Shown here: positions 1-40,233 of the stretch, piece after piece | Layout: each line of letters opens with the position of its first letter | Position numbering within the stretch: the first letter of the stretch is position 1 | Sequence record: MZ234021.1 | Reading direction: 5' to 3' (one strand) | Source: Escherichia phage vB_EcoP-101118UKE1 | Length of the DNA stretch: 40,233 nucleotides | Made by a program: the position numbers and the translations under genes | The notes under the pieces: generated by a model | The model's input: only the letters and a program-made list of their open reading frames with translations | Told to the model about the DNA's origin: nothing | Database searches by the model: none

Positions 1-3000
1 ATGCAGGAACGAGAGGACCGCTCTACGTGGTTCGGTTTCGGTGCGGCTACAGAAGCTGAAGTGAAGAACTCTATGGTCGGCGTGGCTATCAGAGCTGGTC
101 AGACTGAGGACTCACTGGATGTCATTGGCGATGTGTTCAACCCAACCCGATGGAATAACCATAAGTGGTCTCGTGAGGAGCTGGACCAGATTCGTAACTC
201 TGGGGTTCTGCCTCAGTATTACGGAGTCATCACTGGTGGTTCCCCTCAGAACCTGACTGAGCTGATTAACTTGGCGCTTGAGAACCAGAAGTTGGACCAA
301 GAGAAGGCCAAGGCCGGGACTGGTGCTCAACTGGCGGCTGGTGTGATTGGTGCTGGCGTGGACCCTCTGACCTACGTTCCTATTGCTGGGCAGGTAGGTA
401 AAGGTGGGAAGCTAGCCAACAAGATGTTCACTGTGGCTGCTCAGTCTGGTGCTCTGGCTGGGGCATCCGAGATTGCTCGAACCTCAGTTGCTGGTGGGGA
501 CGCTCATGTGGCTGAGGCAATTATGGGCGGTGCTCTCTTCGGTGGGGGAATGACAGCTATCGGGGACGCTATCGGCAAGGCCTTAGGCAAGTCAACCAAC
601 GAGTTCGCCGGACCAGCCACACGTCTGGAAGCCCGTGAGACTGCACGTAATGTTGATGGTCAGGACCTGTCGCGTATGCCAATCCGTGAAGGAGAGGAGA
701 CCTTTAGTCATCAAGGCGTTAAGTTCGCTGACGTTCCGAATGAGCCGGGAAGTGTACGATTAGAAGACGGTTCAATCCTGATTGGTGAGAACCCTCTGAA
801 CCCTAAGACACGTCAAGTCTTTGACGAAGTGATTGAGCCTGAACGTGCCGCTGCTGGTGTGAACCTTGGTGGGCTGACTGAGATTGGCCTGAAGCTGCTT
901 CGGTCCGAGAACCCTGAGATTCGTGGAGTAGCTGCTGACTTAGTACGTTCACCGACTGGTATGCAGTCTGGGGCCTCAGGTAAAATAGGGACAACTGCGT
1001 CAGACGTATTCGAGAGACTTCGTGCTGTGGACCATCGGTTCTACAATGACATCGACGATGCGGTTACTGAGGCACTAAAGGACCCGTACTTCCAGACAGC
1101 ATTCTGGCGAGACTCTGGCGCATTCCGTCAAGACATCTATCAGCGCGTGTCTATGGCTATCGAAGATGGTAGCGGAAACCTGAAGGCTGAATTGACTCCG
1201 GGAGAACTGAAAGTCTATGACCTGCTGAAGAACCAGTTTGACGCCAAGCGTGAGATGATGGAGAACCCGGCGATGTTTGGTCGCCCAGACGCTCAGTCTA
1301 TCTTTCCGGGTAGCCGCTTCAAGGGAACATACGTCCCGCATGTGTATAGCAACCAGATGAAGGAGCTGTACATCAAGGAGCTTGGGAGTCCAGAGGCACT
1401 ACAGGAGGCCATCAAGAAGTCATGGTTGACCAGCTATGCGTCTCGACCTGAAGTCAAGAAACGCGTGGACGAGGCACTTTTAGAGGCTGACCCTACGTTG
1501 ACTCCAGAAGGACTTGCGGCTGCGGTCGATAAGTACGCCAACGATAAGGCTTATGGTATCTCTCACACCGAGCAGTTCGAGCGTTCATCCGTAATGGAGG
1601 AGAACATCAACGGGCTGGTTGGTCTGGAGAACAACAGCTTCCTTGAGGCTCGTAACCTGTTCGATAGCGATATGTCAATCGTTCTTCCTAACGGTCAGAC
1701 CTTCAGTGTCAACAACCTGCGTGAGTGGGACATGGACAAGATTGTCCCGGCCTACAACCGTCGAGTTAATGGTGATATTGCTATCATGGCTGGTACAGGC
1801 AAGACCACGAAGGAAATGAAGGACTTAGTTGAGACCATGATGAACAAGGCTGGCGATGACGGAAAGTTGAAAGGTGAAGTATCTACCTTACGTGACACCC
1901 TGAAGATTCTCACTGGTCGTGCTCGACGTGATGGTGCTGATGATGCGGCCTTCGCTACCGTGATGCGCACGATGACAGACCTATCGTTCTTCGCTAAGAA
2001 TGCCTACATGGGTGTTCAGAACTTAACGGAGATTGGTGGTATGCTGGCTCGTGGTAACGTTCGTGCAATGCTTCATGGAGTCCCAATTTTCCGTGACCTA
2101 GCCTTCCGTAACAAGAAGGTTGGGGCCTCAGAGATTAAGGACCTGCACAATGTTATCTTCGGTAAGGAACTGGATGACTCAATCCGTCCGTCTAAACAGG
2201 ATGTCATTGACCGTCTGCGATCTTACAGTGACCTCGGTCGTGGTACAGCTACAGCTCTGGGGACTGCCAAGTATTACACTGGCGAACTTGCAGTACGCTC
2301 TCCGTTCACTAAAGTCCTCAACGGTACGACCAACTACCTGTTAGATGCTGGACGTCAAGGCTTCCTGTCTGACATCGTGGAGCATAGCCTGACTGGTAGT
2401 AAGCGTAAGTTCGATGACCGCTGGCTGAAGACCGCTGGTATATCTGACGAGCAGTGGAGTGGAATTAAGTCCCTAATCCGTGAGTCAGTGACTCGTGGGC
2501 CAGACGGGAAGTACACCATCAAGGATAAGAAGGCGTTCAGTCAGGACCCAAGGGCTATGGACCTGTGGCGTATGGGTGACACCATCGCTGACGAGACGTT
2601 ACTCCGGCCTCATAAGCTGTCAAACATGGACGCCAAGGCTTATGGGCCTCTCGCTAAGACTGTCCTTCAGTTTAAGAACTTCGTCATCAAGTCTATCAAT
2701 GGGAGAACCATGCGAACCTTCTATAACGCCACGAAGAACAACAGAGCGATTGACGCTGCACTGTCGACCGTGATGTCTATGGGTCTGGCTGGTATCTACT
2801 ACATGGCTCAGGCGCATGTCAAGGCTTATGCTATGCAGGATGGTCGAGACCGTGACTACCTTAAGCAAGCTCTGGACCCAACGATGATTGGCTATGCGGC
2901 CCTGTCCCGTAGTTCACATCTTGGTGGCCTACTTGGGGTAGCTAACATTCTGGGAGGCATCGCTGGATATGAGGACACTAAGATGCTCCGTTCGTCTATC

Positions 3001-3303
3001 CTACCTCGTTCTCCTACAGATAAGCCTGAGCGTGCCATCGCGTATGGTGCAGCTACAAGTGACCCTGTGATGAATGTTGTTGGTAACTTCTTGGAGCAGG
3101 TTCCAGCTTTCGGATATGCTGCTAACGTTGGCGCTTCGGCTTACAACTTGGCTGGCTACCTCAAGGCTGATACTCGTGTCAACGAGCGTGACTACATGAC
3201 CGGGATGTATAATACGTTCCGTGAACTGGTTCCGAACGACCCCATTACCCAGAAGCTGCTGCTTGGAACGTTTGAGGAGCAAGGCATCCACATCAAGGAC
3301 TAA
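1..3303 (+). CDS. Internal virion (ejection) protein gp16, C-terminal 1100 aa; gene is split by the window boundary and continues from 39649..40233
   Basis: Long ORF colinear with T7 gp16 from about residue 220 onward (e.g. RSTWFGFG, TGGSP, VRSPTGMQSGASGK, GTYVPHVY, MDLWRM); stop TAA 3301-3303. Confidence 0.9.
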   Translation: MQEREDRSTWFGFGAATEAEVKNSMVGVAIRAGQTEDSLDVIGDVFNPTRWNNHKWSREELDQIRNSGVLPQYYGVITGGSPQNLTELINLALENQKLDQEKAKAGTGAQLAAGVIGAGVDPLTYVPIAGQVGKGGKLANKMFTVAAQSGALAGASEIARTSVAGGDAHVAEAIMGGALFGGGMTAIGDAIGKALGKSTNEFAGPATRLEARETARNVDGQDLSRMPIREGEETFSHQGVKFADVPNEPGSVRLEDGSILIGENPLNPKTRQVFDEVIEPERAAAGVNLGGLTEIGLKLLRSENPEIRGVAADLVRSPTGMQSGASGKIGTTASDVFERLRAVDHRFYNDIDDAVTEALKDPYFQTAFWRDSGAFRQDIYQRVSMAIEDGSGNLKAELTPGELKVYDLLKNQFDAKREMMENPAMFGRPDAQSIFPGSRFKGTYVPHVYSNQMKELYIKELGSPEALQEAIKKSWLTSYASRPEVKKRVDEALLEADPTLTPEGLAAAVDKYANDKAYGISHTEQFERSSVMEENINGLVGLENNSFLEARNLFDSDMSIVLPNGQTFSVNNLREWDMDKIVPAYNRRVNGDIAIMAGTGKTTKEMKDLVETMMNKAGDDGKLKGEVSTLRDTLKILTGRARRDGADDAAFATVMRTMTDLSFFAKNAYMGVQNLTEIGGMLARGNVRAMLHGVPIFRDLAFRNKKVGASEIKDLHNVIFGKELDDSIRPSKQDVIDRLRSYSDLGRGTATALGTAKYYTGELAVRSPFTKVLNGTTNYLLDAGRQGFLSDIVEHSLTGSKRKFDDRWLKTAGISDEQWSGIKSLIRESVTRGPDGKYTIKDKKAFSQDPRAMDLWRMGDTIADETLLRPHKLSNMDAKAYGPLAKTVLQFKNFVIKSINGRTMRTFYNATKNNRAIDAALSTVMSMGLAGIYYMAQAHVKAYAMQDGRDRDYLKQALDPTMIGYAALSRSSHLGGLLGVANILGGIAGYEDTKMLRSSILPRSPTDKPERAIAYGAATSDPVMNVVGNFLEQVPAFGYAANVGASAYNLAGYLKADTRVNERDYMTGMYNTFRELVPNDPITQKLLLGTFEEQGIHIKD

Positions 3304-3321
3304 ACTATCACTATAGGAAAC
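3299..3321 (+). promoter_or_regulatory. Phage RNAP promoter (phi17-type), +1 G at 3316
   Basis: ACTAAACTATCACTATA/GGAAAC; one of eleven copies of the core ACTATCACTATAGG. Confidence 0.8.
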
Positions 3322-3367
3322 TGGAGGCGCTACCATAGGTCTCCATTTAAATCACAAAGGAGGCATA

Positions 3368-5548
3368 ATGTCCACGATTACACAATTCCCTTCAGGAAAC
3401 ACTCAGTACAGGATTGAGTTCGACTACCTAGCCAGAACGTTTGTTGTTGTTACGCTGGTGAATAGCTCTAACCCTACCCTGAACCGTGTACTGGAAGTTG
3501 GTCGAGATTACCGATTCCTTAATCCAACGATGATTGAGATGTTGGCTGACCAATCAGGTTTCGACATCGTTCGTATTCACCGTCAGACTGGAACTGACTT
3601 AGTGGTAGACTTCAGGAATGGCTCAGTGTTGACAGCTAGTGACCTGACCAATTCAGAGCTTCAGGCTATCCATATTGCAGAAGAAGGTCGAGACCAAACG
3701 GTTGACTTAGCGAAGGAATATGCCGATGCTGCTGGCAGCTCTGCTGGCAACGCTAAGGATAGCGAGGACGAAGCACGCCGAATCACTGCGAGTATCAAGG
3801 CAGCTGGTAAAATTGGCTATATTACCCGTCGCTCCTTCGAGAAAGGCTTCAACGTTACAACATGGAACGAGGTCCTGCTATGGGAAGAGGATGGTGATTA
3901 TTACCGCTGGGATGGTACGCTTCCAAAGAACGTTCCCGCTGGTTCAACTCCTGAATCATCTGGTGGTATTGGGCTGAGTGCGTGGGTTAGTGTTGGTGAT
4001 GCGTCACTTAGAGCAAACCTGTCTGATAGTGATGGCGCTAAATACATAGGAAGTGGAGAAAGGACATTACTTGAGCACAACAATGATGTTTTGCACTCAA
4101 AAGACTTTCCAACACTGCAGGCAGCTATAGATGCATCTTTGCAAAAAAATGATCTACTGGTGTCTCCTGGCAATTATACTGAAAAAGTTACTATTGGAAA
4201 CGCGCAGTTAAAAGGTGTTGGCGGGGCCACGGTACTAAAAACTCCGGCAGACTTTACAAACACTGTTCAGGTTAATTTAGCTACACCTCATTGGCAATTC
4301 CGCCATAGTGGTGGTTTTGCTATAGATGGTTCCGGGACAACCGGGGCCGTAGGTATTAGTTTTGACCCGTCAGACCAATATTCCGGACGTCATAATTTTA
4401 GTGATGTATACATCCACAACATCAACAAGGCCATTCAGAAGCCTTCCGGGAACATCGGCAATACTTGGAGAAATATTGGGATATCTACGTGTGATTGGGG
4501 GTATTACGCGATTAGTGGCTCAGAGATGCATTGCGGGGCCGATACCCTCTACAATATCCACTTCGATGGCATCTCCACCTATGCAGTCTATCTAAACGGC
4601 ACTGTCGATAATGGCGGGGGGGGCGCATGGTGGCTTAAAGACTCCATTATTGAGGCTTCCGGAGGTGGCGGGATATACTTAAAAAGTAAATCGGGCGACT
4701 GTCCTACATCTCCATGCGGGGTATCCAATATATGGATGGAAGCGATCGCAACATCACCGGCTGTTCAGGTAGACGGCGTGGCGCAAAAACCGCGAGTTCT
4801 CAAGTTGGTAGACACAGCGATATTCTTTGCTGAGTATTCTTATCTCAACAACATCGAGCTATCCAACTCCAACTTAGTAACTTATGGTTGCCGTTTTGAC
4901 AACGCTGATGGCAATCAGGATATTGTCGTGGATGCACAAAGCACCATTGTAGCCCATGACGTGTATTTAAACGGCAGTTCTGGAAAGGACGTTATTGTGG
5001 AGTCCGTCGCATCGCAATCTGCAACGATAGCTACCACAAACTTATCTCTGAGGGGCAACTTAACAAGAGGGAGAGTATTTAATACGCCGACAGGGAATAA
5101 ATTAATGGCTATCACATTTGACTCAGGTAGCTATAATTTTTCTGGCAGCGGCACCGTTAACGGTTCGACTGTATCTGACGGACTTCACGCCGCTACATGT
5201 ACCGAATTTTCATTCCCCGGAGCCGGTTTATATGAAATGGTAGCGACAAGAACAACCATTACATCCGGTAGATGGTACGTGTGGGGAGTTAACTCACGCC
5301 TACAATCTGGCTCGGCGGATATTAGTATAACGTCAGGTATTACCATGGGTAGTGTTTACACAAAGCAGGGGGAGTGGATTAGCACTTTCGGTGTAGGAAA
5401 GGCATCTACCACTGGCACTGTAGCGCTATACGTTTCCACAGGAGGAGGTTCGGGAGCTACGGTCAGATTCAGTGACTTTTTCATCGCTGAGTTTACGACG
5501 CAAGCTCAGGCTTTATCTTTCGCCAATTCAAGGATGTCGTTATCATAA
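3368..5548 (+). CDS. Tail fiber / tailspike (gp17-like N-terminal adaptor, beta-helix-like C-terminal region)
   Basis: AAAGGAGG RBS 3356-3363; N-terminal ~150 aa resemble T7 gp17 (EFDYLARTFVVVTL, DYRF, LVDFRNGSVL, IAEEGRD); remainder unrelated to T7 fiber, Gly/Asn/Ser/Thr-rich with repetitive strand-like segments. Confidence 0.85.
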   Translation: MSTITQFPSGNTQYRIEFDYLARTFVVVTLVNSSNPTLNRVLEVGRDYRFLNPTMIEMLADQSGFDIVRIHRQTGTDLVVDFRNGSVLTASDLTNSELQAIHIAEEGRDQTVDLAKEYADAAGSSAGNAKDSEDEARRITASIKAAGKIGYITRRSFEKGFNVTTWNEVLLWEEDGDYYRWDGTLPKNVPAGSTPESSGGIGLSAWVSVGDASLRANLSDSDGAKYIGSGERTLLEHNNDVLHSKDFPTLQAAIDASLQKNDLLVSPGNYTEKVTIGNAQLKGVGGATVLKTPADFTNTVQVNLATPHWQFRHSGGFAIDGSGTTGAVGISFDPSDQYSGRHNFSDVYIHNINKAIQKPSGNIGNTWRNIGISTCDWGYYAISGSEMHCGADTLYNIHFDGISTYAVYLNGTVDNGGGGAWWLKDSIIEASGGGGIYLKSKSGDCPTSPCGVSNIWMEAIATSPAVQVDGVAQKPRVLKLVDTAIFFAEYSYLNNIELSNSNLVTYGCRFDNADGNQDIVVDAQSTIVAHDVYLNGSSGKDVIVESVASQSATIATTNLSLRGNLTRGRVFNTPTGNKLMAITFDSGSYNFSGSGTVNGSTVSDGLHAATCTEFSFPGAGLYEMVATRTTITSGRWYVWGVNSRLQSGSADISITSGITMGSVYTKQGEWISTFGVGKASTTGTVALYVSTGGGSGATVRFSDFFIAEFTTQAQALSFANSRMSLS

Positions 5549-5692
5549 AAACAACCTCAGCCGAAGCGGGTTATTTATCATCAGAACGGTATTGAATCAT
5601 CGAAGGTTGTGGAGGTAGAGGCTAACTACACGTTGACCAACGTATGATAACAACTTTGGGTCACGGACGACCCGCTTTAAACTGGAGGTTTT

Positions 5693-5887
5693 ATGATTGA
5701 GTTAGACTTCAAGAATGAGGTCCTTAAAGCCTCTCCTATCGTCGGGACCGCTGCGGCTGATGGTGCCAGTCGGTTCTTCTTCGGACTTACACTGAACGAA
5801 TGGTTCTACGTTGCAGCTATCGCGTACACCGTTGTCCAGATTGGTGTGCTAGTCTACAAAACGATTAAAGGAGGTGGTAAAACATGA
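5693..5887 (+). CDS. Holin (T7 gp17.5-like)
   Basis: 64 aa, GGAGG RBS; FFGLTLNEWFYVAAIAYTVVQIG transmembrane segment nearly identical to T7 gp17.5. Confidence 0.85.
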   Translation: MIELDFKNEVLKASPIVGTAAADGASRFFFGLTLNEWFYVAAIAYTVVQIGVLVYKTIKGGGKT

Positions 5888-6147
5888 CGCAGATGGACTT
5901 AGAGAAGTTCCTCTTGATGCTTGATACTGAACGTGCTCGACTCATGCTGCAAGACTTGCGGGATGACACTAAGCGTTCACCTCAGCTCTACAACGCCATT
6001 GAGAAGCTGCTTGCTCGTCACAACTTTGTGTTAAGCAAGGTGTCTGTGGACGAGAAGGCGCTGGCTGATATGGAGGCCCTGAACGCAGAGTACGATAAGG
6101 TTCTTTCAGCGACTGAGGATAATGACACCGGGTATGGTGTTCAATAA
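5884..6147 (+). CDS. Terminase small subunit (gp18-like)
   Basis: 87 aa; ATGA start/stop overlap with holin; size, position and RSPQLYNAI motif as in T7 gp18. Confidence 0.8.
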   Translation: MTQMDLEKFLLMLDTERARLMLQDLRDDTKRSPQLYNAIEKLLARHNFVLSKVSVDEKALADMEALNAEYDKVLSATEDNDTGYGVQ

Positions 6148-6158
6148 GTGTTAGACTC

Positions 6159-6185
6159 AAGGTCATTACTATATGTAGTGGCCTT
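6159..6185 (+). promoter_or_regulatory. Putative RNase III processing hairpin (R18.5-like)
   Basis: AAGGTCAT 6159-6166 pairs with GTGGCCTT 6178-6185 in RNA (G-U wobble allowed), upstream of Rz gene. Confidence 0.45.
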
Positions 6186-6248
6186 TATGGTTAACACACA
6201 CTACGGGCGGCGACGCTACGTGGATTCTGAGAAATGAGGAGGGCAACT

Positions 6249-6686
6249 ATGCTCGAACTTTTACGTAAAGCAATCCCGTGGCTGGTTGCAGGACTCCTGT
6301 TCTGTTCTGGCTACTGGGTGGCAGACAATAAGTGGGAGGCGAAGGTAAACAATGAGTACATCACGAAACTTGAGGCACGAGAGAATCAACGGGCTGCTGT
6401 CCAAGGTGAAATCAACAAAGTGTCAGCCGAGTGGCAAGACAAGATGTCCGCGCTGGAAGGCTCTACTGATAGGATTATTGCTGACCTTAACCGCGATAAC
6501 AAGCGGCTGCGCGTCCGAGTCAACACCTCAGGTCTCACCGAGTCAGATGTCAGTCGATGCTTCCCTAATGGTAGAGTCGAACTACACCCAGAAACTTCTA
6601 AAAGTCTTATCCGATTAACTCAGGAGGCAGACCTTAAGGAGAAGGCGCTTCAGGACACAATAAGGAGGCTCCAAGGTGTTAAGTGA
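6249..6686 (+). CDS. Rz-like i-spanin (gp18.5-like)
   Basis: GAGGAGGG RBS 6237-6243 before ATG 6249 (first in-frame start in the ORF track is 6234); MLELLRKAIPWLVAGLLF N-terminal TM, DLNRDNKRLRVRV as in T7 gp18.5. Confidence 0.85.
   Translation: MLELLRKAIPWLVAGLLFCSGYWVADNKWEAKVNNEYITKLEARENQRAAVQGEINKVSAEWQDKMSALEGSTDRIIADLNRDNKRLRVRVNTSGLTESDVSRCFPNGRVELHPETSKSLIRLTQEADLKEKALQDTIRRLQGVK
6352..6618 (+). CDS. Rz1-like o-spanin lipoprotein (gp18.7-like), embedded in +1 frame of Rz gene
   Basis: 88-aa ORF inside the Rz gene; PRWKALLIGLLLTLTAITSGCASES signal/lipobox pattern matching T7 gp18.7. Confidence 0.7.
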   Translation: MSTSRNLRHERINGLLSKVKSTKCQPSGKTRCPRWKALLIGLLLTLTAITSGCASESTPQVSPSQMSVDASLMVESNYTQKLLKVLSD

Positions 6687-7113
6687 TTACTACAAAGTGG
6701 ACCCGGCTAGTCCATCCGGTCTGGTCTCCGTTAGGACTGGAAAGCCTGTGGGGACATTAAGTCGGATGGGATATTGGATAGTACAGACACGAAGTCTAGG
6801 CAGTAAGCGGGCCCATCGTGTGATATGGGAACTAACCAATGGTCCTATACCGCATGGTATGCAAATAGACCACATCGACAGGAACCCTAGCAATAATACC
6901 TTAAGTAACTTACGGCTCGTTACTGCCGCTGAAAACACTTGGAATACTGGTAGCCATTATGACTCTAAGACAGGAGTGAAGTGCGTTACCCGTCACCAGA
7001 ATGGTTATAGGATTCAGGTTAAACGCGGGAATGCCTATATGCGAACAACACGTCCCACTTTAGAGGAGGCTATCGCTGTCCGGGACCTAATGCTGGAGGG
7101 ACTATATGTCTAA
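6676..7113 (+). CDS. HNH homing endonuclease
   Basis: GTG start with AAGGAGG RBS 6662-6668; motif [20 protein letters not shown] (HNH) followed by AP2-like C-terminal region; overlaps Rz end and terminase start. Confidence 0.85.
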
Positions 7114-8872
7114 GAAAACACCCGCTGAAAGACAGGCAGAAATGGTCCAAAGGATGAGGGACGACTTCGTGTTCTTCATCTTCGTTCTCTGGAAAGCACT
7201 AAGTCTTCCGGTTCCAACCCGCTGCCAGATAGATATGTGTAAGAAGCTGGCTGCTGGGGATAATCGCCGCTTCATCCTTCAGGCGTTCCGTGGTATTGGC
7301 AAGTCGTTTTTGACCTGTGGCTTTGTGGTCTGGAAGCTATGGAATAACCCAGACTTGAAGTTCATGATTGTGTCGGCCTCAAAGGAGCGAGCCGATGCTA
7401 ACTCCATCTTCATCAAGCGAATCATCGACCTCATGCCTCAGCTTCAGGAACTCAAACCTAAGCAGGGACAGCGAGATGCGGTTATTAGCTTCGACGTGGG
7501 ACCTGCCAAGCCAGACCACTCACCTTCGGTTAAGTCCGTTGGTATCACTGGTCAGTTGACTGGTAGTCGTGCTGACACCCTGATTGCCGATGACGTGGAG
7601 GTTCCGAACAACTCAGCGACTCAGGCTGCACGAGACCGTCTATCAGAGCTTGTGAAAGAGTTCGACGCTATCCTGAAGCCGGGAGGTACGATCATCTATC
7701 TGGGTACTCCTCAGAACGAGATGACCCTGTACCGTGAGCTGGAAGGTCGTGGGTACACCACTACTATCTGGCCCGCTCGTTATCCACGCGACAGGAAGGA
7801 CTGGCAGTCTTACGGCGACCGTCTGGCTCCTATGCTTCAGGCAGAGCTGGAAGAGGACCCTGAGTCCTTCTACTGGCGTCCGACTGATGAAGTACGCTTC
7901 GATGATACGGACCTGAAGGAACGTGAGCTGTCCTACGGTAAAGCTGGCTTCGCTCTACAGTTCATGCTTAACCCGAACCTGAGTGATGCCGAGAAGTACC
8001 CTCTGAAGCTCCGTGACCTTATCGTAGCCGACTTGGACCCAGCGTCCAGCCCAATGGTCTACCAATGGTTGCCGAACCCTCAGAACAAGCGTGAGGACGT
8101 TCCTAACGTTGGACTCATGGGTGACTCGTACCACACGTATCAGACTGTAGGTTCTGCCTTCAGCTCATACACCCAGAAGATTCTGGTCATTGACCCTAGT
8201 GGTCGTGGTAAGGATGAAACTGGATATGTGGTACTGTACCAGCTCAACGGCTACATCTTCGCTATGGAAGTTGGTGGCATGCGTGGTGGTTATGAAGACT
8301 CTACGCTGGAAGCCTTGGCTAAGATTGGTCGTAAGTGGAGGGTCAACGAATACGTCATTGAGGGTAACTTCGGTGATGGTATGTACCTTGAGCTATTCAA
8401 GCCTGTAGCGGCCCGTATCCATCCTGCGGCTGTAACTGAAGTGAAGAGTAAGGGTCAGAAAGAACTACGCATCTGTGACGTTCTGGAGCCTATCATGGGG
8501 TCTCACAGACTTATCGTTAACGCTGCTGCTATCGTCCAAGACTACCAGACAGCCTCTGACAAGGATGGTGTTCGTAACCCTATCTACTCTCTATTCTATC
8601 AGATGACACGTATCTCTCGTGAGCGTGGAGCCTTGGCACACGATGACCGACTTGATGCGCTGGCTATCGGTGTACAGTTCTTCGTTGAGTCGATGGCTAA
8701 GGATGCCAACAAAGGCGAACGTGAAGTAACTGAGGAATGGCTGGAGGAACAGATGGAGAACCCACGGAAAGGCTTCGAGTCCATCCACACTGAGTTCTGG
8801 GACAATGGGGTCCGGGTAACTCACGATACGGACGACGAGCTTGGACTAGGGTCATACGTTACGTTCCACTAG
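7106..8872 (+). CDS. Terminase large subunit (gp19)
   Basis: 588 aa, near-colinear with T7 gp19 ([13 protein letters not shown] Walker [34 protein letters not shown]). Confidence 0.97.
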
Positions 8873-8881
8873 CTGAATGAA

Positions 8882-8930
8882 TAACTATAGGTGAAAGCTG
8901 CATGAATAAGCAGTTAGTAACCTATAGTTA
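8882..8930 (+). repeat. 11-bp perfect inverted repeat immediately after terminase gene
   Basis: TAACTATAGGT 8882-8892 and ACCTATAGTTA 8920-8930, 27-nt spacer. Confidence 0.6.
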
Positions 8931-8966
8931 CTACCAGTCTAACATACTGTTTTACAAGGAGTTTGG

Positions 8967-8989
8967 ACTTAACTATCACTATAGGGAAG
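8967..8989 (+). promoter_or_regulatory. Phage RNAP promoter (phiOR-type, right genome end), +1 at 8984
   Basis: ACTTAACTATCACTATA/GGGAAG. Confidence 0.8.
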
Positions 8990-9169
8990 ACCCCCGGTTA
9001 CTTATAGTATTACTGTAGTGAATATACATATGCAGACTTTATGCAAGACCTTAGGAGGCAGACTCCGAGTTCTTACCTAAGGCTTGCACCGATGGAAGGA
9101 GGGTGATATTAATCATAATCCCTCCAATACAGATAGTCACCGACCATAGATACAGGAGGTATGTAGCAT

Positions 9170-9328
9170 ATGGCAAAGACCAAAGCTGTACTTAAAGCTC
9201 TGGCGACCAATCGAGCTACATACAGGTTTCTTGCTGCTGTTCTACTTGCTGCTGGCGTTACTGCTGGAAGTCAGTGGGTCGGGTGGGTCGAGACTCTCGT
9301 ATGTTCTCTGGTCTCTCAGTGTAATTAA
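9170..9328 (+). CDS. Small putative membrane protein (52 aa) in gp19.5 position
   Basis: AGGAGG RBS 9154-9159, ATG 9170, hydrophobic FLAAVLLAAGVTAG segment; not in the ORF track (<60 aa). Confidence 0.4.
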   Translation: MAKTKAVLKALATNRATYRFLAAVLLAAGVTAGSQWVGWVETLVCSLVSQCN

Positions 9329-9361
9329 CGCAATCATGGTAACGATTCATGAGCGGAAGAC

Positions 9362-9404
9362 CTAAGGTCAGTACGTGGATAAAGACTCACTATACTGACC
9401 TTAG
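9362..9404 (+). repeat. 12-bp perfect inverted repeat enclosing a T7-type promoter-like motif, ~170 bp before the terminal repeat
   Basis: CTAAGGTCAGTA 9362-9373 and TACTGACCTTAG 9393-9404; spacer contains AAAGACTCACTATA. Confidence 0.6.
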
Positions 9405-9499
9405 CTACTGTAGTCAAGGACTTTAGGTAACACCATTCAGGCTCTCACCTCTGGTCTACCTACTGATTGGTTCACTGGTCGTCATCCGATGGTCTTAGA

Positions 9500-9521
9500 C
9501 CTACGGTCCTTGACCTACAGT
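9500..9521 (+). repeat. Short CCTAC(A/G)GT repeats flanking the terminal repeat (right-end side)
   Basis: CCTACGGT 9500-9507 and CCTACAGT 9514-9521. Confidence 0.5.
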
Positions 9522-9574
9522 AGCTGGTTCCTAAGGAGGGACGATGAGTTTTGGACCAAAAGTTTGAGACCACA

Positions 9575-9755
9575 TCTCACAGTTCAAGAACCTCAAGTCT
9601 CCCCCATAGGCCCTCTTTCAGTCCAGACCAAAGGCCCTACCCCAGTCTATCATAAGGTTAGACCGATGGTCAAGACTTCAGGTCAACGATAGGTTGTGGC
9701 TATGGCTTAGGGAAGGACGATAGGTTGGGACTATGGGTCTGTCTCTGAGTCTCTA
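9575..9755 (+). repeat. Probable terminal repeat (single collapsed copy) containing the physical genome ends; boundaries approximate
   Basis: Begins TCTCACAG...CCCCCATAGG like the T7 left terminus; ends near GTCTCTGAGTCTCT followed by ATCTGTA (T7 has ATCTGTT concatemer-junction pause motif). Confidence 0.4.
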
Positions 9756-9770
9756 TCTGTATAACCATAG

Positions 9771-9861
9771 GTCCTACAACCTACAGTCCTACAACCTACA
9801 GTCTAACTAACCTACAGTATCAACCATAAGACACCAACACCTACGGTCATAGACCCACAGT
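9771..9861 (+). repeat. Array of CCTAC(A/G)GT-type direct repeats flanking the terminal repeat (left-end side), includes a 16-bp tandem duplication
   Basis: GTCCTACAACCTACAG twice in tandem (9771-9802), CCTACAGT 9811-9818, CCTACGGT 9840-9847, CCCACAGT 9854-9861; analogous to T7 CCTAAAG arrays. Confidence 0.6.
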
Positions 9862-9972
9862 TAATAGACACAAAGCTATAGACTTAAGGTCTTAAACATG
9901 TTAGTCAAAGACTATATCCTATTACACCATGGGGCCGACGATAGCTTAATCAATATTATTTAAGATTACCTA

Positions 9973-10002
9973 TTGACTACAGGTCCAGACTATGGCTTAA
10001 TA
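9973..10002 (+). promoter_or_regulatory. Putative host sigma70 early promoter (A1-like)
   Basis: TTGACT 9973-9978, 17-18 nt spacer, weak -10 (CTTAAT/TTAATA); aligns with T7 A1 region as I recall it. Confidence 0.4.
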
Positions 10003-10113
10003 GCTTCCGTCAACACGACACGGCAACAACCGGATAGTGAAGACGCCGGGTCATCCCGGTTAAGTAGACAGCCTGATAAGTCATACGAACAACAGGCAGA
10101 TGACAGAAAGTAG

Positions 10114-10143
10114 TTGACAAGATGTACCGACTTAAAGTAGTAT
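10114..10143 (+). promoter_or_regulatory. Putative host sigma70 early promoter (A2/A3-like)
   Basis: TTGACA 10114-10119, 18-nt spacer, TAGTAT 10138-10143; flanking sequence resembles T7 A3 region. Confidence 0.5.
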
Positions 10144-10272
10144 GTACCACATCAACACGAAACAACGGTGACGACCAACACTGAAACGGTCTACCTGAAG
10201 TCCTCTGACTGAAGGGAATGCTCTTTAACAATCTGGATAAACTCTTAATGTGCGCCGATAGCGACTAACTAC

Positions 10273-10302
10273 AGGGCCTTTGAGTCTACATCTGAAGGCC
10301 CT
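10273..10302 (+). promoter_or_regulatory. Putative RNase III processing hairpin (R0.3-like) before first early gene
   Basis: AGGGCCTT 10273-10280 / AAGGCCCT 10295-10302 perfect stem; followed by the GGCCCTGACTGATAGTCACTAAC box. Confidence 0.5.
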
Positions 10303-10335
10303 GACTGATAGTCACTAACTTAAAGGATGGACACT

Positions 10336-10581
10336 ATGAAACACTTAAGCACAATCACTAATCGCAATGAAGTATTCGTGAACACTAAAGGTTATGCGTG
10401 GATTCAGCTTAAAGAGATGACAGGAGCGCGTCACCGTGTGGTAGTTCGCAAGGTATCAAGCAAGCAGTTCAGCAACTACAGCGTCGATACTGTGCGTATA
10501 GACAACGAGACATACCTGATAGACTCGCAGATAACCGTGAGTCCTACAGTGGGCGTCTCAGCTCCTTATTTCGCTAACTGA
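10336..10581 (+). CDS. Hypothetical early protein (first gene after the early promoters)
   Basis: ORF 10327..10581; second ATG 10336 has better spacing from AAAGGATGG; preceded by an RNase III-type hairpin; no recognisable homolog. Confidence 0.5.
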   Translation: MKHLSTITNRNEVFVNTKGYAWIQLKEMTGARHRVVVRKVSSKQFSNYSVDTVRIDNETYLIDSQITVSPTVGVSAPYFAN

Positions 10582-10594
10582 GAGTGATTAACTA

Positions 10595-10620
10595 CAGGTC
10601 GTTAGACTGATAGCGGCCTG
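10595..10620 (+). promoter_or_regulatory. Putative RNase III processing hairpin before Ocr gene
   Basis: CAGGTC / GGCCTG stem; followed by GGCCTGACTGATAGTCACTAAC box 10615-10636. Confidence 0.45.
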
Positions 10621-10664
10621 ACTGATAGTCACTAACACATAATTAACTTTGAGAGGATATAACT

Positions 10665-11168
10665 ATGGAACGTAATGCTAACGCATACTATGAGCTGCTG
10701 GCTGCAACCGTTGAGGCATTTATCGAGCGTATTCAGTGCGACCACCTGACTAAAGATGACGACTACAGCGCTGCGCTGCATGAGGTCGTAGACGGTCAGG
10801 TTCCACACTATTACCACGAGATTTTCATGGTGATGGCTGCTGATGGTATAGACAACGAGTTCGAAGACTCTGGGATGATACCTGAAACCAAGGACGTAAC
10901 GCGTATCCTACAAGCTCGCATCTATGAGGCACTTTATAACGACGTGTCTAATAGCTTGGATGTAGTCTGGTTTGAGGATGAAGAGGCAGACGAAGAGGAT
11001 GAATATTGGGTAGTTGACGCTAAAACAGGCGCAATAATTGTGCAAGCTGTAGCTCTTGAGGTCGCTACTGCATGTGCCAAGGTTAACTATGCGGCAGGTC
11101 GCCACCTTCAGGTGGAAGACATCAATGATAACGTAGTGTTTGACCCTGCTGCTGAGGACTGCGAGTGA
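10665..11168 (+). CDS. Ocr-like anti-restriction DNA-mimic protein (gp0.3) with ~50-aa C-terminal extension
   Basis: GAGAGGA RBS; VPHYYHEIFMVMAADGIDNEFEDSGMIPETKDVTRILQARIYE closely matches T7 Ocr; acidic tract then extra 50 aa absent from 117-aa T7 Ocr. Confidence 0.85.
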   Translation: MERNANAYYELLAATVEAFIERIQCDHLTKDDDYSAALHEVVDGQVPHYYHEIFMVMAADGIDNEFEDSGMIPETKDVTRILQARIYEALYNDVSNSLDVVWFEDEEADEEDEYWVVDAKTGAIIVQAVALEVATACAKVNYAAGRHLQVEDINDNVVFDPAAEDCE

Positions 11169-11324
11169 TGGTAACTTATGGCCTCTGCCAGCACCACGTC
11201 ACTAACGCCCGGCTTATGGTCAAGACCGGGCAGTTAGACCACGATTGGGCTATGCGTCTCTTGAAAGTGGTCTACAGGAGACGCAAGCGTATACACGACA
11301 GTTTACACGCTAAGTGACAGACTA

Positions 11325-11348
11325 CAGGTCATCAATGCTGGTGGCCTG
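11325..11348 (+). promoter_or_regulatory. Putative RNase III processing hairpin before 11381 gene
   Basis: CAGGTCAT 11325-11332 / GTGGCCTG 11341-11348; followed by GGCCTGACTGATAGTCATTAAC box 11343-11364. Confidence 0.45.
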
Positions 11349-11380
11349 ACTGATAGTCATTAACAACTGAGAGGGAAGAT

Positions 11381-11608
11381 ATGAACACAATCACTGGTGC
11401 CATAACCAAAGGTTTTCGAGCAATTTTCGGTGAAACGCAAGAAGTATGCACCAATCATAAATTCGTACTTTCTTGCGTAGCAGGTGACGAGTTTGACGGG
11501 TTCGATAAACTGGTGGTTTGCGACCATTGCGGACAAGAGGCTATCCAACACTCAAACGGTAAATTTGAATTAATAGACGATAGCCTTACAGAAGGAGACG
11601 GCGAGTAA
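11381..11608 (+). CDS. Hypothetical small early protein with four Cys (possible Zn-ribbon), acidic C-terminus
   Basis: 75 aa, GAGGGAAG RBS 11371-11378; cysteines at residues 23, 32, 47 and 50 (including CDHC). Confidence 0.55.
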   Translation: MNTITGAITKGFRAIFGETQEVCTNHKFVLSCVAGDEFDGFDKLVVCDHCGQEAIQHSNGKFELIDDSLTEGDGE

Positions 11609-11681
11609 CCTAAATAAACAGGAGAGAACCAAATCATAGCTTGACCATAACACTGACGTGATGGTACTGAGTGATAGACGA

Positions 11682-11707
11682 GAGGTCATCGACTGATAGG
11701 TGGCCTC
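11682..11707 (+). promoter_or_regulatory. Putative RNase III processing hairpin
   Basis: GAGGTCAT 11682-11689 / GTGGCCTC 11700-11707, loop CGACTGATAG. Confidence 0.4.
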
Positions 11708-11740
11708 AAAGATTACCACTTACATTGATAGGAGTTAACT

Positions 11741-11845
11741 ATGAGCACTGCAATCATCTGGACTATCTCAGGCTTCGTAGCGTGGGGAATGTTTACTCTA
11801 GTCTGCAAACTACCGGTCCTTACTCAACTGTTATGGGGCTTATGA
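11741..11845 (+). CDS. Small hydrophobic peptide (34 aa)
   Basis: AGGAG RBS 11730-11734, ATG 11741; MSTAIIWTISGFVAWGMFTLVC...; stop overlaps next start. Confidence 0.35.
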   Translation: MSTAIIWTISGFVAWGMFTLVCKLPVLTQLLWGL

Positions 11846-11961
11846 CTATGAGTATCGCACTATTGATAGCCATAGGCTATGGACTTATCGCCTACGTGCT
11901 GGTGAGAGACATCAACAAAGCGCGTAAAGTCTACAAATTCAAAATATGTACGTCTGGGTAG
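11842..11961 (+). CDS. Small transmembrane peptide (39 aa)
   Basis: ATGA overlap with preceding small ORF; MTMSIALLIAIGYGLIAYVLV TM helix then basic tail; is the 3' part of the 96-aa ORF in the track. Confidence 0.35.
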   Translation: MTMSIALLIAIGYGLIAYVLVRDINKARKVYKFKICTSG

Positions 11962-12045
11962 CTGGACTGTACGTCAACCTAACGGACGATTCATGCGTAA
12001 CTTAGCGAACGTCTGGGATATAGCAACACTTGGGAGCAAACTGTA

Positions 12046-12372
12046 ATGAACAAGTCATACGGGATTAATCTGGTACACTCTATGGACGCAGACATGCAAA
12101 TGTTAAGCCTACTGGCTACCGGGTATCGTCACGGAACGTCAAGTCACTCCGCACGTCAACAGCAGGAGCGGGACCGGGTACTGCAAGCAAGACTCCGGGC
12201 TGAGGGCCATAAGTCCGAACTAATGTGTCTGGCGTATGGTGGACGACCAATCACTGACGATGGTAAACTTTTAGTCTCAGGCTGGAAGGCGATAGACCAA
12301 CGGTCAACCATCAAGCACACGACTCATGGTGACTTCAGTCATCTCCACGCTAACCCGCTGATATGCAAGTAA
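12046..12372 (+). CDS. Hypothetical early protein (108 aa)
   Basis: GGGAG RBS 12032-12036; occupies the position of T7 gene 0.7 but has no kinase motifs. Confidence 0.45.
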   Translation: MNKSYGINLVHSMDADMQMLSLLATGYRHGTSSHSARQQQERDRVLQARLRAEGHKSELMCLAYGGRPITDDGKLLVSGWKAIDQRSTIKHTTHGDFSHLHANPLICK

Positions 12373-12377
12373 TTCTG

Positions 12378-12400
12378 ACTTAACTATCACTATAGGACTC
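12378..12400 (+). promoter_or_regulatory. Phage RNAP promoter immediately upstream of the RNAP gene, +1 at 12395
   Basis: ACTTAACTATCACTATA/GGACTC, 75 nt before RNAP ATG. Confidence 0.7.
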
Positions 12401-12469
12401 AAGGTCTAAGACTCCAAGTGAAAGACCAAAGAGACTTTAAGTGAAAGACTAATAACAAGGACTTTAAGT

Positions 12470-15151
12470 ATGAGCGTCATCTCTATTGACAAGCACGACT
12501 TCTCTGATGTGTCGAACGCCATTGAGCCGTTTAACCTACTGGCTGACCACTACGGGCAAGACCTTGCAGTCAAACAGCTTCAGCTTGAGCACGAGGCATA
12601 CACTGAAGGCGAGCGACGTTTCATCAAGAACCTTGAGCGCCAGACCGAGCGCGGGGAACTGGCAGACAATCAGGTAGCCAAGCCTCTTATGCAGACTCTT
12701 GTTCCTAAGATTGTGCAAGCCGTCAAGGAGTGGCACGAAGGTCCAGACGGGAAGCTGTCAACCTCTCGTCCGAGCGTAGCGTTCACCATGTTGAGCACTG
12801 AAGAGAAGGCCGTAAAGGACCGCTCTTTGCGCATCTCCTGCGAATCTGCTGCGGTTATCATACTGAAGGTCATACTCTCCAAGCTGATCAAGCCTGAAGG
12901 GATACCGATTACACCGATGGCATCCGCGATAGGGCGCACACTTGAGGACGAAATCCGCTTCGGTCGCATCCGTGACAAAGAGAAAGAGCACTTCAAGAAG
13001 GCGATAGCTGATAACCTGAATAAGCGGGCCGGGGCGTCCTACAAGAAAGCCTACATGCAAGCGGTCGAGGCATCCATGCTGGAGCAAGGCCAACTGGAAG
13101 ATGCGTGGGGGACTTGGAGTCCTACAGAGGCTGTCCACGTTGGCGTCAAGATGCTTGAGATTGTCATCCAGTCAACACAACTGGTAGAGCTTAAGCGGTA
13201 CGGTGCTGGCAATGCAGCGGCTGACGTTGAGATGGTCCACCTGTCAGACTTCTGGGTCAAGAAGATGGCACAACGAGGATTCAGCCTTGCGGGTATCGCT
13301 CCAGTCTACCAGCCTTGCGTCGTTCCACCTAAGCCGTGGACCGGTGTCGTAGGAGGTGGGTACTGGGCCAAAGGACGCAGACCACTGCCACTGATTCGCT
13401 TAGGGTCTAAGTCTGCGGTGGCACGTTACGAAGACGTGTACATGCCTGAAGTCTATGACGCTGTGAATATCATCCAGAATACACCTTGGAAAGTGAACAA
13501 GAAGGTTCTGGACGTGGTGAACATGGTCGAGAAGCTGAACAACACGCCTATTGATGACATCCCTCAGATGGAACCGCTGAAGCCTGAGGACTATGCGGGT
13601 GAGACTGAAGAAGAACTCAAGGCATGGAAGAAGGCTGCTGCTGGTATCTATCGCCGCGAGAAGGCCAGACAGTCACGAAGATTGTCACTGAGCTTTATCG
13701 TCAACCAAGCGAACAAGTTCTCTCAGTTCAAGGCCATCTGGTTCCCGTATAACATGGACTGGCGTGGGCGCGTCTACGCTGTTCCGATGTTCAACCCTCA
13801 GGGTAACGACATGCAGAAGGGTCTTCTGACTCTGGCAGTCGGTAAGCCTATTGGTGCTGATGGTTTCAAATGGCTGAAGGTCCACGGTGCAAACTGCGCG
13901 GGTGTCGATAAAGTCACCTTCGAGGAGCGTATCAAGTGGGTGGAAGATAACCACGACAACATCATGGCTGCTGCTAAGGCGCCGATGGATAGTATTAAGT
14001 GGTGGGGCAAGTTAGACTCTCCGTTCTGCTTCCTAGCGTTCTGCTTCGAGTATGCTGGCGTAATGCACCACGGCTTGTCTTACTCCTGCTCGCTGCCGAT
14101 AGCGTTCGATGGGTCCTGCTCTGGGATTCAGCACTTCAGCGCTATGCTTCGCGACCACATCGGTGGACATGCAGTAAACCTGACGCCATCCGGTAAGGTC
14201 CAAGACATCTACCGAATCGTGTCTGACCGCATTGAGGAGGAGCTTAAAGTCCTACTGGTTAACGGTACGGACAACGAGATGGTAACTCACGAGGACAAGA
14301 AAACTGGTGAGATTACCGAGCGTCTCAAGCTGGGGACACGAGAGCTTGCCAGTCAGTGGCTTACCTACGGTATGTCACGAAAGGTCACTAAGCGTTCGGT
14401 CATGACTCTGGCCTACGGGTCGAAAGAGTACGGCTTCGCAGACCAAGTTTACGAGGACATCGTGATGCCAGCGATTGACTCAGGGTCTGGCGCTATGTTC
14501 ACTGAACCAAGCCAAGCATCTCGCTTCATGGCTAAGATGATTTGGGAAGCTGTGAGTGTGACCGTAGTTGCTGCGGTTGACGCGATGAAATGGCTTCAGG
14601 GTGCTGCCAAGCTGCTTGCTGCTGAAGTGAAGGACAAGAAGACTGGAGAAATCCTGAAGCCTTGTCTTCCGGTACACTGGGTCACACCTGATGGTTTCCC
14701 TGTCTGGCAGGAATACCGCAAGAAGGACACCACTCGTCTGAACCTGATGTTCTTAGGGTCATTCAACCTTCAGCCTACCGTCAACAAAGGCACGAAGAAA
14801 GAGCTGGACAAGCACAAGCAGGAGTCAGGCATTAGCCCGAACTTCGTCCACTCACAAGATGGTAGCCACCTCCGCAAGACTGTAGTCCACACGCATCGCA
14901 AGTACGGCGTGATGTCATTCGCAGTGATTCACGATAGCTTCGGGACCATCCCGGCTGACGCTGAGTATCTGTTCCGTGGAGTCCGTGAGACGATGGTCGA
15001 GACCTACCGCGACAACGATGTGCTGCTTGACTTCTACGAGCAGTTTGAATACCAGCTTCACGAGAGCCAGAGAGACAAGTTGCCTGAGCTTCCGAAGAAA
15101 GGTAAACTGAATATCGAAGACATCTTGTCTTCAGACTTTGCATTCGCTTAA
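12470..15151 (+). CDS. Single-subunit DNA-directed RNA polymerase (gp1)
   Basis: 893 aa, colinear with T7/T3 RNAP throughout (PMFNPQGNDMQKGLLTLA, FCFLAFCFEYAGV, AFDGSCSGIQHFSAM, TLAYGSKEYGF, HDSFGT, C-terminal FAFA). Confidence 0.98.
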   Translation: MSVISIDKHDFSDVSNAIEPFNLLADHYGQDLAVKQLQLEHEAYTEGERRFIKNLERQTERGELADNQVAKPLMQTLVPKIVQAVKEWHEGPDGKLSTSRPSVAFTMLSTEEKAVKDRSLRISCESAAVIILKVILSKLIKPEGIPITPMASAIGRTLEDEIRFGRIRDKEKEHFKKAIADNLNKRAGASYKKAYMQAVEASMLEQGQLEDAWGTWSPTEAVHVGVKMLEIVIQSTQLVELKRYGAGNAAADVEMVHLSDFWVKKMAQRGFSLAGIAPVYQPCVVPPKPWTGVVGGGYWAKGRRPLPLIRLGSKSAVARYEDVYMPEVYDAVNIIQNTPWKVNKKVLDVVNMVEKLNNTPIDDIPQMEPLKPEDYAGETEEELKAWKKAAAGIYRREKARQSRRLSLSFIVNQANKFSQFKAIWFPYNMDWRGRVYAVPMFNPQGNDMQKGLLTLAVGKPIGADGFKWLKVHGANCAGVDKVTFEERIKWVEDNHDNIMAAAKAPMDSIKWWGKLDSPFCFLAFCFEYAGVMHHGLSYSCSLPIAFDGSCSGIQHFSAMLRDHIGGHAVNLTPSGKVQDIYRIVSDRIEEELKVLLVNGTDNEMVTHEDKKTGEITERLKLGTRELASQWLTYGMSRKVTKRSVMTLAYGSKEYGFADQVYEDIVMPAIDSGSGAMFTEPSQASRFMAKMIWEAVSVTVVAAVDAMKWLQGAAKLLAAEVKDKKTGEILKPCLPVHWVTPDGFPVWQEYRKKDTTRLNLMFLGSFNLQPTVNKGTKKELDKHKQESGISPNFVHSQDGSHLRKTVVHTHRKYGVMSFAVIHDSFGTIPADAEYLFRGVRETMVETYRDNDVLLDFYEQFEYQLHESQRDKLPELPKKGKLNIEDILSSDFAFA

Positions 15152-15166
15152 CAACAGGAGAAGTAT

Positions 15167-15397
15167 ATGTCAATGAAACTTGTAGCACACAACAGGGTAT
15201 TCAACGATGGGTCGGGACGTTGCCATGTAGAGCTGACTTATAAGGATTTAATCATTCTCCGAGACAGATTACAGTCGGGTGTGACTGGGTGGATTCAACC
15301 TAACGAGTACAACCTTATAGCTTCGATTGATGAAGTTCTTAACGCGTGGATGGAAGACGAGCGCATTCAGTATCCGTCATTCCCTCTAATTAGATAA
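15167..15397 (+). CDS. Hypothetical protein (76 aa)
   Basis: AGGAGA RBS; between RNAP gene and the phi1.1-type promoter. Confidence 0.55.
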   Translation: MSMKLVAHNRVFNDGSGRCHVELTYKDLIILRDRLQSGVTGWIQPNEYNLIASIDEVLNAWMEDERIQYPSFPLIR

Positions 15398-15407
15398 GGA
15401 GAGAGTT

Positions 15408-15623
15408 ATGAAATTTGCACACAAGCATACTGGCGTTAATGGTGGGACTCAAATCGTGACCGTAACAGAACACAACGGCAAGGGTCTGGTGAAGACCACG
15501 GTCATCCCTACCGAGATGTCCAAGCAGCTTAACATCCCGTTCAAGACTCTTGTATATCTGGTCGAGTCCAGCCACGAGAAGTACCTGAAGGACGCAGTGT
15601 CCAAGCTGGAGCAGGCCAAATGA
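15408..15623 (+). CDS. Hypothetical protein (71 aa)
   Basis: AAGGAGAG RBS directly upstream of ATG 15408. Confidence 0.6.
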   Translation: MKFAHKHTGVNGGTQIVTVTEHNGKGLVKTTVIPTEMSKQLNIPFKTLVYLVESSHEKYLKDAVSKLEQAK

Positions 15624-15698
15624 CAGACATACAGTTACTGGCCCTGTGGCTGGGAGCACTCGCAGTATTCACTTTAATCCAACGCAGAAGAGGTTAAC

Positions 15699-15721
15699 CC
15701 TAAACTATCACTATAGGCTTA
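15699..15721 (+). promoter_or_regulatory. Phage RNAP promoter (phi1.1-type), +1 at 15716
   Basis: CCTAAACTATCACTATA/GGCTTA. Confidence 0.8.
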
Positions 15722-15726
15722 GACTC

Positions 15727-15753
15727 AAGGTCATGACTCAAAGTCGTGGCCTT
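15727..15753 (+). promoter_or_regulatory. Putative RNase III processing hairpin (R1.1-like) just after phi1.1-type promoter
   Basis: AAGGTCAT 15727-15734 / GTGGCCTT 15746-15753. Confidence 0.5.
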
Positions 15754-15794
15754 CATGATTAACCCTAAATAAACACTACTGGAGATTTAACCGT

Positions 15795-15974
15795 ATGTAT
15801 CAGAACACTATCAACTTCGAGCGCATCCGTGAACGTCAGCAGACTGAAGGTTACATCCCTAAGGGCCGCAAGCTGAACAAGACTAAACGTGGCGGTGGTA
15901 TCAAAGGCGCTTTCAGAAACGCTGAAGGTAAAGACTCTCTGGTCAACCAAGAGAAATACTTCGTAGGAGCATAA
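15795..15974 (+). CDS. gp1.1-like small basic protein (59 aa)
   Basis: Not in ORF track (<60 aa); KGRKLNKTKRG matches T7 gp1.1; GGAG upstream. Confidence 0.7.
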   Translation: MYQNTINFERIRERQQTEGYIPKGRKLNKTKRGGGIKGAFRNAEGKDSLVNQEKYFVGA

Positions 15975-15978
15975 CTCT

Positions 15979-16242
15979 ATGGGCCGACTTTATAGTGGCA
16001 ACCTCAACGCTTTCAGAGCAGCGTGTAACAGGCTTTATCAGTTAGACTTCTGCGTGATACAGCAGGACTGGTACGACGCGCATCTTCGGAAAGAGTGCAT
16101 GAGACTTCAAGTCGAGGACCGAGCTGGTAACATCTTCGCGCTTGAGACCTTCGCACACTACGATGAAGACGTGCTGTATAATACCGCAACCGACTACCTC
16201 AACGGTCTCGCTGACCATCTCGACACATGGAGCAAAGAATAA
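15979..16242 (+). CDS. gp1.2-like protein (host dGTPase inhibitor family)
   Basis: MGRLYSGNLNAF...DWYDA...HYDEDVLYN closely matches T7 gp1.2. Confidence 0.85.
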   Translation: MGRLYSGNLNAFRAACNRLYQLDFCVIQQDWYDAHLRKECMRLQVEDRAGNIFALETFAHYDEDVLYNTATDYLNGLADHLDTWSKE

Positions 16243-17330
16243 TGACAACTATCAAAACTAACCCTCACCGCGCTGTAGATTACTCTGAGTCTGGAATTAA
16301 GAAGGCACTGGAATCAGCCGGGTCTCTGGAAGCTGAAGTGAAGTACGATGGTGTGCGCCTGAACCTCCTGGTCCTGCGTGAAGGTGAGACCTACTGGCTT
16401 AGCCGCGAGTCGAAACCTCTACCAGCCTTGGAGTGGATGAACTCTGAGTTAGGTAATGCGTGGACCCAAGCTGACTGGCGATGGTTCCTGCGTCAATCCG
16501 GCTACGAAGGTGTGGGCATGATGATTGATGGCGAGGTCATGGTCAAAGGTGTAGACTTCAACACCTCCTCAGGTCTCATCCGAACGAAGTGGCTCAAGCC
16601 TAACAACGAGGAGTTCGCTGAATACTATTCGCCGGCGACTGGTGGAAAGAAGCTCCCGTTCTGGGGATCCCGGTCACGACTTCAGGTTGTGGTATATGGC
16701 GTTGTCGATATGACAACCATAGCAGACCCGAAAGCAGAAGGTCCTATCCATAGCGTAACCCGCCTGAAGGCTGAAGCTATCGTCCCTCTCCTCCAGAAAT
16801 ACTTCCCGGAAATCGACTGGGTTCTGTCTGAGTCACACACGGTCTATGACCTTGAGTCGCTCAACTCCCTGTACGAACAGAAGCGTCTGGAAGGACATGA
16901 GGGTCTGGTAGTCAAGGACCCACTGGGTAAGTACAAGCGTGGCAAGAAGTCTGGCATGTGGAAAATGAAGCCTGAGGAGACCATCGACGGGACCGTGTGT
17001 GGCCTCGTGTGGGGGACTCCTGGTAAGGCTAACGAAGGTAAGGTCATCGGCTTTGAGGTTCTACTGGAGGATGGCATGGTGGTCAACGCCTGTGGTCTGA
17101 CTGAAGAACAGAAGGACGAGTTTACGGCTAAGGTAAAGGAGGACACGCTTGCTGCGGTTGGCATCTTTGCGCCGTACGGCATTGGTGGTAACGAACCTTG
17201 CTTCGATAACCCATACGAAGGCTGGCAGTGTGAAGTCCTCTTCATGGAGAGGTTCCCTGATGGCTCCCTTCGTCACCCCAGCTTCAAGTGCTGGCGTGGA
17301 ACCGAAGACAACCCAACGGTGAAGTCATGA
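16242..17330 (+). CDS. ATP-dependent DNA ligase (gp1.3)
   Basis: KYDG adenylation motif, GHEGLVVKDP, FPDGSLRHPSF; start chosen at ATG 16242 (TAATG overlap, MTTIKTNP as in T7); ORF track begins 16227. Confidence 0.93.
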   Translation: MTTIKTNPHRAVDYSESGIKKALESAGSLEAEVKYDGVRLNLLVLREGETYWLSRESKPLPALEWMNSELGNAWTQADWRWFLRQSGYEGVGMMIDGEVMVKGVDFNTSSGLIRTKWLKPNNEEFAEYYSPATGGKKLPFWGSRSRLQVVVYGVVDMTTIADPKAEGPIHSVTRLKAEAIVPLLQKYFPEIDWVLSESHTVYDLESLNSLYEQKRLEGHEGLVVKDPLGKYKRGKKSGMWKMKPEETIDGTVCGLVWGTPGKANEGKVIGFEVLLEDGMVVNACGLTEEQKDEFTAKVKEDTLAAVGIFAPYGIGGNEPCFDNPYEGWQCEVLFMERFPDGSLRHPSFKCWRGTEDNPTVKS

Positions 17331-17506
17331 GTACACAACTTTATATCAACATAGCAAGTGGTCAACTCTACGCTGTGGTAAATGGCGAGCTGTGGTATCG
17401 TAAACTCAAGAAGTGGGCCAAGTCCTACTACGATGAAGAGACAATATCAACCATGAGTCATCGCTACCGTAAGGCTGCTAAGGTGAACAACTTTAAGATG
17501 CGTTAA
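17327..17506 (+). CDS. Hypothetical small protein (gp1.4 position)
   Basis: ATGA overlap with ligase stop; 59 aa from ATG 17327 (ORF track gives longer 17288 start). Confidence 0.5.
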   Translation: MSTQLYINIASGQLYAVVNGELWYRKLKKWAKSYYDEETISTMSHRYRKAAKVNNFKMR

Positions 17507-17512
17507 CGTCAA

Positions 17513-17544
17513 CCCAGTGGTCTTATGACTGCTGGGTTTCTTTG
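17513..17544 (+). terminator. Intrinsic terminator after the ligase region (TE-like early terminator)
   Basis: 8-bp stem CCCAGUGG / CUGCUGGG (with G-U pairs) followed by TTTCTTTG. Confidence 0.6.
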
Positions 17545-17565
17545 CGTACGGGCCACCAGCTAGAC

Positions 17566-17588
17566 CCTAAGCTATCACTATAGGACAA
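17566..17588 (+). promoter_or_regulatory. Phage RNAP promoter, +1 at 17583
   Basis: CCTAAGCTATCACTATA/GGACAA (one mismatch at -12). Confidence 0.75.
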
Positions 17589-17614
17589 CCCTAACCGACC
17601 AAAGGAGAAACCTT

Positions 17615-17869
17615 ATGTCTAAAAACTTAATGTTCAACCGATTTACTCGAAGCTTCCACCTGTCGCATAGCCCATTCAGCTTCCATAAATCTAATCAACC
17701 ATTACCCCGCTTTGGTAAGACAGTGGCTCTGTCTCCCACAGTTCATGCGCTAGTCACCCGCAAGTCTATGCTGAAGGCTATGGATAAAGAACAAGTCGAT
17801 GTACCTGTGGTCGTTACAAAATGGCCTCGCATTAAGCTGGCCCTTCTGGTAATTAAGGAGGTGTTTTGA
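17615..17869 (+). CDS. Hypothetical protein, T7 gp1.6-like
   Basis: AAAGGAG RBS; FNRFTR...LSPTVHALVTRKS...IKEVF resembles a T7 class II protein as I recall it. Confidence 0.6.
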   Translation: MSKNLMFNRFTRSFHLSHSPFSFHKSNQPLPRFGKTVALSPTVHALVTRKSMLKAMDKEQVDVPVVVTKWPRIKLALLVIKEVF

Positions 17870-18207
17870 TGGCATATTGTGATAGCACCACATACTGTGA
17901 AGCATGTAATGGTGATGACCGCTTCCCACACGTTGGTAAACTTGTAGGTAACAAGCTGCAAGAAATTGATGGTGTACGCAAGCCATCCCACTATCAGGTC
18001 TTTGATGGCGTGGAATCCATTGAGATTATCGCACGGTCAATGACTGTGAGTGAGTTCCGTGGGTTCTGCATGGGTAACGTCCTGAAGTATAGACTCCGGG
18101 CTGGTAAGAAGTCAGAGCTGGCAACTATGGAGAAGGACCTGAACAAAGCAGCCTTCTATCAGGAGCTGTTCGACCTGCATAAAGGTAAGTGCTATGCTTC
18201 CGAGTGA
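17869..18207 (+). CDS. Conserved phage protein of unknown function (possibly DUF3310-like)
   Basis: AAGGAGG RBS, ATG 17869 overlapping previous stop; PSHYQ...GVESIEII...FCMGNVLKYRLRAGKK motif. Confidence 0.6.
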   Translation: MAYCDSTTYCEACNGDDRFPHVGKLVGNKLQEIDGVRKPSHYQVFDGVESIEIIARSMTVSEFRGFCMGNVLKYRLRAGKKSELATMEKDLNKAAFYQELFDLHKGKCYASE

Positions 18208-18285
18208 GTGGTGTGAAATGATGTTCGAGAAGACAGGTAACACTGACTACCTTGAATTGTATAACCAGTGGAAGGAGCGCGGTTT

Positions 18286-18444
18286 ATGACTGAGGTTGAG
18301 AAGAAATACATCGTGGAGCTTGAGGGTCGCGTTCAGTCCTTCGAGGTTCCGTTGTACGCAAAGTCTCTTGAAGAGGCTACCCTGAAGTCCCAAGAGTATG
18401 AGGACGCTGGGTTTGTGGTCGGACGGATTCGCCCTGAGACCTAA
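18286..18444 (+). CDS. gp2-like inhibitor of host RNA polymerase (52 aa)
   Basis: Not in ORF track; AAGGAG RBS 18272-18277; [14 protein letters not shown]...[11 protein letters not shown] matches T7 gp2. Confidence 0.8.
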
Positions 18445-18462
18445 ACTATCACTGTAGGACAG
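18440..18462 (+). promoter_or_regulatory. Phage RNAP promoter variant (phi2.5-type), +1 at 18457
   Basis: CCTAAACTATCACTGTA/GGACAG (A to G at -3). Confidence 0.65.
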
Positions 18463-18501
18463 ACGTCCAGTTAGTAACTTTAAATTAGGAGATTTACACC
18501 A

Positions 18502-19194
18502 ATGGCTAAAGAGCAACTGAAGACTTTCACCACTCCGGTAGCTGGTATCGTTGAGCCTTACGCATGGCTGAACAAAGCAGACACCAAGTTTAATGAACGT
18601 GGTGAGCATAAGGTTAACCTGACGTTCGACCTGAGCGACCCGAAGGTCCGTAAGATGATTGATGTCTTACAGAAGATTCACGACGATGCGTATGCGAAAG
18701 CACTCGCAGACCACGAGAAGAACCCACCTCAGGTTCAGCGTGGTAAGAAGCCTATTGAACCACGTGAAGGCGACATGCCGTGGATTGAGAATGGTGACGG
18801 TACTGTTACCCTTAAGTTTAAATGCTTTGCGTCTTACCTGAAAGACGGCAAGTCCGAGCCTATCTTATTACGGTTCTACGACACCGATGCTAAACTCATC
18901 CGTGACGTCCCGAATATTAGCGCTGGCTCCAAACTGAAGGTCAAGTTTAAAGTCCTGCCGTTCAAGTGGAACGCTGCGACCGGTGCAAGCGTTAAGCTCC
19001 AGCTTGAGTCCTGCCTTCTTGTAGAACTGAAGGAGTGGAAAGGTGCTGGTGGTGATGGTGGCTGGGGTGATGATGAAGACCTTGGTACTGGCTACAAAGC
19101 GCCAACCGATGGTGACTTCGGGTCTGATGCCTTCGGTGACGATGGTTCCGAAGGTGGTGACGACTCCAGCTCTGGTGGCGATTACGACTTCTAA
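18502..19194 (+). CDS. Single-stranded DNA-binding protein (gp2.5)
   Basis: 230 aa, Gly/Asp-rich acidic tail ending in F (GGDYDF) as in T7 gp2.5. Confidence 0.93.
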   Translation: MAKEQLKTFTTPVAGIVEPYAWLNKADTKFNERGEHKVNLTFDLSDPKVRKMIDVLQKIHDDAYAKALADHEKNPPQVQRGKKPIEPREGDMPWIENGDGTVTLKFKCFASYLKDGKSEPILLRFYDTDAKLIRDVPNISAGSKLKVKFKVLPFKWNAATGASVKLQLESCLLVELKEWKGAGGDGGWGDDEDLGTGYKAPTDGDFGSDAFGDDGSEGGDDSSSGGDYDF

Positions 19195-19646
19195 TGGCCC
19201 AATGGTCTGCAAAACGGGGGCACTCTGTGGGTGCCTACCGCTCTGGACTTGAAGCCAAGAACCAGCAGTGGCTGGAACAGAACGGCGTCAAAGCGGAGTA
19301 CGAAAGCCATTATATCAACTATGTGATTCCGGCTTCCGACCACAAGTACACACCAGATTTTATCCTTCCTAACGGTATCATCGTGGAGACCAAAGGTATC
19401 TTCGATAGTGATGACCGTAAGAAGCACCTTCTGGTACGAGAACAGCACCCAGAGTTAGACATCCGGTTCGTGTTCTCAAGTTCACGCTCCAAGTTATACA
19501 AAGGGTCTCCAACCACGTATGGCGCATGGTGCGAAAAGAACGGCTATAAGTATGCCGATAAATTCATCCCGGTTGAGTGGCTTCGAGAGGCGACTGTACG
19601 TCTGCCTTCAGGTATACTCATCCCCAAGAAGAAAGGAGTTAAGTGA
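19194..19646 (+). CDS. Endonuclease I, Holliday-junction resolvase (gp3)
   Basis: YTPDFILPNGIIVETKG...DDRKKHLLVREQHPELDIRFVF nearly identical to T7 gp3. Confidence 0.93.
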   Translation: MAQWSAKRGHSVGAYRSGLEAKNQQWLEQNGVKAEYESHYINYVIPASDHKYTPDFILPNGIIVETKGIFDSDDRKKHLLVREQHPELDIRFVFSSSRSKLYKGSPTTYGAWCEKNGYKYADKFIPVEWLREATVRLPSGILIPKKKGVK

Positions 19647-20137
19647 TGAGCAAGAAGTTTAAACTGTTAGTAGATGCGCATGGCTGGCCTAGTGGGACTA
19701 TAGTTACCAAGTGTGAGAATGACCCCGTACCAGATTCAAGAATGACCCTAGTTGAGTGCCAGATTCCAGGCGCATACAAACATGGGTCTAACGGCTGCAA
19801 TACTCAGCCTGAGGGTATGTGGGGAGCATGGGTCCTTAATTGGAAACTTGAGGAAATCAAGCCGGAAGAGAAACTCACTGGTGTCCAAACCACTCAAGTC
19901 CTGCCAGCTTCGAGCGTACCGCCTGTGACTTTGAAGCGTGAAGTCCTGACCATCGACAAGATTGGTGTAGGCCAGACGTTCATCGTCCATGGAAAGCCTG
20001 AAGAAGTTTACGTGAAGATTAGCAACTCACACGTCTTCAACCATAAGCATCTCCAGATGCACACCACGGACGCACAACGCTTCACCCAGCACCTGAATCT
20101 GGTTGTCGTAGAATTGGTGGTGTACAATGGTAAGTAA
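19646..20137 (+). CDS. Hypothetical protein (163 aa), inserted between endonuclease I and lysozyme
   Basis: AAAGGAG RBS 19632-19638, TGATG overlap with gp3 stop; no T7 counterpart at this position. Confidence 0.65.
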   Translation: MSKKFKLLVDAHGWPSGTIVTKCENDPVPDSRMTLVECQIPGAYKHGSNGCNTQPEGMWGAWVLNWKLEEIKPEEKLTGVQTTQVLPASSVPPVTLKREVLTIDKIGVGQTFIVHGKPEEVYVKISNSHVFNHKHLQMHTTDAQRFTQHLNLVVVELVVYNGK

Positions 20138-20585
20138 GGTACAGTTCAATCCACGGTCCCGGACCGACGCTATCTTCGTACACTGTTCGGCTACCAAGCC
20201 AGAGATGGACATCGGGGTAGAGACCATCCGTATGTGGCACAAGCAGCAAGGCTGGCTGGACGTAGGCTACCACTTTATCATCAAGCGCGATGGTACTGTG
20301 GAAGAGGGACGCCCTGTCAATGTCGTAGGGTCACACGTTAAGGACTGGAACTCACGGTCTGTAGGCGTCTGCCTTGTAGGTGGAATTGACGCTAAGGGTC
20401 AGTTTGAAGCTAACTTCACTCCAGCCCAGATGAACTCCCTGCGCAACAAGCTGGCTGACCTGAAGGTCCTGTATCCTCAGGCAGAAATAAAAGCACACCA
20501 TGACGTAGCACCTAAGGCGTGTCCAAGTTTTGACTTGCAACGCTGGCTGTCTACCAATGAACTGGTAACTTCCGACCACGGTTAA
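20127..20585 (+). CDS. N-acetylmuramoyl-L-alanine amidase / T7-type lysozyme (gp3.5)
   Basis: DAIFVHCSATKP, WLDVGYHFIIKRDGTVEEGR, HDVAPKACPSFD match T7 gp3.5. Confidence 0.93.
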   Translation: MVSKVQFNPRSRTDAIFVHCSATKPEMDIGVETIRMWHKQQGWLDVGYHFIIKRDGTVEEGRPVNVVGSHVKDWNSRSVGVCLVGGIDAKGQFEANFTPAQMNSLRNKLADLKVLYPQAEIKAHHDVAPKACPSFDLQRWLSTNELVTSDHG

Positions 20586-20608
20586 TAAACTCTAAAGGAG
20601 AACACTCC

Positions 20609-20824
20609 ATGATTAAACTTATCGAATTTCTTGGTCGTCTGGTGGTGCGTGGTTATCGTCGTGCTGCGGTTATGGAACGAAAGGTAGCAGAGAAGACTGC
20701 CGATGGTGCGGCTGATGCTGCTGCTCTGGCTGACAAGCTGACCATCGCGTCACTGGAAGCTGGCATGAAGGCGCGTCAGGCTGACACCAAAGCCGACCAG
20801 TTGTCTCAGGTCTTCAAAGCCTAA
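20609..20824 (+). CDS. Hypothetical Ala-rich small protein (71 aa)
   Basis: AAAGGAGAA RBS; position of T7 gene 3.8 but not HNH-like. Confidence 0.55.
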   Translation: MIKLIEFLGRLVVRGYRRAAVMERKVAEKTADGAADAAALADKLTIASLEAGMKARQADTKADQLSQVFKA

Positions 20825-20842
20825 ACTATCACCTTAGGGATG
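20820..20842 (+). promoter_or_regulatory. Phage RNAP promoter variant upstream of gene 4, +1 at 20837
   Basis: CCTAAACTATCACCTTA/GGGATG (divergent at -4/-3). Confidence 0.55.
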
Positions 20843-20889
20843 GGACCGTGAGTCCTGTCCCTCTGTTCGCATTTGTGATTAAGGAGTGA

Positions 20890-22593
<1,704 letters not shown>

Positions 22594-22637
22594 CCTAGAG
22601 TCACGACTTGAAGAGTCACTTAAGAGGAGAGTAACTC

Positions 22638-22802
22638 ATGCTACGAAAACTTAAAGCTCGCTACCATCGGTTCATGTACAAATGGTGGAGCGATGAAGCA
22701 ACCTTCCTGTCCAACATTCTGGGAGACCAGAGGTTCGACTCTAAGGCATGGAAGAAAGCTAACCGTAAGTTCATGTACCACTTCTTACGTACAGACTTCT
22801 AG
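22638..22802 (+). CDS. Hypothetical small protein (54 aa)
   Basis: AGAGGAGAG RBS 22622-22630; not in ORF track. Confidence 0.5.
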   Translation: MLRKLKARYHRFMYKWWSDEATFLSNILGDQRFDSKAWKKANRKFMYHFLRTDF

Positions 22803-22812
22803 GTCTAGACTC

Positions 22813-22837
22813 AAGGTCATTCACATAGAGTGGCCTT
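22813..22837 (+). promoter_or_regulatory. Putative RNase III processing hairpin after gene 4 region
   Basis: AAGGTCAT 22813-22820 / GTGGCCTT 22830-22837. Confidence 0.45.
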
Positions 22838-22865
22838 TATGATTAGACTAAACGGAGGATTAACC

Positions 22866-23267
22866 ATGTTTGATTGCATTGAGTGGACCGGGTGCCGAGA
22901 CCGTTTCGGATACGGTATGCGAAAGGTCAACGGGAAAGTCCGTAGACTGCATCTAATAGCCTTCGAGGAGGCGAACGGTCCGATACCTGAAGGAATGGTC
23001 GTGCGACATAAGTGTGACAACCCATCGTGTTACAACCCAGCACACTTAGAGCTGGGGACACGGGCTGACAACAATCGTGATAGAGACGTAAGAGGTCGAA
23101 CAGCTAAGGGAGTGAGGCATTGGAGTTCTAGGCTTACACCTGAAATAATACAAGAGGCCAAGGTGCTCTACGCAGGAGGTGGATGGACTCACCGCTCCCT
23201 AGGTGAGAAGTATGGAGTGGGACACCGCACGATAGCTAGAGCAATTGGAGGAGAAACATGGACTTAA
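22866..23267 (+). CDS. HNH homing endonuclease (paralog of 39218..39667)
   Basis: ACGGAGGA RBS before ATG 22866; RHKCDNPSCYNPAHLELGTRADN motif. Confidence 0.8.
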   Translation: MFDCIEWTGCRDRFGYGMRKVNGKVRRLHLIAFEEANGPIPEGMVVRHKCDNPSCYNPAHLELGTRADNNRDRDVRGRTAKGVRHWSSRLTPEIIQEAKVLYAGGGWTHRSLGEKYGVGHRTIARAIGGETWT

Positions 23268-25426
23268 GTAACGTATACGGGTCTGACATCGAGACCAACG
23301 GTCTCCTTGATACAGTCTCCCAGTTTCACTGTGGGGTCCTGATTAACGCCGAGTCGAATGAGACCCTTAAGTATGGGGTAGCTCCGATGGTCGGTATCGT
23401 CGGTGGCTTCAAAGAGTATGTTCATAAAGTGGAAGAGATTGCCGCATCGCCTGATGGTATGCTTGTATTCCACAACGGTATCAACTATGACGTACCGGCT
23501 ATCGACAAGCTGAAGCGTCTGTACTTTGGGAAGCGTTTTAACTTCCCGAAACACAAGATGGTTGATACCTTGGTGCTGGGCCGCTTGATGTATCCAAACA
23601 TTAAGTTCTCAGACATGGGCGCTGTGAAAGCTGGTCGTCTGCCACCTCAGATGATGGGACGACAGTCTCTTGAGGCTTGGGGCTATCGTCTCGGTGAGAT
23701 GAAAGGTGAATACAAACACGATTATGTTGCCAAATGCAAGGCTGAAGGTATCGAATATAAGGCTGGGGACGAATGGTTGTTCCCGTCTCAGGAGATGCTG
23801 GACTATAACGTTCAAGACGTTGTGGTCACACTGGCGTTGTTCAAGAAGTTCCTGACTGACAAGTATTACTTCCAGTCTGAACAGTTCGCTTTCGACCAGA
23901 TTTATGCGTTGCGTCTGGAACATGATGCTGCGTGGACCTGTGCGAAGATGGAACGTAACGGCTATCCGATGAACACCGAGATGGTCGAAGGCTTATATCG
24001 TGAACTCACCGTCAAACGTGCAGAGTTGTTGGACAAGCTGCGTTCGACTTTCGGTAGCTGGTATGCACCAAAGGGAGGCAAGGAGTTCTTCAAGCACCCA
24101 CGGACAGGCAAGGACCTTCCGAAGTATCCGCGAGTCGTGTATCCTAAGGTCGGGTCAGTATTCAAGAAGCCGAAGAACAAAGCTCAACGATTAGGTCTGG
24201 AGCCTTGCGAGTTCGACTCACGAGACACGATGGAAGGAGCACCGTTCACACCTATCACTTACGTTGAGTTTAATCCGGGAAGCGGAGACCACTTAGCGAA
24301 AGTCCTGATGGAGCGTGGCTGGGAGCCTGTGGACTTCACTGACACCGGGAAACCTGTAGTCGATGACGAGACGTTGGAACACGTTAAGTTACCAGACGCA
24401 GAGGCTCAGGCTTGCGTAGAGCTGGTCCGTGAGTATCTGGTAGTCCAGAAGCGCATCGGTCAGGCGGCTGAAGGTAAGAACGCATGGTTGAAACTTGTAG
24501 GTCCAGACGGACGTATGCACGGCTCAATAAACCCATGCGGGGCAGTAACCGGACGTGCGACCCATAGTTCACCAAACATGGCTCAGGTCCCGGCTAACGG
24601 TGCTCCATATGGTGAGACTTGCCGTGGTGCTTTCGGTGCAGCGTGGAACAAGAAGGACGGTAAGCCAGACCCTTGGATTCAAGTTGGTGTGGATGCCTCA
24701 GGTCTTGAGCTTCGTTGTCTTGGGAACAGAGCGGCTCCGTTTGATGGTGGTGCATATGCGAAGACTGTGGTAGAAGGTGACATCCACTGGGCCAACGCAG
24801 TAAACGCTGGGTTAGCACCTAACGTCCAACGCGATAAGTCTAACCACGACCATGAGGCTTTCCGTAACAACGCTAAGACGTTCATCTACGCGTTCCTGTA
24901 TGGTGCAGGGGCCGCTAAGATTGGACTGATAGTAGGCGGTGGTAAGAAGGAAGGTTCAGCGCTCATGAAGAAATTCATTGAGGGTACACCAGCTATCAAG
25001 GACCTCAGGGAAGCTGTAAGTAATACGTTAATCTCAGACTCTAAGTGGGTGGACGGAGAGAACATCGTTAAATGGAAACGTCGCTGGCTGAAAGGTCTGG
25101 ATGGTCGTCGTATTCACATCCGGTCTCCACACTCAGCACTTAACGCCCTACTTCAGGGGGACGGTGCGGTTGTCTGTAAGCACTGGATGGTACTGACTGA
25201 GAAGAAACTTGAAGAGGCTGGTTACGGTAACGGATGGGACGGCGACTTTGCGCTAATGGCTTGGATTCACGATGAATTGCAGATAGCGTGCCGTACTCAG
25301 GAGATAGCAGAAGATGTCGTCCGTATTGCTCAAGAGGCGATGCGCGAGGTCGGACGCTTCTATAACTTCAAGTGTGAACTTGATACGGAGGGTAAGATTG
25401 GACCAACGTGGAAAGAGTGTCATTGA
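23258..25426 (+). CDS. DNA polymerase (gp5)
   Basis: 722 aa, colinear with T7 gp5 (SDIE exo motif, AVTGRATH, NAKTFIYAFLYGAG, HDE). Confidence 0.97.
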   Translation: MDLSNVYGSDIETNGLLDTVSQFHCGVLINAESNETLKYGVAPMVGIVGGFKEYVHKVEEIAASPDGMLVFHNGINYDVPAIDKLKRLYFGKRFNFPKHKMVDTLVLGRLMYPNIKFSDMGAVKAGRLPPQMMGRQSLEAWGYRLGEMKGEYKHDYVAKCKAEGIEYKAGDEWLFPSQEMLDYNVQDVVVTLALFKKFLTDKYYFQSEQFAFDQIYALRLEHDAAWTCAKMERNGYPMNTEMVEGLYRELTVKRAELLDKLRSTFGSWYAPKGGKEFFKHPRTGKDLPKYPRVVYPKVGSVFKKPKNKAQRLGLEPCEFDSRDTMEGAPFTPITYVEFNPGSGDHLAKVLMERGWEPVDFTDTGKPVVDDETLEHVKLPDAEAQACVELVREYLVVQKRIGQAAEGKNAWLKLVGPDGRMHGSINPCGAVTGRATHSSPNMAQVPANGAPYGETCRGAFGAAWNKKDGKPDPWIQVGVDASGLELRCLGNRAAPFDGGAYAKTVVEGDIHWANAVNAGLAPNVQRDKSNHDHEAFRNNAKTFIYAFLYGAGAAKIGLIVGGGKKEGSALMKKFIEGTPAIKDLREAVSNTLISDSKWVDGENIVKWKRRWLKGLDGRRIHIRSPHSALNALLQGDGAVVCKHWMVLTEKKLEEAGYGNGWDGDFALMAWIHDELQIACRTQEIAEDVVRIAQEAMREVGRFYNFKCELDTEGKIGPTWKECH

Positions 25427-25457
25427 CCCTCGAACCCAGACCCTACGCTTCCACACC

Positions 25458-25739
25458 ATGCCTACCGGATGTATCGTCTGCGTGTCCCACAAGAGGAACC
25501 AAGATGGGTACTTCCGGTACTCCATGGGAAGCTACAGGAAGGGCAACAAGTTCGCCTTCATGTTCCACCGATGGGTGTGGGAGCAGAAGCGCGGACCTAT
25601 ACCAAATGGCTACGAAATAGACCATTTGTGCTTGAACCGTGGGTGCTGCAACATAGAGCATCTACAGTGTATTCCAAAACGCGAACACGTCATTAAGACG
25701 AACCGTGAGCGCAAACTTGTTAAGAAGGAGTGTCACTAA
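25458..25739 (+). CDS. HNH homing endonuclease (gp5.3 position)
   Basis: EIDHLCLNRGCCNIEHL motif; start set at first ATG after polymerase stop; no clear SD, start uncertain. Confidence 0.7.
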   Translation: MPTGCIVCVSHKRNQDGYFRYSMGSYRKGNKFAFMFHRWVWEQKRGPIPNGYEIDHLCLNRGCCNIEHLQCIPKREHVIKTNRERKLVKKECH

Positions 25740-26023
25740 TGGCTATTACTAAACGTATTCGTGTGAGTTTTGATCTGAAGATGGTTGTTAACTCAAAGGA
25801 AGAAGATACCATGTGTCGCCAACTGGCCGAGATGACTAAAGCCTACGCTGAGGGTGAGAAGCTGGATGGTCTTCAGTTGGCTATGGTCAAAACCGCAATC
25901 GAGTCAGGCCCTGAGTCTGCCCTTGAAATTGCCCTCAAGAAGACCATCAAGGATGAGCTGGTAGACGACTTTGGTTATGGCCAGTTCGGAGTATCTAACC
26001 TGCGATTCGAGGTCAAGCAATGA
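25739..26023 (+). CDS. gp5.5-like protein
   Basis: AAGAAGGAG RBS; MAITKRIRVSFDLK resembles T7 gp5.5 N-terminus. Confidence 0.7.
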   Translation: MAITKRIRVSFDLKMVVNSKEEDTMCRQLAEMTKAYAEGEKLDGLQLAMVKTAIESGPESALEIALKKTIKDELVDDFGYGQFGVSNLRFEVKQ

Positions 26024-26229
26024 GTGAATACTTACGGGTCCTAGCGGCCCTTAAGTCCTGCCCGAAGACCTTCCAGTCCAACTATGTGCGCAACAACGCT
26101 GCACTTGTGGCTGAGGCTGCGAGTCGTGGACATCTAAGCTGCCTGTCTATGGATGGGCGTAACAACGGTGCGTGGGAGATTACCGCTGCTGGCACCAAGT
26201 TCCTGAACCAACACGGAGGATGCCTGTGA
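26020..26229 (+). CDS. gp5.7-like protein
   Basis: 69 aa, ATGA overlap with gp5.5; size and position as T7 gp5.7. Confidence 0.7.
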   Translation: MSEYLRVLAALKSCPKTFQSNYVRNNAALVAEAASRGHLSCLSMDGRNNGAWEITAAGTKFLNQHGGCL

Positions 26230-27092
26230 GCGAAAAGAAAATAGCTCTGGTGCTAGACGGTGACTACTTAGTGTTCTCTTCTATGGCTGCTGCCGAGGAC
26301 GAGACAGACTGGGGTGATGGCATCTGGACCCTTATCTGCGACCATGAGAAGGCTCGTCGTATCCTTGAGAACACCATCGCTGAAATCGTTAAGAAGCGTA
26401 AGGCGTGGAAAGACGCTAAGATTGTGATGTGCTTTACTGACGATAACAACTGGCGTAAGGACGTGCTACCTACCTATAAGGCCAATCGTAAAGGTTCCCG
26501 CAAGCCTGTAGGTTACAAGAAGTTCGTAGCCGAAGTGATGGCTGACCCACGGTTCAACAGCTTCCTGCGTCCTACGCTTGAGGGCGATGACTGTATGGGT
26601 ATCATCGGGACCAGACCTCAGATTGTTGGATGTGACCATGCGGTTCTGGTGTCCTGTGATAAGGACTTCAAGACCATCCCGAACTGTGAGTTCTTCTGGT
26701 TAACCACTGGTGAAATTCTGAGTCATACGACTGCTGAGGCAGACTACTGGCACATGGAGCAGACCATCAAGGGTGACACTACAGATGGCTACGGCGGGAT
26801 TCCGGGGATGGGTGAGGACACCACTCGTGCGTTCCTTGACGAGCCGTACTACTTCGTGCAGGAGAGCCGTGAGCTTAAGACTGGAAAGAACAAAGGCCAG
26901 ATTAAGACTGAGTGGAAGAAGTATCCTAAGCGTGAAGACATGACGCTGTGGGACTGCATGGTGACTCTGGCTGCTAAAGCTGGGATGACCGAGGAGGAAC
27001 TTCTGGTCCAAGCTCAGGTAGCTCGTATTTGCCGAGCCTCCGACTACGACCCTAAGTCCAAGGAGGTCATCCTATGGACACCATCCATGTAA
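26220..27092 (+). CDS. 5'-3' exonuclease (gp6)
   Basis: LDGDYLVF, KANRKGSRKPVGY, SCDKDFKTIPNC, ITDGY-like motifs as in T7 gp6; start ambiguous (ATG 26220 or GTG 26226 after GGAGGA). Confidence 0.92.
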   Translation: MPVSEKKIALVLDGDYLVFSSMAAAEDETDWGDGIWTLICDHEKARRILENTIAEIVKKRKAWKDAKIVMCFTDDNNWRKDVLPTYKANRKGSRKPVGYKKFVAEVMADPRFNSFLRPTLEGDDCMGIIGTRPQIVGCDHAVLVSCDKDFKTIPNCEFFWLTTGEILSHTTAEADYWHMEQTIKGDTTDGYGGIPGMGEDTTRAFLDEPYYFVQESRELKTGKNKGQIKTEWKKYPKREDMTLWDCMVTLAAKAGMTEEELLVQAQVARICRASDYDPKSKEVILWTPSM

Positions 27093-27218
27093 TTTACTGG
27101 GCCGGACTTCTGGCCCTTTACTGCATGTACAAGTGGTTCGGGTCGAACAACCGTCCTAAACACTAAGTCTAACCGATAGTCATATACTATCAATCCAACA
27201 GTCATCCATAGGTGAAAC

Positions 27219-27241
27219 ACTAAACTATCACTATAGGGACT
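27219..27241 (+). promoter_or_regulatory. Phage RNAP promoter (phi6.5-type), +1 at 27236
   Basis: ACTAAACTATCACTATA/GGGACT. Confidence 0.85.
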
Positions 27242-27302
27242 TTAGGACCTAAGATATGACTATAAGATAGACTTTAGTCTTAACTTAAAGAGGAGATTCA
27301 AG

Positions 27303-27575
27303 ATGGCGCTTAATGCTATTGAAAACGTTGTTAAGCAATTACAGGAAGAAAGACTTGATGTCCCGAACATCTCCCAGTCTGCCATCCAGTTCCTGCACGT
27401 ACTGTTCAACGCAAGCTACGCTGAGAAGATGGGAGCTATCAGTCTCCTCAAGCAGCAAGGCTACAGCGATGCGTTCATTGCCGGGTTCATCAAGGGTCTC
27501 CAGTATTGTTCTGACACTCTCGACTCTGCGATTGCTATGCGTCGTGAGCTGAAAGATACCGTTCAGTTCGATTAA
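27303..27575 (+). CDS. Hypothetical protein (gp6.5 position)
   Basis: AAAGAGGAG RBS; downstream of phi6.5-type promoter. Confidence 0.5.
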   Translation: MALNAIENVVKQLQEERLDVPNISQSAIQFLHVLFNASYAEKMGAISLLKQQGYSDAFIAGFIKGLQYCSDTLDSAIAMRRELKDTVQFD

Positions 27576-27589
27576 CTGTAGGAGGGACT

Positions 27590-27814
27590 ATGTGTTTCAG
27601 TCCAAAGATTAGCACTCCGAAGCCTTCGGTCCAAGCACCTGAACCAGCACCTCTGAGTGAGGAAGTTGCGTCAGTTGACATCGGGGCTGAATCTGATGTG
27701 GACACAAACGAGACCAAAGGTATCAAAGACCTTAAGGTTAAGAAGGAGTCTGCACCTAAAGATAAATCGTCAGTGAGTCGCGCTATGCGAGCCTCTGGCG
27801 TAAACATGGGGTAA
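27590..27814 (+). CDS. gp6.7-like virion protein
   Basis: MCFSPKI.TPK...EPAPL matches T7 gp6.7 N-terminus. Confidence 0.8.
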   Translation: MCFSPKISTPKPSVQAPEPAPLSEEVASVDIGAESDVDTNETKGIKDLKVKKESAPKDKSSVSRAMRASGVNMG

Positions 27815-27818
27815 GACA

Positions 27819-28241
27819 ATGCTACCATATCTCAACTCACGCGAAGGTCGCCACATGTGCGCCTGCCGCCTCTGGGAAGACGGGCAGTATAACTTCAAGT
27901 CATTCGAGGACTTCAAGGCTCATACTTACCGTATGGCTGACGAGTTCGAGGGTGAAGAGTACACAATCTACGATGTCTCAGGCCAACCAGTAGCGTATCT
28001 CTACATGCTGGCTACCACATCTTGGCACCGACCGACTCCCGGTCTTGACCTTTCAATCGTCGCTATTCGTCGTGACTCGCAGTCCTCCCGCAAGGTTCTT
28101 GAGACTGTCAGGTATATCATAGACGAAGAGTGCAAGCGTTGGGGTCTTGGCTGGTATTCTCGTGTCAAGCATGTTTCCGGGTCGGTAGACATCGTAACAA
28201 CCAAGTGCGTTAGCACGAACAAGGAGATTAACCGTGGGTAA
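27819..28241 (+). CDS. gp7-like virion protein
   Basis: Position and size; VAYLYMLATT / LSIVAIRRD similar to T7 gp7. Confidence 0.65.
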   Translation: MLPYLNSREGRHMCACRLWEDGQYNFKSFEDFKAHTYRMADEFEGEEYTIYDVSGQPVAYLYMLATTSWHRPTPGLDLSIVAIRRDSQSSRKVLETVRYIIDEECKRWGLGWYSRVKHVSGSVDIVTTKCVSTNKEINRG

Positions 28242-28482
28242 ATCAATCAGTAAGGCCTTCAGTAAAGTAGTAAAAGGTGCTTTAGGGACCGTTGGTCTTG
28301 GTTCTAACGATGCACCTAAGGTTGTTGAGGCTCAGACCCCAGCAGCACCAGTGGAAGTACCGAACGACAAAGTGGAGGATGTGGATACTGAAACAACCGC
28401 ATCTGACGAGAAGAAAGTGAAGCGCTCCGGTAAGCGTAGCCTTCAGGTCTCTCGTACATCTGGTGGCGGTATTTCTATATAA
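28234..28482 (+). CDS. gp7.3-like tail-associated protein
   Basis: Basic N-terminus MGKSISKAFSKVVKG, C-terminal SGGGISI as in T7 gp7.3. Confidence 0.75.
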   Translation: MGKSISKAFSKVVKGALGTVGLGSNDAPKVVEAQTPAAPVEVPNDKVEDVDTETTASDEKKVKRSGKRSLQVSRTSGGGISI

Positions 28483-28493
28483 GGAGGTGACGA

Positions 28494-30062
28494 ATGGCTG
28501 AACGTGAAGGGTTCGCTGCTGAAGGCGCTAAGTCAGTTTATGATAGATTGAAGAACGGACGACAGCCTTACGAGACCCGCGCACAGAACTGTGCTGCTGT
28601 CACTATCCCGTCACTGTTTCCTAAGGAATCAGACAACTCGTCTACTGAATATACCACTCCGTGGCAAGCTGTAGGTGCTCGCTGCTTGAACAACTTGGCT
28701 GCAAAGCTGATGTTGGCGTTATTCCCTCAGTCACCGTGGATGCGACTGACAGTCTCCGAATATGAGGCCAAGACCTTGAGTCAGGACTCAGAGGCTGCTG
28801 CTCGTGTTGACGAAGGGCTTGCTATGGTCGAGCGTGTGTTGATGGCCTACATGGAGACTAACAGTTTCCGTGTGCCATTGTTCGAAGCTCTGAAGCAGCT
28901 TATCGTCTCCGGTAACTGTCTGCTTTACATTCCAGAGCCTGAACAGGGTACTTACAGTCCGATGCGGATGTACCGCTTAGTGTCTTACGTTGTTCAACGT
29001 GATGCGTTCGGTAACATCTTGCAGATTGTGACTCTCGACAAGGTAGCTTTCAGTGCTCTACCGGAAGACGTGAAGTCTCAACTCAATGCAGACGACTATG
29101 AGCCTGACACCGAGCTTGAAGTGTATACGCACATCTACCGTCAAGACGACGAGTATCTACGCTACGAGGAAGTGGAAGGGATTGAGGTAGCAGGGACCGA
29201 TGGTTCCTACCCGCTGACTGCATGTCCGTACATCCCGGTACGAATGGTTCGACTGGATGGTGAAGACTACGGTCGTTCTTACTGCGAGGAGTATCTGGGC
29301 GACCTTAACTCGCTGGAGACGATTACAGAAGCTATCACCAAAATGGCTAAGGTAGCCTCCAAGGTGGTGGGACTCGTTAACCCGAACGGTATCACGCAAC
29401 CTCGACGTCTGAACAAGGCGGCTACAGGTGAGTTCGTGGCTGGTCGCGTTGAGGACATCAACTTCCTGCAACTGACGAAAGGTCAGGACTTTACGATTGC
29501 CAAGTCGGTGGCTGACGCTATCGAGCAACGTTTAGGCTGGGCCTTCCTTCTTAATAGTGCTGTTCAGCGTAATGCAGAGCGTGTCACTGCTGAAGAGATT
29601 CGTTATGTTGCTGGCGAACTGGAGGCGACATTAGGTGGCGTGTACTCAGTACAGTCACAAGAGCTTCAGTTACCTATCGTCCGTGTGCTGATGAACCAGC
29701 TTCAGTCTGCTGGCATGATTCCTGACCTTCCGAAAGAAGCGGTAGAGCCTACGGTCTCCACTGGTCTTGAAGCGTTAGGCCGTGGTCAAGACTTAGAGAA
29801 GCTGACTCAGGCAGTCAACATGATGACCGGGCTACAGCCTCTTGCTCAGGACCCAGACATTAACTTGCCTACCCTGAAGCTGCGACTGCTGAATGCCTTA
29901 GGCATTGACACCGCTGGTCTACTCCTTACGCAGGACGAGAAGATTCAGCGCATGGCTGAACAGTCGTCTCAACAGGCAGTAGTCCAAGGTGCTGGTGCTG
30001 CTGGTGCCAACATGGGCGCTGCTGTAGGTCAGGGAGCTGGTGAGGACATGGCTCAAGCCTAA
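28494..30062 (+). CDS. Portal (head-to-tail connector) protein gp8
   Basis: 522 aa, AAGGAGGTGA RBS; position and size as T7 gp8. Confidence 0.95.
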   Translation: MAEREGFAAEGAKSVYDRLKNGRQPYETRAQNCAAVTIPSLFPKESDNSSTEYTTPWQAVGARCLNNLAAKLMLALFPQSPWMRLTVSEYEAKTLSQDSEAAARVDEGLAMVERVLMAYMETNSFRVPLFEALKQLIVSGNCLLYIPEPEQGTYSPMRMYRLVSYVVQRDAFGNILQIVTLDKVAFSALPEDVKSQLNADDYEPDTELEVYTHIYRQDDEYLRYEEVEGIEVAGTDGSYPLTACPYIPVRMVRLDGEDYGRSYCEEYLGDLNSLETITEAITKMAKVASKVVGLVNPNGITQPRRLNKAATGEFVAGRVEDINFLQLTKGQDFTIAKSVADAIEQRLGWAFLLNSAVQRNAERVTAEEIRYVAGELEATLGGVYSVQSQELQLPIVRVLMNQLQSAGMIPDLPKEAVEPTVSTGLEALGRGQDLEKLTQAVNMMTGLQPLAQDPDINLPTLKLRLLNALGIDTAGLLLTQDEKIQRMAEQSSQQAVVQGAGAAGANMGAAVGQGAGEDMAQA

Positions 30063-30080
30063 ACTATCACTATAGGAACA
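30058..30080 (+). promoter_or_regulatory. Phage RNAP promoter (phi9-type), +1 at 30075
   Basis: CCTAAACTATCACTATA/GGAACA, overlaps gp8 stop. Confidence 0.85.
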
Positions 30081-30156
30081 ACACCGTAAGTCCAACTCTA
30101 GGTGAGTCAACTAGACGAGGCAGGTGTTACCTATTAACTACCAAAGGAGAGACTTA

Positions 30157-31041
30157 ATGTCCCAATCAGTTTATGCCGAGTTCGGCGTTAGTCCTAATGC
30201 AATCACTGGTTCCGTTGAGGACCTGAACGAACACCAGAAGTCTATGCTTGAACAGGACGTAGCTGTTCGTGATGGCGATGACGCTATTACCTTCAAGCAA
30301 CTGGAAGCCGAAAACGAAGAGGCGACCGAAGAAGACGAGAACGTCGAAGAGACTGAGGGTGCTGAAGACAACGAGTCCGATGACGAAGAGTCTGAGACCG
30401 ATGGTGAGCAGCCGGAGTTCATCGAACTAGGTGATGCGCCGAAAGAGCTGACCGAAAGTGTCACCGCTCTGGATGAAAACGAAGCTGCATTTGACGACAT
30501 GGTGTCTTCCGCTGTAGAAGCTGGCAAGGTCACTGCTGATGAAATTACCGCTATCAAGGCTGAATACGCCAAGGACGGTAAGCTATCTGACGCATCCTAC
30601 GCTAAGTTGCAGGAAGCAGGTTACACCAAGCGTTTCGTAGATTCGTTTGTACGTGGTCAGGAAGCTCTGGCTGAACAGTATGCTGCTGGTGTGGTTCGCT
30701 ATGCTGGTGGTGCTGAACAGTTTAATCGAATCCTGTCACACCTTGAGTCCAACGACCCGTCAACTCGTGAAGCACTGGAAGCTGCTATCGTTCGTAAGGA
30801 CATTGCGACTACCAAAGCTCTGCTGAATCTTGCTGGAAAGACACTTGGCAAAGCTGTAGGCGTTAAACCTCAGCGTACAATCACCACTCAGGCTAAACCT
30901 GTGGTAGCACCTAAGGCTCCTCAGACCGAAGCATTCAGCTCTAAGGCTGACATGATTAAGGCTATGAGTGACCCGCGATACCTGCGTGACGCTAAGTACA
31001 CGATGGAAGTTCGCGCTAAGGTAGCTGCCTCAAGCCTGTAG
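30157..31041 (+). CDS. Capsid assembly scaffolding protein gp9
   Basis: AAGGAGAG RBS before ATG 30157; acidic, FVRGQEALAEQY and KAMSDPRY motifs as in T7 gp9. Confidence 0.85.
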   Translation: MSQSVYAEFGVSPNAITGSVEDLNEHQKSMLEQDVAVRDGDDAITFKQLEAENEEATEEDENVEETEGAEDNESDDEESETDGEQPEFIELGDAPKELTESVTALDENEAAFDDMVSSAVEAGKVTADEITAIKAEYAKDGKLSDASYAKLQEAGYTKRFVDSFVRGQEALAEQYAAGVVRYAGGAEQFNRILSHLESNDPSTREALEAAIVRKDIATTKALLNLAGKTLGKAVGVKPQRTITTQAKPVVAPKAPQTEAFSSKADMIKAMSDPRYLRDAKYTMEVRAKVAASSL

Positions 31042-31044
31042 TTG

Positions 31045-31067
31045 ACTAAACTATCACTATAGGGAGA
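31045..31067 (+). promoter_or_regulatory. Phage RNAP promoter (phi10-type, major capsid), +1 at 31062
   Basis: ACTAAACTATCACTATA/GGGAGA, the only copy with the full GGGAGA start. Confidence 0.9.
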
Positions 31068-31169
31068 CCAAGAGACAGACTCAAGGTTTCCCTATTACTT
31101 CAGTCCATACGGATTGGGCATACAGTAAGTAATAAACTTTATCTTTCAATTGAATAGGAGAATTATCAT

Positions 31170-32219
31170 ATGGCAAACGTTCCGGGTCAGAAAGTTGGTA
31201 CAGACCAAGGTAAAGGCAAATCTGGTTCCGACGCTCTGGCGTTGTTCCTGAAGGTCTTTGCTGGCGAAGTCCTGACAGCATTCACTCGCCGCTCTGTAAC
31301 TGCTGACAAGCATATTGTCCGTACCATTCAGAACGGTAAGTCTGCTCAGTTCCCGGTCATGGGTCGCACCTCTGGTGTGTATCTGGCTCCGGGTGAGCGA
31401 CTGTCCGATAAGCGTAAAGGTATCAAACATACCGAGAAAGTGATTACCATTGATGGTCTGCTGACTGCCGATGTGATGATTTTCGACATTGAAGACGCGA
31501 TGAACCACTATGACGTGGCTGGCGAGTACTCCAACCAGTTGGGCGAAGCTCTGGCTATCGCTGCCGATGGTGCGGTACTGGCTGAGATGGCTATTCTGTG
31601 TAACCTACCGGCTGCATCTGATGAAAACATCGCTGGTCTTGGCAAAGCGTCTGTGCTGGAAGTTGGTACTAAAGCAGACCTGAACACTCCGGCTAAGCTG
31701 GGTGAAGCAATCATCGGTCAACTGACCATTGCTCGTGCGAAGCTGACATCCAACTACGTTCCTGCTGGCGACCGTTACTTCTACACCACGCCGGACAACT
31801 ACTCTGCAATCCTCGCGGCTCTGATGCCGAACGCTGCTAACTATGCTGCGCTGATTGACCCAGAGACTGGTAACATCCGTAACGTAATGGGCTTCGTGGT
31901 TGTTGAAGTTCCACACTTGACTCAGGGTGGTGCTGGGGAAACTCGTGGTGCCGATGGTATCGCTATTGCGACTGGTCAGAAGCACGCCTTCCCAGCTACT
32001 GCTACTGGTGATGTTAAAGTTGCTCTGGACAACGTTGTGGGCCTGTTCTCTCACCGTTCTGCTGTAGGTACTGTTAAGCTGCGTGACTTGGCGCTGGAAC
32101 GTGACCGTGACGTCGATGCTCAGGGCGACCTGATTGTTGGTAAGTACGCTATGGGTCACGGTGGTCTGCGTCCAGAAGCAGCAGGCGCACTGGTTTTCAC
32201 AGCGGCGTCAGCGGGTTAA
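31170..32219 (+). CDS. Major capsid protein gp10A
   Basis: 349 aa; FLKVF.GEVLTAF, KHTEKVITIDGLLTADV, YAALIDPE, HRSAVGTVKLRDLALER match T7 gp10. Confidence 0.97.
   Translation: MANVPGQKVGTDQGKGKSGSDALALFLKVFAGEVLTAFTRRSVTADKHIVRTIQNGKSAQFPVMGRTSGVYLAPGERLSDKRKGIKHTEKVITIDGLLTADVMIFDIEDAMNHYDVAGEYSNQLGEALAIAADGAVLAEMAILCNLPAASDENIAGLGKASVLEVGTKADLNTPAKLGEAIIGQLTIARAKLTSNYVPAGDRYFYTTPDNYSAILAALMPNAANYAALIDPETGNIRNVMGFVVVEVPHLTQGGAGETRGADGIAIATGQKHAFPATATGDVKVALDNVVGLFSHRSAVGTVKLRDLALERDRDVDAQGDLIVGKYAMGHGGLRPEAAGALVFTAASAG
32192..32198 (+). promoter_or_regulatory. Putative -1 programmed ribosomal frameshift site in capsid gene
   Basis: G GTT TTC heptamer eight codons before the 10A stop, same motif and position as in T7 gene 10; -1 frame open to 32482. 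Confidence 0.5.
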
Positions 32220-32482
32220 CGACCTTTAAGGCCCTCTCTACAGAGGGTCCTACCTTAGAGACGTATAGTTCTACGGTGGGAACCAGCCTGAAGGTTGACT
32301 TCCCTGAGCTTTCAGATGTGACCGATTGGTCGCTGCTTGAGGTGACTACGCCTGATGGTGTTAGCTACTCCCGTAGAACCAACAGTCTCTACTTCAAGGC
32401 CACCTCTGGCGTGGAAGGTCTGGTGATTGTTGGGTATGACGGGACGCCTGTGCGTTCCTTCAACGTATCTTTCACAAACTAA
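32198..32482 (+). CDS. C-terminal extension of minor capsid protein gp10B, reached by -1 frameshift from gene 10A
   Basis: -1 frame is open from 32144 to stop at 32482; conserved GGTTTTC heptamer 32192-32198 as at the T7 10A/10B shift site. Confidence 0.55.
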   Translation, partial: HSGVSGLTTFKALSTEGPTLETYSSTVGTSLKVDFPELSDVTDWSLLEVTTPDGVSYSRRTNSLYFKATSGVEGLVIVGYDGTPVRSFNVSFTN

Positions 32483-32488
32483 TTGAAA

Positions 32489-32526
32489 CCCCTTGGGTGC
32501 CTTCGGGTGCTTGAGGGGTTTTTTTT
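32489..32526 (+). terminator. Tphi-like late terminator after capsid gene
   Basis: CCCCTTGGGTGC-CTTCGG-GTGCTTGAGGGG stem-loop followed by TTTTTTTT, closely resembling T7 Tphi. Confidence 0.9.
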
Positions 32527-32540
32527 CTTAAGGAGGGACT

Positions 32541-32630
32541 ATGGTCCTTATTTACACAGGGTTAGCACTATTCGTCTTATTCTGGGCGTACCTGCTGTCC
32601 AGCTCACCGTCTAGCGCCTATGACCGTTAA
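32541..32630 (+). CDS. Possible small hydrophobic peptide (29 aa)
   Basis: AGGAGGG 32531-32537 just after Tphi; MVLIYTGLALFVLFWAYLL; may be non-coding. Confidence 0.25.
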   Translation: MVLIYTGLALFVLFWAYLLSSSPSSAYDR

Positions 32631-32641
32631 GGAGTAAACCT

Positions 32642-33208
32642 ATGGCTCAATACATTCCACTGAATGCTAACGATGACTTAGATGCCATCAACGATATGTT
32701 AGCAGCTATCGGTGAACCAGCAGTCCTACAGCTTGACGAAGGTAACGCTGACGTCTCGAACGCTCAACGTATCCTGCATCGTGTCAATCGTCAGGTCCAA
32801 GCTAAAGGCTGGAACTTTAACATCAACGAAGCTGCTGTCCTGACACCTGATGTCCAAGACAATAGGATTCGATTCCTGCCGTCTTACCTTCGGGTCATGA
32901 CTGCTGGTGCTACCAGTTACTACAGCAACATGGGGGGCTATCTCTATGACCTGTCCACTCAGTCCACGACCTTCACTGGACCAATTACAGTCGAACTGGT
33001 GGAGATGAAACCGTTCGCTGAGATGCCTGTAGTATTCCGTGACTACATCGTTACCAAGGCCAGCCGTGAGTTCAACGCTAAGTTCTTCGGTAGCCCAGAG
33101 TCTGAACTGTACCTTCGTGAGCAGGAAGCAGAACTCTATCAGCAGGTCATGGAATACGAGATGGATACTGGTCGCTACAACATGATGTCAGACATCGGGA
33201 GGGACTAA
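32642..33208 (+). CDS. Tail tubular protein A (gp11)
   Basis: AAGGAG RBS; INDMLAAIGEP, GWNFNINEA, YEMD motifs as in T7 gp11. Confidence 0.92.
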   Translation: MAQYIPLNANDDLDAINDMLAAIGEPAVLQLDEGNADVSNAQRILHRVNRQVQAKGWNFNINEAAVLTPDVQDNRIRFLPSYLRVMTAGATSYYSNMGGYLYDLSTQSTTFTGPITVELVEMKPFAEMPVVFRDYIVTKASREFNAKFFGSPESELYLREQEAELYQQVMEYEMDTGRYNMMSDIGRD

Positions 33209-33435
33209 TGGCTAGTCACAACCTGAAGATTCACCGCCAGCACTTTGGTCTGGTACAACTAGGTCTAAAGACAGCAGAGCTGAGACTTAACGACCGGGAC
33301 TTTAAGGTTGGCGACTGGCTTATCCTGAATGAGTGGGACAACGGGTATACTGGACAACAGGTAGCGCGTAAGGTTGTCCACATTGCTGACGTTGGTGAGA
33401 TCGCTGAGGGATATGTCCTAATGAGTATGATTTAA
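33208..33435 (+). CDS. Small ASCH/PUA-like protein (DUF3850-like?), inserted between gp11 and gp12
   Basis: GGGAGGG RBS, TAATG overlap with gp11 stop; LKIHRQHF...KTAELRLNDRDFKVGDWLIL pattern. Confidence 0.55.
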   Translation: MASHNLKIHRQHFGLVQLGLKTAELRLNDRDFKVGDWLILNEWDNGYTGQQVARKVVHIADVGEIAEGYVLMSMI

Positions 33436-33444
33436 GGAGAGCCT

Positions 33445-35802
33445 ATGCCATTAATTACGCAAAGCATAAAAAATCTTAAAGGTGGTATTAGCCAACAGCC
33501 TGACATCCTGAGGTTCTCAGACCAAGGCGAGGCTCAAGTTAACTGCTGGTCATCCGAGAGTGATGGCCTCCAGAAGCGTCCACCTACAGTCTTCAAGCGA
33601 CGTCTTAACATCGACGTTGGGAGCAACCCTAAGTTCCACCTGATTAACCGTGATGAGCAGGAGCAGTATTACATCGTGTTCAACGGGTCCAACATTCAGG
33701 TAGTCGACTTGAGCGGTAATCAGTACTCAGTTTCAGGTGCGGTAGACTACGTTAAGTCGTCCAACCCGCGAGATGACATCCGTGTCGTTACAGTTGCAGA
33801 CTATACGTTCGTCGTTAACCGTAAGGTTGTCGTTAAAGGTGGAAGCGATAAGTCACACTCTGGTTATAATCGTAAAGCACGCGCTTTAATTAACCTGCGT
33901 GGTGGACAGTATGGTCGCACCCTTAAGGTAGGAATCAACGGAGGCGTTAAGGTTTCGCATAAGTTGCCAGCAGGTAATGATGCCGAGAATGACCCTCCTA
34001 AGGTTGATGCTCAGGCTATCGGTGCAGCTCTGAGAGACCTTCTTGTTGCTGCTTACCCTACCTTCACGTTCGACCTTGGGTCTGGATTCCTGTTAATCAC
34101 TGCCCCTTCAGGGACTGACATTAACTCAGTGGAGACGGAGGATGGCTACGCTAACCAGCTAATCAGCCCAGTACTCGACACGGTGCAAACAATCTCTAAG
34201 CTGCCTCTTGCAGCTCCAAATGGGTACATCATTAAGATTCAAGGTGAGACCAACAGTAGCGCCGATGAGTATTACGTGATGTATGACTCCAACACTAAGA
34301 CGTGGAAGGAGACAGTAGAGCCGGGAGTGGTCACTGGGTTCGATAACACCACAATGCCACATGCTCTGGTTAGACAATCTGACGGCTCCTTTGAGTTCAA
34401 GACTCTGGACTGGTCTAAGCGGGGTGCTGGTAATGATGACACAAACCCTATGCCTAGCTTCGTGGATGCTACGATTAACGATGTGTTCTTCTACAGGAAC
34501 AGGCTAGGGTTCTTGTCAGGAGAGAACGTAATCATGAGCCGTTCAGCCAGCTACTTTGCGTTCTTCCCTAAGAGTGTGGCGACATTGAGTGATGATGACC
34601 CTATTGACGTAGCTGTAAGTCACCCTAGAATCTCAATACTTAAGTATGCCGTTCCGTTTAGCGAGCAGCTACTACTTTGGTCAGATGAGGTGCAGTTCGT
34701 GATGACAAGCTCGGGGGTCCTTACCTCGAAGTCTATCCAGCTTGATGTAGGCTCAGAGTTTGCCTTAGAAGATAACGCCAGACCGTTCGCTGTAGGACGC
34801 TCAGTCTTCTTCTCAGCGCCTCGTGGGTCATTCACCAGTATTAAGCGATACTTCGCTGTAGCAGATGTGTCTGACGTGAAGGATGCCGATGATACCACTG
34901 GTCACGTACTGTCCTATATCCCTAACGGGGTGTTTGACATTCAAGGTACAGGGACTGAGAACTACATCTGCGTCAACTCCACAGGTGCATGCAACCGAAT
35001 CTACATCTACAAGTTCTTGTTTAAGGACGGCGTACAACTTCAAGCCTCTTGGTCGCACTGGGAGTTCCCTAAAGCTGATAAGATTCTGGCGTCTGCGTCG
35101 ATTGGCTCTACCATGTTCATTGTTCGTCAGCACCAAGGGGGTGTGGACATTGAGCACCTTAAGTTCATCAAGGAGGCAACCGACTTTCCATTAGAGCCGT
35201 ATAGACTCCACGTTGACTCTAAGGTGTCTATGGTAATACCAATTGGCTCATACAACGCTGACACCTATAAGACTACGGTTGACATTGGTTCTGCTTATGG
35301 TGGAAACGCTCCGTCTCCCGGTAGGTACTATCTGATTGACAGTCAGGGTGCCTACGTGGACCTTGGTGAATTGACCGACATCTCAACTGTGGCTGTACTC
35401 AATGGTGATTGGTCAGGACGTACAGTGTTCATCGGACGGTCTTATCTGATGTCCTACAAGTTCTCACGGTTCCTGATTAAGATTGAAGACGAGAGTGGCA
35501 CTCAGTCTGAAGACACTGGTCGTCTACAGCTTCGTCGTGCTTGGGTAAACTACAAGGACACTGGCGCTCTTAGACTCATTGTCAGAAACGGTGAGCGGGA
35601 GTTCGTGAACACCTTTAATGGGTACACCCTTGGTCAGCAAACCATAGGGACTACCAACATTGGGGATGGTCAGTATCGATTCGCTATGAATGGCAACGCA
35701 TTAACCACGAGTCTAACCTTAGAGTCCGACTATCCTACCCCGGTGTCCATCGTTGGGTGTGGCTGGGAGGCGTCATACGCTAAGAAAGCTCGTTCCGTCT
35801 AA
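33445..35802 (+). CDS. Tail tubular protein B (gp12)
   Basis: 785 aa; SIKNLKGGISQQPDILR, GFLSGENVIMSR, DDDPIDVAVS, LRRAWVNY, IVGCGWEA match T7 gp12. Confidence 0.95.
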   Translation: MPLITQSIKNLKGGISQQPDILRFSDQGEAQVNCWSSESDGLQKRPPTVFKRRLNIDVGSNPKFHLINRDEQEQYYIVFNGSNIQVVDLSGNQYSVSGAVDYVKSSNPRDDIRVVTVADYTFVVNRKVVVKGGSDKSHSGYNRKARALINLRGGQYGRTLKVGINGGVKVSHKLPAGNDAENDPPKVDAQAIGAALRDLLVAAYPTFTFDLGSGFLLITAPSGTDINSVETEDGYANQLISPVLDTVQTISKLPLAAPNGYIIKIQGETNSSADEYYVMYDSNTKTWKETVEPGVVTGFDNTTMPHALVRQSDGSFEFKTLDWSKRGAGNDDTNPMPSFVDATINDVFFYRNRLGFLSGENVIMSRSASYFAFFPKSVATLSDDDPIDVAVSHPRISILKYAVPFSEQLLLWSDEVQFVMTSSGVLTSKSIQLDVGSEFALEDNARPFAVGRSVFFSAPRGSFTSIKRYFAVADVSDVKDADDTTGHVLSYIPNGVFDIQGTGTENYICVNSTGACNRIYIYKFLFKDGVQLQASWSHWEFPKADKILASASIGSTMFIVRQHQGGVDIEHLKFIKEATDFPLEPYRLHVDSKVSMVIPIGSYNADTYKTTVDIGSAYGGNAPSPGRYYLIDSQGAYVDLGELTDISTVAVLNGDWSGRTVFIGRSYLMSYKFSRFLIKIEDESGTQSEDTGRLQLRRAWVNYKDTGALRLIVRNGEREFVNTFNGYTLGQQTIGTTNIGDGQYRFAMNGNALTTSLTLESDYPTPVSIVGCGWEASYAKKARSV

Positions 35803-35809
35803 CTTATTG

Positions 35810-35859
35810 AAGGGCCTATAGATTTACCTTAACTATCACTATAGGGACTATAGGCCCTT
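35810..35859 (+). repeat. 12-bp perfect inverted repeat bracketing the phi13-type promoter
   Basis: AAGGGCCTATAG 35810-35821 and CTATAGGCCCTT 35848-35859. Confidence 0.6.
35827..35849 (+). promoter_or_regulatory. Phage RNAP promoter (phi13-type), +1 at 35844
   Basis: CCTTAACTATCACTATA/GGGACT, flanked by a 12-bp inverted repeat. Confidence 0.85.
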
Positions 35860-35878
35860 AAGGTTATAAGGAGACTTT

Positions 35879-36349
35879 ATGTATATTCGCAAGGCTACGG
35901 AACAGGATGTCCACTACTTTCTGTGGCATCTTTCAGCAGATGATGTTAATGAGTGCAAAGCAAACTATGGGTCAACCGTTGGTCTCTCTGAAAGACTGCT
36001 TAAGCATCTATCTCCGTCATCTGTGGTTTTAACGAATGGTGTAGGCGAAGTGTTTGCCTATGGTGGAAACCAAGGGGATAACGTATGGTTCTTGACTTCC
36101 GGTCTTGTCCATAAGCTGAGACCTAAAGAGAAGCGGGAGTTCATAAAGCGTATCTCTGAGTACAGGGACTTAATGTTAGACCAATACGGGACCATCTGGA
36201 ACTACGTGTGGTCAGGCAATAAGTCTCACATTAAATTCTTGAAGTTGCTTGGGGCTAAATTCCATGATGATTGGACTGTCAGCCCGGTAACTGGTGAGCG
36301 TTTTCAATTATTCACTATCTCTAAGGAGGACGTATGTGTGAACCCGTAA
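35879..36349 (+). CDS. Internal virion protein gp13-like
   Basis: AAGGAG RBS; position downstream of phi13-type promoter. Confidence 0.7.
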   Translation: MYIRKATEQDVHYFLWHLSADDVNECKANYGSTVGLSERLLKHLSPSSVVLTNGVGEVFAYGGNQGDNVWFLTSGLVHKLRPKEKREFIKRISEYRDLMLDQYGTIWNYVWSGNKSHIKFLKLLGAKFHDDWTVSPVTGERFQLFTISKEDVCVNP

Positions 36350-36921
36350 GTATCGGCATGGGTATCATGGCTGTAGCCGGGGCCACTATGTCCGCATCCC
36401 AGCAGGCCAAGGCCGAAGGTGCAGCAATTGACGCTCAGAACCGACAGGCTCAGGAAATGGTTAAGCAGATGAACTACTCTGACGCCAACCTGAGGATGCA
36501 GGAGCGAGACCTGAAGGAGCAGCAGATGGCTGAACTGACAGAGACCACGCTCAACGGTATCCGAAATCAGGGTATGGTACGAGCTGCGGTGGCTGAGTCC
36601 GGTCTGGAAGGTAACTCTATGGACAGGATTGAACGTCAGGTCGAAGGGGATACAGTCAAGGAGCGAGCAGGGATTACAGAAAGTTACAACCGCGACTATG
36701 CGGCTATCTTCGGGAACCGTATCGCCAACATTGAGAACACCAAGTCTGCTATCCGTGGTCATGGTAAAATTATCAAGACCAGCCCACTGGCTCATGCACT
36801 TAATGTTGCAAGCGCCGGGATGCAGGGGTACGCTGCTGGTAAGTCAATCTCTGGGGCATCAAGCTCTGGTGGTGCTGCACCGATTAGTGCTGCTAAAGGC
36901 ACACCTACAGGTCATAGCTAA
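36334..36921 (+). CDS. Internal virion protein B (gp14)
   Basis: 195 aa; MC.. start, NGIRNQGMVRAAVAESGLEGNSMDRIER resembles T7 gp14. Confidence 0.85.
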   Translation: MCEPVSIGMGIMAVAGATMSASQQAKAEGAAIDAQNRQAQEMVKQMNYSDANLRMQERDLKEQQMAELTETTLNGIRNQGMVRAAVAESGLEGNSMDRIERQVEGDTVKERAGITESYNRDYAAIFGNRIANIENTKSAIRGHGKIIKTSPLAHALNVASAGMQGYAAGKSISGASSSGGAAPISAAKGTPTGHS

Positions 36922-36932
36922 GAGGAGGACTA

Positions 36933-39215
36933 ATGGCTAGTAATATTGAATCAGCTCTGGCTAATCGGACTATGGGTCGTGGCAGGGCTCCGGGTAAAAC
37001 TATCGCCGTCAACTATCAAGCAGCCAGCGTTCAGGCTCCAACTGGTGACTCAGGTCTGGCTCGGGCGCTAACCAACTTCGTTGAGTCTGGTACTGGATTA
37101 TACAAGCAGTTCAAAGACGAGGAGAAGACACGGGCCGACGAGCGGTCTAACGAGATTATCCGTAAGCTTACACCTCAGCAAAGACGTGAGGCTATCCAGA
37201 ACGGTACATTGCTGTATCAGGATGACCCTTACGCTATGGAAGCACTTCGAGTCAAGACGGGCCGTAACGCTGCCTTTGCGGTTGATGACGAGATTAACGT
37301 TAAGATTCAGAACGGTGAGTTCCGTACACGTCAGGACATGGAAGAGTATCGCCACCAGAGACTTCAGGACGCCGCTAAGTCCTATGCTGAAGAGGCGGGT
37401 ATTAACCCTACCGACGAGTTCTTCCAGCGCGGGTTCAACGATAACATCACAGACCGAAACATCGCTATCTATGGGTCTTTCAATAAGTATTTCAGCAAGC
37501 AGTCTGAAGAGACAGCAATGTTGAACACTCGTATTGAGATGAACTCGTTCCTTAACGATGGGGACCTGATGCGTTCGCCTGATTCTGGAAAGACCTTCAT
37601 GGCCTACCTTCGGGATGGACTGACGACTGCTGCTATCCCTTCGGACCAGCGAGCACGAGAGGTAATCACCCAGACGGTCCGTGACGCAATCCAGAAGTCA
37701 GGAGGCTCAAACTTCCTACAGCAAGTCCGTGGTGAGCGTATCAACCTTAACGGTGTGGATGCTACAGTCGAAGAGATTGTAGGACCAGATGTCTTCAACG
37801 CTGCTATTGTAGAGGCCCAAGGTACTGAGTACAAGCTGGTGGCTAAGTATCAGGAAGACTTGTCGTTAGGCGTTCAGTCTGCGATTCTTCAGGATGACCC
37901 AACCATCGGTCTGGCCCAGATTCAGAAACTCAAGGAGCAGAACAACCTGCTTCAACCGGGTGAAGAACTCACGCCTCAGCGTCAGATGCTTATTAATGCC
38001 GAAGCCAGCTTACTGGAAGCGGTCAAGCGTAAGTCTGCTGAACAAGCGAAGGAGAACACTAAGTTAATCCAGACCCAGAACAAGCAACTGGTCATCGACC
38101 AAGTGTATCAGCGACGTCTGGCTGGTGACAACGTATCCACCAACTATGAGGACCTTCCGGTCTCTGACGCTACAGGGGAGTTCAAGCGTTCAGACATGAA
38201 CAACTATGCGTCTTCCAAGCTACAGCAGATTGACCAGATGGACATCCCTGAGGCTGCTAAGGACGCTCAGAAGGTGGCATTGTTAAGAGCTGACACTAAT
38301 AACGGTCCGTTCCGTAATGCCTTCCAGACGCTGACTCAGGACGCTGCTGGTGAGTGGCAAGCTGCGGTCATCCGTGGACAGTACGACCCAGATAAGATGC
38401 AACGCTTCGAGTCTCTTCGTCGTGCCTACACTCAGGACCCTTCAAGTTTCGCTGCTCTGTATCCTGACCAAGCTCAGTTGTTCTCTACATTCGACCAGAT
38501 GGACAAAATGGGTCTAGACCCTCAGACGATGATTGAAGCTGATAAGCAAGCTGCAAGTCAAAGCCGTGAGATGCGCATGGAGTCAGACAAGGCGTGGCAG
38601 GAGTTGAAGAACGACTCCAAGAACACCCAGTTGTCTCGCCTCCCAACGTCTCTGGACTCAAGTGCTCGTAAGGTCTGGGACTCATGGTACTATCGTACAG
38701 GTAACGCTGACGCTGCAACGCAGCAGACTCAACGCTGGCTGAATGAGAACACCGTAACGTTCCAGTCTGAAGGTTCTGACGGTAAGTCCATCGGCATGGT
38801 GTCCAAACACCAGCTTATGGTCGGGGATAACCCAGAGTCGTGGCAGGTGGGTCGAGACATTATAGACACCGCTCGTCAGCAGCTCATTAAGGCCAACCCT
38901 TGGGTAGTGAACTCTCAGTTGTCCGTTGTTGAACAGAACGGCTCTATCTTCCTCCAAGACGCTACGGGGACTATTCGTATTCGATACGATAAAGAACTTG
39001 TAGGTAAACTCTACCGCGAACAACAGCAGAAGGTACAAGATGCCGCATATGCTCAGGCAGAACGTGACGCTAACAAGCGAGCGCGTATCGTCGGGACTAA
39101 AGCTGCTGGTGACAAACGTCGAGCTGACCGAGAGGCCAACATCGAGAAGCGCGGTGGGATGTACAATGACGTCTCACTGGAGGGTATCGCAAACGCACTA
39201 ATCGGTAAGGAGTAA
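36933..39215 (+). CDS. Internal virion protein C (gp15)
   Basis: 760 aa, AGAGGAGG RBS; size and position as T7 gp15. Confidence 0.9.
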   Translation: MASNIESALANRTMGRGRAPGKTIAVNYQAASVQAPTGDSGLARALTNFVESGTGLYKQFKDEEKTRADERSNEIIRKLTPQQRREAIQNGTLLYQDDPYAMEALRVKTGRNAAFAVDDEINVKIQNGEFRTRQDMEEYRHQRLQDAAKSYAEEAGINPTDEFFQRGFNDNITDRNIAIYGSFNKYFSKQSEETAMLNTRIEMNSFLNDGDLMRSPDSGKTFMAYLRDGLTTAAIPSDQRAREVITQTVRDAIQKSGGSNFLQQVRGERINLNGVDATVEEIVGPDVFNAAIVEAQGTEYKLVAKYQEDLSLGVQSAILQDDPTIGLAQIQKLKEQNNLLQPGEELTPQRQMLINAEASLLEAVKRKSAEQAKENTKLIQTQNKQLVIDQVYQRRLAGDNVSTNYEDLPVSDATGEFKRSDMNNYASSKLQQIDQMDIPEAAKDAQKVALLRADTNNGPFRNAFQTLTQDAAGEWQAAVIRGQYDPDKMQRFESLRRAYTQDPSSFAALYPDQAQLFSTFDQMDKMGLDPQTMIEADKQAASQSREMRMESDKAWQELKNDSKNTQLSRLPTSLDSSARKVWDSWYYRTGNADAATQQTQRWLNENTVTFQSEGSDGKSIGMVSKHQLMVGDNPESWQVGRDIIDTARQQLIKANPWVVNSQLSVVEQNGSIFLQDATGTIRIRYDKELVGKLYREQQQKVQDAAYAQAERDANKRARIVGTKAAGDKRRADREANIEKRGGMYNDVSLEGIANALIGKE

Positions 39216-39217
39216 AC

Positions 39218-39667
39218 ATGAAGAACGGGACAGCCAGTGAGAGACTGGCAGAACTGTCAGCAGGTGAAGAGTCTGGCTGTATCCGATTCACAGGCCACTT
39301 AGACGGAGAAGGATACGGAAGGATAATGGTCAACAGGGTCAAATACAGAGCGCATAGACTTGCTTACGAGCTTGCTAACGGTCCTATACCAGATGGGTAC
39401 GTTGTTCGCCATAAGTGCGACAACCCGTCCTGTATAAACCCAAGACACCTTGAAGTCGGTACCCAAGCTGATAACATAAAGGATAAGGTGACTAGAGGTC
39501 GCCAAGCGTTAGGATGCTTCATAGGATCGTCTAAGCTCACTGAGGAAAGTGTGCGTGATATAAGGTCCAGCAACCTAAAGGTTTCACTTTTGGCTGAACG
39601 CTATGGAGTGAGTACGGTTTCTATTAGAAATATCTTGAGGAGAAAGACATGGCGACACGTGGAGTAA
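39218..39667 (+). CDS. HNH homing endonuclease inserted between gp15 and gp16 (paralog of 22866..23267)
   Basis: TAAGGAG RBS; RHKCDNPSCINPRHLEVGTQADN motif; 3' end overlaps gp16 start. Confidence 0.85.
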   Translation: MKNGTASERLAELSAGEESGCIRFTGHLDGEGYGRIMVNRVKYRAHRLAYELANGPIPDGYVVRHKCDNPSCINPRHLEVGTQADNIKDKVTRGRQALGCFIGSSKLTEESVRDIRSSNLKVSLLAERYGVSTVSIRNILRRKTWRHVE

Positions 39668-40233
39668 GGAACTCAAACCCCGGGAACCTCCGTAAGTCCA
39701 AAGACCAATGGGAAGGTGCTATAGGGGATGATGGTGAATTCGTTATCTTCGACAGCCCTGAATCCGGGGTCCGAGCCTTAGCAAAAAACCTTCAAAGCTA
39801 CGGGCGCCAAGGCTATGACTCAATCGAGAAGATTATCAACCGTTGGGCACCTCCGAACGAGAACGACACTCAGTCCTACATCGACTCGGTTGTATCTGCG
39901 ACTGGTATTCCAGCCACACAGAGTCTCGACCTATCGGACCCTGACACCCTGTCTTCTCTGGCTCAAGCTATCAGCTTCCATGAGACAGGATCCCGGTACG
40001 ACCCAGAAGTCTATCAGAAGGGAGTCGCACGAGCACTCAATGGCATTAGCCCAAAGACTCCACCAGTAAGCGCTAACGTATTTGACGCACTCACGGAAGG
40101 ACTCAAGGCTAAACCTAAAGTAGCTCTGGGTGAGAACCTTCCGACCGCTGCTGGTATGAACATTGAGGGTCAAGCACCTGAAGCTCCCAACGAATCGTTC
40201 GGTGAGATGTTCTATAAGGCTACTGGCGAGACC
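39649..40233 (+). CDS. Internal virion (ejection) protein gp16, N-terminal 195 aa (partial; continues in frame at window position 1)
   Basis: GAGGAG RBS, ATG 39649, open to window end; last residues FYKATGET align with T7 gp16 FWETHGET just before the segment at 1..3303. Confidence 0.85.
   Translation, partial: MATRGVRNSNPGNLRKSKDQWEGAIGDDGEFVIFDSPESGVRALAKNLQSYGRQGYDSIEKIINRWAPPNENDTQSYIDSVVSATGIPATQSLDLSDPDTLSSLAQAISFHETGSRYDPEVYQKGVARALNGISPKTPPVSANVFDALTEGLKAKPKVALGENLPTAAGMNIEGQAPEAPNESFGEMFYKATGET

Follow-up and report, generated by a model that had tools for sequence, protein, structure and literature searches.

The window, a stretch of 40,233 nt from Escherichia phage vB_EcoP-101118UKE1 (MZ234021.1), is a circularly permuted Kayfunavirus (K1F-like) genome, whose left end is marked by a terminal repeat present in single copy (9575..9753). 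The features that follow are on the plus strand. A sigma-70-type early host promoter (TTGACA-18-TAGTAT, 10114..10143), the counterpart of an annotated host promoter in EcoDS1, would be able to prime the first polymerase synthesis by supplying the first gene 1 mRNA. The stop codon of the last early gene, a gp0.38 homologue (12046..12372), lies 5 nt upstream of a phage-polymerase promoter (12378..12400, -17 to +6), and this is followed by gene 1 (12470..15151), which encodes a single-subunit RNA polymerase of 893 aa (Pfam RNA_pol and RPOL_N) that is 99% identical to K1F gp1. No terminator was found between the gp0.38 homologue and the promoter, nor any terminator-like site between the promoter and gene 1, and from the early genes to gene 1 the plus strand likewise holds no terminator-like or sigma-70-like site. 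Beyond gene 1 come the next promoter, equivalent to phi1.1, with a canonical T7-group RNase III-type hairpin behind it (15699..15765); a TE-like intrinsic terminator for the host polymerase after the ligase region (17511..17544), which matches the annotated EcoDS1 TE and, by its sequence, appears to mark the end of the early unit that holds gene 1; and a homologue of the gp3.5 lysozyme/amidase (20127..20585, Pfam Amidase_2).

The original prediction placed a cognate phage promoter, ACTTAACTATCACTATAGG, directly before the polymerase gene, and its location is exact: the sequence occupies 12378-12396, the predicted +1 is G12395, the first G past the TATA, and 75 nt separate it from the ATG at 12470. 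The site belongs to a K1F-class motif of ~23 bp (-17 to +6) with the core CACTATAGG, present in multiple copies that are all oriented the way the genes are transcribed. In the window there are 10 copies of the core CTATCACTRTAGG, on the plus strand only, where shuffled sequences lead one to expect 0.10. Scored with a position weight matrix, the ten promoter sites reach 33-37 bits and everything else in the window stays at or below 25 bits; the gene 1 promoter, at 34.1 bits, ranks seventh of the ten. Its description as full-consensus holds for -13 to +2 but not beyond, as -14 is T (so in 3 of the 10 sites) and the initially transcribed sequence is GGACTC. Unlike it, the promoters before gene 10 and before two other structural-gene clusters start with GGGAGA or GGGACT. 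By its sequence, the gene 1 promoter would be classed as class II-like.

Comparison with relatives argues strongly that this promoter functions. The region 12330-12520 is covered to at least 80% in 218 phage records, and a promoter-like site lies 75-82 nt 5' of the gene 1 ATG in all 31 related sequences that had been picked by the ribosome-binding-site/ATG pattern only. Where the promoter class changes, the gene 1 site changes with it. Kc166A carries its own variant, CACTGTAGG, at this position, and in three IMG/VR contigs ACCCTCACTRTAGG stands before gene 1 as well as at other places in the genome, while the DNA fetched holds no site of K1F type. The polymerase specificity loop, which was compared with promoter positions -12 to -8, follows the same division: the ACTAT promoter type is paired with the loop RLNLMFLGSFNLQPT of K1F, and the ACCCT-type IMG/VR relatives combine the loop RLDLMFLGTFRLQPT with a switched gene 1 site. 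A polymerase with the K1F loop is known to drive a promoter with the K1F -12 to -7 consensus (PMC3458549). Because the site is kept in relatives and co-varies with polymerase specificity, the phage's own polymerase almost certainly uses it as a promoter, and transcription of the polymerase gene by its own product is the natural reading of the arrangement. No transcript mapping or transcriptome data for Kayfunavirus or K1F-like phages were found in the literature.

The same comparisons bear on the view that the site is a promoter-like relic or a host (sigma-70) promoter. The GenBank record of PE3-1 does label it 'host RNAP promoter', and a minor host promoter, the E. coli C promoter, stands at the equivalent place in T7 and T3. 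Yet the 23-mer is of full phage type, with -17 to +2 identical to the phiOR equivalent, and it is conserved and co-varies with the polymerase; moreover, a search of the plus strand near 12300-12470 for sigma-70 -35 and -10 hexamers spaced by 16-18 nt gave no match. The PE3-1 label, as an analogue of the E. coli C promoter, was accordingly rejected, and a relic or host promoter is scarcely credible here. In the LET1/IMM-002 clade, the gene 1 site carries a T to A change at -2 (CACTAAAGG) that is absent from the other promoters of the clade examined; judged by its sequence, this site may be weakened, or may be retained for another role such as hairpin pairing.

The leader of a phage-initiated gene 1 mRNA would comprise 75 nt (12395..12469) that are A-rich (A at 32 of 75 positions) and weakly structured. 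Folded from +1, it does no better than its shuffles (z = 0.29), and it matches no Rfam family; on these two counts a structured element or known RNA family was discarded. Its putative Shine-Dalgarno sequence, AAGGA (12457..12461), 8 nt 5' of the ATG, is unchanged across all relatives compared. Short direct repeats had also been pointed out in the leader, and both copies of GACTTTAAGT are where they were said to be, at 12433-12442 and 12460-12469; the units are degenerate, however, and form part of a set of four of ~14 nt each (12396..12474, with starts at 12396, 12410, 12433 and 12460) that share 71-86% identity. Tandem Repeats Finder reported nothing for them, and the tandem-repeat reading was dropped in favour of degenerate 14-nt units only. 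A further idea, that in phage-initiated RNA the first repeat becomes available to mask the ribosome-binding site by alternative pairing and so damp the feedback, was rejected because the predicted accessibility of that site shows no consistent difference between phage-initiated and read-through RNA in 8 lineages.

RNA that reads through from upstream differs from phage-initiated RNA in one further respect. Only in read-through transcripts would a candidate imperfect hairpin of the R1-like, RNase III type (12384..12447) be complete, the promoter bases UCACU..AGG pairing with CUU..AGUGA of the first repeat, which forms the 3' arm. The read-through RNA 12378-12450 folds at -17.4 kcal/mol (z = -2.34; equalled by 3 of 200 shuffles), a value similar to that of the T7 R1 region (z = -2.32); the hairpin at the phi1.1 equivalent, which was included in the motif comparison as well, gives -17.7 kcal/mol and z = -2.2. 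Comparable pairing is found in the K1F, LET1, IMM-002, Kc166A and L015 lineages; in LET1, whose promoter has -2A, it includes 9 contiguous base pairs. The 5' motif of the hairpin, ACUCAAGGUC, is common to annotated T3 RNase III sites, and its position, after the last early gene and before gene 1, matches that of the annotated T3 R1. Together these features lend moderate support, at the level of predicted RNA structure, to a candidate hairpin that overlaps the gene 1 promoter. They would also suit a view in which the conserved element is mainly the 5' arm of an R1-type hairpin that frees gene 1 mRNA from the early polycistron, its promoter activity being secondary or weak. That view is very improbable. 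The ACCCT-type switch, which tracks the polymerase loop, alters -10 and -9, outside the main pairing, as expected of a promoter and not of a hairpin arm; the L027 lineage lacks the AGUGA arm but retains the promoter; and the outer helix shows no compensatory changes. In addition, the core at other promoters of the window also pairs partly with downstream sequence, which undercuts the hairpin as something special to gene 1. A combined arrangement, in which the 5' arm of the R1-like hairpin contains the gene 1 promoter, so that host-initiated RNAs are processed and phage-initiated RNAs, starting inside the hairpin, escape, is put forward tentatively and is doubtful. If it were true, there would be two classes of polymerase mRNA differing in their 5' ends, stability or translation, and the GACTTTAAGT repeats would derive from the duplication of a single unit, one copy serving as the 3' arm and the other lying at the ribosome-binding site.

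From the terminal repeat to 12378 there is no phage promoter; that is, phiOL is absent. The copy at 8967..8989, which matches the gene 1 promoter at every position between -17 and +2, was considered as a phiOL and discarded, as it maps to K1F 38853, after gene 19, and is the phiOR equivalent. Nor is the gene 1 promoter placed like a phiOL, which would be no more than a few hundred bp away from the left terminal repeat and 5' of the host early promoters: 2.8 kb separate it from the left end (9575), and the host promoters and every early gene lie 5' of it. It may nevertheless be asked whether this promoter mainly replaces the missing phiOL as a left-end entry, serving either to prime replication (a secondary origin) or to drive the downstream middle genes, self-transcription of gene 1 being incidental. 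The distribution of the two promoters fits such a replacement: K1F-like genomes have no phage promoter from the left end to the gene 1 site, with none annotated in EcoDS1, and T7, T3, K11 and BA14 all have phiOL but no promoter directly before gene 1. For T7, furthermore, phiOL is described as weak and as lying close to a replication origin (PMC6938266). The gene 1 promoter, however, does not stand beside the terminal repeat, and it is closely tied to the gene 1 start, at 75-82 nt in every lineage measured; neither a primase site nor an AT-rich stretch resembling an origin was identified at it. A main role as a stand-in for phiOL is on these grounds unlikely. It is quite probable that, of all the promoters read by the phage polymerase in this K1F-like genome, the one at gene 1 stands furthest to the left, and that the polymerase transcribes its own gene from it.

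Self-transcription from the gene 1 promoter suggests the following course of infection. From the sigma-70 promoters close to the left end, host polymerase would read the early genes and gene 1 through to TE, yielding the first polymerase mRNA. Newly made phage polymerase would then initiate at G12395 and transcribe its own gene along with the genes downstream. We infer both the initiation at this position and the size of the positive feedback that would result, through which the supply of gene 1 mRNA could continue after gp2 inhibits the host polymerase. With its non-optimal start, GGACTC, the promoter would behave as a class II type and would be expected to fade as gp3.5 lysozyme builds up, so that runaway expression is limited. 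Such damping, itself inferred, draws on T7, by analogy with which the gp3.5 homologue is likely to act as a brake on the phage polymerase at weaker promoters; the K1F record labels its gp3.5 lysozyme/RNA polymerase inhibitor. Selection on the promoter may have had a target other than gene 1, because the transcripts also feed all the downstream class II genes.

The arrangement had been presented as if it were new, and this did not survive comparison with known phages. In a close relative, the Kayfunavirus EcoDS1 (NC_011042), the RefSeq record annotates a 'promoter phi' at 2244-2266 before gene 1 with the identical 23-mer, ACTTAACTATCACTATAGGACTC; the site lies between gp0.38 and gene 1, phiOL is absent, and nothing material differs from the window. 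K1F has the same gene 1 promoter at 2474-2496, present though unannotated. The promoter before gene 1 is genus-wide and already annotated, not peculiar to vB_EcoP-101118UKE1. Outside the genus, gh-1 (Ghunavirus) has an annotated phi1, a full-consensus cognate promoter that lies ~100 nt 5' of the polymerase gene, with no phage promoter further left in the genome. It differs in having no early genes ahead of the polymerase and in the sequence class of its promoter, and an overlapping minor terminator and host promoter are annotated at phi1. Two distant relatives share a phage-specific promoter directly 5' of the polymerase gene, with host read-through priming and subsequent self-activation: in the Pseudomonas T7-like phage LUZ100 a start site has been mapped at phi1 before the polymerase gene and feedback proposed (PMC10134795), and in the vibriophage phiA318 autoregulation has been proposed for a phage promoter before the kinase and polymerase genes (PMC4099482). 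LUZ100 differs in its mapped start site and its lysogeny/MarR context, and phiA318 in that the promoter precedes the kinase gene too. As in the natural autogene layout of EcoDS1, gh-1, LUZ100 and phiA318, the promoter in the window is on the same strand as the polymerase gene, within ~100 nt of it and with no terminator between them.

In T7 and T3 the interval that separates gene 1 from the last early gene corresponds in map position to that of the window and shares a ACUCAAGGUC-like hairpin motif with it, but it contains no phage promoter; phiOL is found 2.6-2.8 kb further upstream in these phages, ahead of the host promoters. Immediately upstream of gene 1, T7 has the E. coli C promoter only (3113), and T3 has an E. 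coli C promoter and the annotated RNase III site R1. The contrast that the original prediction drew with T7, namely that gene 1 is there expressed only from early host promoters, is right in that no T7 promoter directly precedes gene 1, but it leaves out phiOL at 405, which stands ahead of the whole early region and lets the phage polymerase read into gene 1. An engineered construct has a comparable layout: Dubendorff and Studier reportedly constructed, in 1991, a T7 autogene with T7 gene 1 under a T7 promoter. Both have the polymerase gene under its own promoter, with positive feedback; the engineered autogene is artificial and requires tight plasmid control, whereas the one in the window is natural, operates in a short lytic cycle only and probably has a weaker, class II-type promoter. 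The autogene concept has since been put to use (PMC6395690).

No new principle is added by these findings, because the promoter is annotated in the genus and feedback has been published for other polymerase-encoding phages. They bear on models of the timing of T7-type infection, on the engineering of K1F-type phages and on the use of K1F-type polymerase/promoter pairs; gene 1 cloned together with its promoter fragment would make a natural autogene. For the biology of the group, they indicate that K1F-like coliphages, unlike T7, would have the polymerase gene wired for self-transcription and lack phiOL.

The 893-aa ORF at 12470-15151 (+) encodes a single-subunit RNA polymerase (Pfam RNA_pol and RPOL_N), and the phage promoter that the original prediction placed before this gene 1 is present: ACTTAACTATCACTATAGG lies at 12378-12396, with +1 at 12395, the first G past TATA, and the ORF begins, as claimed, 75 nt 3' of that position. 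The core, CTATCACTRTAGG, occurs in 10 copies, on the + strand every time, versus 0.1 expected, and K1F has the same ten promoter sites at matching map positions. With a position weight matrix the ten sites score 33-37 bits, the gene 1 promoter (12378-12400) ranking seventh of the ten at 34.1 bits; from -17 to +2 it shows no differences from the copy at 8967. The next best score, 25 bits, belongs to a degenerate eleventh promoter-like site, CCTAAACTATCACCTTAGGGATG (20820-20842), before gene 4 and ~50 nt 5' of the primase/helicase gene; beyond it and the ten promoters, the scan returned no score above ~15 bits. The initially transcribed sequence at the gene 1 promoter is GGACTC; GGGAGA is confined to the promoter of gene 10, and two further structural-gene promoters have GGGACT.

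Over 11800-15200 the window shares 99.8% identity with Escherichia phage vB_EcoP-22664BS1, and 95-98% with many Kayfunavirus (K1F-like) phages. The left and right ends of the 178-bp K1F terminal repeat map to 9575 and 9753, which indicates that the window is a circularly permuted form of a linear ~40-kb genome and contains the repeat (~178 bp, 9575-9753) once; at 9753 it has CTATCTGT, which EcoDS1 annotates as the concatemer-junction motif. The K1F counterpart of the promoter copy at 8967 lies at 38853, past gene 19, which makes this copy the equivalent of phiOR, the right-end promoter of T7-type genomes, so that an assignment as the left-end promoter, phiOL, was ruled out. At 8984-9045 the phiOR equivalent is followed by stretches complementary to its own core (CACTATAGG...ACTTATAGTA...ACTGTAGTG), which form hairpins immediately 5' of the genome end.

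Since the weight-matrix scan found no phage promoter between the left end at 9575 and 12378, the gene 1 promoter is the left-most. The early region holds a sigma-70-type promoter (10114-10143) matching an annotated EcoDS1 host promoter and an ocr homologue identified by Pfam (10665-11168), and the last early gene stops 5 nt 5' of the gene 1 promoter. Because there is no terminator-like site between the early genes and gene 1, and a terminator resembling TE, the early-region host terminator, lies at 17511-17544, past the ligase region, host polymerase can make the first gene 1 mRNA here, as happens in T7.

Relatives were gathered by a ribosome-binding-site/ATG pattern alone, GGACTTWAAGTATGAGCGT, which presupposes no promoter, and all 31 sequences so selected (27 distinct) carry a promoter-like site at the gene 1 position; where leader length was measured, in eight lineages, it is 75-82 nt. 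The site matches each phage's own promoter type. Thus, Kc166A, at 73% identity in the gene 1 promoter region, has ATTAAACTATCACTGTAGG before gene 1, like its other early/middle promoters, and three IMG/VR contigs have GATTAAACCCTCACTRTAGG there and use the ACCCT type elsewhere in their genomes (at least 10 sites in one of them), with no K1F-type site within the DNA fetched. The polymerase specificity loop reads RLDLMFLGTFRLQPT in these contigs versus RLNLMFLGSFNLQPT in K1F; at T7-aligned residues 748 and 756 the contigs have D, which T3 shares, and R, which T7 and T3 share, whereas K1F has N at both. Genome-wide AAACCCTCACTRTAGG promoters were seen in the K1F-like related DNAs L015, L026, L027, L037 and L040-L043 (IMG/VR 2974571109, 3300045988_000030, 2974585782). 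Judged by sequence, the ACCCT-type relatives represent a natural promoter-specificity switch inside the K1F-like clade. Because the gene 1 site follows both promoter type and polymerase loop, site and polymerase have changed together, as would be expected of a selected cognate promoter. Independently of these comparisons, a T7 polymerase with the K1F loop activates a promoter carrying the K1F -12 to -7 sequence (PMC3458549).

The LET1/IMM-002 clade has CACTAAAGG before gene 1, with T>A at -2, versus CACTRTAGG at its other examined promoters. Since the T3 promoter consensus has A at -2, this variant can probably still be used, though perhaps less strongly. A gp0.7-type kinase is encoded by LET1 and IMM-002, but not by K1F.

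The leader that starts at +1 is rich in A, gives a predicted fold no stronger than those of shuffled sequences (z = 0.29) and matches no Rfam family. The direct repeats pointed out earlier, GACTTTAAGT, do occur at 12433-12442 and 12460-12469, as members of four degenerate 14-nt units, and the second copy is mere spacer from the Shine-Dalgarno AAGGA (12457-12461) to the ATG. The idea that the repeats pair in phage-initiated RNA to mask the ribosome-binding site was rejected, as predicted accessibility showed no consistent difference between the two transcript classes.

In read-through RNA (12378-12450), promoter UCACU..AGG is predicted to pair with CUU..AGUGA of the first GACTTTAAGTG repeat, surrounding helices CUC/GAG and GGUCU/AGACC (-17.4 kcal/mol, z = -2.34; 3/200 shuffles as good). 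By the same test the region of T7 R1, the RNase III processing site before gene 1, is comparable (z = -2.32), whereas T3 R1, at the same map position as the candidate hairpin, folds more strongly (z = -4.24). Pairing of this kind is predicted for the K1F, LET1, IMM-002, Kc166A and L015 lineages and is absent from L027; in LET1 (L006 1850-1940) and IMM-002 (L007 3400-3497) a 1-nt deletion in the downstream arm yields nine contiguous base pairs (UCACUAAAG/CUUUAGUGA). Immediately past +1, ACUCAAGGUC represents the 5' half conserved among the RNase III sites annotated in T3, and the next promoter (15699) is followed by a canonical RNase III-type hairpin resembling R1.1 (15716-15765). This 5' half, ACTYAAGGTC, has 36 genome-wide matches at <=1 mismatch versus 6.2 expected, an excess to which codon bias may contribute, since many matches are intragenic. 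Partial pairing with downstream sequence is also seen at other promoters in the window, and the outer helix has no compensatory changes; an R1-like processing site that overlaps the gene 1 promoter is plausible but unproven.

Known systems bear on the novelty implied by the original prediction. In the RefSeq record of EcoDS1 (NC_011042; same genus), 'promoter phi' is placed immediately 5' of gene 1, at 2244-2266, and this 23-mer is identical to 12378-12400; the record also has three host promoters and no phiOL. The same site is annotated in PE3-1 (L001, KJ748011; 2874-2896) as 'host RNAP promoter', a label that looks like an annotation error, as the site is phage-type and no sigma-70 match lies behind it. 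A 2026 Kayfunavirus paper gives the gene 1 site among promoter repeats, without comment (PMC13298934). Beyond these phages, gh-1 has an annotated full-consensus phi1 ~100 nt 5' of its polymerase gene; in LUZ100 a start site was mapped at a phage-specific promoter directly 5' of the polymerase gene, and self-activation following host read-through was proposed (PMC10134795); and autoregulation was proposed for phiA318, with a promoter before the kinase and polymerase genes (PMC4099482). The SP6 record (L044) contains an unannotated near-consensus SP6 promoter-like site, ATGTGACACTATAAG (2102-2127), ~1.3 kb 5' of the polymerase gene and before genes 6 and 7.

In T7, T3, K11 and BA14, by contrast, phiOL is located close to the left end; directly before gene 1, T7 and T3 have the E. 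coli C promoter, and T3 also an annotated R1. The proposed contrast, that T7 has no T7 promoter before gene 1, therefore holds only in the immediate vicinity, because phiOL, regarded as a weak promoter close to a replication origin (PMC6938266), precedes the whole early region. With relatives already carrying an equivalent and parallels published elsewhere, the novelty does not stand: K1F-like phages have the gene 1 promoter as a standard feature, and it has been annotated before. Very probably it works as a cognate promoter and would allow the polymerase to transcribe its own gene.

Follow-up and report, generated by a model that had tools for sequence, protein, structure and literature searches.

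Between the genes for endonuclease I (gene 3) and the N-acetylmuramoyl-L-alanine amidase (gene 3.5), Escherichia phage vB_EcoP-101118UKE1 (MZ234021.1) carries a gene, gp3.2, whose product joins an almost invariant C-terminal domain to an N-terminal half that evolves fast and is exchanged, across the family, for unrelated sequences. Given this combination of a conserved C-terminal barrel with a swappable N-terminal one, both predicted, we regard gp3.2 as a candidate host-interaction factor. The window analysed here, i.e. the whole stretch of 40,233 nt, represents the complete genome, in circularly permuted form, of a T7-like phage of the genus Kayfunavirus, which includes K1F, LM33_P1 and CLB_P1, therapeutic and model phages used against encapsulated and O-antigen-bearing E. 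coli.

Gene boundaries and transcription unit

The gp3.2 coding sequence occupies positions 19646..20137 of the plus strand and specifies 163 aa followed by TAA. The original prediction had described a well-formed gene, with a ribosome-binding site, a start overlapping the gene 3 stop and a stop overlapping the lysozyme start, and all of these signals can be read in the sequence. Specifically, the ATG (19646-19648) and the gene 3 TGA (19644-19646) have one base in common, in the string TGATG, the ribosome-binding site AAAGGAG (19632..19638, plus strand) is contained in the tail of gene 3 and precedes the start by 7 nt, and the TAA (20135-20137) falls beyond the ATG of gene 3.5 at 20127, which is located inside the gp3.2 ORF and creates an overlap of 11 nt. 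In the program-made list of ORFs the frame opens at a GTG (19643); because all homologues begin with MSKK or MTQK, ATG 19646 is taken as the start.

On the plus strand, the gene is flanked by gene 3 (19194..19646), encoding the 150-aa endonuclease I, for which orthologue records match Pfam Phage_endo_I, and by gene 3.5 (20127..20585), encoding the amidase (lysozyme). Downstream of the latter, gene 3.7 (20609-20824) encodes a 71-aa Ala-rich protein (MIKLIEFLGRLVVRGYRR...ADKLTIASLEAGMKARQ...), which relatives retain under the name 'hypothetical protein'. The phage promoter (CTAAACTATCACTATAGG) recurs at ~18435 and ~20815, its two copies bracketing genes 2.5-3-3.2-3.5-3.7, and no copy lies inside gp3.2. 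The upstream copy (CCTGAGACCTAAACTATCACTGTAGGA; 18433..18459, plus strand; repeat families D1/D2) is the equivalent of phi2.5, and the next one (20815..20837, plus strand; repeat families D1 and D5) stands upstream of gene 4. By analogy with the promoter layout of T7, the former would head a transcription unit comprising 2.5-3-3.2-3.5-3.7, and gp3.2 would be expressed as a middle (class II) gene. At gp3.2 itself, sigma-70 promoter and terminator motifs do not rise above chance, Rfam gives no match, and the antisense ORFs are interrupted by stops in relatives and are not conserved.

Several further features of these genomes were recorded. In the K1F record (AM084414.1), genes 3 and 3.5 each have an annotated product of an internal start, namely gp3B and gp3.5B (2765-3004 and 3569-3922). 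In the early region, a ~30-nt element (CCTGACTGATAGTCACTAAC...) is present in three copies (10291-10320, 10608-10637 and 11336-11365), each shortly 5′ of an ATG; these may be early host-RNAP promoters or processing sites. Another repeated element of 21-45 nt (TAGACTCAAGGTCAT...GTGGCCTT.ATG.TTAAC), found at 6146-6195, 15714-15763 and 22800-22820, with one copy immediately 3′ of a phage promoter, is a candidate RNase III-type processing hairpin.

The gp3.2 family and its distribution

In nucleotide sequence, LM33_P1 and HC12, both Escherichia phages, have a gene 100% identical to gp3.2, and the counterparts in K1F and EcoDS1 share 85-88% identity with it. The protein matches PHROG 16385 over residues 1-163 (E=5e-95) and PHROG 15211, a 74-aa family, over residues 94-163 (E=4e-39), both annotated as having an unknown function, and the name gp3.2 had already been given in the K1F, EcoDS1 and Dev2 records, as a hypothetical protein only. 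Judged by sequence and synteny, the gene is a member of this already catalogued K1F gp3.2 family. It had been predicted to be unassigned and devoid of recognisable similarity, which is correct for Pfam, NCBIfam, PADLOC and PDB sequences but overlooks the annotated records and the two PHROGs. In Pfam, the window protein found no match at E<=10, and 10 relatives gave only chance-level matches at E<=1; scans of Pfam, NCBIfam and PADLOC with the protein and 10-13 relatives returned nothing or chance-level hits, and sequence and profile searches against the PDB produced nothing below E=0.2. The literature on gp3.2, the PHROG identifiers and Kayfunavirus anti-defence yielded annotation tables only, with the PHROG identifiers absent and no published function found. 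The gene itself is thus a known hypothetical, and no description of its modular architecture was found in the literature searched.

In all 24 loci compared (24/24), as well as in the annotated records checked, gp3.2 is situated directly 3′ of gene 3 and 5′ of the amidase gene. By tblastn, its C-terminal half is present in 220 phage records and its N-terminal half in 55. Since gp3 and gp3.5 at >=80% identity are found in ~219 records, the C-terminal domain is close to universal in the genus; moreover, about 100 of the 220 records appear to carry this domain alone, which points to a core activity independent of any N-terminal module. Most other T7-like genera are without the gene. As originally predicted, T7 has none at this position, its gene 3 (10257-10706) abutting gene 3.5 (10706-11161), and in T3, KP32-like Klebsiella, Yersinia and Pseudomonas gh-1-like phages the matched gp3-gp3.5 spans are too short to accommodate an intervening gene. 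The proposal that gp3.2 is lineage-specific cargo holds in part: the gene is lineage-specific and its N-terminal half behaves as inserted cargo, but the C-terminal half is near-universal in the genus and more constrained than its core neighbours.

When 1.84 billion cluster representatives were searched exhaustively with HMMER, no more than 17 clusters were recovered, each a family member or a fragment, and the long contigs bearing family members all measure ~40 kb, which is consistent with a phage-restricted family. HMMs of both gp3.2 domains, run on the window translated in six frames, detected no paralogue. Outside Kayfunavirus, a divergent branch is represented by Providencia phage PSTRCR_120 and by MN855780, where gp3.2 is still placed directly 3′ of endonuclease I and further ORFs, one in PSTRCR_120 and one or two in MN855780, precede the amidase gene. 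In both genomes (591-1408 and 4001-4990), the divergent gp3.2 is followed by an extra ORF of 112-117 aa (M[SN]FPSLG...), and MN855780 has a 79-aa ORF before the amidase as well. Because other Studiervirinae have different extra genes near gene 3, its neighbourhood may be a general insertion hot spot. T7 (NC_001604) carries gene 2.8 upstream of gene 3, and in Klebsiella phage Whistle a second 'endonuclease' lies under the gene 3-to-amidase match.

Loss of the ORF in a close relative, an observation that the original prediction had named as speaking against it, was encountered once. Escherichia phage ZG49 (KX669227.5; 1000-1520), also a Kayfunavirus, lacks gp3.2 and instead has a 90-nt spacer with a 22-codon ORF (MAEKYSVSETTISRIRNNKRWK) between gene 3 and the amidase gene, and gp3.2 is for this reason probably dispensable for plaque formation in the ZG49 lineage. 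In the same genome, the spacer and the beginning of the amidase gene, fused to the tail of gene 3, occur as a duplicated segment, which leaves a truncated second 'endonuclease I' CDS; this duplication could be either a real rearrangement or an assembly artefact.

The constant position of gp3.2 invites the view that it is a cofactor or regulator of its neighbours, with the C-terminal domain binding endonuclease I or the amidase to tune activity or timing, and translational coupling setting the stoichiometry. The amidase of T7 also inhibits the phage RNA polymerase. A partnership of this kind would agree with the genus-wide conservation of gp3.2, with its placement directly after endonuclease I, stop and start overlapping, in every locus examined, and with its overlap with the amidase start in Kayfunavirus. 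Yet homologous gp3 and gp3.5 operate in T7, T3, KP32-like, Yersinia and gh-1 phages although gp3.2 is missing there, ZG49 lacks it too, the additional ORFs in PSTRCR_120 and MN855780 stand between gp3.2 and the amidase, and the hypervariable exchangeable N-terminal modules would be left unexplained. We therefore find a role as neighbour cofactor rather doubtful.

Domain architecture, selection and module exchange

The protein consists of an N-terminal module, here termed module A (residues 1-72; 19646..19861, plus strand), a linker (residues 73-93, PEEKLTGVQTTQVLPASSVPP; 19862..19924, plus strand) with pLDDT below 50, and a C-terminal domain (residues 94-163; 19925..20134, plus strand), each of the two domains being predicted to form an SH3-like small β-barrel. 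The C-terminal domain is basic, with a pI of 9.2, compared with 6.7 for the N-terminal one. Inspected by eye, gp3.2 shows neither a signal peptide nor any hydrophobic stretch that exceeds its final strand of 11 residues (LNLVVVELVVY).

In alignments, module A retains the scaffold GWP.GT.VT.C..DP...LVE..PG..HG..G...QP.GMWGAW, in which G13 W14, T18, C23, D26, L35-V36-E37, G42, G47, G50, Q54-P55, G57-M58 and G60 are invariant, and interspersed among them are hypervariable positions (9-11, 16, 24, 28, 30-31, 43, 49, 51, 64-67 and 72). The first part of the linker varies in length and its PASSVPP part is conserved; perfect tandem duplications of short units (19862-19900) occur in it, with GVQTT doubled in the relative P0022 and EVGEQTP doubled in P0113. 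The C-terminal domain is almost invariant within Kayfunavirus. Its motif SNSHVFN-x4-QMHTT-x3-RF (S126-F146; 20021..20083, plus strand) spans a predicted β-hairpin and a short helix, and residues Y122, S126, N127, S128, H129, F131, N132, Q137, H139, T141, R145 and F146 are the same in all 34 sequences aligned (34/34), including relatives of 26-36% identity.

With the first alignment, AF2 modelled residues 1-72 confidently (pLDDT 84-95) and the C-terminal domain below 50, the latter because its alignment was nearly invariant; after divergent members had been added, the C-terminal domain reached pLDDT 89-95 (fragment residues 21-70, corresponding to protein residues ~100-150). Each domain is predicted as a small barrel of five strands, the last of which is preceded by a short turn or helix. 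As predicted, they agree with the SH3-like fold in having five strands and a 3-10 turn before the last strand and in being superposable on solved SH3-like domains. Such a fold is generic, however, and the match scores are modest, so that the predicted fold by itself assigns no function. Foldseek searches against viral models matched family members and uncharacterised small phage proteins only.

Narrower assignments were examined as well. For canonical SH3 and bacterial SH3b cell-wall-binding domains (Pfam SH3_1, SH3_3, SH3_5 and others), no HMM match exceeded the gathering threshold; the Pfam and NCBIfam FeoA profiles did not match; and gp3.2 does not show the combination expected of an HNH or ββα-Me nuclease, which is an HNH profile match together with a His general base where strand 1 ends and a metal ligand on the helix. 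Internal duplication is not supported for modules A, B (described below) and the C-terminal domain, hhalign having aligned only 15 columns of B and C (LT..D..VG..F..H) at 27% probability, and nothing between A and C or A and B.

Two further alternative roles can be considered. According to one of them, which we judge unlikely, gp3.2 would be a nucleic-acid-binding small β-barrel, like KOW, L2, EF-P or Sm, whose substrates within the DNA-metabolism module would be intermediates of replication or recombination, or else transcripts of the phage. Among SH3-like barrels (eukaryotic SH3, FeoA, EF-P domain I/KOW and ribosomal L2), gp3.2, whose structures are predictions, differs in lacking sequence membership in the Pfam SH3, FeoA and KOW families. 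According to the other, the invariant polar motif of the C-terminal domain would bind a small ligand or a metal, making gp3.2 an immune-signal 'sponge' or the bearer of a His-based metal site. The match to Tad2 comes only in 47th place, after many generic barrels, gp3.2 shares no sequence similarity with known sponges, and the N-terminal modules again find no explanation; we consider ligand or metal binding distinctly improbable.

Selection acts very differently on the two domains. In parsimony (SLAC-like) counts over 31 distinct module-A genes, dN/dS amounted to 0.51 in the N-terminal domain (residues 1-72; 9.4 substitutions per codon), 0.22 in the linker (residues 73-93; 4.1 substitutions per codon) and 0.086 in the C-terminal domain (residues 94-160; 3.0 substitutions per codon), whereas the neighbouring genes, taken from 30 of the same 31 loci, gave 0.137 (gp3; 2.5 substitutions per codon) and 0.164 (gp3.5; 4.0 substitutions per codon). 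Purifying selection on the C-terminal domain is thus stronger than on either neighbour. As its synonymous rate is normal (3.3 substitutions per synonymous site), the domain is conserved at the level of protein rather than as a nucleic-acid element.

Within the N-terminal domain, the 16 hypervariable codons, picked from a separately assembled protein alignment, show a pooled dN/dS of 1.22 (P=0.11 vs neutrality), while the other 56 codons show 0.27. The domain is therefore a constrained scaffold with ~16 freely or adaptively changing positions. Positive selection on these positions is suggested by the pooled value, with P=0.11, and in the site-wise test no single site was significant. In the AF2 model, most of them are found in the loop that follows strand 1, in the one connecting strands 2 and 3, or in the 3-10 turn (residues 65-67). 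The ligand-binding face of canonical SH3 domains is built from the RT loop, the n-Src loop and the 3-10 helix, and, judging from the topology of the model, the hypervariable loops may correspond to these ligand-binding loops.

Beyond module A, the N-terminal halves in the family comprise at least nine unrelated exchangeable modules, or none. The C-terminal domain is found joined to module A, to the unrelated module B (CKDL.VG..Y.F...GH), to A and B stacked (221-227 aa) and to at least six other unrelated sequences, and it also stands alone as a 74-75 aa protein in Cronobacter phage Dev2, Citrobacter phages SH4 and SH5, and many Salmonella and E. coli phages. In addition, three relatives (P0122, P0142 and P0146) have in-frame deletions in the N-terminal domain and an intact C-terminal domain. 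The N-terminal modules match neither Pfam nor a separate PHROG, and a search for module B elsewhere yielded only one further member, at the same locus. The MNFPSLG... module is a separate downstream gene in PSTRCR_120 and MN855780, and its N-terminal part appears fused to the C-terminal domain in P0160; as far as this 551-bp contig can be trusted, it suggests that modules can exist either as separate genes or as fused domains.

In pairwise comparisons, the flanks remain 93-100% identical while the architecture of gp3.2 differs. A contig of 40065 bp from Logan (SRR30884456; hereafter L059) carries two tandem gp3.2-type genes at 2449-2803. The first, of 98 aa, consists of module B and the linker, and continues at the shared GTGACTGTACG into a repeat of the gene 3 tail, complete with ribosome-binding site and TGATG; the second, of 155 aa, is a complete gp3.2 with a different N-terminal module (module D). 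The recombination junction is the linker, and from its sequence the contig looks like an intermediate of module exchange, an arrangement that would make the conserved gene 3 tail and the conserved linker/C-terminal domain the anchors of exchange. On the same grounds, ZG49 may be taken as a second intermediate, as long as its rearrangement is not an assembly artefact. Variable content between conserved flanks is a property of the N-terminal module and not of the near-universal C-terminal domain; in other words, gp3.2 resembles an accessory-region element in its N-terminal half and a core gene of the genus in its C-terminal half.

These data also bear on whether gp3.2 could be filler devoid of function, an ORF annotated in error or an insertion that is purely selfish, as might be imagined from its absence from T7 and ZG49 and from its lack of a known function. 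The selection data contradict this, the dN/dS of the C-terminal domain across 31 relatives lying below that of the core neighbours, and so do the retention of the gene in ~220 phage records, the confident folds of both domains and the sparing of the C-terminal domain by in-frame deletions, rendering filler extremely improbable. Together with 255 protein-cluster homologues, the low dN/dS, the number of phage records and the fold predictions confirm that gp3.2 is a real gene and not a chance ORF.

A possible adaptor and its relation to known systems

We tentatively propose that gp3.2 is an adaptor of two modules, a constant one that docks and, attached to it, a variable one that binds, used for host interaction or counter-defence. 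Several lines of evidence led us to this reading: unrelated N-terminal modules are attached to one constant C-terminal domain; dN/dS contrasts sharply between the two; most hypervariable codons fall in two loops and a 3-10 turn; both domains are predicted to be SH3-like; and the C-terminal domain stays intact in deletions. It is further favoured by the lack of any catalytic-family signature in profile scans of gp3.2, by the putative intermediates L059 and ZG49, by the position in an operon between promoters, and by the likeness to accessory regions discussed below.

In such an adaptor, gp3.2 would be a soluble, middle-expressed protein built as beads on a string. The constant C-terminal barrel would provide the core function of the family, probably docking through its SNSH.FN/QMHTT/RF surface on one conserved partner, be it a phage or a host macromolecule, and a flexible linker would tether it to the exchangeable N-terminal small β-barrel. 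The loops of the N-terminal module, evolving at or above the neutral rate, would bind a target that changes fast and is specific to the lineage, a host factor or a defence component being the most plausible choice, and the module would bring this target to whatever the C-terminal domain binds, or mask it there. Recombination would replace the modules, with the conserved gene 3 tail on one side and the conserved linker/C-terminal domain on the other. The data show that the gene is real, how its domains are arranged and predicted to fold, how selection acts on them, that modules are exchanged and where the family occurs; partner binding by either domain, the identity of the partners and the role in counter-defence are what we infer from this pattern. 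The chief difficulty for the proposal is the apparent occurrence of the C-terminal domain by itself in about 100 of the 220 records, since the core activity would then need no N-terminal module.

A bolder extension, which we consider fairly unlikely, is that gp3.2 is the founding member of a 'plug-and-play' family of intracellular binders, combining a constant hub-docking barrel with a pool of hypervariable SH3-like modules that are recombined at two conserved junctions, some of them also existing as stand-alone neighbour genes. If so, K1F-like phages could direct a single effector mechanism at a changing set of targets in host defence or takeover. More generally, the N-terminal half of gp3.2 is among the most variable segments of an otherwise conserved operon, while its C-terminal domain is more constrained than the adjacent genes, a contrast that makes gp3.2 a well-defined candidate determinant of host range or counter-defence, as well as a compact natural example of cassette exchange at the level of domains. 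Should it have no role in either, gp3.2 would stay an ordinary conserved hypothetical protein.

Among known systems, gp3.2 of K1F and EcoDS1 comes closest, belonging to the same family and occupying the same position between genes 3 and 3.5, with no difference in kind, and the 74-aa gp3.2 of Dev2 and SH4/SH5 equals the C-terminal domain of the window protein alone. Scattered through the class II region of T7 are small host-takeover proteins, namely gp2, gp4.5, gp5.5, gp5.7 and gp5.9. Like them, gp3.2 is small, soluble and non-enzymatic-looking, and is encoded and, on the T7 layout, expressed among genes of DNA metabolism; unlike them, it is a modular protein of two domains, absent from T7 and with no homology detected to other ORFs in the window. 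A constant anchor combined with a variable binding domain is known from phage receptor-binding proteins, e.g. tailspikes (PMC11990801), which gp3.2 resembles in having a constant domain joined at a conserved junction to modules swapped by recombination. In contrast to these proteins, however, it is a small non-structural product of a middle gene, and the order of its parts is the opposite, the N-terminus being variable and the C-terminus constant.

A described signature of phage counter-defence accessory regions is the presence of variable genes flanked by conserved ones (bioRxiv 10.1101/2023.04.06.535777); gp3.2 was not found in the supplementary files of that study. By analogy, gp3.2 may be likened to such regions in its variable content between near-identical flanks, its fast divergence, its recombination and its dispensability in at least one relative, but here the variation takes place at the level of domains within one gene that retains a constrained C-terminal domain. 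Measured against these systems, gp3.2 is not a new kind of system; what has been analysed is a known hypothetical gene, which emerges as a concrete, testable candidate.

Follow-up and report, generated by a model that had tools for sequence, protein, structure and literature searches.

Elements of the T7-group gene 10 frameshift and a predicted Ig-like capsid extension in a K1F-like Escherichia phage

Gene 10 and the -1 reading frame at its 3' end

The window analysed here is the whole 40,233-nucleotide stretch of Escherichia phage vB_EcoP-101118UKE1 (sequence record MZ234021.1). Over 31100-32560 it matches Escherichia phage vB_EcoP-101136BS1 at 99.9% identity, and many further Kayfunavirus (K1F-like, Studiervirinae) genomes at 98-99%; by sequence, the window can be placed in Kayfunavirus as a K1F-like relative of T7. 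The gene order around gene 10 matches that of T7, with the following features:

30124-31041: scaffold gene 9
31050..31067, + strand: phage RNA polymerase promoter 5' of gene 10 (phi10 equivalent), a perfect fit to the window's promoter consensus ACTATCACTATAGGGAGA
31170..32219, + strand: gene 10A, major capsid protein, 349 aa (ATG 31170, TAA 32217-32219; Pfam Gp10A-like, E 6e-105)
32144..32482, + strand: open -1 frame (preceding TAA 32141-32143, closing TAA 32480-32482)
32192..32198, + strand: slippery heptamer G GTT TTC (V342 F343), the -1 shift site, in phase
32485..32526, + strand: Tphi-like intrinsic terminator (17-bp stem 32485-32522, UUCG loop, T8 run)
32642-33208: tail tube gene 11 (Pfam Tube)

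The promoter consensus occurs at seven sites in the window versus 0.03 expected, and phi10 is annotated at the equivalent position in K11, T7 and T3. Relatives of the 10A protein carry the annotation 'major capsid', and the terminator core AACCCCTTGGG...GAGGGGTTTTTT is common to the window, T7, K1F and K11.

An earlier note on this DNA had proposed that a -1 frameshift at the end of gene 10A yields an extended minor capsid protein. Direct reading of the sequence bears out most of the anatomy on which that proposal was built: the -1 frame is open over the whole of 32144-32482, the heptamer lies at 32192-32198 with GTT (32193-32195) and TTC (32196-32198) as its 0-frame codons, and the Tphi-like stem begins just 2 nt past the stop codon of the extended product, 10B. 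The slip site had also been described as that of T7 in both motif and position. The motif is indeed the same; the position is the same only approximately, because six sense codons separate slip site and stop here as against three (KVE) in T7. The GTT codon is accordingly the eighth before the 10A stop, and the six codons between TTC and the TAA read TAASAG.

The 10B-specific reading starts at 32198 (CAC = H) and ends at the TAA at 32480-32482. It would add 94 new residues after F343 (HSGVSGLTTFKALSTEGP...SFNVSFTN), close to the earlier figure of about 95, and the predicted 10B protein has 437 aa, 88 aa more than 10A. Its predicted junction peptide is YAMGHGGLRPEAAGALVFHSGVSGLTTFK, and the peptides within the predicted tail include ALSTEGPTLETYSSTVGTSLK, VDFPELSDVTDWSLLEVTTPDGVSYSR, TNSLYFK, ATSGVEGLVIVGYDGTPVR and SFNVSFTN. 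Taken alone, the heptamer is unremarkable: GGTTTTC occurs twice in the window versus 4.1 copies expected, the second copy, at 11411, being out of phase. An 86-codon stop-free stretch like that of the -1 frame is reached in 2.3% of shuffles. The significance of the site rests instead on its phase, position, conservation and coding signature, so that it is the comparative evidence that carries the case.

Coding signature of the -1 frame and conservation of the slip site

For the region 3' of the 10A stop, a comparison of 14 distinct sequences from the clade of the window gave a pN/pS of 0.167 in the -1 frame versus 1.25 and 2.21 in the two remaining ones. Of the 87 variable columns, 19, 14 and 54 fall at codon positions 1, 2 and 3, respectively, of the -1 frame. 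These figures indicate that purifying selection acts specifically in the -1 frame and that the tail is real coding sequence. A TBLASTN search with the 96-aa translation of the tail matched 454 phage records: Kayfunavirus-like phages infecting Escherichia, Salmonella and Enterobacter are 75-100% identical to it, and Klebsiella Przondovirus (K11, KP32), Citrobacter phage CR8 and Pectobacterium phages 40-50%; the genera covered include Kayfunavirus, Przondovirus and Caroctavirus. Residues that are invariant across these groups, all present here, are G30, S32, K34, L40, T44, W46, S47, R61, R62, L66, Y67, K69, G84 and F90, and the invariant motifs are VTDWS, RRxxxLYxK (RRTNSLYFK in the window) and DG.

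The slip site was compared at 77 loci, a set that includes some redundant loci and that grows to about 90 related loci with metagenomes. It reads GGTTTTC in 73 of them, AGTTTTC in two and CGTTTTC in two; it is always in phase and stands 3-6 codons before the 10A stop. The heptamer is identical in T7, K1F, K11, KP32 and CR8, and GGTTTTC also recurs in nearly all metagenome relatives. The metagenome scan provided two informative slip-site variants, with little diversity in the invariant RNA segments. Both come from divergent relatives that have kept the tail: one (L104) has G GTA AAG (valine-lysine) at the equivalent place, and the other (L105) has ACT TTT A at the slip position, where the A-site UUU re-pairs to UUU. 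All of these variants (A/C GTTTTC, G GTA AAG and ACT TTT A) allow A-site re-pairing. If frameshifting itself were not selected, it would be hard to explain why one slippery motif has given way to another at a constant position.

The same comparison bears on whether the downstream ORF might be a separate small gene of 68 aa (GTG 32276 to 32482) with its own translation start. Gene callers do list this ORF, separate CDSs are annotated in many records (e.g., U8, phi1_146013 and KP32), and PHROG 7473 was built from such separate-gene calls, with versions of 64-87 aa present in the protein database. However, the called starts vary by lineage over this same range, while in every case the -1 frame has no stop codon on the way back to the slip site, and a site that changes among relatives yet stays slippery is not what a separate gene predicts. 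Moreover, GTG 32276 is preceded by no Shine-Dalgarno sequence (TACCTTAGAGACGTATAGTTCTACG), and both conserved residues and the first predicted beta-strand (residues 24-28 of the AlphaFold2 model described below) stand 5' of it. In the GenBank record of CR8, whose tail is homologous, mass-spectrometry matches are annotated on the joined 10B CDS. We consider an independent start highly unlikely.

Alternatively, the phage RNA polymerase might generate the long form by slipping during transcription, given that the site contains a run of four Ts and a 1-nt deletion there in the mRNA would give an identical protein. Polymerase slippage requires homopolymer runs longer than 4 nt, which counts against this route, and what the relatives retain are slippery motifs tied to the codon phase (G GTA AAG, CCC AAA G), not long runs. 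The T7 case is regarded as ribosomal in the literature (PMC5009743), and for the window too slippage of the polymerase is hardly credible. That the open -1 frame arose by chance or survives as a relic, with no extended product, has a practically negligible probability: it would fit the heptamer count, the frequency of equally long open stretches in shuffles and the existence of one truncated relative, but not the strong frame-specific signature of purifying selection, the protein-level conservation across genera or the confident predicted fold.

Ribosomal frameshifting is thus the reading that we adopt. The heptamer, the -1 ORF reaching to Tphi, the coding constraint and the conserved slipperiness of the T7 gene 10A/10B arrangement are all present in the window, which supports the central proposal of the earlier note, and judged on these sequence-level features, the site belongs among the programmed -1 frameshifts of gene 10 in the T7 group.

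The C-terminal extension and its counterparts in the T7 group

The tail of the predicted 10B protein falls into two parts:

32199..32254, + strand: linker of the 10B tail (HSGVSGLTTFKALSTEGP...), predicted to be disordered; overlaps the end of 10A, stop codon included
32255..32479, + strand: Ig-like beta-sandwich of 10B, ~75 aa, a predicted fold with the motifs VTDWS, RRTNSLYFK and DG

An AlphaFold2 model of the 96-aa tail translation, built with 39 homologues, had a mean pLDDT of 81.6. Residues 1-16 fall below 50, the disordered linker extending to about residue 20, and residues 21-96 form a seven-strand beta-sandwich at pLDDT 87-93. When this model was searched against the PDB with Foldseek, the top match was the C-terminal Ig-like domain of the lambda tail tube protein gpV (2l04, E 8.7e-4), and a fold search of BFVD recovered the 'minor capsid protein' of PP81 (E 1e-8) followed by phage proteins with BIG2 domains. 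The matches from the fold searches comprise the lambda gpV Ig-like, filamin, Big_2 and S-layer Ig domains, and the tail is predicted to adopt an Ig-like beta-sandwich fold. At the sequence level, a Pfam search with the tail matched no family, including the recognized Ig families (Big_2, I-set, FN3); a sequence-profile search of the PDB gave nothing below E 0.05; and a direct HHALIGN comparison with the Big_2 tail of T3 found no relation (probability 0.1%). The sole library match was PHROG 7473 ('unknown function', E 7e-37). By this profile match the tail is assigned to the family of CR8/KP32-type minor capsid extensions (PHROG 7473), and it lies outside the recognized Pfam Ig families despite its predicted Ig-like fold.

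The predicted domain resembles the decoration domains of the lambda gpV class in its small size, its beta-sandwich fold and its place at the C-terminus of a virion protein. Ig-like decoration domains of phages are often produced by frameshifting (PMC5009743). The tail differs from that class in that it lies beyond the recognized Pfam Ig families. One relative in our set (L014/L032) has lost the distal half of the tail domain together with part of Tphi; the domain may be dispensable, given this loss.

Within the T7 group, the resemblance to T7 itself is closest at the level of arrangement: in both phages an in-phase G GTT TTC precedes the 10A stop by a few codons, both have a -1 ORF that ends just before Tphi, and the upstream capsid sequences are homologous. 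In T7, G_GU constitutes the X_XX part of the heptamer (Atkins 2016 review, PMC5009743). The extensions themselves differ. The T7 tail has 56 residues, is low-complexity or helical and lacks a Pfam match, whereas that of the window has 94 with a predicted Ig-like domain; the two are alike only in the first ~4 residues after the shift (HSGV here versus QSGV), and the T7 tail has been described as not Ig-like (PMC5009743). K1F, the type species of the genus, has DNA nearly identical to the window through GGTTTTCA and again from AACTAATTGAAACCCC (stop and terminator), but between these points it has a short T7-type tail of about 48 post-shift residues (...TLTPQQKAARTRAAN...), the window having a different cassette. 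Aligned with the T7/K1F tail (...TLTP-Q-AARTRAAN...), the window matches as far as GGTTTTCA and then again from the stop and terminator, with no homology detected in between.

CR8, K11/KP32 and PP47/PP81 have homologous tails (40-50% identity) with the motifs VTDWS, RRTN-LYFK and DG, the same slip site and a stop equally placed before Tphi; they differ from the window in genus, in their linkers and in the sequence of the stem-loop described below. T3 and phiYeO3-12 differ further, with the slip site CCC AAA G (lysyl) and a tail that matches Pfam Big_2 (E 5e-10). Judging from these alignments, at least three unrelated tails are found on one capsid gene in the T7 group, namely the Big_2 tail of T3, the short tail of T7 and K1F, and the Ig-like tail of the window. 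Since the window and K1F, in the same genus, are nearly identical outside the slip site and Tphi and wholly different between them, the tail would appear to behave as an exchangeable cassette bounded by these two elements.

On this evidence, we put at roughly 90% the probability that gene 10 of this Kayfunavirus yields both 10A and 10B through a -1 slip at G GTT TTC, and that the tail of 10B is an Ig-like module. A single gene 10 mRNA would then give rise to two capsid proteins. Most ribosomes would stay in frame through G GUU UUC and terminate after six further codons, producing 10A (349 aa), while a minority would slip by -1 at the heptamer. In these, the A-site tRNA-Phe would exchange UUC for UUU, and the P-site tRNA-Val would exchange GUU for an imperfect pairing with GGU. 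The slipped ribosomes would go on to read CAC AGC GGC... up to the TAA at 32480-32482, producing 10B (437 aa), which would consist of the capsid shell domain, a flexible linker of ~20 aa and the C-terminal Ig-like beta-sandwich of ~75 aa. Co-assembly of 10B with 10A would place the Ig-like domain on the exterior of the head in a fixed minority of the capsid subunits, and its probable function there, we infer, is that of a weak adhesin or decoration.

Production of the 10B protein has been shown in relatives only (K1F, CR8, Kvp1 and T7), by analogy with which it may be expected here. A K1F gene10b-GFP fusion made through the frameshift gave fluorescent virions (PMC6277420), and 10B peptides of Kvp1, with the slip at TTTTCA, were found by mass spectrometry (PMC2579914). 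The efficiency of the slip may likewise be comparable to that of T7, about 10%.

The feature itself is not new: frameshifting in gene 10 is textbook material, near-identical phages are annotated thus, and the mechanism has been used for display in K1F. It consequently has little weight as a discovery, its practical value lying in annotation, in display and in the search for the stimulator. Among the annotations, GenBank MK903279 (Peacock, 98.4% identical) has a joined minor capsid CDS, whereas most GenBank records call the distal tail a 'hypothetical protein' from GTG 32276 or from lineage-specific starts. The best match (99.9% identical) also splits off the tail as a 'hypothetical protein', and several tails of the CR8/K11/KP32/Pectobacterium type have been annotated as a separate gene (PMC7693777). 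The correct annotation is a joined 10B CDS. Our analysis establishes the anatomy of the site, the coding constraint, the conservation of slipperiness and the predicted fold; what it adds to the known picture is modest and comprises an assigned fold, the limits of the cassette, the replacement of slip-site motifs in relatives, a stem-loop that is conserved and covaries at a non-canonical spacing, and the widespread mis-annotation of the tail. The tail would be a natural Ig-like display module at the very locus that engineers use in T7 and K1F phage display, the gene10b fusions of K1F including adhesins (PMC13370021).

RNA structures 3' of the slip site

In a reporter, the heptamer alone gave less than 1% shifting, against about 10% in native T7, and hence a stimulator is needed (PMC1635266). 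The T7 shift requires sequence more than 200 nt downstream, including a CCCC in Tphi (PMC5009743). CCCC is also present in the Tphi of the window. Lineages with unlike tails and the same slip site are good material for finding this stimulator, and we compared their RNA structures with those of the window, where the elements are:

32224..32260, + strand: conserved stem-loop (8-bp core 32230-32237 / 32242-32249, loop CUAC)
32205..32216, + strand: 5' strand of a candidate long-range helix, beginning 6 nt past the heptamer
32398..32414, + strand: 3' strand of the candidate long-range helix, in the KATSGV codons after the conserved LYF motif

The stem-loop corresponds to the hairpin-like element noticed earlier at ~32229-32250, which is thereby found to be real. 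It has a dG of -15.3 and a z of -2.5 (3/200 shuffles fold as well), and it is kept in 17 close relatives. The canonical spacing of a stimulator is 5-9 nt, at which the structure meets the mRNA entrance of a ribosome positioned on the slip site. Here the spacer from the heptamer is 25 nt to the extended form and 31 nt to the core, and the stem-loop is therefore too distant to be a canonical stimulator; in T7 a stem-loop stands 13 nt downstream. Stem-loops of other sequence are found in K11-type loci at 21-30 nt (dG -22, z -6.0) and, with a UUCG loop, in CR8-type loci at 22-28 nt (dG -18, z -6.2). In 32 sequences of the K11 type, the 9-bp core is paired in 98.3% of cells and two of its pairs covary (A-U/G-C in 11 sequences and C-G/U-A in 9, with G-U intermediates), a degree of covariation matched by 0/500 shuffles; the covarying changes also change amino acids of the linker. 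Since the K11-type core is thus paired and covaries beyond shuffles, the conserved stem-loop has some real role.

Several other candidates were set aside. Placement of the stem-loop relative to the 10A stop was rejected, as the distance from stop to hairpin varies between 3 and 10 nt among lineages and that from slip site to hairpin is steadier. A large local structure proposed by RNAalifold for the window's clade (32204-32310) is almost without informative variation, and its basal helix breaks in the most divergent member (L013). For an upstream Shine-Dalgarno-like stimulator, inspection by eye found no conserved element at 10-14 nt spacing; the AGGAG of Peacock, just 4 nt 5' of the slip site, is not conserved. 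An Rfam search of 32100-32650 gave sub-threshold chance matches only.

A further idea, which we regard as improbable and offer as a candidate lead, is that the stem-loop might be the tip of a larger structure whose long-range base helix stimulates frameshifting throughout the T7 group. This base would pair the 25-30 nt 3' of the slip site, beginning 6-7 nt past the heptamer, with codons in and just after LYFK, ~200 nt on; if true, it would explain why T7 needs sequence lying over 200 nt 3' of its shift site, a long-standing puzzle. In the window, RNAduplex pairs 32205-32216 with 32402-32412 at a dG of -22.3. Compared with 200 dinucleotide shuffles of the proximal segment, the duplex energies of the long-range helix are not significant (z +1.0 to -1.8). 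Tail codons 60-76 have variable third positions in 0/16 cases in the window's clade versus 28/80 elsewhere in the tail (P 0.002, a post hoc comparison). Covariation of the long-range pairs in the window group amounts to two double changes, both in L013, of ~4-5 pairs changed on both sides, which is at chance level. A matrix of cognate versus non-cognate energies favours the cognate pairing in the CR8-type and K11-type groups but not in that of the window.

RNAalifold of the K11-type sequences pairs columns 14-33, beginning 6 nt past the heptamer, with columns 211-228 in the LYFKGIAVG codons; all cells of this pairing are paired, one pair covaries, and it is kept in divergent metagenome relatives. 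In CR8-type phages, a 17-bp long-range counterpart is possible at homologous codons. The codons at the proposed distal strand are LYFKG(I/S).. in the K11 and CR8 groups and KATSGV in the window.

Exchange and partial deletion of the capsid tail

To examine the -1-frame extension of the capsid protein 10B (hereafter the tail), we compared window 32199-32479 with the corresponding segment of phage K1F (L020 2166-2305), a member of the same genus. The features of this region are:

32192-32198, slip site G GTT TTC
32199-32479, tail with a predicted Ig-like domain
32485-32526, Tphi-like intrinsic terminator (Tphi)
32541-32630 (+), 29-aa hydrophobic ORF (MVLIYTGLALFVLFWAYLLSSSPSSAYDR) between Tphi and gene 11
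32642-33208, gene 11 (tail tube)
33208-33435 (+), 75-aa ORF between the tail tube genes 11 and 12

The two phages are nearly identical through GGTTTTCA, and this near-identity resumes from AACTAATTGAAACCCC; between these points the window codes for the Ig-like tail, whereas K1F has an unrelated, T7-like short tail. Read from these sequences, the tail is a swapped cassette bounded precisely by the slip site and the terminator.

A natural deletion, located ~165 nt 3' of the slip site, is seen in the relative L014/L032 (IMGVR_UViG_2974604219_000001), where it has removed the downstream half of the Ig-like tail together with the 5' arm of Tphi; the -1 frame there continues into the counterpart of the hydrophobic 29-aa ORF (...EVTTPEWFFLLKVRMIMFYLLTALGLFVSFWAIILLTGPCSPYDR). 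Provided that the assembly is correct, this deletion suggests that the Ig-like domain and Tphi are dispensable.

Variation at the slip site and within the tail

In two divergent relatives that keep the tail, G GTT TTC is replaced at the same position by other slippery sequences, namely G GTA AAG (L104) and ACT TTT A (L105). Variants of the heptamer itself are A GTT TTC (L015/L038) and C GTT TTC (L074/L078).

Within one set of close relatives, the tail has about half the synonymous-site variation of 10A (0.29 vs 0.57), and third-position variation falls to zero across a 17-codon stretch of the tail (SRRTNSLYFKATSGVEG; region 32377-32419). The low synonymous variation could reflect either an RNA-level constraint or a recent spread of the cassette.

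Small ORFs flanking gene 11

The 29-aa ORF is preceded by a strong ribosome-binding site (AAGGAGG), and its stop codon overlaps the ribosome-binding site of gene 11. It is labelled hypothetical in the annotation of relatives, has no counterpart at the same place in T7, and a Pfam search with it gave no match. The 75-aa ORF matches the Pfam families DUF3850 (E 1e-19) and ASCH (E 7e-7); its counterpart in EV136_1 is annotated as DUF3850, whereas the T7 record is without such an ORF at the corresponding position.

Phage promoters and layout of the record

With gene 10 situated ~31 kb into the 40-kb window, the record appears circularly permuted with respect to the T7 map. A scan of the window that allowed up to 3 mismatches to the promoter consensus ACTATCACTATAGGGAGA recovered seven sites against 0.03 expected, all on the (+) strand (3304, 8972, 15704, 27224, 30063, 31050 and 35832), of which only the promoter ahead of gene 10 (31050) matches the consensus perfectly.

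Follow-up and report, generated by a model that had tools for sequence, protein, structure and literature searches.

A predicted standalone DUF3850 domain encoded between tail tubular genes 11 and 12 of a Kayfunavirus phage

The gene 11–gene 12 junction and its transcript

The window analysed here is the whole 40,233-nucleotide stretch of Escherichia phage vB_EcoP-101118UKE1 (MZ234021.1), a Kayfunavirus. On its + strand, gene 11 (tail tubular protein A, or gatekeeper; 32642..33208; Pfam Tube, E=6.1e-46; PHROG 446) and gene 12 (tail tubular protein B, or nozzle; 33445..35802; Pfam Phage_nozzle, E=0, 1096 bits) flank a 75-codon ORF at 33208..33435, which starts with ATG and ends with the stop codon TAA (33433..33435). 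The translation, MASHNLKIHRQHFGLVQLGLKTAELRLNDRDFKVGDWLILNEWDNGYTGQQVARKVVHIADVGEIAEGYVLMSMI, includes the strings cited in the initial annotation of this DNA, and profiles, a structure model and dN/dS identify the ORF as a DUF3850 gene, a predicted standalone mini-ASCH, or PUA-like, beta-barrel. The two tail tubular genes are indeed adjacent in T7, as had been stated, where a 23-nt spacer without an ORF separates genes 11 and 12, whereas here the DUF3850 gene intervenes.

Because the window contains 184 ORFs of at least 50 aa, a 75-aa ORF by itself means little. This one stands out by its DUF3850 profile match, its conservation and its dN/dS. A ribosome-binding site, GGGAGGG (33197..33203, +), lies inside the final gp11 codons (I-G-R-D), is followed by a 4-nt gap to the ATG and is kept in 13 of 13 close relatives; IMM-002, which is without the DUF3850 gene, carries GGTCGAGAC at the same site. 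The gp11 stop codon TAA (33206..33208) and the DUF3850 ATG (33208..33210) overlap as TAATG (33206..33210, +), an arrangement that, judged from the sequence, couples translation of the two genes. The strong ribosome-binding site and the coupling to gp11 that had been noted for the ORF both hold up. Gene 12 has its own ribosome-binding site, GGAGAG (33436..33441, +), in the 9-nt spacer that follows the DUF3850 stop codon. An opposite-strand ORF of 50 aa (33231..33383) was rejected as spurious, as the + strand gene accounts fully for the selection and homology. A scan of the whole window against Rfam gave no RNA family match, so there is no evidence for an RNA element instead of a gene.

The promoter search was run with the K1F/EcoDS1-type consensus, CTAAACTATCACTATAGGGA, in place of the T7 consensus. 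For the former, the window holds 11 sites where 0 would be expected, and the latter has zero matches. The nearest phage RNA-polymerase promoter upstream of the ORF (31046..31065, +), the phi10 equivalent, matches the consensus exactly, and the following consensus promoter (35828..35847, +), the phi13 equivalent, sets the downstream limit of the 11-DUF3850-12 segment. In a terminator scan, gene 11 is preceded by a Tphi-like intrinsic terminator (32485..32522, +), which corresponds to the terminator annotated as phiTE in EcoDS1. No promoter of phage type was found between this terminator and gene 11, and late expression of the three genes therefore presumably relies on read-through, as it does in T7. 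The DUF3850 gene is presumably part of this late 11-12 transcript segment and translated directly after gp11.

Domain identity, modelled fold and conserved residues

The 75-aa protein matches the Pfam DUF3850 profile (PF12961) with E=1.4e-19 and 70.4 bits against a gathering cutoff of 22.9, with residues 4-73 covering positions 2-76 of 77. It also matches the Pfam ASCH profile (PF04266; E=6.7e-7, 30.4 bits against a cutoff of 21.2), but only at positions 1-62 of 103; positions 63-103 are unmatched, so that by this alignment the protein lacks ~40 positions at the end of the canonical ASCH profile. The ASCH superfamily (PF04266) reportedly goes back to Iyer, Burroughs and Aravind in 2006. DUF3850 and ASCH are the only Pfam matches at E<=1; none of the NCBIfam models matched, and PHROG 986 matches at 3.8e-35.

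Structural comparison agrees with the profiles. The sequence matches that of crystal structure 3IUW at 7e-11, and an AlphaFold2 model (pLDDT 96.6, pTM 0.81, strand/helix order E-H-E-E-E-E) superposes on 3IUW in Foldseek with E=9e-9, TM 0.90 and an rmsd of 1.3 Å. Next, over a probability range of 0.54-1.0 and a TMq range of 0.54-0.74, come PH0355, YqfB, PF0455/PF0470, TTHA0113, EOLA1, TRIP4-ASCH and ZmASCH. The alignment to YqfB spans 98 columns for the 75-aa query, and the profile match to YqfB is marginal, covering residues 10-46 only with E of about 0.4-0.5. As modelled, the protein is a trimmed ASCH/PUA-like beta-barrel consisting of a standalone DUF3850 domain. The ASCH/DUF3850 resemblance first noticed from the sequence alone was thus confirmed by profile search, by the sequence match to 3IUW and by structure prediction.

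The ASCH octapeptide G-x-K-x-x-[E/T/S]-x-R, as defined in a preprint (10.64898/2026.02.27.708502), is intact (G19-L-K21-T-A-E24-L-R26) and of the 'GKER' subtype. The DUF3850 signature is also complete (K21, E24, R26, N28, D29, R30, D31, F32, G35 and D36). Among 78 diverse homologs gathered by profile search, K21, R30, G35, D36, E42 and G49 are invariant, H4, L6, K7, E24, R26, N28, D29, D31, K33 and T48 are conserved in at least 90%, and F32 in 81%; the NDRDF motif is near-invariant. An earlier alignment, A2, was biased because its loci had been collected via the NDRDFKVG pattern. Most members of the family are acidic or neutral (median pI 6.1), and the protein in the window has a pI of 6.4 and a net charge of -1. 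This mostly acidic character makes a specific pocket a better fit than generic electrostatic binding of nucleic acid.

A dispensable accessory gene of Kayfunavirus

The stretch 33208..33435 is a genuine protein-coding gene under purifying selection. In close relatives, dN/dS is 0.125 for the DUF3850 gene; gp11 (0.026) and gp12 (0.057) have lower values. The ORF is kept with its ribosome-binding site and TAATG in all 13 close relatives fetched, synteny is maintained to 67% amino-acid identity, and GC content and codon usage are like those of gp11 and gp12 and unlike those of the window's HNH genes. The idea that the ORF is only a translational spacer was discarded because it encodes a protein under purifying selection that belongs to a widespread domain family.

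The gene is already known and annotated in many deposited Kayfunavirus genomes, where the label is 'RNA-binding protein', 'DUF3850 domain containing protein' or 'hypothetical protein', and about three quarters of Kayfunavirus relatives have the cassette. The initial annotation had called such a gene unexpected in a structural operon. This is correct when set against the usual sites of DUF3850 genes in replication and recombination modules, but not for Kayfunavirus, in which it is a common annotated cassette.

The cassette spans 237 bp (33208..33444, +), from the DUF3850 ATG to the last base before the gp12 ATG, as delimited by alignment with K1F, the junctions of K1F, ST0223 and ZG49 and a survey of records. 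Its edges carry similar strings of ribosome-binding site plus ATG, GGAGGGACTAATG upstream and GGAGAGCCTATG downstream, the latter being GGAGGGCCTATG in most relatives. In the type phage K1F, the cassette is missing by a precise 237-bp ATG-to-ATG deletion, which recurs in at least seven other Kayfunavirus isolates; these phages are viable and have near-identical gp11 and gp12. Across the deletion isolates (K1F, ST0223, ZG49 and others), identity to K1F over the 501-bp gp11/gp12 junction is 95-100%. The gene is missing from T7, K1F, 216Ecol046PP, pO2, SR04, ZG49, R1, ST0223, Pipis, IMM-002, SFPH2 and others. The precise natural deletion indicates that the DUF3850 gene is not essential and does not encode a tail component. 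The cassette is therefore best described as a long-resident, dispensable, presence/absence accessory gene of Kayfunavirus.

Candidate functions and related systems

The earlier proposal of 'RNA or modified-nucleic-acid binding' is still an analogy-based annotation. By inference, the product is most likely cytoplasmic, with a base-binding pocket, and would act on nucleic acid or nucleosides. We lean, by a little over even chances, towards a protein that is not part of the virion and would use a single conserved polar pocket to do its work inside the infected cell. The putative pocket would comprise the octapeptide G19-x-K21-x-x-E24-x-R26, the N28-D29-R30-D31-F32 loop and H4, K7, E42 and T48, and its ligand would be a cytosine-type base, probably N4-modified, either in flipped-out form from a nucleic acid or as part of a free nucleoside. 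Since natural deletion variants are viable, any benefit to the phage would be conditional on host or environment.

One chemistry that such a pocket may carry out is known from full-size ASCH proteins, only just shown to remove ac4C from tRNA: all 19 of those assayed deacetylated tRNA in vitro, and TthASCH, EOLA1 and TRIP4-ASCH cannot remove ac4C without the octapeptide-equivalent Lys and Glu (10.64898/2026.02.27.708502). By analogy, the 75-aa protein is possibly an N4-acylcytidine deacylase, and the chemistry that we put forward, at well below even odds, is an ASCH-type hydrolytic deacylation of N4-acylated cytidine by a K21/E24 dyad. Example targets would be ac4C34 of host elongator tRNA-Met or the ac4C nucleoside set free when host RNA is degraded. 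None of the 19 assayed proteins is DUF3850-type, and the structural tree of the same study left out alignments of <80 aa (10.64898/2026.02.27.708502). The GKER-type ZmASCH and TRIP4-ASCH do not hydrolyse free ac4C, and an intact motif is therefore no guarantee of that chemistry. The truncation relative to the ASCH profile also counts against it. Two observations sit uneasily with ac4C as the substrate: the replication-module context of DUF3850 elsewhere suggests DNA and not tRNA, and an obvious gain to a T7-like phage from ac4C removal is lacking. The boldest form of the proposal is a long shot: that, among active ASCH enzymes, this is the smallest, and that it is the first RNA-modification eraser encoded by a virus, removing ac4C late in infection from the wobble base of host elongator tRNA-Met, or acting on a different N4-acylated cytosine in RNA or DNA. 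If true, such an activity would retune decoding, salvage or tRNA-directed host defence and would account for DUF3850 genes in thousands of phages.

The main alternative for the same pocket involves no catalysis: it would read or bind DNA at intermediates of replication or recombination. As a rival in its own right, the protein would be a DNA-directed accessory factor whose barrel simply binds a DNA structure or modified base (ssDNA, DNA ends or methylated DNA of host or phage, for example) and which aids or regulates replication, recombination or packaging, with no hydrolysis involved. Homologs in unrelated phages sit inside replication and recombination modules, where they adjoin helicase/primase, P2 gpA, Pol I/helicase or SSB/resolvase genes, and families of these two kinds dominate a census of the neighbours of DUF3850 homologs, a link to nucleic-acid transactions that also suits the favoured pocket-based reading. 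Also consistent with a DNA target, TRIP4-ASCH has been crystallised on dsDNA (8YFJ, 9KYL), EOLA1, though its pI is 6.4, binds both ss and ds DNA, ParB-CTPase-DUF3850 fusions pair the domain with a DNA-segregation fold beside parA in prophages (PMC12704722), and PUA-superfamily domains including ASCH are listed as modified-base sensors of type IV restriction enzymes (PMC12191111). However, the strict K/E/R octapeptide and ~13 conserved polar residues exceed what most binding modules conserve, the family is mostly acidic, and the gene here lies in the late structural segment, away from replication genes. On balance, a DNA-directed factor is a serious but minority possibility.

The wider family gives few further hints. 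DUF3850 comprises ~18,900 clusters at 50% identity and is strongly phage- and prophage-associated. Among 45 longer DUF3850 proteins, almost no recognisable partner domain was found; one DnaA_C HTH, one RNase_T and two DUF1642 domains are too sparse for functional inference. Literature mentioning DUF3850 gives no function, searches for the Kayfunavirus 'RNA-binding protein' found nothing, and 'orf91' returned unrelated phage ORFs only. Neither fusion partners nor defence-model scans provided a functional clue for DUF3850.

An anti-defence or host-takeover protein, which would bind a host protein or sequester a small-molecule signal with nucleic acid not its target, is unlikely. Small size, an accessory hot spot location, presence/absence polymorphism among very close relatives and phage/prophage enrichment are all typical of counter-defence genes. 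Against this, the protein resembles no known anti-defence or defence family (a PADLOC-DB scan gave no significant match, the best being PDC-M07B with E=0.0076, 14.3 bits and 34 residues), its conserved residues map to the ASCH catalytic/nucleoside pocket and not to a variable interaction surface, and late expression is ill-suited against early-acting defences.

Even less probable is that the cassette is selfish cargo, hitch-hiking with homing endonucleases while the phage gains nothing. The gp11/gp12 slot does hold homing endonucleases or remnants in KM02, B1 and LI10P1: an endonuclease gene lies directly 3' of the DUF3850 gene in the first two, and an Endonuclease_7 remnant is fused to the first five codons of the DUF3850 gene in LI10P1. 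Furthermore, the gene has a dS of 0.23, below the values of 0.38 and 0.29 in its flanks, as would fit a recent spread. However, the purifying selection on the protein, codon usage that is fully ameliorated unlike that of the HNH genes, the absence of an adjacent endonuclease from most carriers and the conservation of a very large family across many phage types all argue against this reading. A tail-assembly helper or minor virion protein, which the position between tail-tube genes, the coupling to gp11 and late expression would suggest, is already largely refuted by the viable deletion isolates and runs counter to the lack of such a gene in T7, the usual replication context of DUF3850 and the enzyme- or reader-type fold. 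Band-based MS of phage B1 virions, the sole virion dataset found for a phage with this gene order, reported six abundant proteins, with the DUF3850 product ORF40, gp11 and gp12 all unreported (PMC12785254); having missed the two tail proteins as well, it carries no weight either way.

As a genome feature, the locus is ordinary, an annotated gene whose Pfam family includes a solved crystal structure; the interest lies in the function of the very large phage-linked DUF3850 family. Kayfunavirus offers a clean test system for family function, with easy growth on E. coli, a bare domain and natural, isogenic-like deletions of the K1F type. ATG-to-ATG excision is simple and leaves gp12 expression intact.

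The cassette invites comparison with free-standing homing endonucleases (HNH_3, Endonuclease_7), with which it shares an intergenic slot between T7-group genes and presence/absence polymorphism. It differs in encoding a 75-aa protein without a nuclease motif and in codon usage, which is core-like and unlike that of the window's three HNH genes. No HNH, Endonuclease_7, GIY-YIG or LAGLIDADG domain was found in the protein by Pfam at E<=1, a method that readily detects the three HNH_3 ORFs of the window and the LI10P1 Endonuclease_7 remnant.

Next to the ASCH-domain N4-acetylcytidine amidohydrolases and tRNA ac4C erasers, namely YqfB of E. coli (9KYF), TTHA0113 of T. thermophilus (2DP9) and human EOLA1 and TRIP4-ASCH, the 75-aa protein has the same beta-barrel fold in its model, with the octapeptide Lys, Glu and Arg in register, and its GKER subtype is that of TthASCH, EOLA1 and TRIP4. 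YqfB belongs to the GKTR subgroup, with Thr24 in place of Glu24, and has a C-terminal helical segment bearing Glu74. The domain here ends after 75 aa, and the missing part probably includes the one that supplies YqfB Glu74; the Thr of YqfB-type (GKTR) enzymes is absent here, and their Glu74 segment probably is too. The protein has additional family-specific conserved residues, namely NDRDF, H4, K7 and E42.

Other Kayfunavirus copies, including those of EcoDS1 (AS9_0040 / YP_002003774), LM33_P1, Vec13, PE3-1, Bas105 and others, have 92-99% amino-acid identity with the window copy and identical position, ribosome-binding site and TAATG, the sole notable difference being L15, which is P15 in most relatives. 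Beyond the genus, the nearest homologs (42-62% identity) are Shigella phage DS8 gp29, P2/L-413C orf91 and a protein of Hafnia phage TS33, enterobacterial siphovirus or P2-like phage proteins that have the domain in common with the Kayfunavirus copy. Genes of this type are in replication modules (helicase/primase, gpA, Pol I), whereas the Kayfunavirus copy is in a late operon, and their products often have a 60-70 aa C-terminal extension with no Pfam match, whereas the Kayfunavirus copy is the bare domain. The closest known structure, 3IUW, is an 83-aa E. faecalis EF_2590-type 'activating signal cointegrator' from structural genomics; its identity to the 75-aa protein is 38-41%, and the 75-aa protein matches the 77-position family profile over its full length. 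The DUF3850 family and the 75-aa protein share the standalone architecture of ~75-80 aa and the K-x-x-E-x-R-x-NDRDF-x-VGD signature, and the domain itself is not substantively different from the rest of the family; what is unusual is its location in a T7-like late operon.

A DUF3850 gene between the tail tubular genes

The 75-codon open reading frame (ORF) at 33208..33435 (+), called here the DUF3850 gene, begins with ATG and has gp11 (32642..33208 (+); Pfam Tube, 6.1e-46) on its 5′ side and gp12 (33445..35802 (+); Pfam Phage_nozzle) on its 3′ side. A ribosome-binding site (RBS), GGGAGGG (33197..33203 (+)), is located 4 nt 5′ of the ATG, which overlaps the gp11 stop in a TAATG string (33206..33210 (+)). 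This arrangement agrees with the initial annotation, whose quoted amino acid strings occur in the translation, as does its contrast with T7, in which an ORF-free spacer of 23 nt lies between genes 11 and 12. The window has phage promoters at 30059, 31046 and 35828 and, at 32485..32522, a Tphi-like terminator. The promoter search assigns genes 11, DUF3850 and 12 no promoter of their own, and by analogy with T7 they are presumably expressed late via terminator read-through.

Separately, an open stretch in the −1 frame with respect to gp10A runs from 32144 to 32482 (+); it takes in the listed ORF 32276..32482 and overlaps the final ~75 nt of gene 10, whose end is at 32219. The encoded product matches PHROG 7473 (4.3e-35) and resembles a capsid protein extended by frameshifting, of the gp10B type, which is how EcoDS1 is annotated by similarity.

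A length of 75 aa is by itself unremarkable, because the window holds 184 ORFs of at least 50 aa; gene status rests on homology and selection. The window belongs to Kayfunavirus, and its gp11–gp12 region is 99.1% identical to that of Escherichia phage vB_EcoP-22664BS1 and 95–98% identical to those of LM33_P1, Vec13 and EcoDS1. All 13 close relatives fetched keep the 75-codon ORF, the same RBS and the same TAATG. Nei–Gojobori dN/dS values for 14 sequences are 0.125 for the DUF3850 gene, 0.026 for gp11 and 0.057 for gp12. The GC content of the DUF3850 gene (0.489) is level with that of gp11 and gp12, and its CAI-like index is 0.665 (gp11, 0.687; gp12, 0.664; core genes, 0.66–0.75), compared with 0.50–0.55 for the three HNH_3 genes of the window. 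Furthermore, the order Tube, DUF3850, nozzle persists in ~40-kb T7-like contigs at 67–68% homolog identity. These patterns show a real, long-resident gene.

Among the 14 Kayfunavirus genomes, dS is lower in the DUF3850 gene (0.23; window 33208..33432) than in gp12 (0.29; 33445..35799) or gp11 (0.38; 32642..33205), which is compatible with the cassette having spread more recently by recombination, or with extra RNA constraint. Codon 15 (33250..33252) encodes Leu in the window and Pro (HFGPVQLG) in nearly all close relatives; this position is inside the predicted helix and varies across the family. In Salmonella phage vB Seyj3-1 (MW416012), the gp12 start reads MPLSTRSIKSLITQSIKNL, a 24-nt tandem duplication of gp12 N-terminal codons relative to other Kayfunavirus genomes that may be genuine or an assembly artefact.

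An ASCH-type fold

The initial annotation also proposed an ASCH-like domain of the DUF3850 type, and this assignment is upheld by both profile searches and structure prediction. Specifically, the match to Pfam DUF3850 spans the full length (E=1.4e-19; 70.4 bits, cutoff 22.9), that to Pfam ASCH is above cutoff over the N-terminal 62 of 103 positions (E=6.7e-7), and PHROG 986 ('RNA-binding protein') is matched at 3.8e-35; NCBIfam has no model for this protein. A very confident AlphaFold2 model built on 78 homologs (pLDDT 96.6, pTM 0.81) has five strands and one helix. Foldseek superposes this model on 3IUW with a TM of 0.90 at 1.3 Å, followed by the ASCH proteins PH0355, YqfB, PF0455/0470, TTHA0113, EOLA1, TRIP4-ASCH and ZmASCH. 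The 83-aa Enterococcus faecalis protein 3IUW, from structural genomics, is the only solved relative by sequence (E=7e-11, or 8e-28 with a family profile). The protein is thus a member of Pfam DUF3850 and the ASCH superfamily, showing every defining feature that can be examined in silico. It is neither a nuclease nor a virion protein. Public annotation already includes both gene and domain, under the labels 'RNA-binding protein' (RefSeq, via PHROGs), 'DUF3850 domain containing protein' and 'hypothetical protein'.

A dispensable cassette in an accessory-gene slot

K1F, the type phage, lacks the DUF3850 gene; there, the stop codon of gene 11 overlaps the ATG of gene 12. Alignment of K1F with the window reveals a difference of exactly 237 bp (33208..33444), from the DUF3850 ATG to the gp12 ATG. 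A junction query shows that this empty site is shared by 216Ecol046PP, pO2, SR04, ZG49, vB_EcoP-R1, Salmonella phage ST0223 and Pipis, and the gene is also missing from the more distant Kayfunavirus-like phages IMM-002, Ro103C3lw, EP1, SFPH2, GW1 and IME278. Among about 214 records with this junction, the gene is present in roughly 160, an approximation because these numbers come from two different searches.

In K1F, ST0223 and ZG49, gp11 still ends in the RBS-adapted form (GGGAGGGACTAATG or GGGAGAGACTAATG) used for DUF3850 in other genomes, unlike in IMM-002, which has a T7-like 14-nt spacer and a gp11 3′ end without an RBS (GGTCGAGACTAA). For this reason, the K1F state is most simply read as a secondary deletion between two similar RBS-plus-ATG strings, after which gp12 would be translated from the former DUF3850 start. 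Because viable, widely used phages without the gene have 501-bp junctions 95–100% identical to that of K1F, the gene is dispensable and an essential or structural role is excluded. Kayfunavirus provides clean natural knockouts for work on a very large, uncharacterised family of phage proteins.

The slot is also an accessory-gene hot spot that hosts homing endonucleases. For example, KM02 has the order gp11, DUF3850, endonuclease (146 aa; 1006..1446 of its locus), gp12, and an identical four-gene layout occurs in Enterobacter phage B1 (PMC12785254). In LI10P1 (OZ035803; locus L092, about 550..700), a 50-aa chimeric ORF starts with five DUF3850 codons (MASHN) and continues as the C-terminal half of an Endonuclease_7 domain (PF02945, 5.4e-14), evidently the product of a deletion across both genes.

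Three free-standing HNH_3 homing-endonuclease ORFs lie elsewhere in the window, at 22830..23267 (+; Pfam E=2.7e-17), 25314..25739 (+; 4.4e-19) and, between genes 15 and 16, 39218..39667 (+; 6.3e-17). The window is a circularly permuted T7-like genome cut within gene 16 (1..3303 and about 39660..40233), such that the lytic-transglycosylase-like N-terminal part of gp16 exits the 3′ end and resumes as an ORF from position 1. In the gp17 tail fibre/spike (3368..5548 (+)), the N-terminal domain of T7 tail fibres is joined by a Tail_spike_N (TSP1/Gp66) domain; because no endosialidase domain is matched in gp17, this phage probably does not share the K1-capsule specificity of K1F. An Ocr homolog (DNA mimic, anti-restriction) of 167 aa (10665..11168 (+); Pfam ocr, 1.4e-26) exceeds the 101-position profile.

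Family context and candidate chemistry

DUF3850 homologs occur in 477 phage records (tblastn), with at most 62% identity outside Kayfunavirus. In Shigella phage DS8 the homolog is flanked by helicase and primase, and in Hafnia phage TS33 by Pol I and helicase; in Listeria phage 293 it has SSB and a resolvase nearby, and in P2-like L-413C it is orf91, which overlaps the end of the gene for the replication initiator gpA. In a Pfam census covering 130 neighbour genes in 48 non-redundant IMG/VR loci, the leading families are Phage_GPA, DUF3987, REP_ORF2-G2P, Sigma70_r4_2, Toprim and D12 methyltransferase, then NinG, NinB, DnaG zinc ribbon, RusA, HNH and helicase domains; none of the 25 families listed is a virion protein family. 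The late-operon position is therefore atypical for the family and normal for Kayfunavirus. The initial annotation had called this location unexpected, which stands at family level and falls within the genus, where the gene is a typical, dispensable cassette in a mobile-gene hot spot.

The closest relatives outside the genus are N-terminal domains of 143–148-aa proteins encoded in the replication modules of enterobacterial siphoviruses; most family members stand alone, at 76–100 aa. The family comprises 7,421 clusters at 90% identity (word-seeded profile search) or 18,896 at 50% (exhaustive search), and the literature mentioning DUF3850 yielded no assay of such a protein.

The ASCH octapeptide is intact (G19-x-K21-x-x-E24-x-R26). 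Across 78 diverse homologs, K21, R30, G35, D36, E42 and G49 are invariant and H4, L6, K7, E24, R26, N28, D29, D31, K33 and T48 are at least 90% conserved, a density of conserved polar residues that is unusual for a 75-aa domain. Acidic or neutral proteins prevail in the family (median pI 6.1, with 69% below 7); the protein from the window has a pI of 6.4 and a net charge of −1.

The barrel would offer a single pocket for a cytosine-type, possibly N4-modified, base, with K21/E24-dependent deacylation as the likeliest chemistry. We slightly favour a cytoplasmic role in which the protein uses this predicted pocket to act on a nucleic acid or nucleoside; that it is specifically an N4-acylcytidine-type hydrolase is a tentative and rather unlikely proposal. 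Several observations weigh against catalysis. The domain stops ~40 positions short of the canonical ASCH profile's end (63–103 unmatched), Foldseek alignment of the 75-aa model to YqfB takes 98 columns, and the absent segment probably includes that bearing YqfB Glu74. Moreover, in the study that assayed 19 ASCH proteins, DUF3850-type proteins were not included, alignments under 80 aa were left out of the structural tree, and two GKER-type proteins lacked hydrolysis of free ac4C (10.64898/2026.02.27.708502). The main alternative is non-catalytic DNA reading in replication or recombination. A YqfB-type amidohydrolase is ruled out by Glu in place of Thr and the lack of the C-terminal segment. The protein gives no significant match to a known defence component in PADLOC-DB.

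According to a 2026 preprint, all 19 ASCH proteins assayed (bacterial, archaeal and human) strip ac4C from tRNA in vitro, and the Glu-type ('GKER') TthASCH, EOLA1 and TRIP4-ASCH need the octapeptide Lys and Glu (10.64898/2026.02.27.708502). Other activities of the fold include dsDNA binding by TRIP4 (PDB 8YFJ, 9KYL), ssRNA cleavage by ZmASCH, modified-base sensing by type IV restriction enzymes (PMC12191111) and, for the glycosylase BapA, a predicted pocket for flipped 5hmC. DUF3850 itself is found in ParB-CTPase–DUF3850 fusions that adjoin parA in prophages, one of which binds CTP (PMC12704722).

Follow-up and report, generated by a model that had tools for sequence, protein, structure and literature searches.

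What does a perfect inverted repeat do when its two arms enclose a predicted late promoter, as they do between genes 12 and 13 of Escherichia phage vB_EcoP-101118UKE1? We addressed this question in the whole 40,233-nucleotide stretch of record MZ234021.1 (hereafter, the window, whose numbering is used throughout). The window is a circularly permuted Kayfunavirus genome in which every long ORF lies on the + strand. The 1.1 kb around the element is 95-99% identical to many Kayfunavirus (K1F-like, T7-group) genomes, and the gene 12/13 spacer of phage K1F itself is identical to that of the window. Both arms are non-coding, being placed between the stop codon of gene 12 (35802) and the start of gene 13 (35879). 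The features discussed below are collected in Table 1.

Table 1. Features of the gene 12/13 junction and matches to the canonical RNase III model in the window.
Feature	Position	Strand	Sequence, basis or comment
Gene 12, tail tubular protein B (gp12), 785 aa	ORF 33445-35802	+	ORF and annotation of relatives
Gene 12 stop codon	35800-35802	+	TAA
Ambiguous lower stem, 5' side	35797-35809	+	TAACTT 35800-35805, or CTTAT 35803-35807 with GTCT 35797-35800
5' arm	35810-35821	+	AAGGGCCTATAG; repeat finder; confined to RNA from upstream promoters
Loop, 26 nt	35822-35847	+	promoter positions -22 to +4 throughout
Predicted K1F-type phage RNA polymerase promoter, phi13 position	35827-35849	+	-17 to +6; consensus match
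3' arm	35848-35859	+	CTATAGGCCCTT; +5 to +16 of the predicted phi13 transcript
Internal loop and lower stem, 3' side	35860-35875	+	cut predicted at ~35862/35863 by T7 analogy
Gene 13 Shine-Dalgarno sequence	35869-35874	+	AGGAGA; read from sequence; ATG at 35879
Gene 13, internal virion protein A, 156 aa	ORF 35879-36349	+	ORF and annotation of relatives
Canonical-model matches	6143-6205, 10254-10323, 10577-10640, 11307-11368, 11664-11727, 15709-15773, 22795-22857	+	covariance model

The original prediction described this locus as a perfect 12-bp inverted repeat that holds a phage promoter in its loop, and both halves of the description were borne out. A repeat finder returned two 12-nt arms, 100% complementary and 26 nt apart, which match those of the prediction exactly in position and sequence. 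Perfect 12-bp inverted repeats with a loop of at most 60 nt occur twice in the window, as the element and at 9362-9404, against a simulated expectation of 0.13; at least one such repeat was found in 8% of the sequences simulated with a first-order Markov model of the window. The CTATAGG of the promoter recurs as the first 7 nt of the 3' arm. The perfect 12 bp is a property of the K1F-like subset only, and a 9-bp core, GGCCTATAG/CTATAGGCC, is essentially universal among the relatives.

The loop contains a perfect TATCACTATAGGGA at 35834-35847. This motif is present in the window in 4 perfect and about 12 near-copies (15 matches compared with 3.0 expected), and the 12 copies that we took as promoters are all on the + strand, mostly just upstream of genes, and have in common a longer upstream consensus, CT(A/T)AACTATCACTATAGG. 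At the element, CACTATAGG is present at -7 to +2 of a consensus of ~23 bp, together with the upstream CCTTAAC common to the other sites. The homologous site in phage vB_EcoA_ASO2B (GenBank) is annotated as matching the published K1F promoter consensus, and promoters are annotated at the same junction in T7, 13a, phi15, phiPSA2, fPS-10 and CR8. Alignment with T7-type promoters sets +1 at 35844, 4 nt ahead of the 3' arm, and the promoter, which shares the + strand with all the genes, stands 35 nt 5' of the gene 13 ATG. As judged by these matches, the spacer of the element is a K1F-type (T7-group) single-subunit RNA polymerase promoter with a predicted start at 35844. In the interval from 31052 to 35834, there is no consensus promoter match except for one with 3 mismatches at 31958. 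Because genes 11 and 12 thus have no promoter match of their own, RNA that crosses the junction from upstream must exist, and the two genes must be read from further upstream, as they are in T7.

According to the original prediction, such read-through RNA could fold into a long hairpin, and RNA initiated at 35844 would contain only the 3' arm. Folding analyses supported both statements. RNA from 35795 to 35880 folded with an energy of -27.8 kcal/mol (z -3.6, with 0 of 200 shuffled sequences as stable) into the 12-bp stem placed on a short lower stem; the isolated hairpin gave a z of -3.8, and the pair probabilities of the stem were 0.65-1.0 in a 240-nt context. The +1 position falls between the arms, so that RNA started at 35844 carries the 3' arm only, and this RNA showed no significant structure (z +1.4), nor was a stable 5' hairpin (GGG...CCC) predicted in it by folding. 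An internal loop divides the lower stem from the upper one, and the lower stem has two alternative minimum-energy folds of equal energy. Across the relatives, the pairing of 35800-35805 with 35861-35866 is kept in 93% of cells, with a change from U-G to U-A. By raw folding energy, the region ranks 417th among 4015 folding windows (approximately the top 10%), and stability alone would therefore not have singled the element out. An Rfam scan of 35500-36200 gave chance-level matches only, none of which was at the element.

We also considered the idea that the lower stem masks the Shine-Dalgarno sequence of gene 13 and that a cut would free it. This idea was rejected, since the unpaired probabilities of 35869-35874 are similar in all three RNAs (0.49-0.57 in the read-through RNA, 0.40-0.58 in the promoter-initiated RNA and 0.57 in the post-cut RNA). 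Pairing of the Shine-Dalgarno sequence with the lower stem is also not kept in the relatives that carry a 10-nt insertion in front of it.

The hypothesis that we favor, with moderate confidence, is that the element is an RNase III-type processing hairpin that corresponds to T7 R13 by its position and to T7 R6.5 by its design. Read-through RNA from the gene 9/10 promoters, carrying genes 11 and 12, would copy both arms and fold so that a 12-bp upper stem, closed by a 26-nt loop of promoter sequence, stands on the short and less defined lower stem. Host RNase III would then most likely cut the 3' side of the hairpin, at approximately 35862/35863, and the cut would separate a gene 11-12 message that ends in a protective 3' hairpin from the message for gene 13 onward. 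RNA initiated at the promoter (+1 = 35844), lacking the 5' arm, would form no hairpin, begin with an unstructured leader and escape the cut. Our analysis shows the repeat, the promoter match, the predicted folds, the conservation and the equivalent hairpins across the subfamily, whereas a cut by RNase III, its site and any consequence for stability are inferred. The selected RNA hairpin itself, for which the evidence is given below, is more secure than its cleavage by this enzyme. The original prediction went further in suggesting that processing of the upstream RNA might be coupled with use of the promoter. The evidence does not reach that far. The geometry provides a means of discrimination, in that the full hairpin is found only in RNA from upstream promoters.

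In T7, a weak RNase III site, R13, is reported to lie between genes 12 and 13, besides the promoter phi13 (bioRxiv 10.1101/106799, citing Dunn and Studier 1983). The R13 hairpin of T7, UUCUCCCUGUGGUGG / CUCACUAUAGGGAGAA, folded as predicted, with its 5' arm set against the promoter. The element resembles R13 in several respects: it occupies the same spacer, between the genes for tail tube B and internal virion protein A; it is a stable + strand hairpin just after the gene 12 stop; and it overlaps the promoter, so that promoter-initiated RNA is left without the 5' arm. Hence, the likeness to the RNase III site near T7 gene 13, to which attention had originally been drawn, is apt, given the same junction, a promoter-overlapping hairpin in T7 and the weak R13. 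The two differ in how the promoter is used. T7 and most genera pair the promoter (~-10 to +7) as the 3' arm, with many G-U pairs, whereas in the element the promoter stays single-stranded within the loop and positions +5 to +16 make up the 3' arm.

For the T7 cleavage positions, which reportedly come from Dunn and Studier in 1983, we took the cuts to be at 890 (R0.3), 1468 (R0.5), 3138 (R1), 5887 (R1.1), 6448 (R1.3), 11203 (R3.8), 13892 (R4.7), 18563 (R6.5), 27281 (R13) and 36856 (R18.5). When the RNA at these positions was folded, 9 of the 10 cuts fell 2-3 nt 3' of an upper stem, which usually had an AAGG/CCUU base, and the cut assumed for R13 fell 1 nt past its stem. The consistency of the distance from stem to cut supports the coordinates that we assumed. 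The AAGG/CCUU stem base and an upper stem of ~10 bp are likewise found in the 12-bp stem of the element, AAGGGCCTATAG/CTATAGGCCCTT. A scan for hairpins of at least 10 bp with an AAGG...CCTT base, which recovers 7 of the 10 T7 RNase III sites, found 5 on the + strand of the window (6159-6185, 9364-9402, 15727-15753, 22813-22837 and the element), with 0.06 expected.

We built a covariance model from eight canonical T7 sites (R0.3, R0.5, R1, R1.1, R1.3, R3.8, R4.7 and R18.5). The held-out R6.5 of T7 scored 30.8 bits with this model, the element scored 5.1 bits on the + strand and T7's own R13 scored 3.9 bits. The low score of the element results from its having neither the canonical ACUC / UAUGAU internal loop nor the lower-stem consensus (~9 bp). 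Judged by sequence and structure, then, the element does not belong to the canonical T7-type RNase III signals, and it resembles T7's R13 in being non-canonical. It does have in common with the canonical sites that it is an irregular intergenic hairpin on the + strand with an AAGG/CCUU base and a predicted internal loop and lower stem, but its loop is 26 nt long compared with 3-5 nt, and the conserved sequence of the internal loop and lower stem is missing. Seven other sites in the window passed the canonical model at 31-49 bits, all on the + strand (Table 1). The match at 6143-6205 precedes a gene 18.5-like ORF and four are in the early region, while that at 15709-15773 follows the RNA polymerase gene behind a promoter at 15706 and that at 22795-22857 is between the primase/helicase and DNA polymerase genes. 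Their positions are equivalent to those of the T7 early sites, R1.1, R4.7 and R18.5. The seven matches probably represent the phage's canonical sites of RNase III processing. A literature search found no paper describing RNase III sites of K1F-type phages and no RNA-end data for them.

The closest parallel in design is R6.5 of T7, a documented RNase III site. It consists of AAGGTCCCTA, a 26-nt loop that is the phi6.5 promoter, and then TAGGGGCCTT. R6.5 and the element have the same AAGG.../...CCUU base of the upper stem (10 bp in T7 and 12 bp in the element) and a 26-nt promoter loop, and in both cases promoter-initiated RNA carries the 3' arm only. They differ in that R6.5 lies at another gene junction and keeps the canonical ACUC / UACGAUUA flanks. 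The gene 6.5-type promoter of the window (27226) has no such promoter-in-loop hairpin.

One could envision that the hairpin remains uncut and serves as a barrier or stabilizer in the read-through RNA, for example by blocking 3' exonucleases once another endonuclease has cut the RNA, or that it insulates genes 12 and 13 from each other in folding and translation. The stable and conserved hairpin that fails to match the canonical RNase III model would suit such a role, and since canonical sites are used elsewhere in the phage, a different design could mean a different job; furthermore, R13 of T7 is itself only weakly cleaved. We nevertheless think that this explanation is unlikely, because the position is that of a documented T7 RNase III site and the geometry is common to R6.5, which the canonical model recognizes. 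In addition, the size range of RNase III substrates covers a 12-bp stem extended by the lower stem.

Another scenario, in which the hairpin acts as a terminator or attenuator for the phage or host polymerase and limits read-through from genes 11-12, leaving gene 13 and those after it reliant on the loop promoter, seems very unlikely to us. A T7-type class I terminator requires a U-run after a stable hairpin. Although the equivalent hairpin of phage fPS-10 is annotated 'terminator' and has a T-rich tract after it, the stem of the element is followed by AAGGTTATAAGG (tail AAGGUUAUAAGG), without a U-run, and a terminator scan found no terminator-like site here. The loop of 26 nt is also far larger than those of intrinsic terminators. 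The termination function that had been mentioned in the original prediction as an alternative to processing is, therefore, not supported.

If the hairpin acts in RNA, then the question is whether the same junction of other phages bears the marks of an RNA element. We folded GenBank spacers that included those of T7, 13a, Ebrios, T3, phiYe-F10, a Przondovirus, fPS-10, VP4, phi15, phiPSA2, PPWS4 and phiA020, as well as 60 distinct gene 12/13 spacers from IMG/VR. A junction hairpin was seen in 12 of the 13 GenBank genomes folded, the exception being phi15 with its 25-nt spacer, and a strong hairpin lies just past the gene 12 stop in nearly all of the 60 IMG/VR spacers. The promoter core (-8 to +4) is the 3' arm in 40 of 45 distinct non-Kayfunavirus spacers and the 5' arm in three. 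When 26 distinct hairpins were anchored on +1, the 5' arm was found to co-vary with the lineage-specific promoter: the pairs at position -1 are A-U (11), U-A (8), U-G (4), C-G (1) and G-C (1), and those at position +2 are G-C (11), C-G (7) and G-U (4). G-U pairs are frequent in the hairpins of other lineages (18 of 25 at -4, for example), and in 41 of the 45 other spacers, as in 15 of the 16 from Kayfunavirus, the + strand gives a better fold than the - strand. The frequency of G-U pairs and the strand asymmetry indicate an element that works at the RNA level rather than the DNA level. Taken together, these comparisons argue well for selection on a hairpin that acts at the RNA level at this junction throughout Studiervirinae.

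The alternative is an element of the DNA itself, such as a cruciform or a symmetric protein-binding site, that modulates the opening or occupancy of the promoter. The arms are, after all, perfect Watson-Crick complements, and the repeat brackets the promoter exactly. We consider this highly improbable in view of the asymmetry of the strands and of the reliance of other genera on G-U pairs, which are mismatches in DNA; even the one arm substitution within the genus gives a G-U pair. Moreover, a 26-nt spacer disfavors the extrusion of a cruciform.

The layout with the promoter in the loop was observed at this junction only in Kayfunavirus-type spacers. Here, the promoter core is not the 3' arm, and no more than 7 nt of the 5' arm are able to pair with the promoter. 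The nearest outgroup that we identified, Citrobacter phage CR8, is arranged as in T7, with the promoter core as the 3' arm. In a few lineages, namely L099, L117 and L135 of IMG/VR and vibriophage VP4 (L032), the promoter begins right at the gene 12 stop and serves as the 5' arm, the 3' arm of the hairpin being located downstream of it. These constitute a third layout of the junction, in which promoter-initiated RNA would keep part of the hairpin.

Two records from the comparison deserve mention. In Yersinia phage fPS-10 (L030, LT962907, 1127-1160), the annotated 'terminator' at 24721-24754 encloses the promoter at 24729-24751; it is the same promoter-overlapping hairpin under the annotators' label. 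In the T3 record KC960671 (L028), a run of 16 G precedes gene 13, and the T3-like relatives have 4-10 G. The run is either a length-variable homopolymer or a sequencing artefact.

Within Kayfunavirus, we collected relatives from IMG/VR through their similarity to gp13 or the C-terminus of gp12, independently of the repeat, and the element was present in 23 of 24. The 3' arm is invariant in all 16 distinct spacers and in three further Kayfunavirus phages from GenBank. In the core of the 5' arm (35813-35821), 15 of the 16 show no change, and the sole substitution, from A to G, keeps a G-U pair. The third pair, 35812-35857 of the AAGG/CCUU base, is broken in 11 of the 16 distinct relatives. There were zero double-sided (compensatory) pair changes among the 16 Kayfunavirus spacers, a covariation count that is without power, and the support from within the genus is strong invariance, not covariation. 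The arms are fixed where the neighboring coding DNA is only 62-72% identical and the adjacent spacer varies by substitutions and a 10-nt indel. The loop varies too, and in some relatives it is occupied by three other promoter specificities between the same arms: the upstream promoter halves AAACTATTACACCCTCACTATAGGGA, AAATATTTAACACTCACTATAGGGA and AAATTATTTTACCCTCACTATAGGGA are found between unchanged arms in L018, L021 and L025 of IMG/VR and in L149 (Cronobacter phage vB_CtuP_B1). The swapped halves imply switches of RNA polymerase/promoter specificity within or next to the genus. An exact search of IMG/VR for GGCCTATAG...CTATAGGCC yielded 27 contigs, of which 22 were of the Kayfunavirus type and had already been recovered by gp13 similarity; inspection showed the remaining 5 to be unrelated sequence. 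There is only a slight chance that the repeat has no function and is what remains of a promoter core that was locally duplicated or inverted. The three copies of CTATAGG (one in the promoter, one in the 3' arm and an inverted one in the 5' arm) and the lack of compensatory substitutions could be read in this way, but 9 + 12 nt have remained invariant amid that divergence, and the subfamily as a whole has kept a junction hairpin that clearly co-varies.

An RNase III-type processing hairpin, our preferred explanation, leaves room for a broader proposal, namely that pairing of the phi13-promoter RNA into a hairpin is itself the requirement throughout the subfamily, and not merely a convenient location for RNase III. 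We regard this as quite unlikely. If it were true, the hairpin could mark read-through and promoter-initiated messages for different stability or translation of the internal-virion gene block, and Kayfunavirus would have shifted the 3' arm to a downstream position, which leaves the promoter RNA unpaired in the loop.

A promoter that overlaps an RNase III hairpin, with the result that only upstream transcripts are processed, is already classical in T7, as phi13/R13 and phi6.5/R6.5. The Kayfunavirus element is a previously unannotated example, an R6.5-type layout at the R13 position, and as such is ordinary for the field; it leaves the understanding of T7-group gene expression unchanged. It adds an RNA-processing-type element to the K1F-like phages, which are under development against E. 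coli K1 and related pathogens, and in the refactoring of such genomes phi13 and both of its flanking arms should be treated as one unit. The junction hairpin, with a 5' arm that tracks the promoter, is also a natural example of the co-evolution of a promoter and an RNA structure.

Other repeats and promoter-like sequences were observed in the window. The second perfect 12-bp inverted repeat (9362-9404) is CTAAGGTCAGTA / TACTGACCTTAG, with 19 nt in the loop; it is situated close to the presumed left end of the genome and precedes the first early ORF (9489). The base of its stem resembles AAGG/CCUU, and the loop and 3' arm include a T7-like promoter core, GACTCACTATA, without the GGG start; the canonical RNase III model did not match it. 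An 11-bp inverted repeat, TAACTATAGGT / ACCTATAGTTA, is located at 8882-8930, directly past the stop codon of the terminase large subunit (8872) and ~45 nt upstream of a promoter at 8974, and its arms contain CTATAGG, like those of the gene 12/13 element. A degenerate promoter-like sequence, TATTACTGTAGTGA, with 3 mismatches, is found at 9008-9021. It follows the perfect promoter at 8974 by 34 nt and belongs to the region past gene 19, close to the presumed end of the genome.

At the major capsid promoter (+1 = 31062), a hairpin spans 31059-31095, in which the -3 to +8 sequence ATAGGGAGACC forms the 5' arm and pairs with GGTTTCCCTAT. The 90-nt segment around it gave a z of -6.1, and the hairpin is similar to the stem-loop at the 5' end of the T7 phi10 leader. 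Downstream of the capsid gene, 32211-32460 contains strong hairpins that likely correspond to the Tphi-type terminator.
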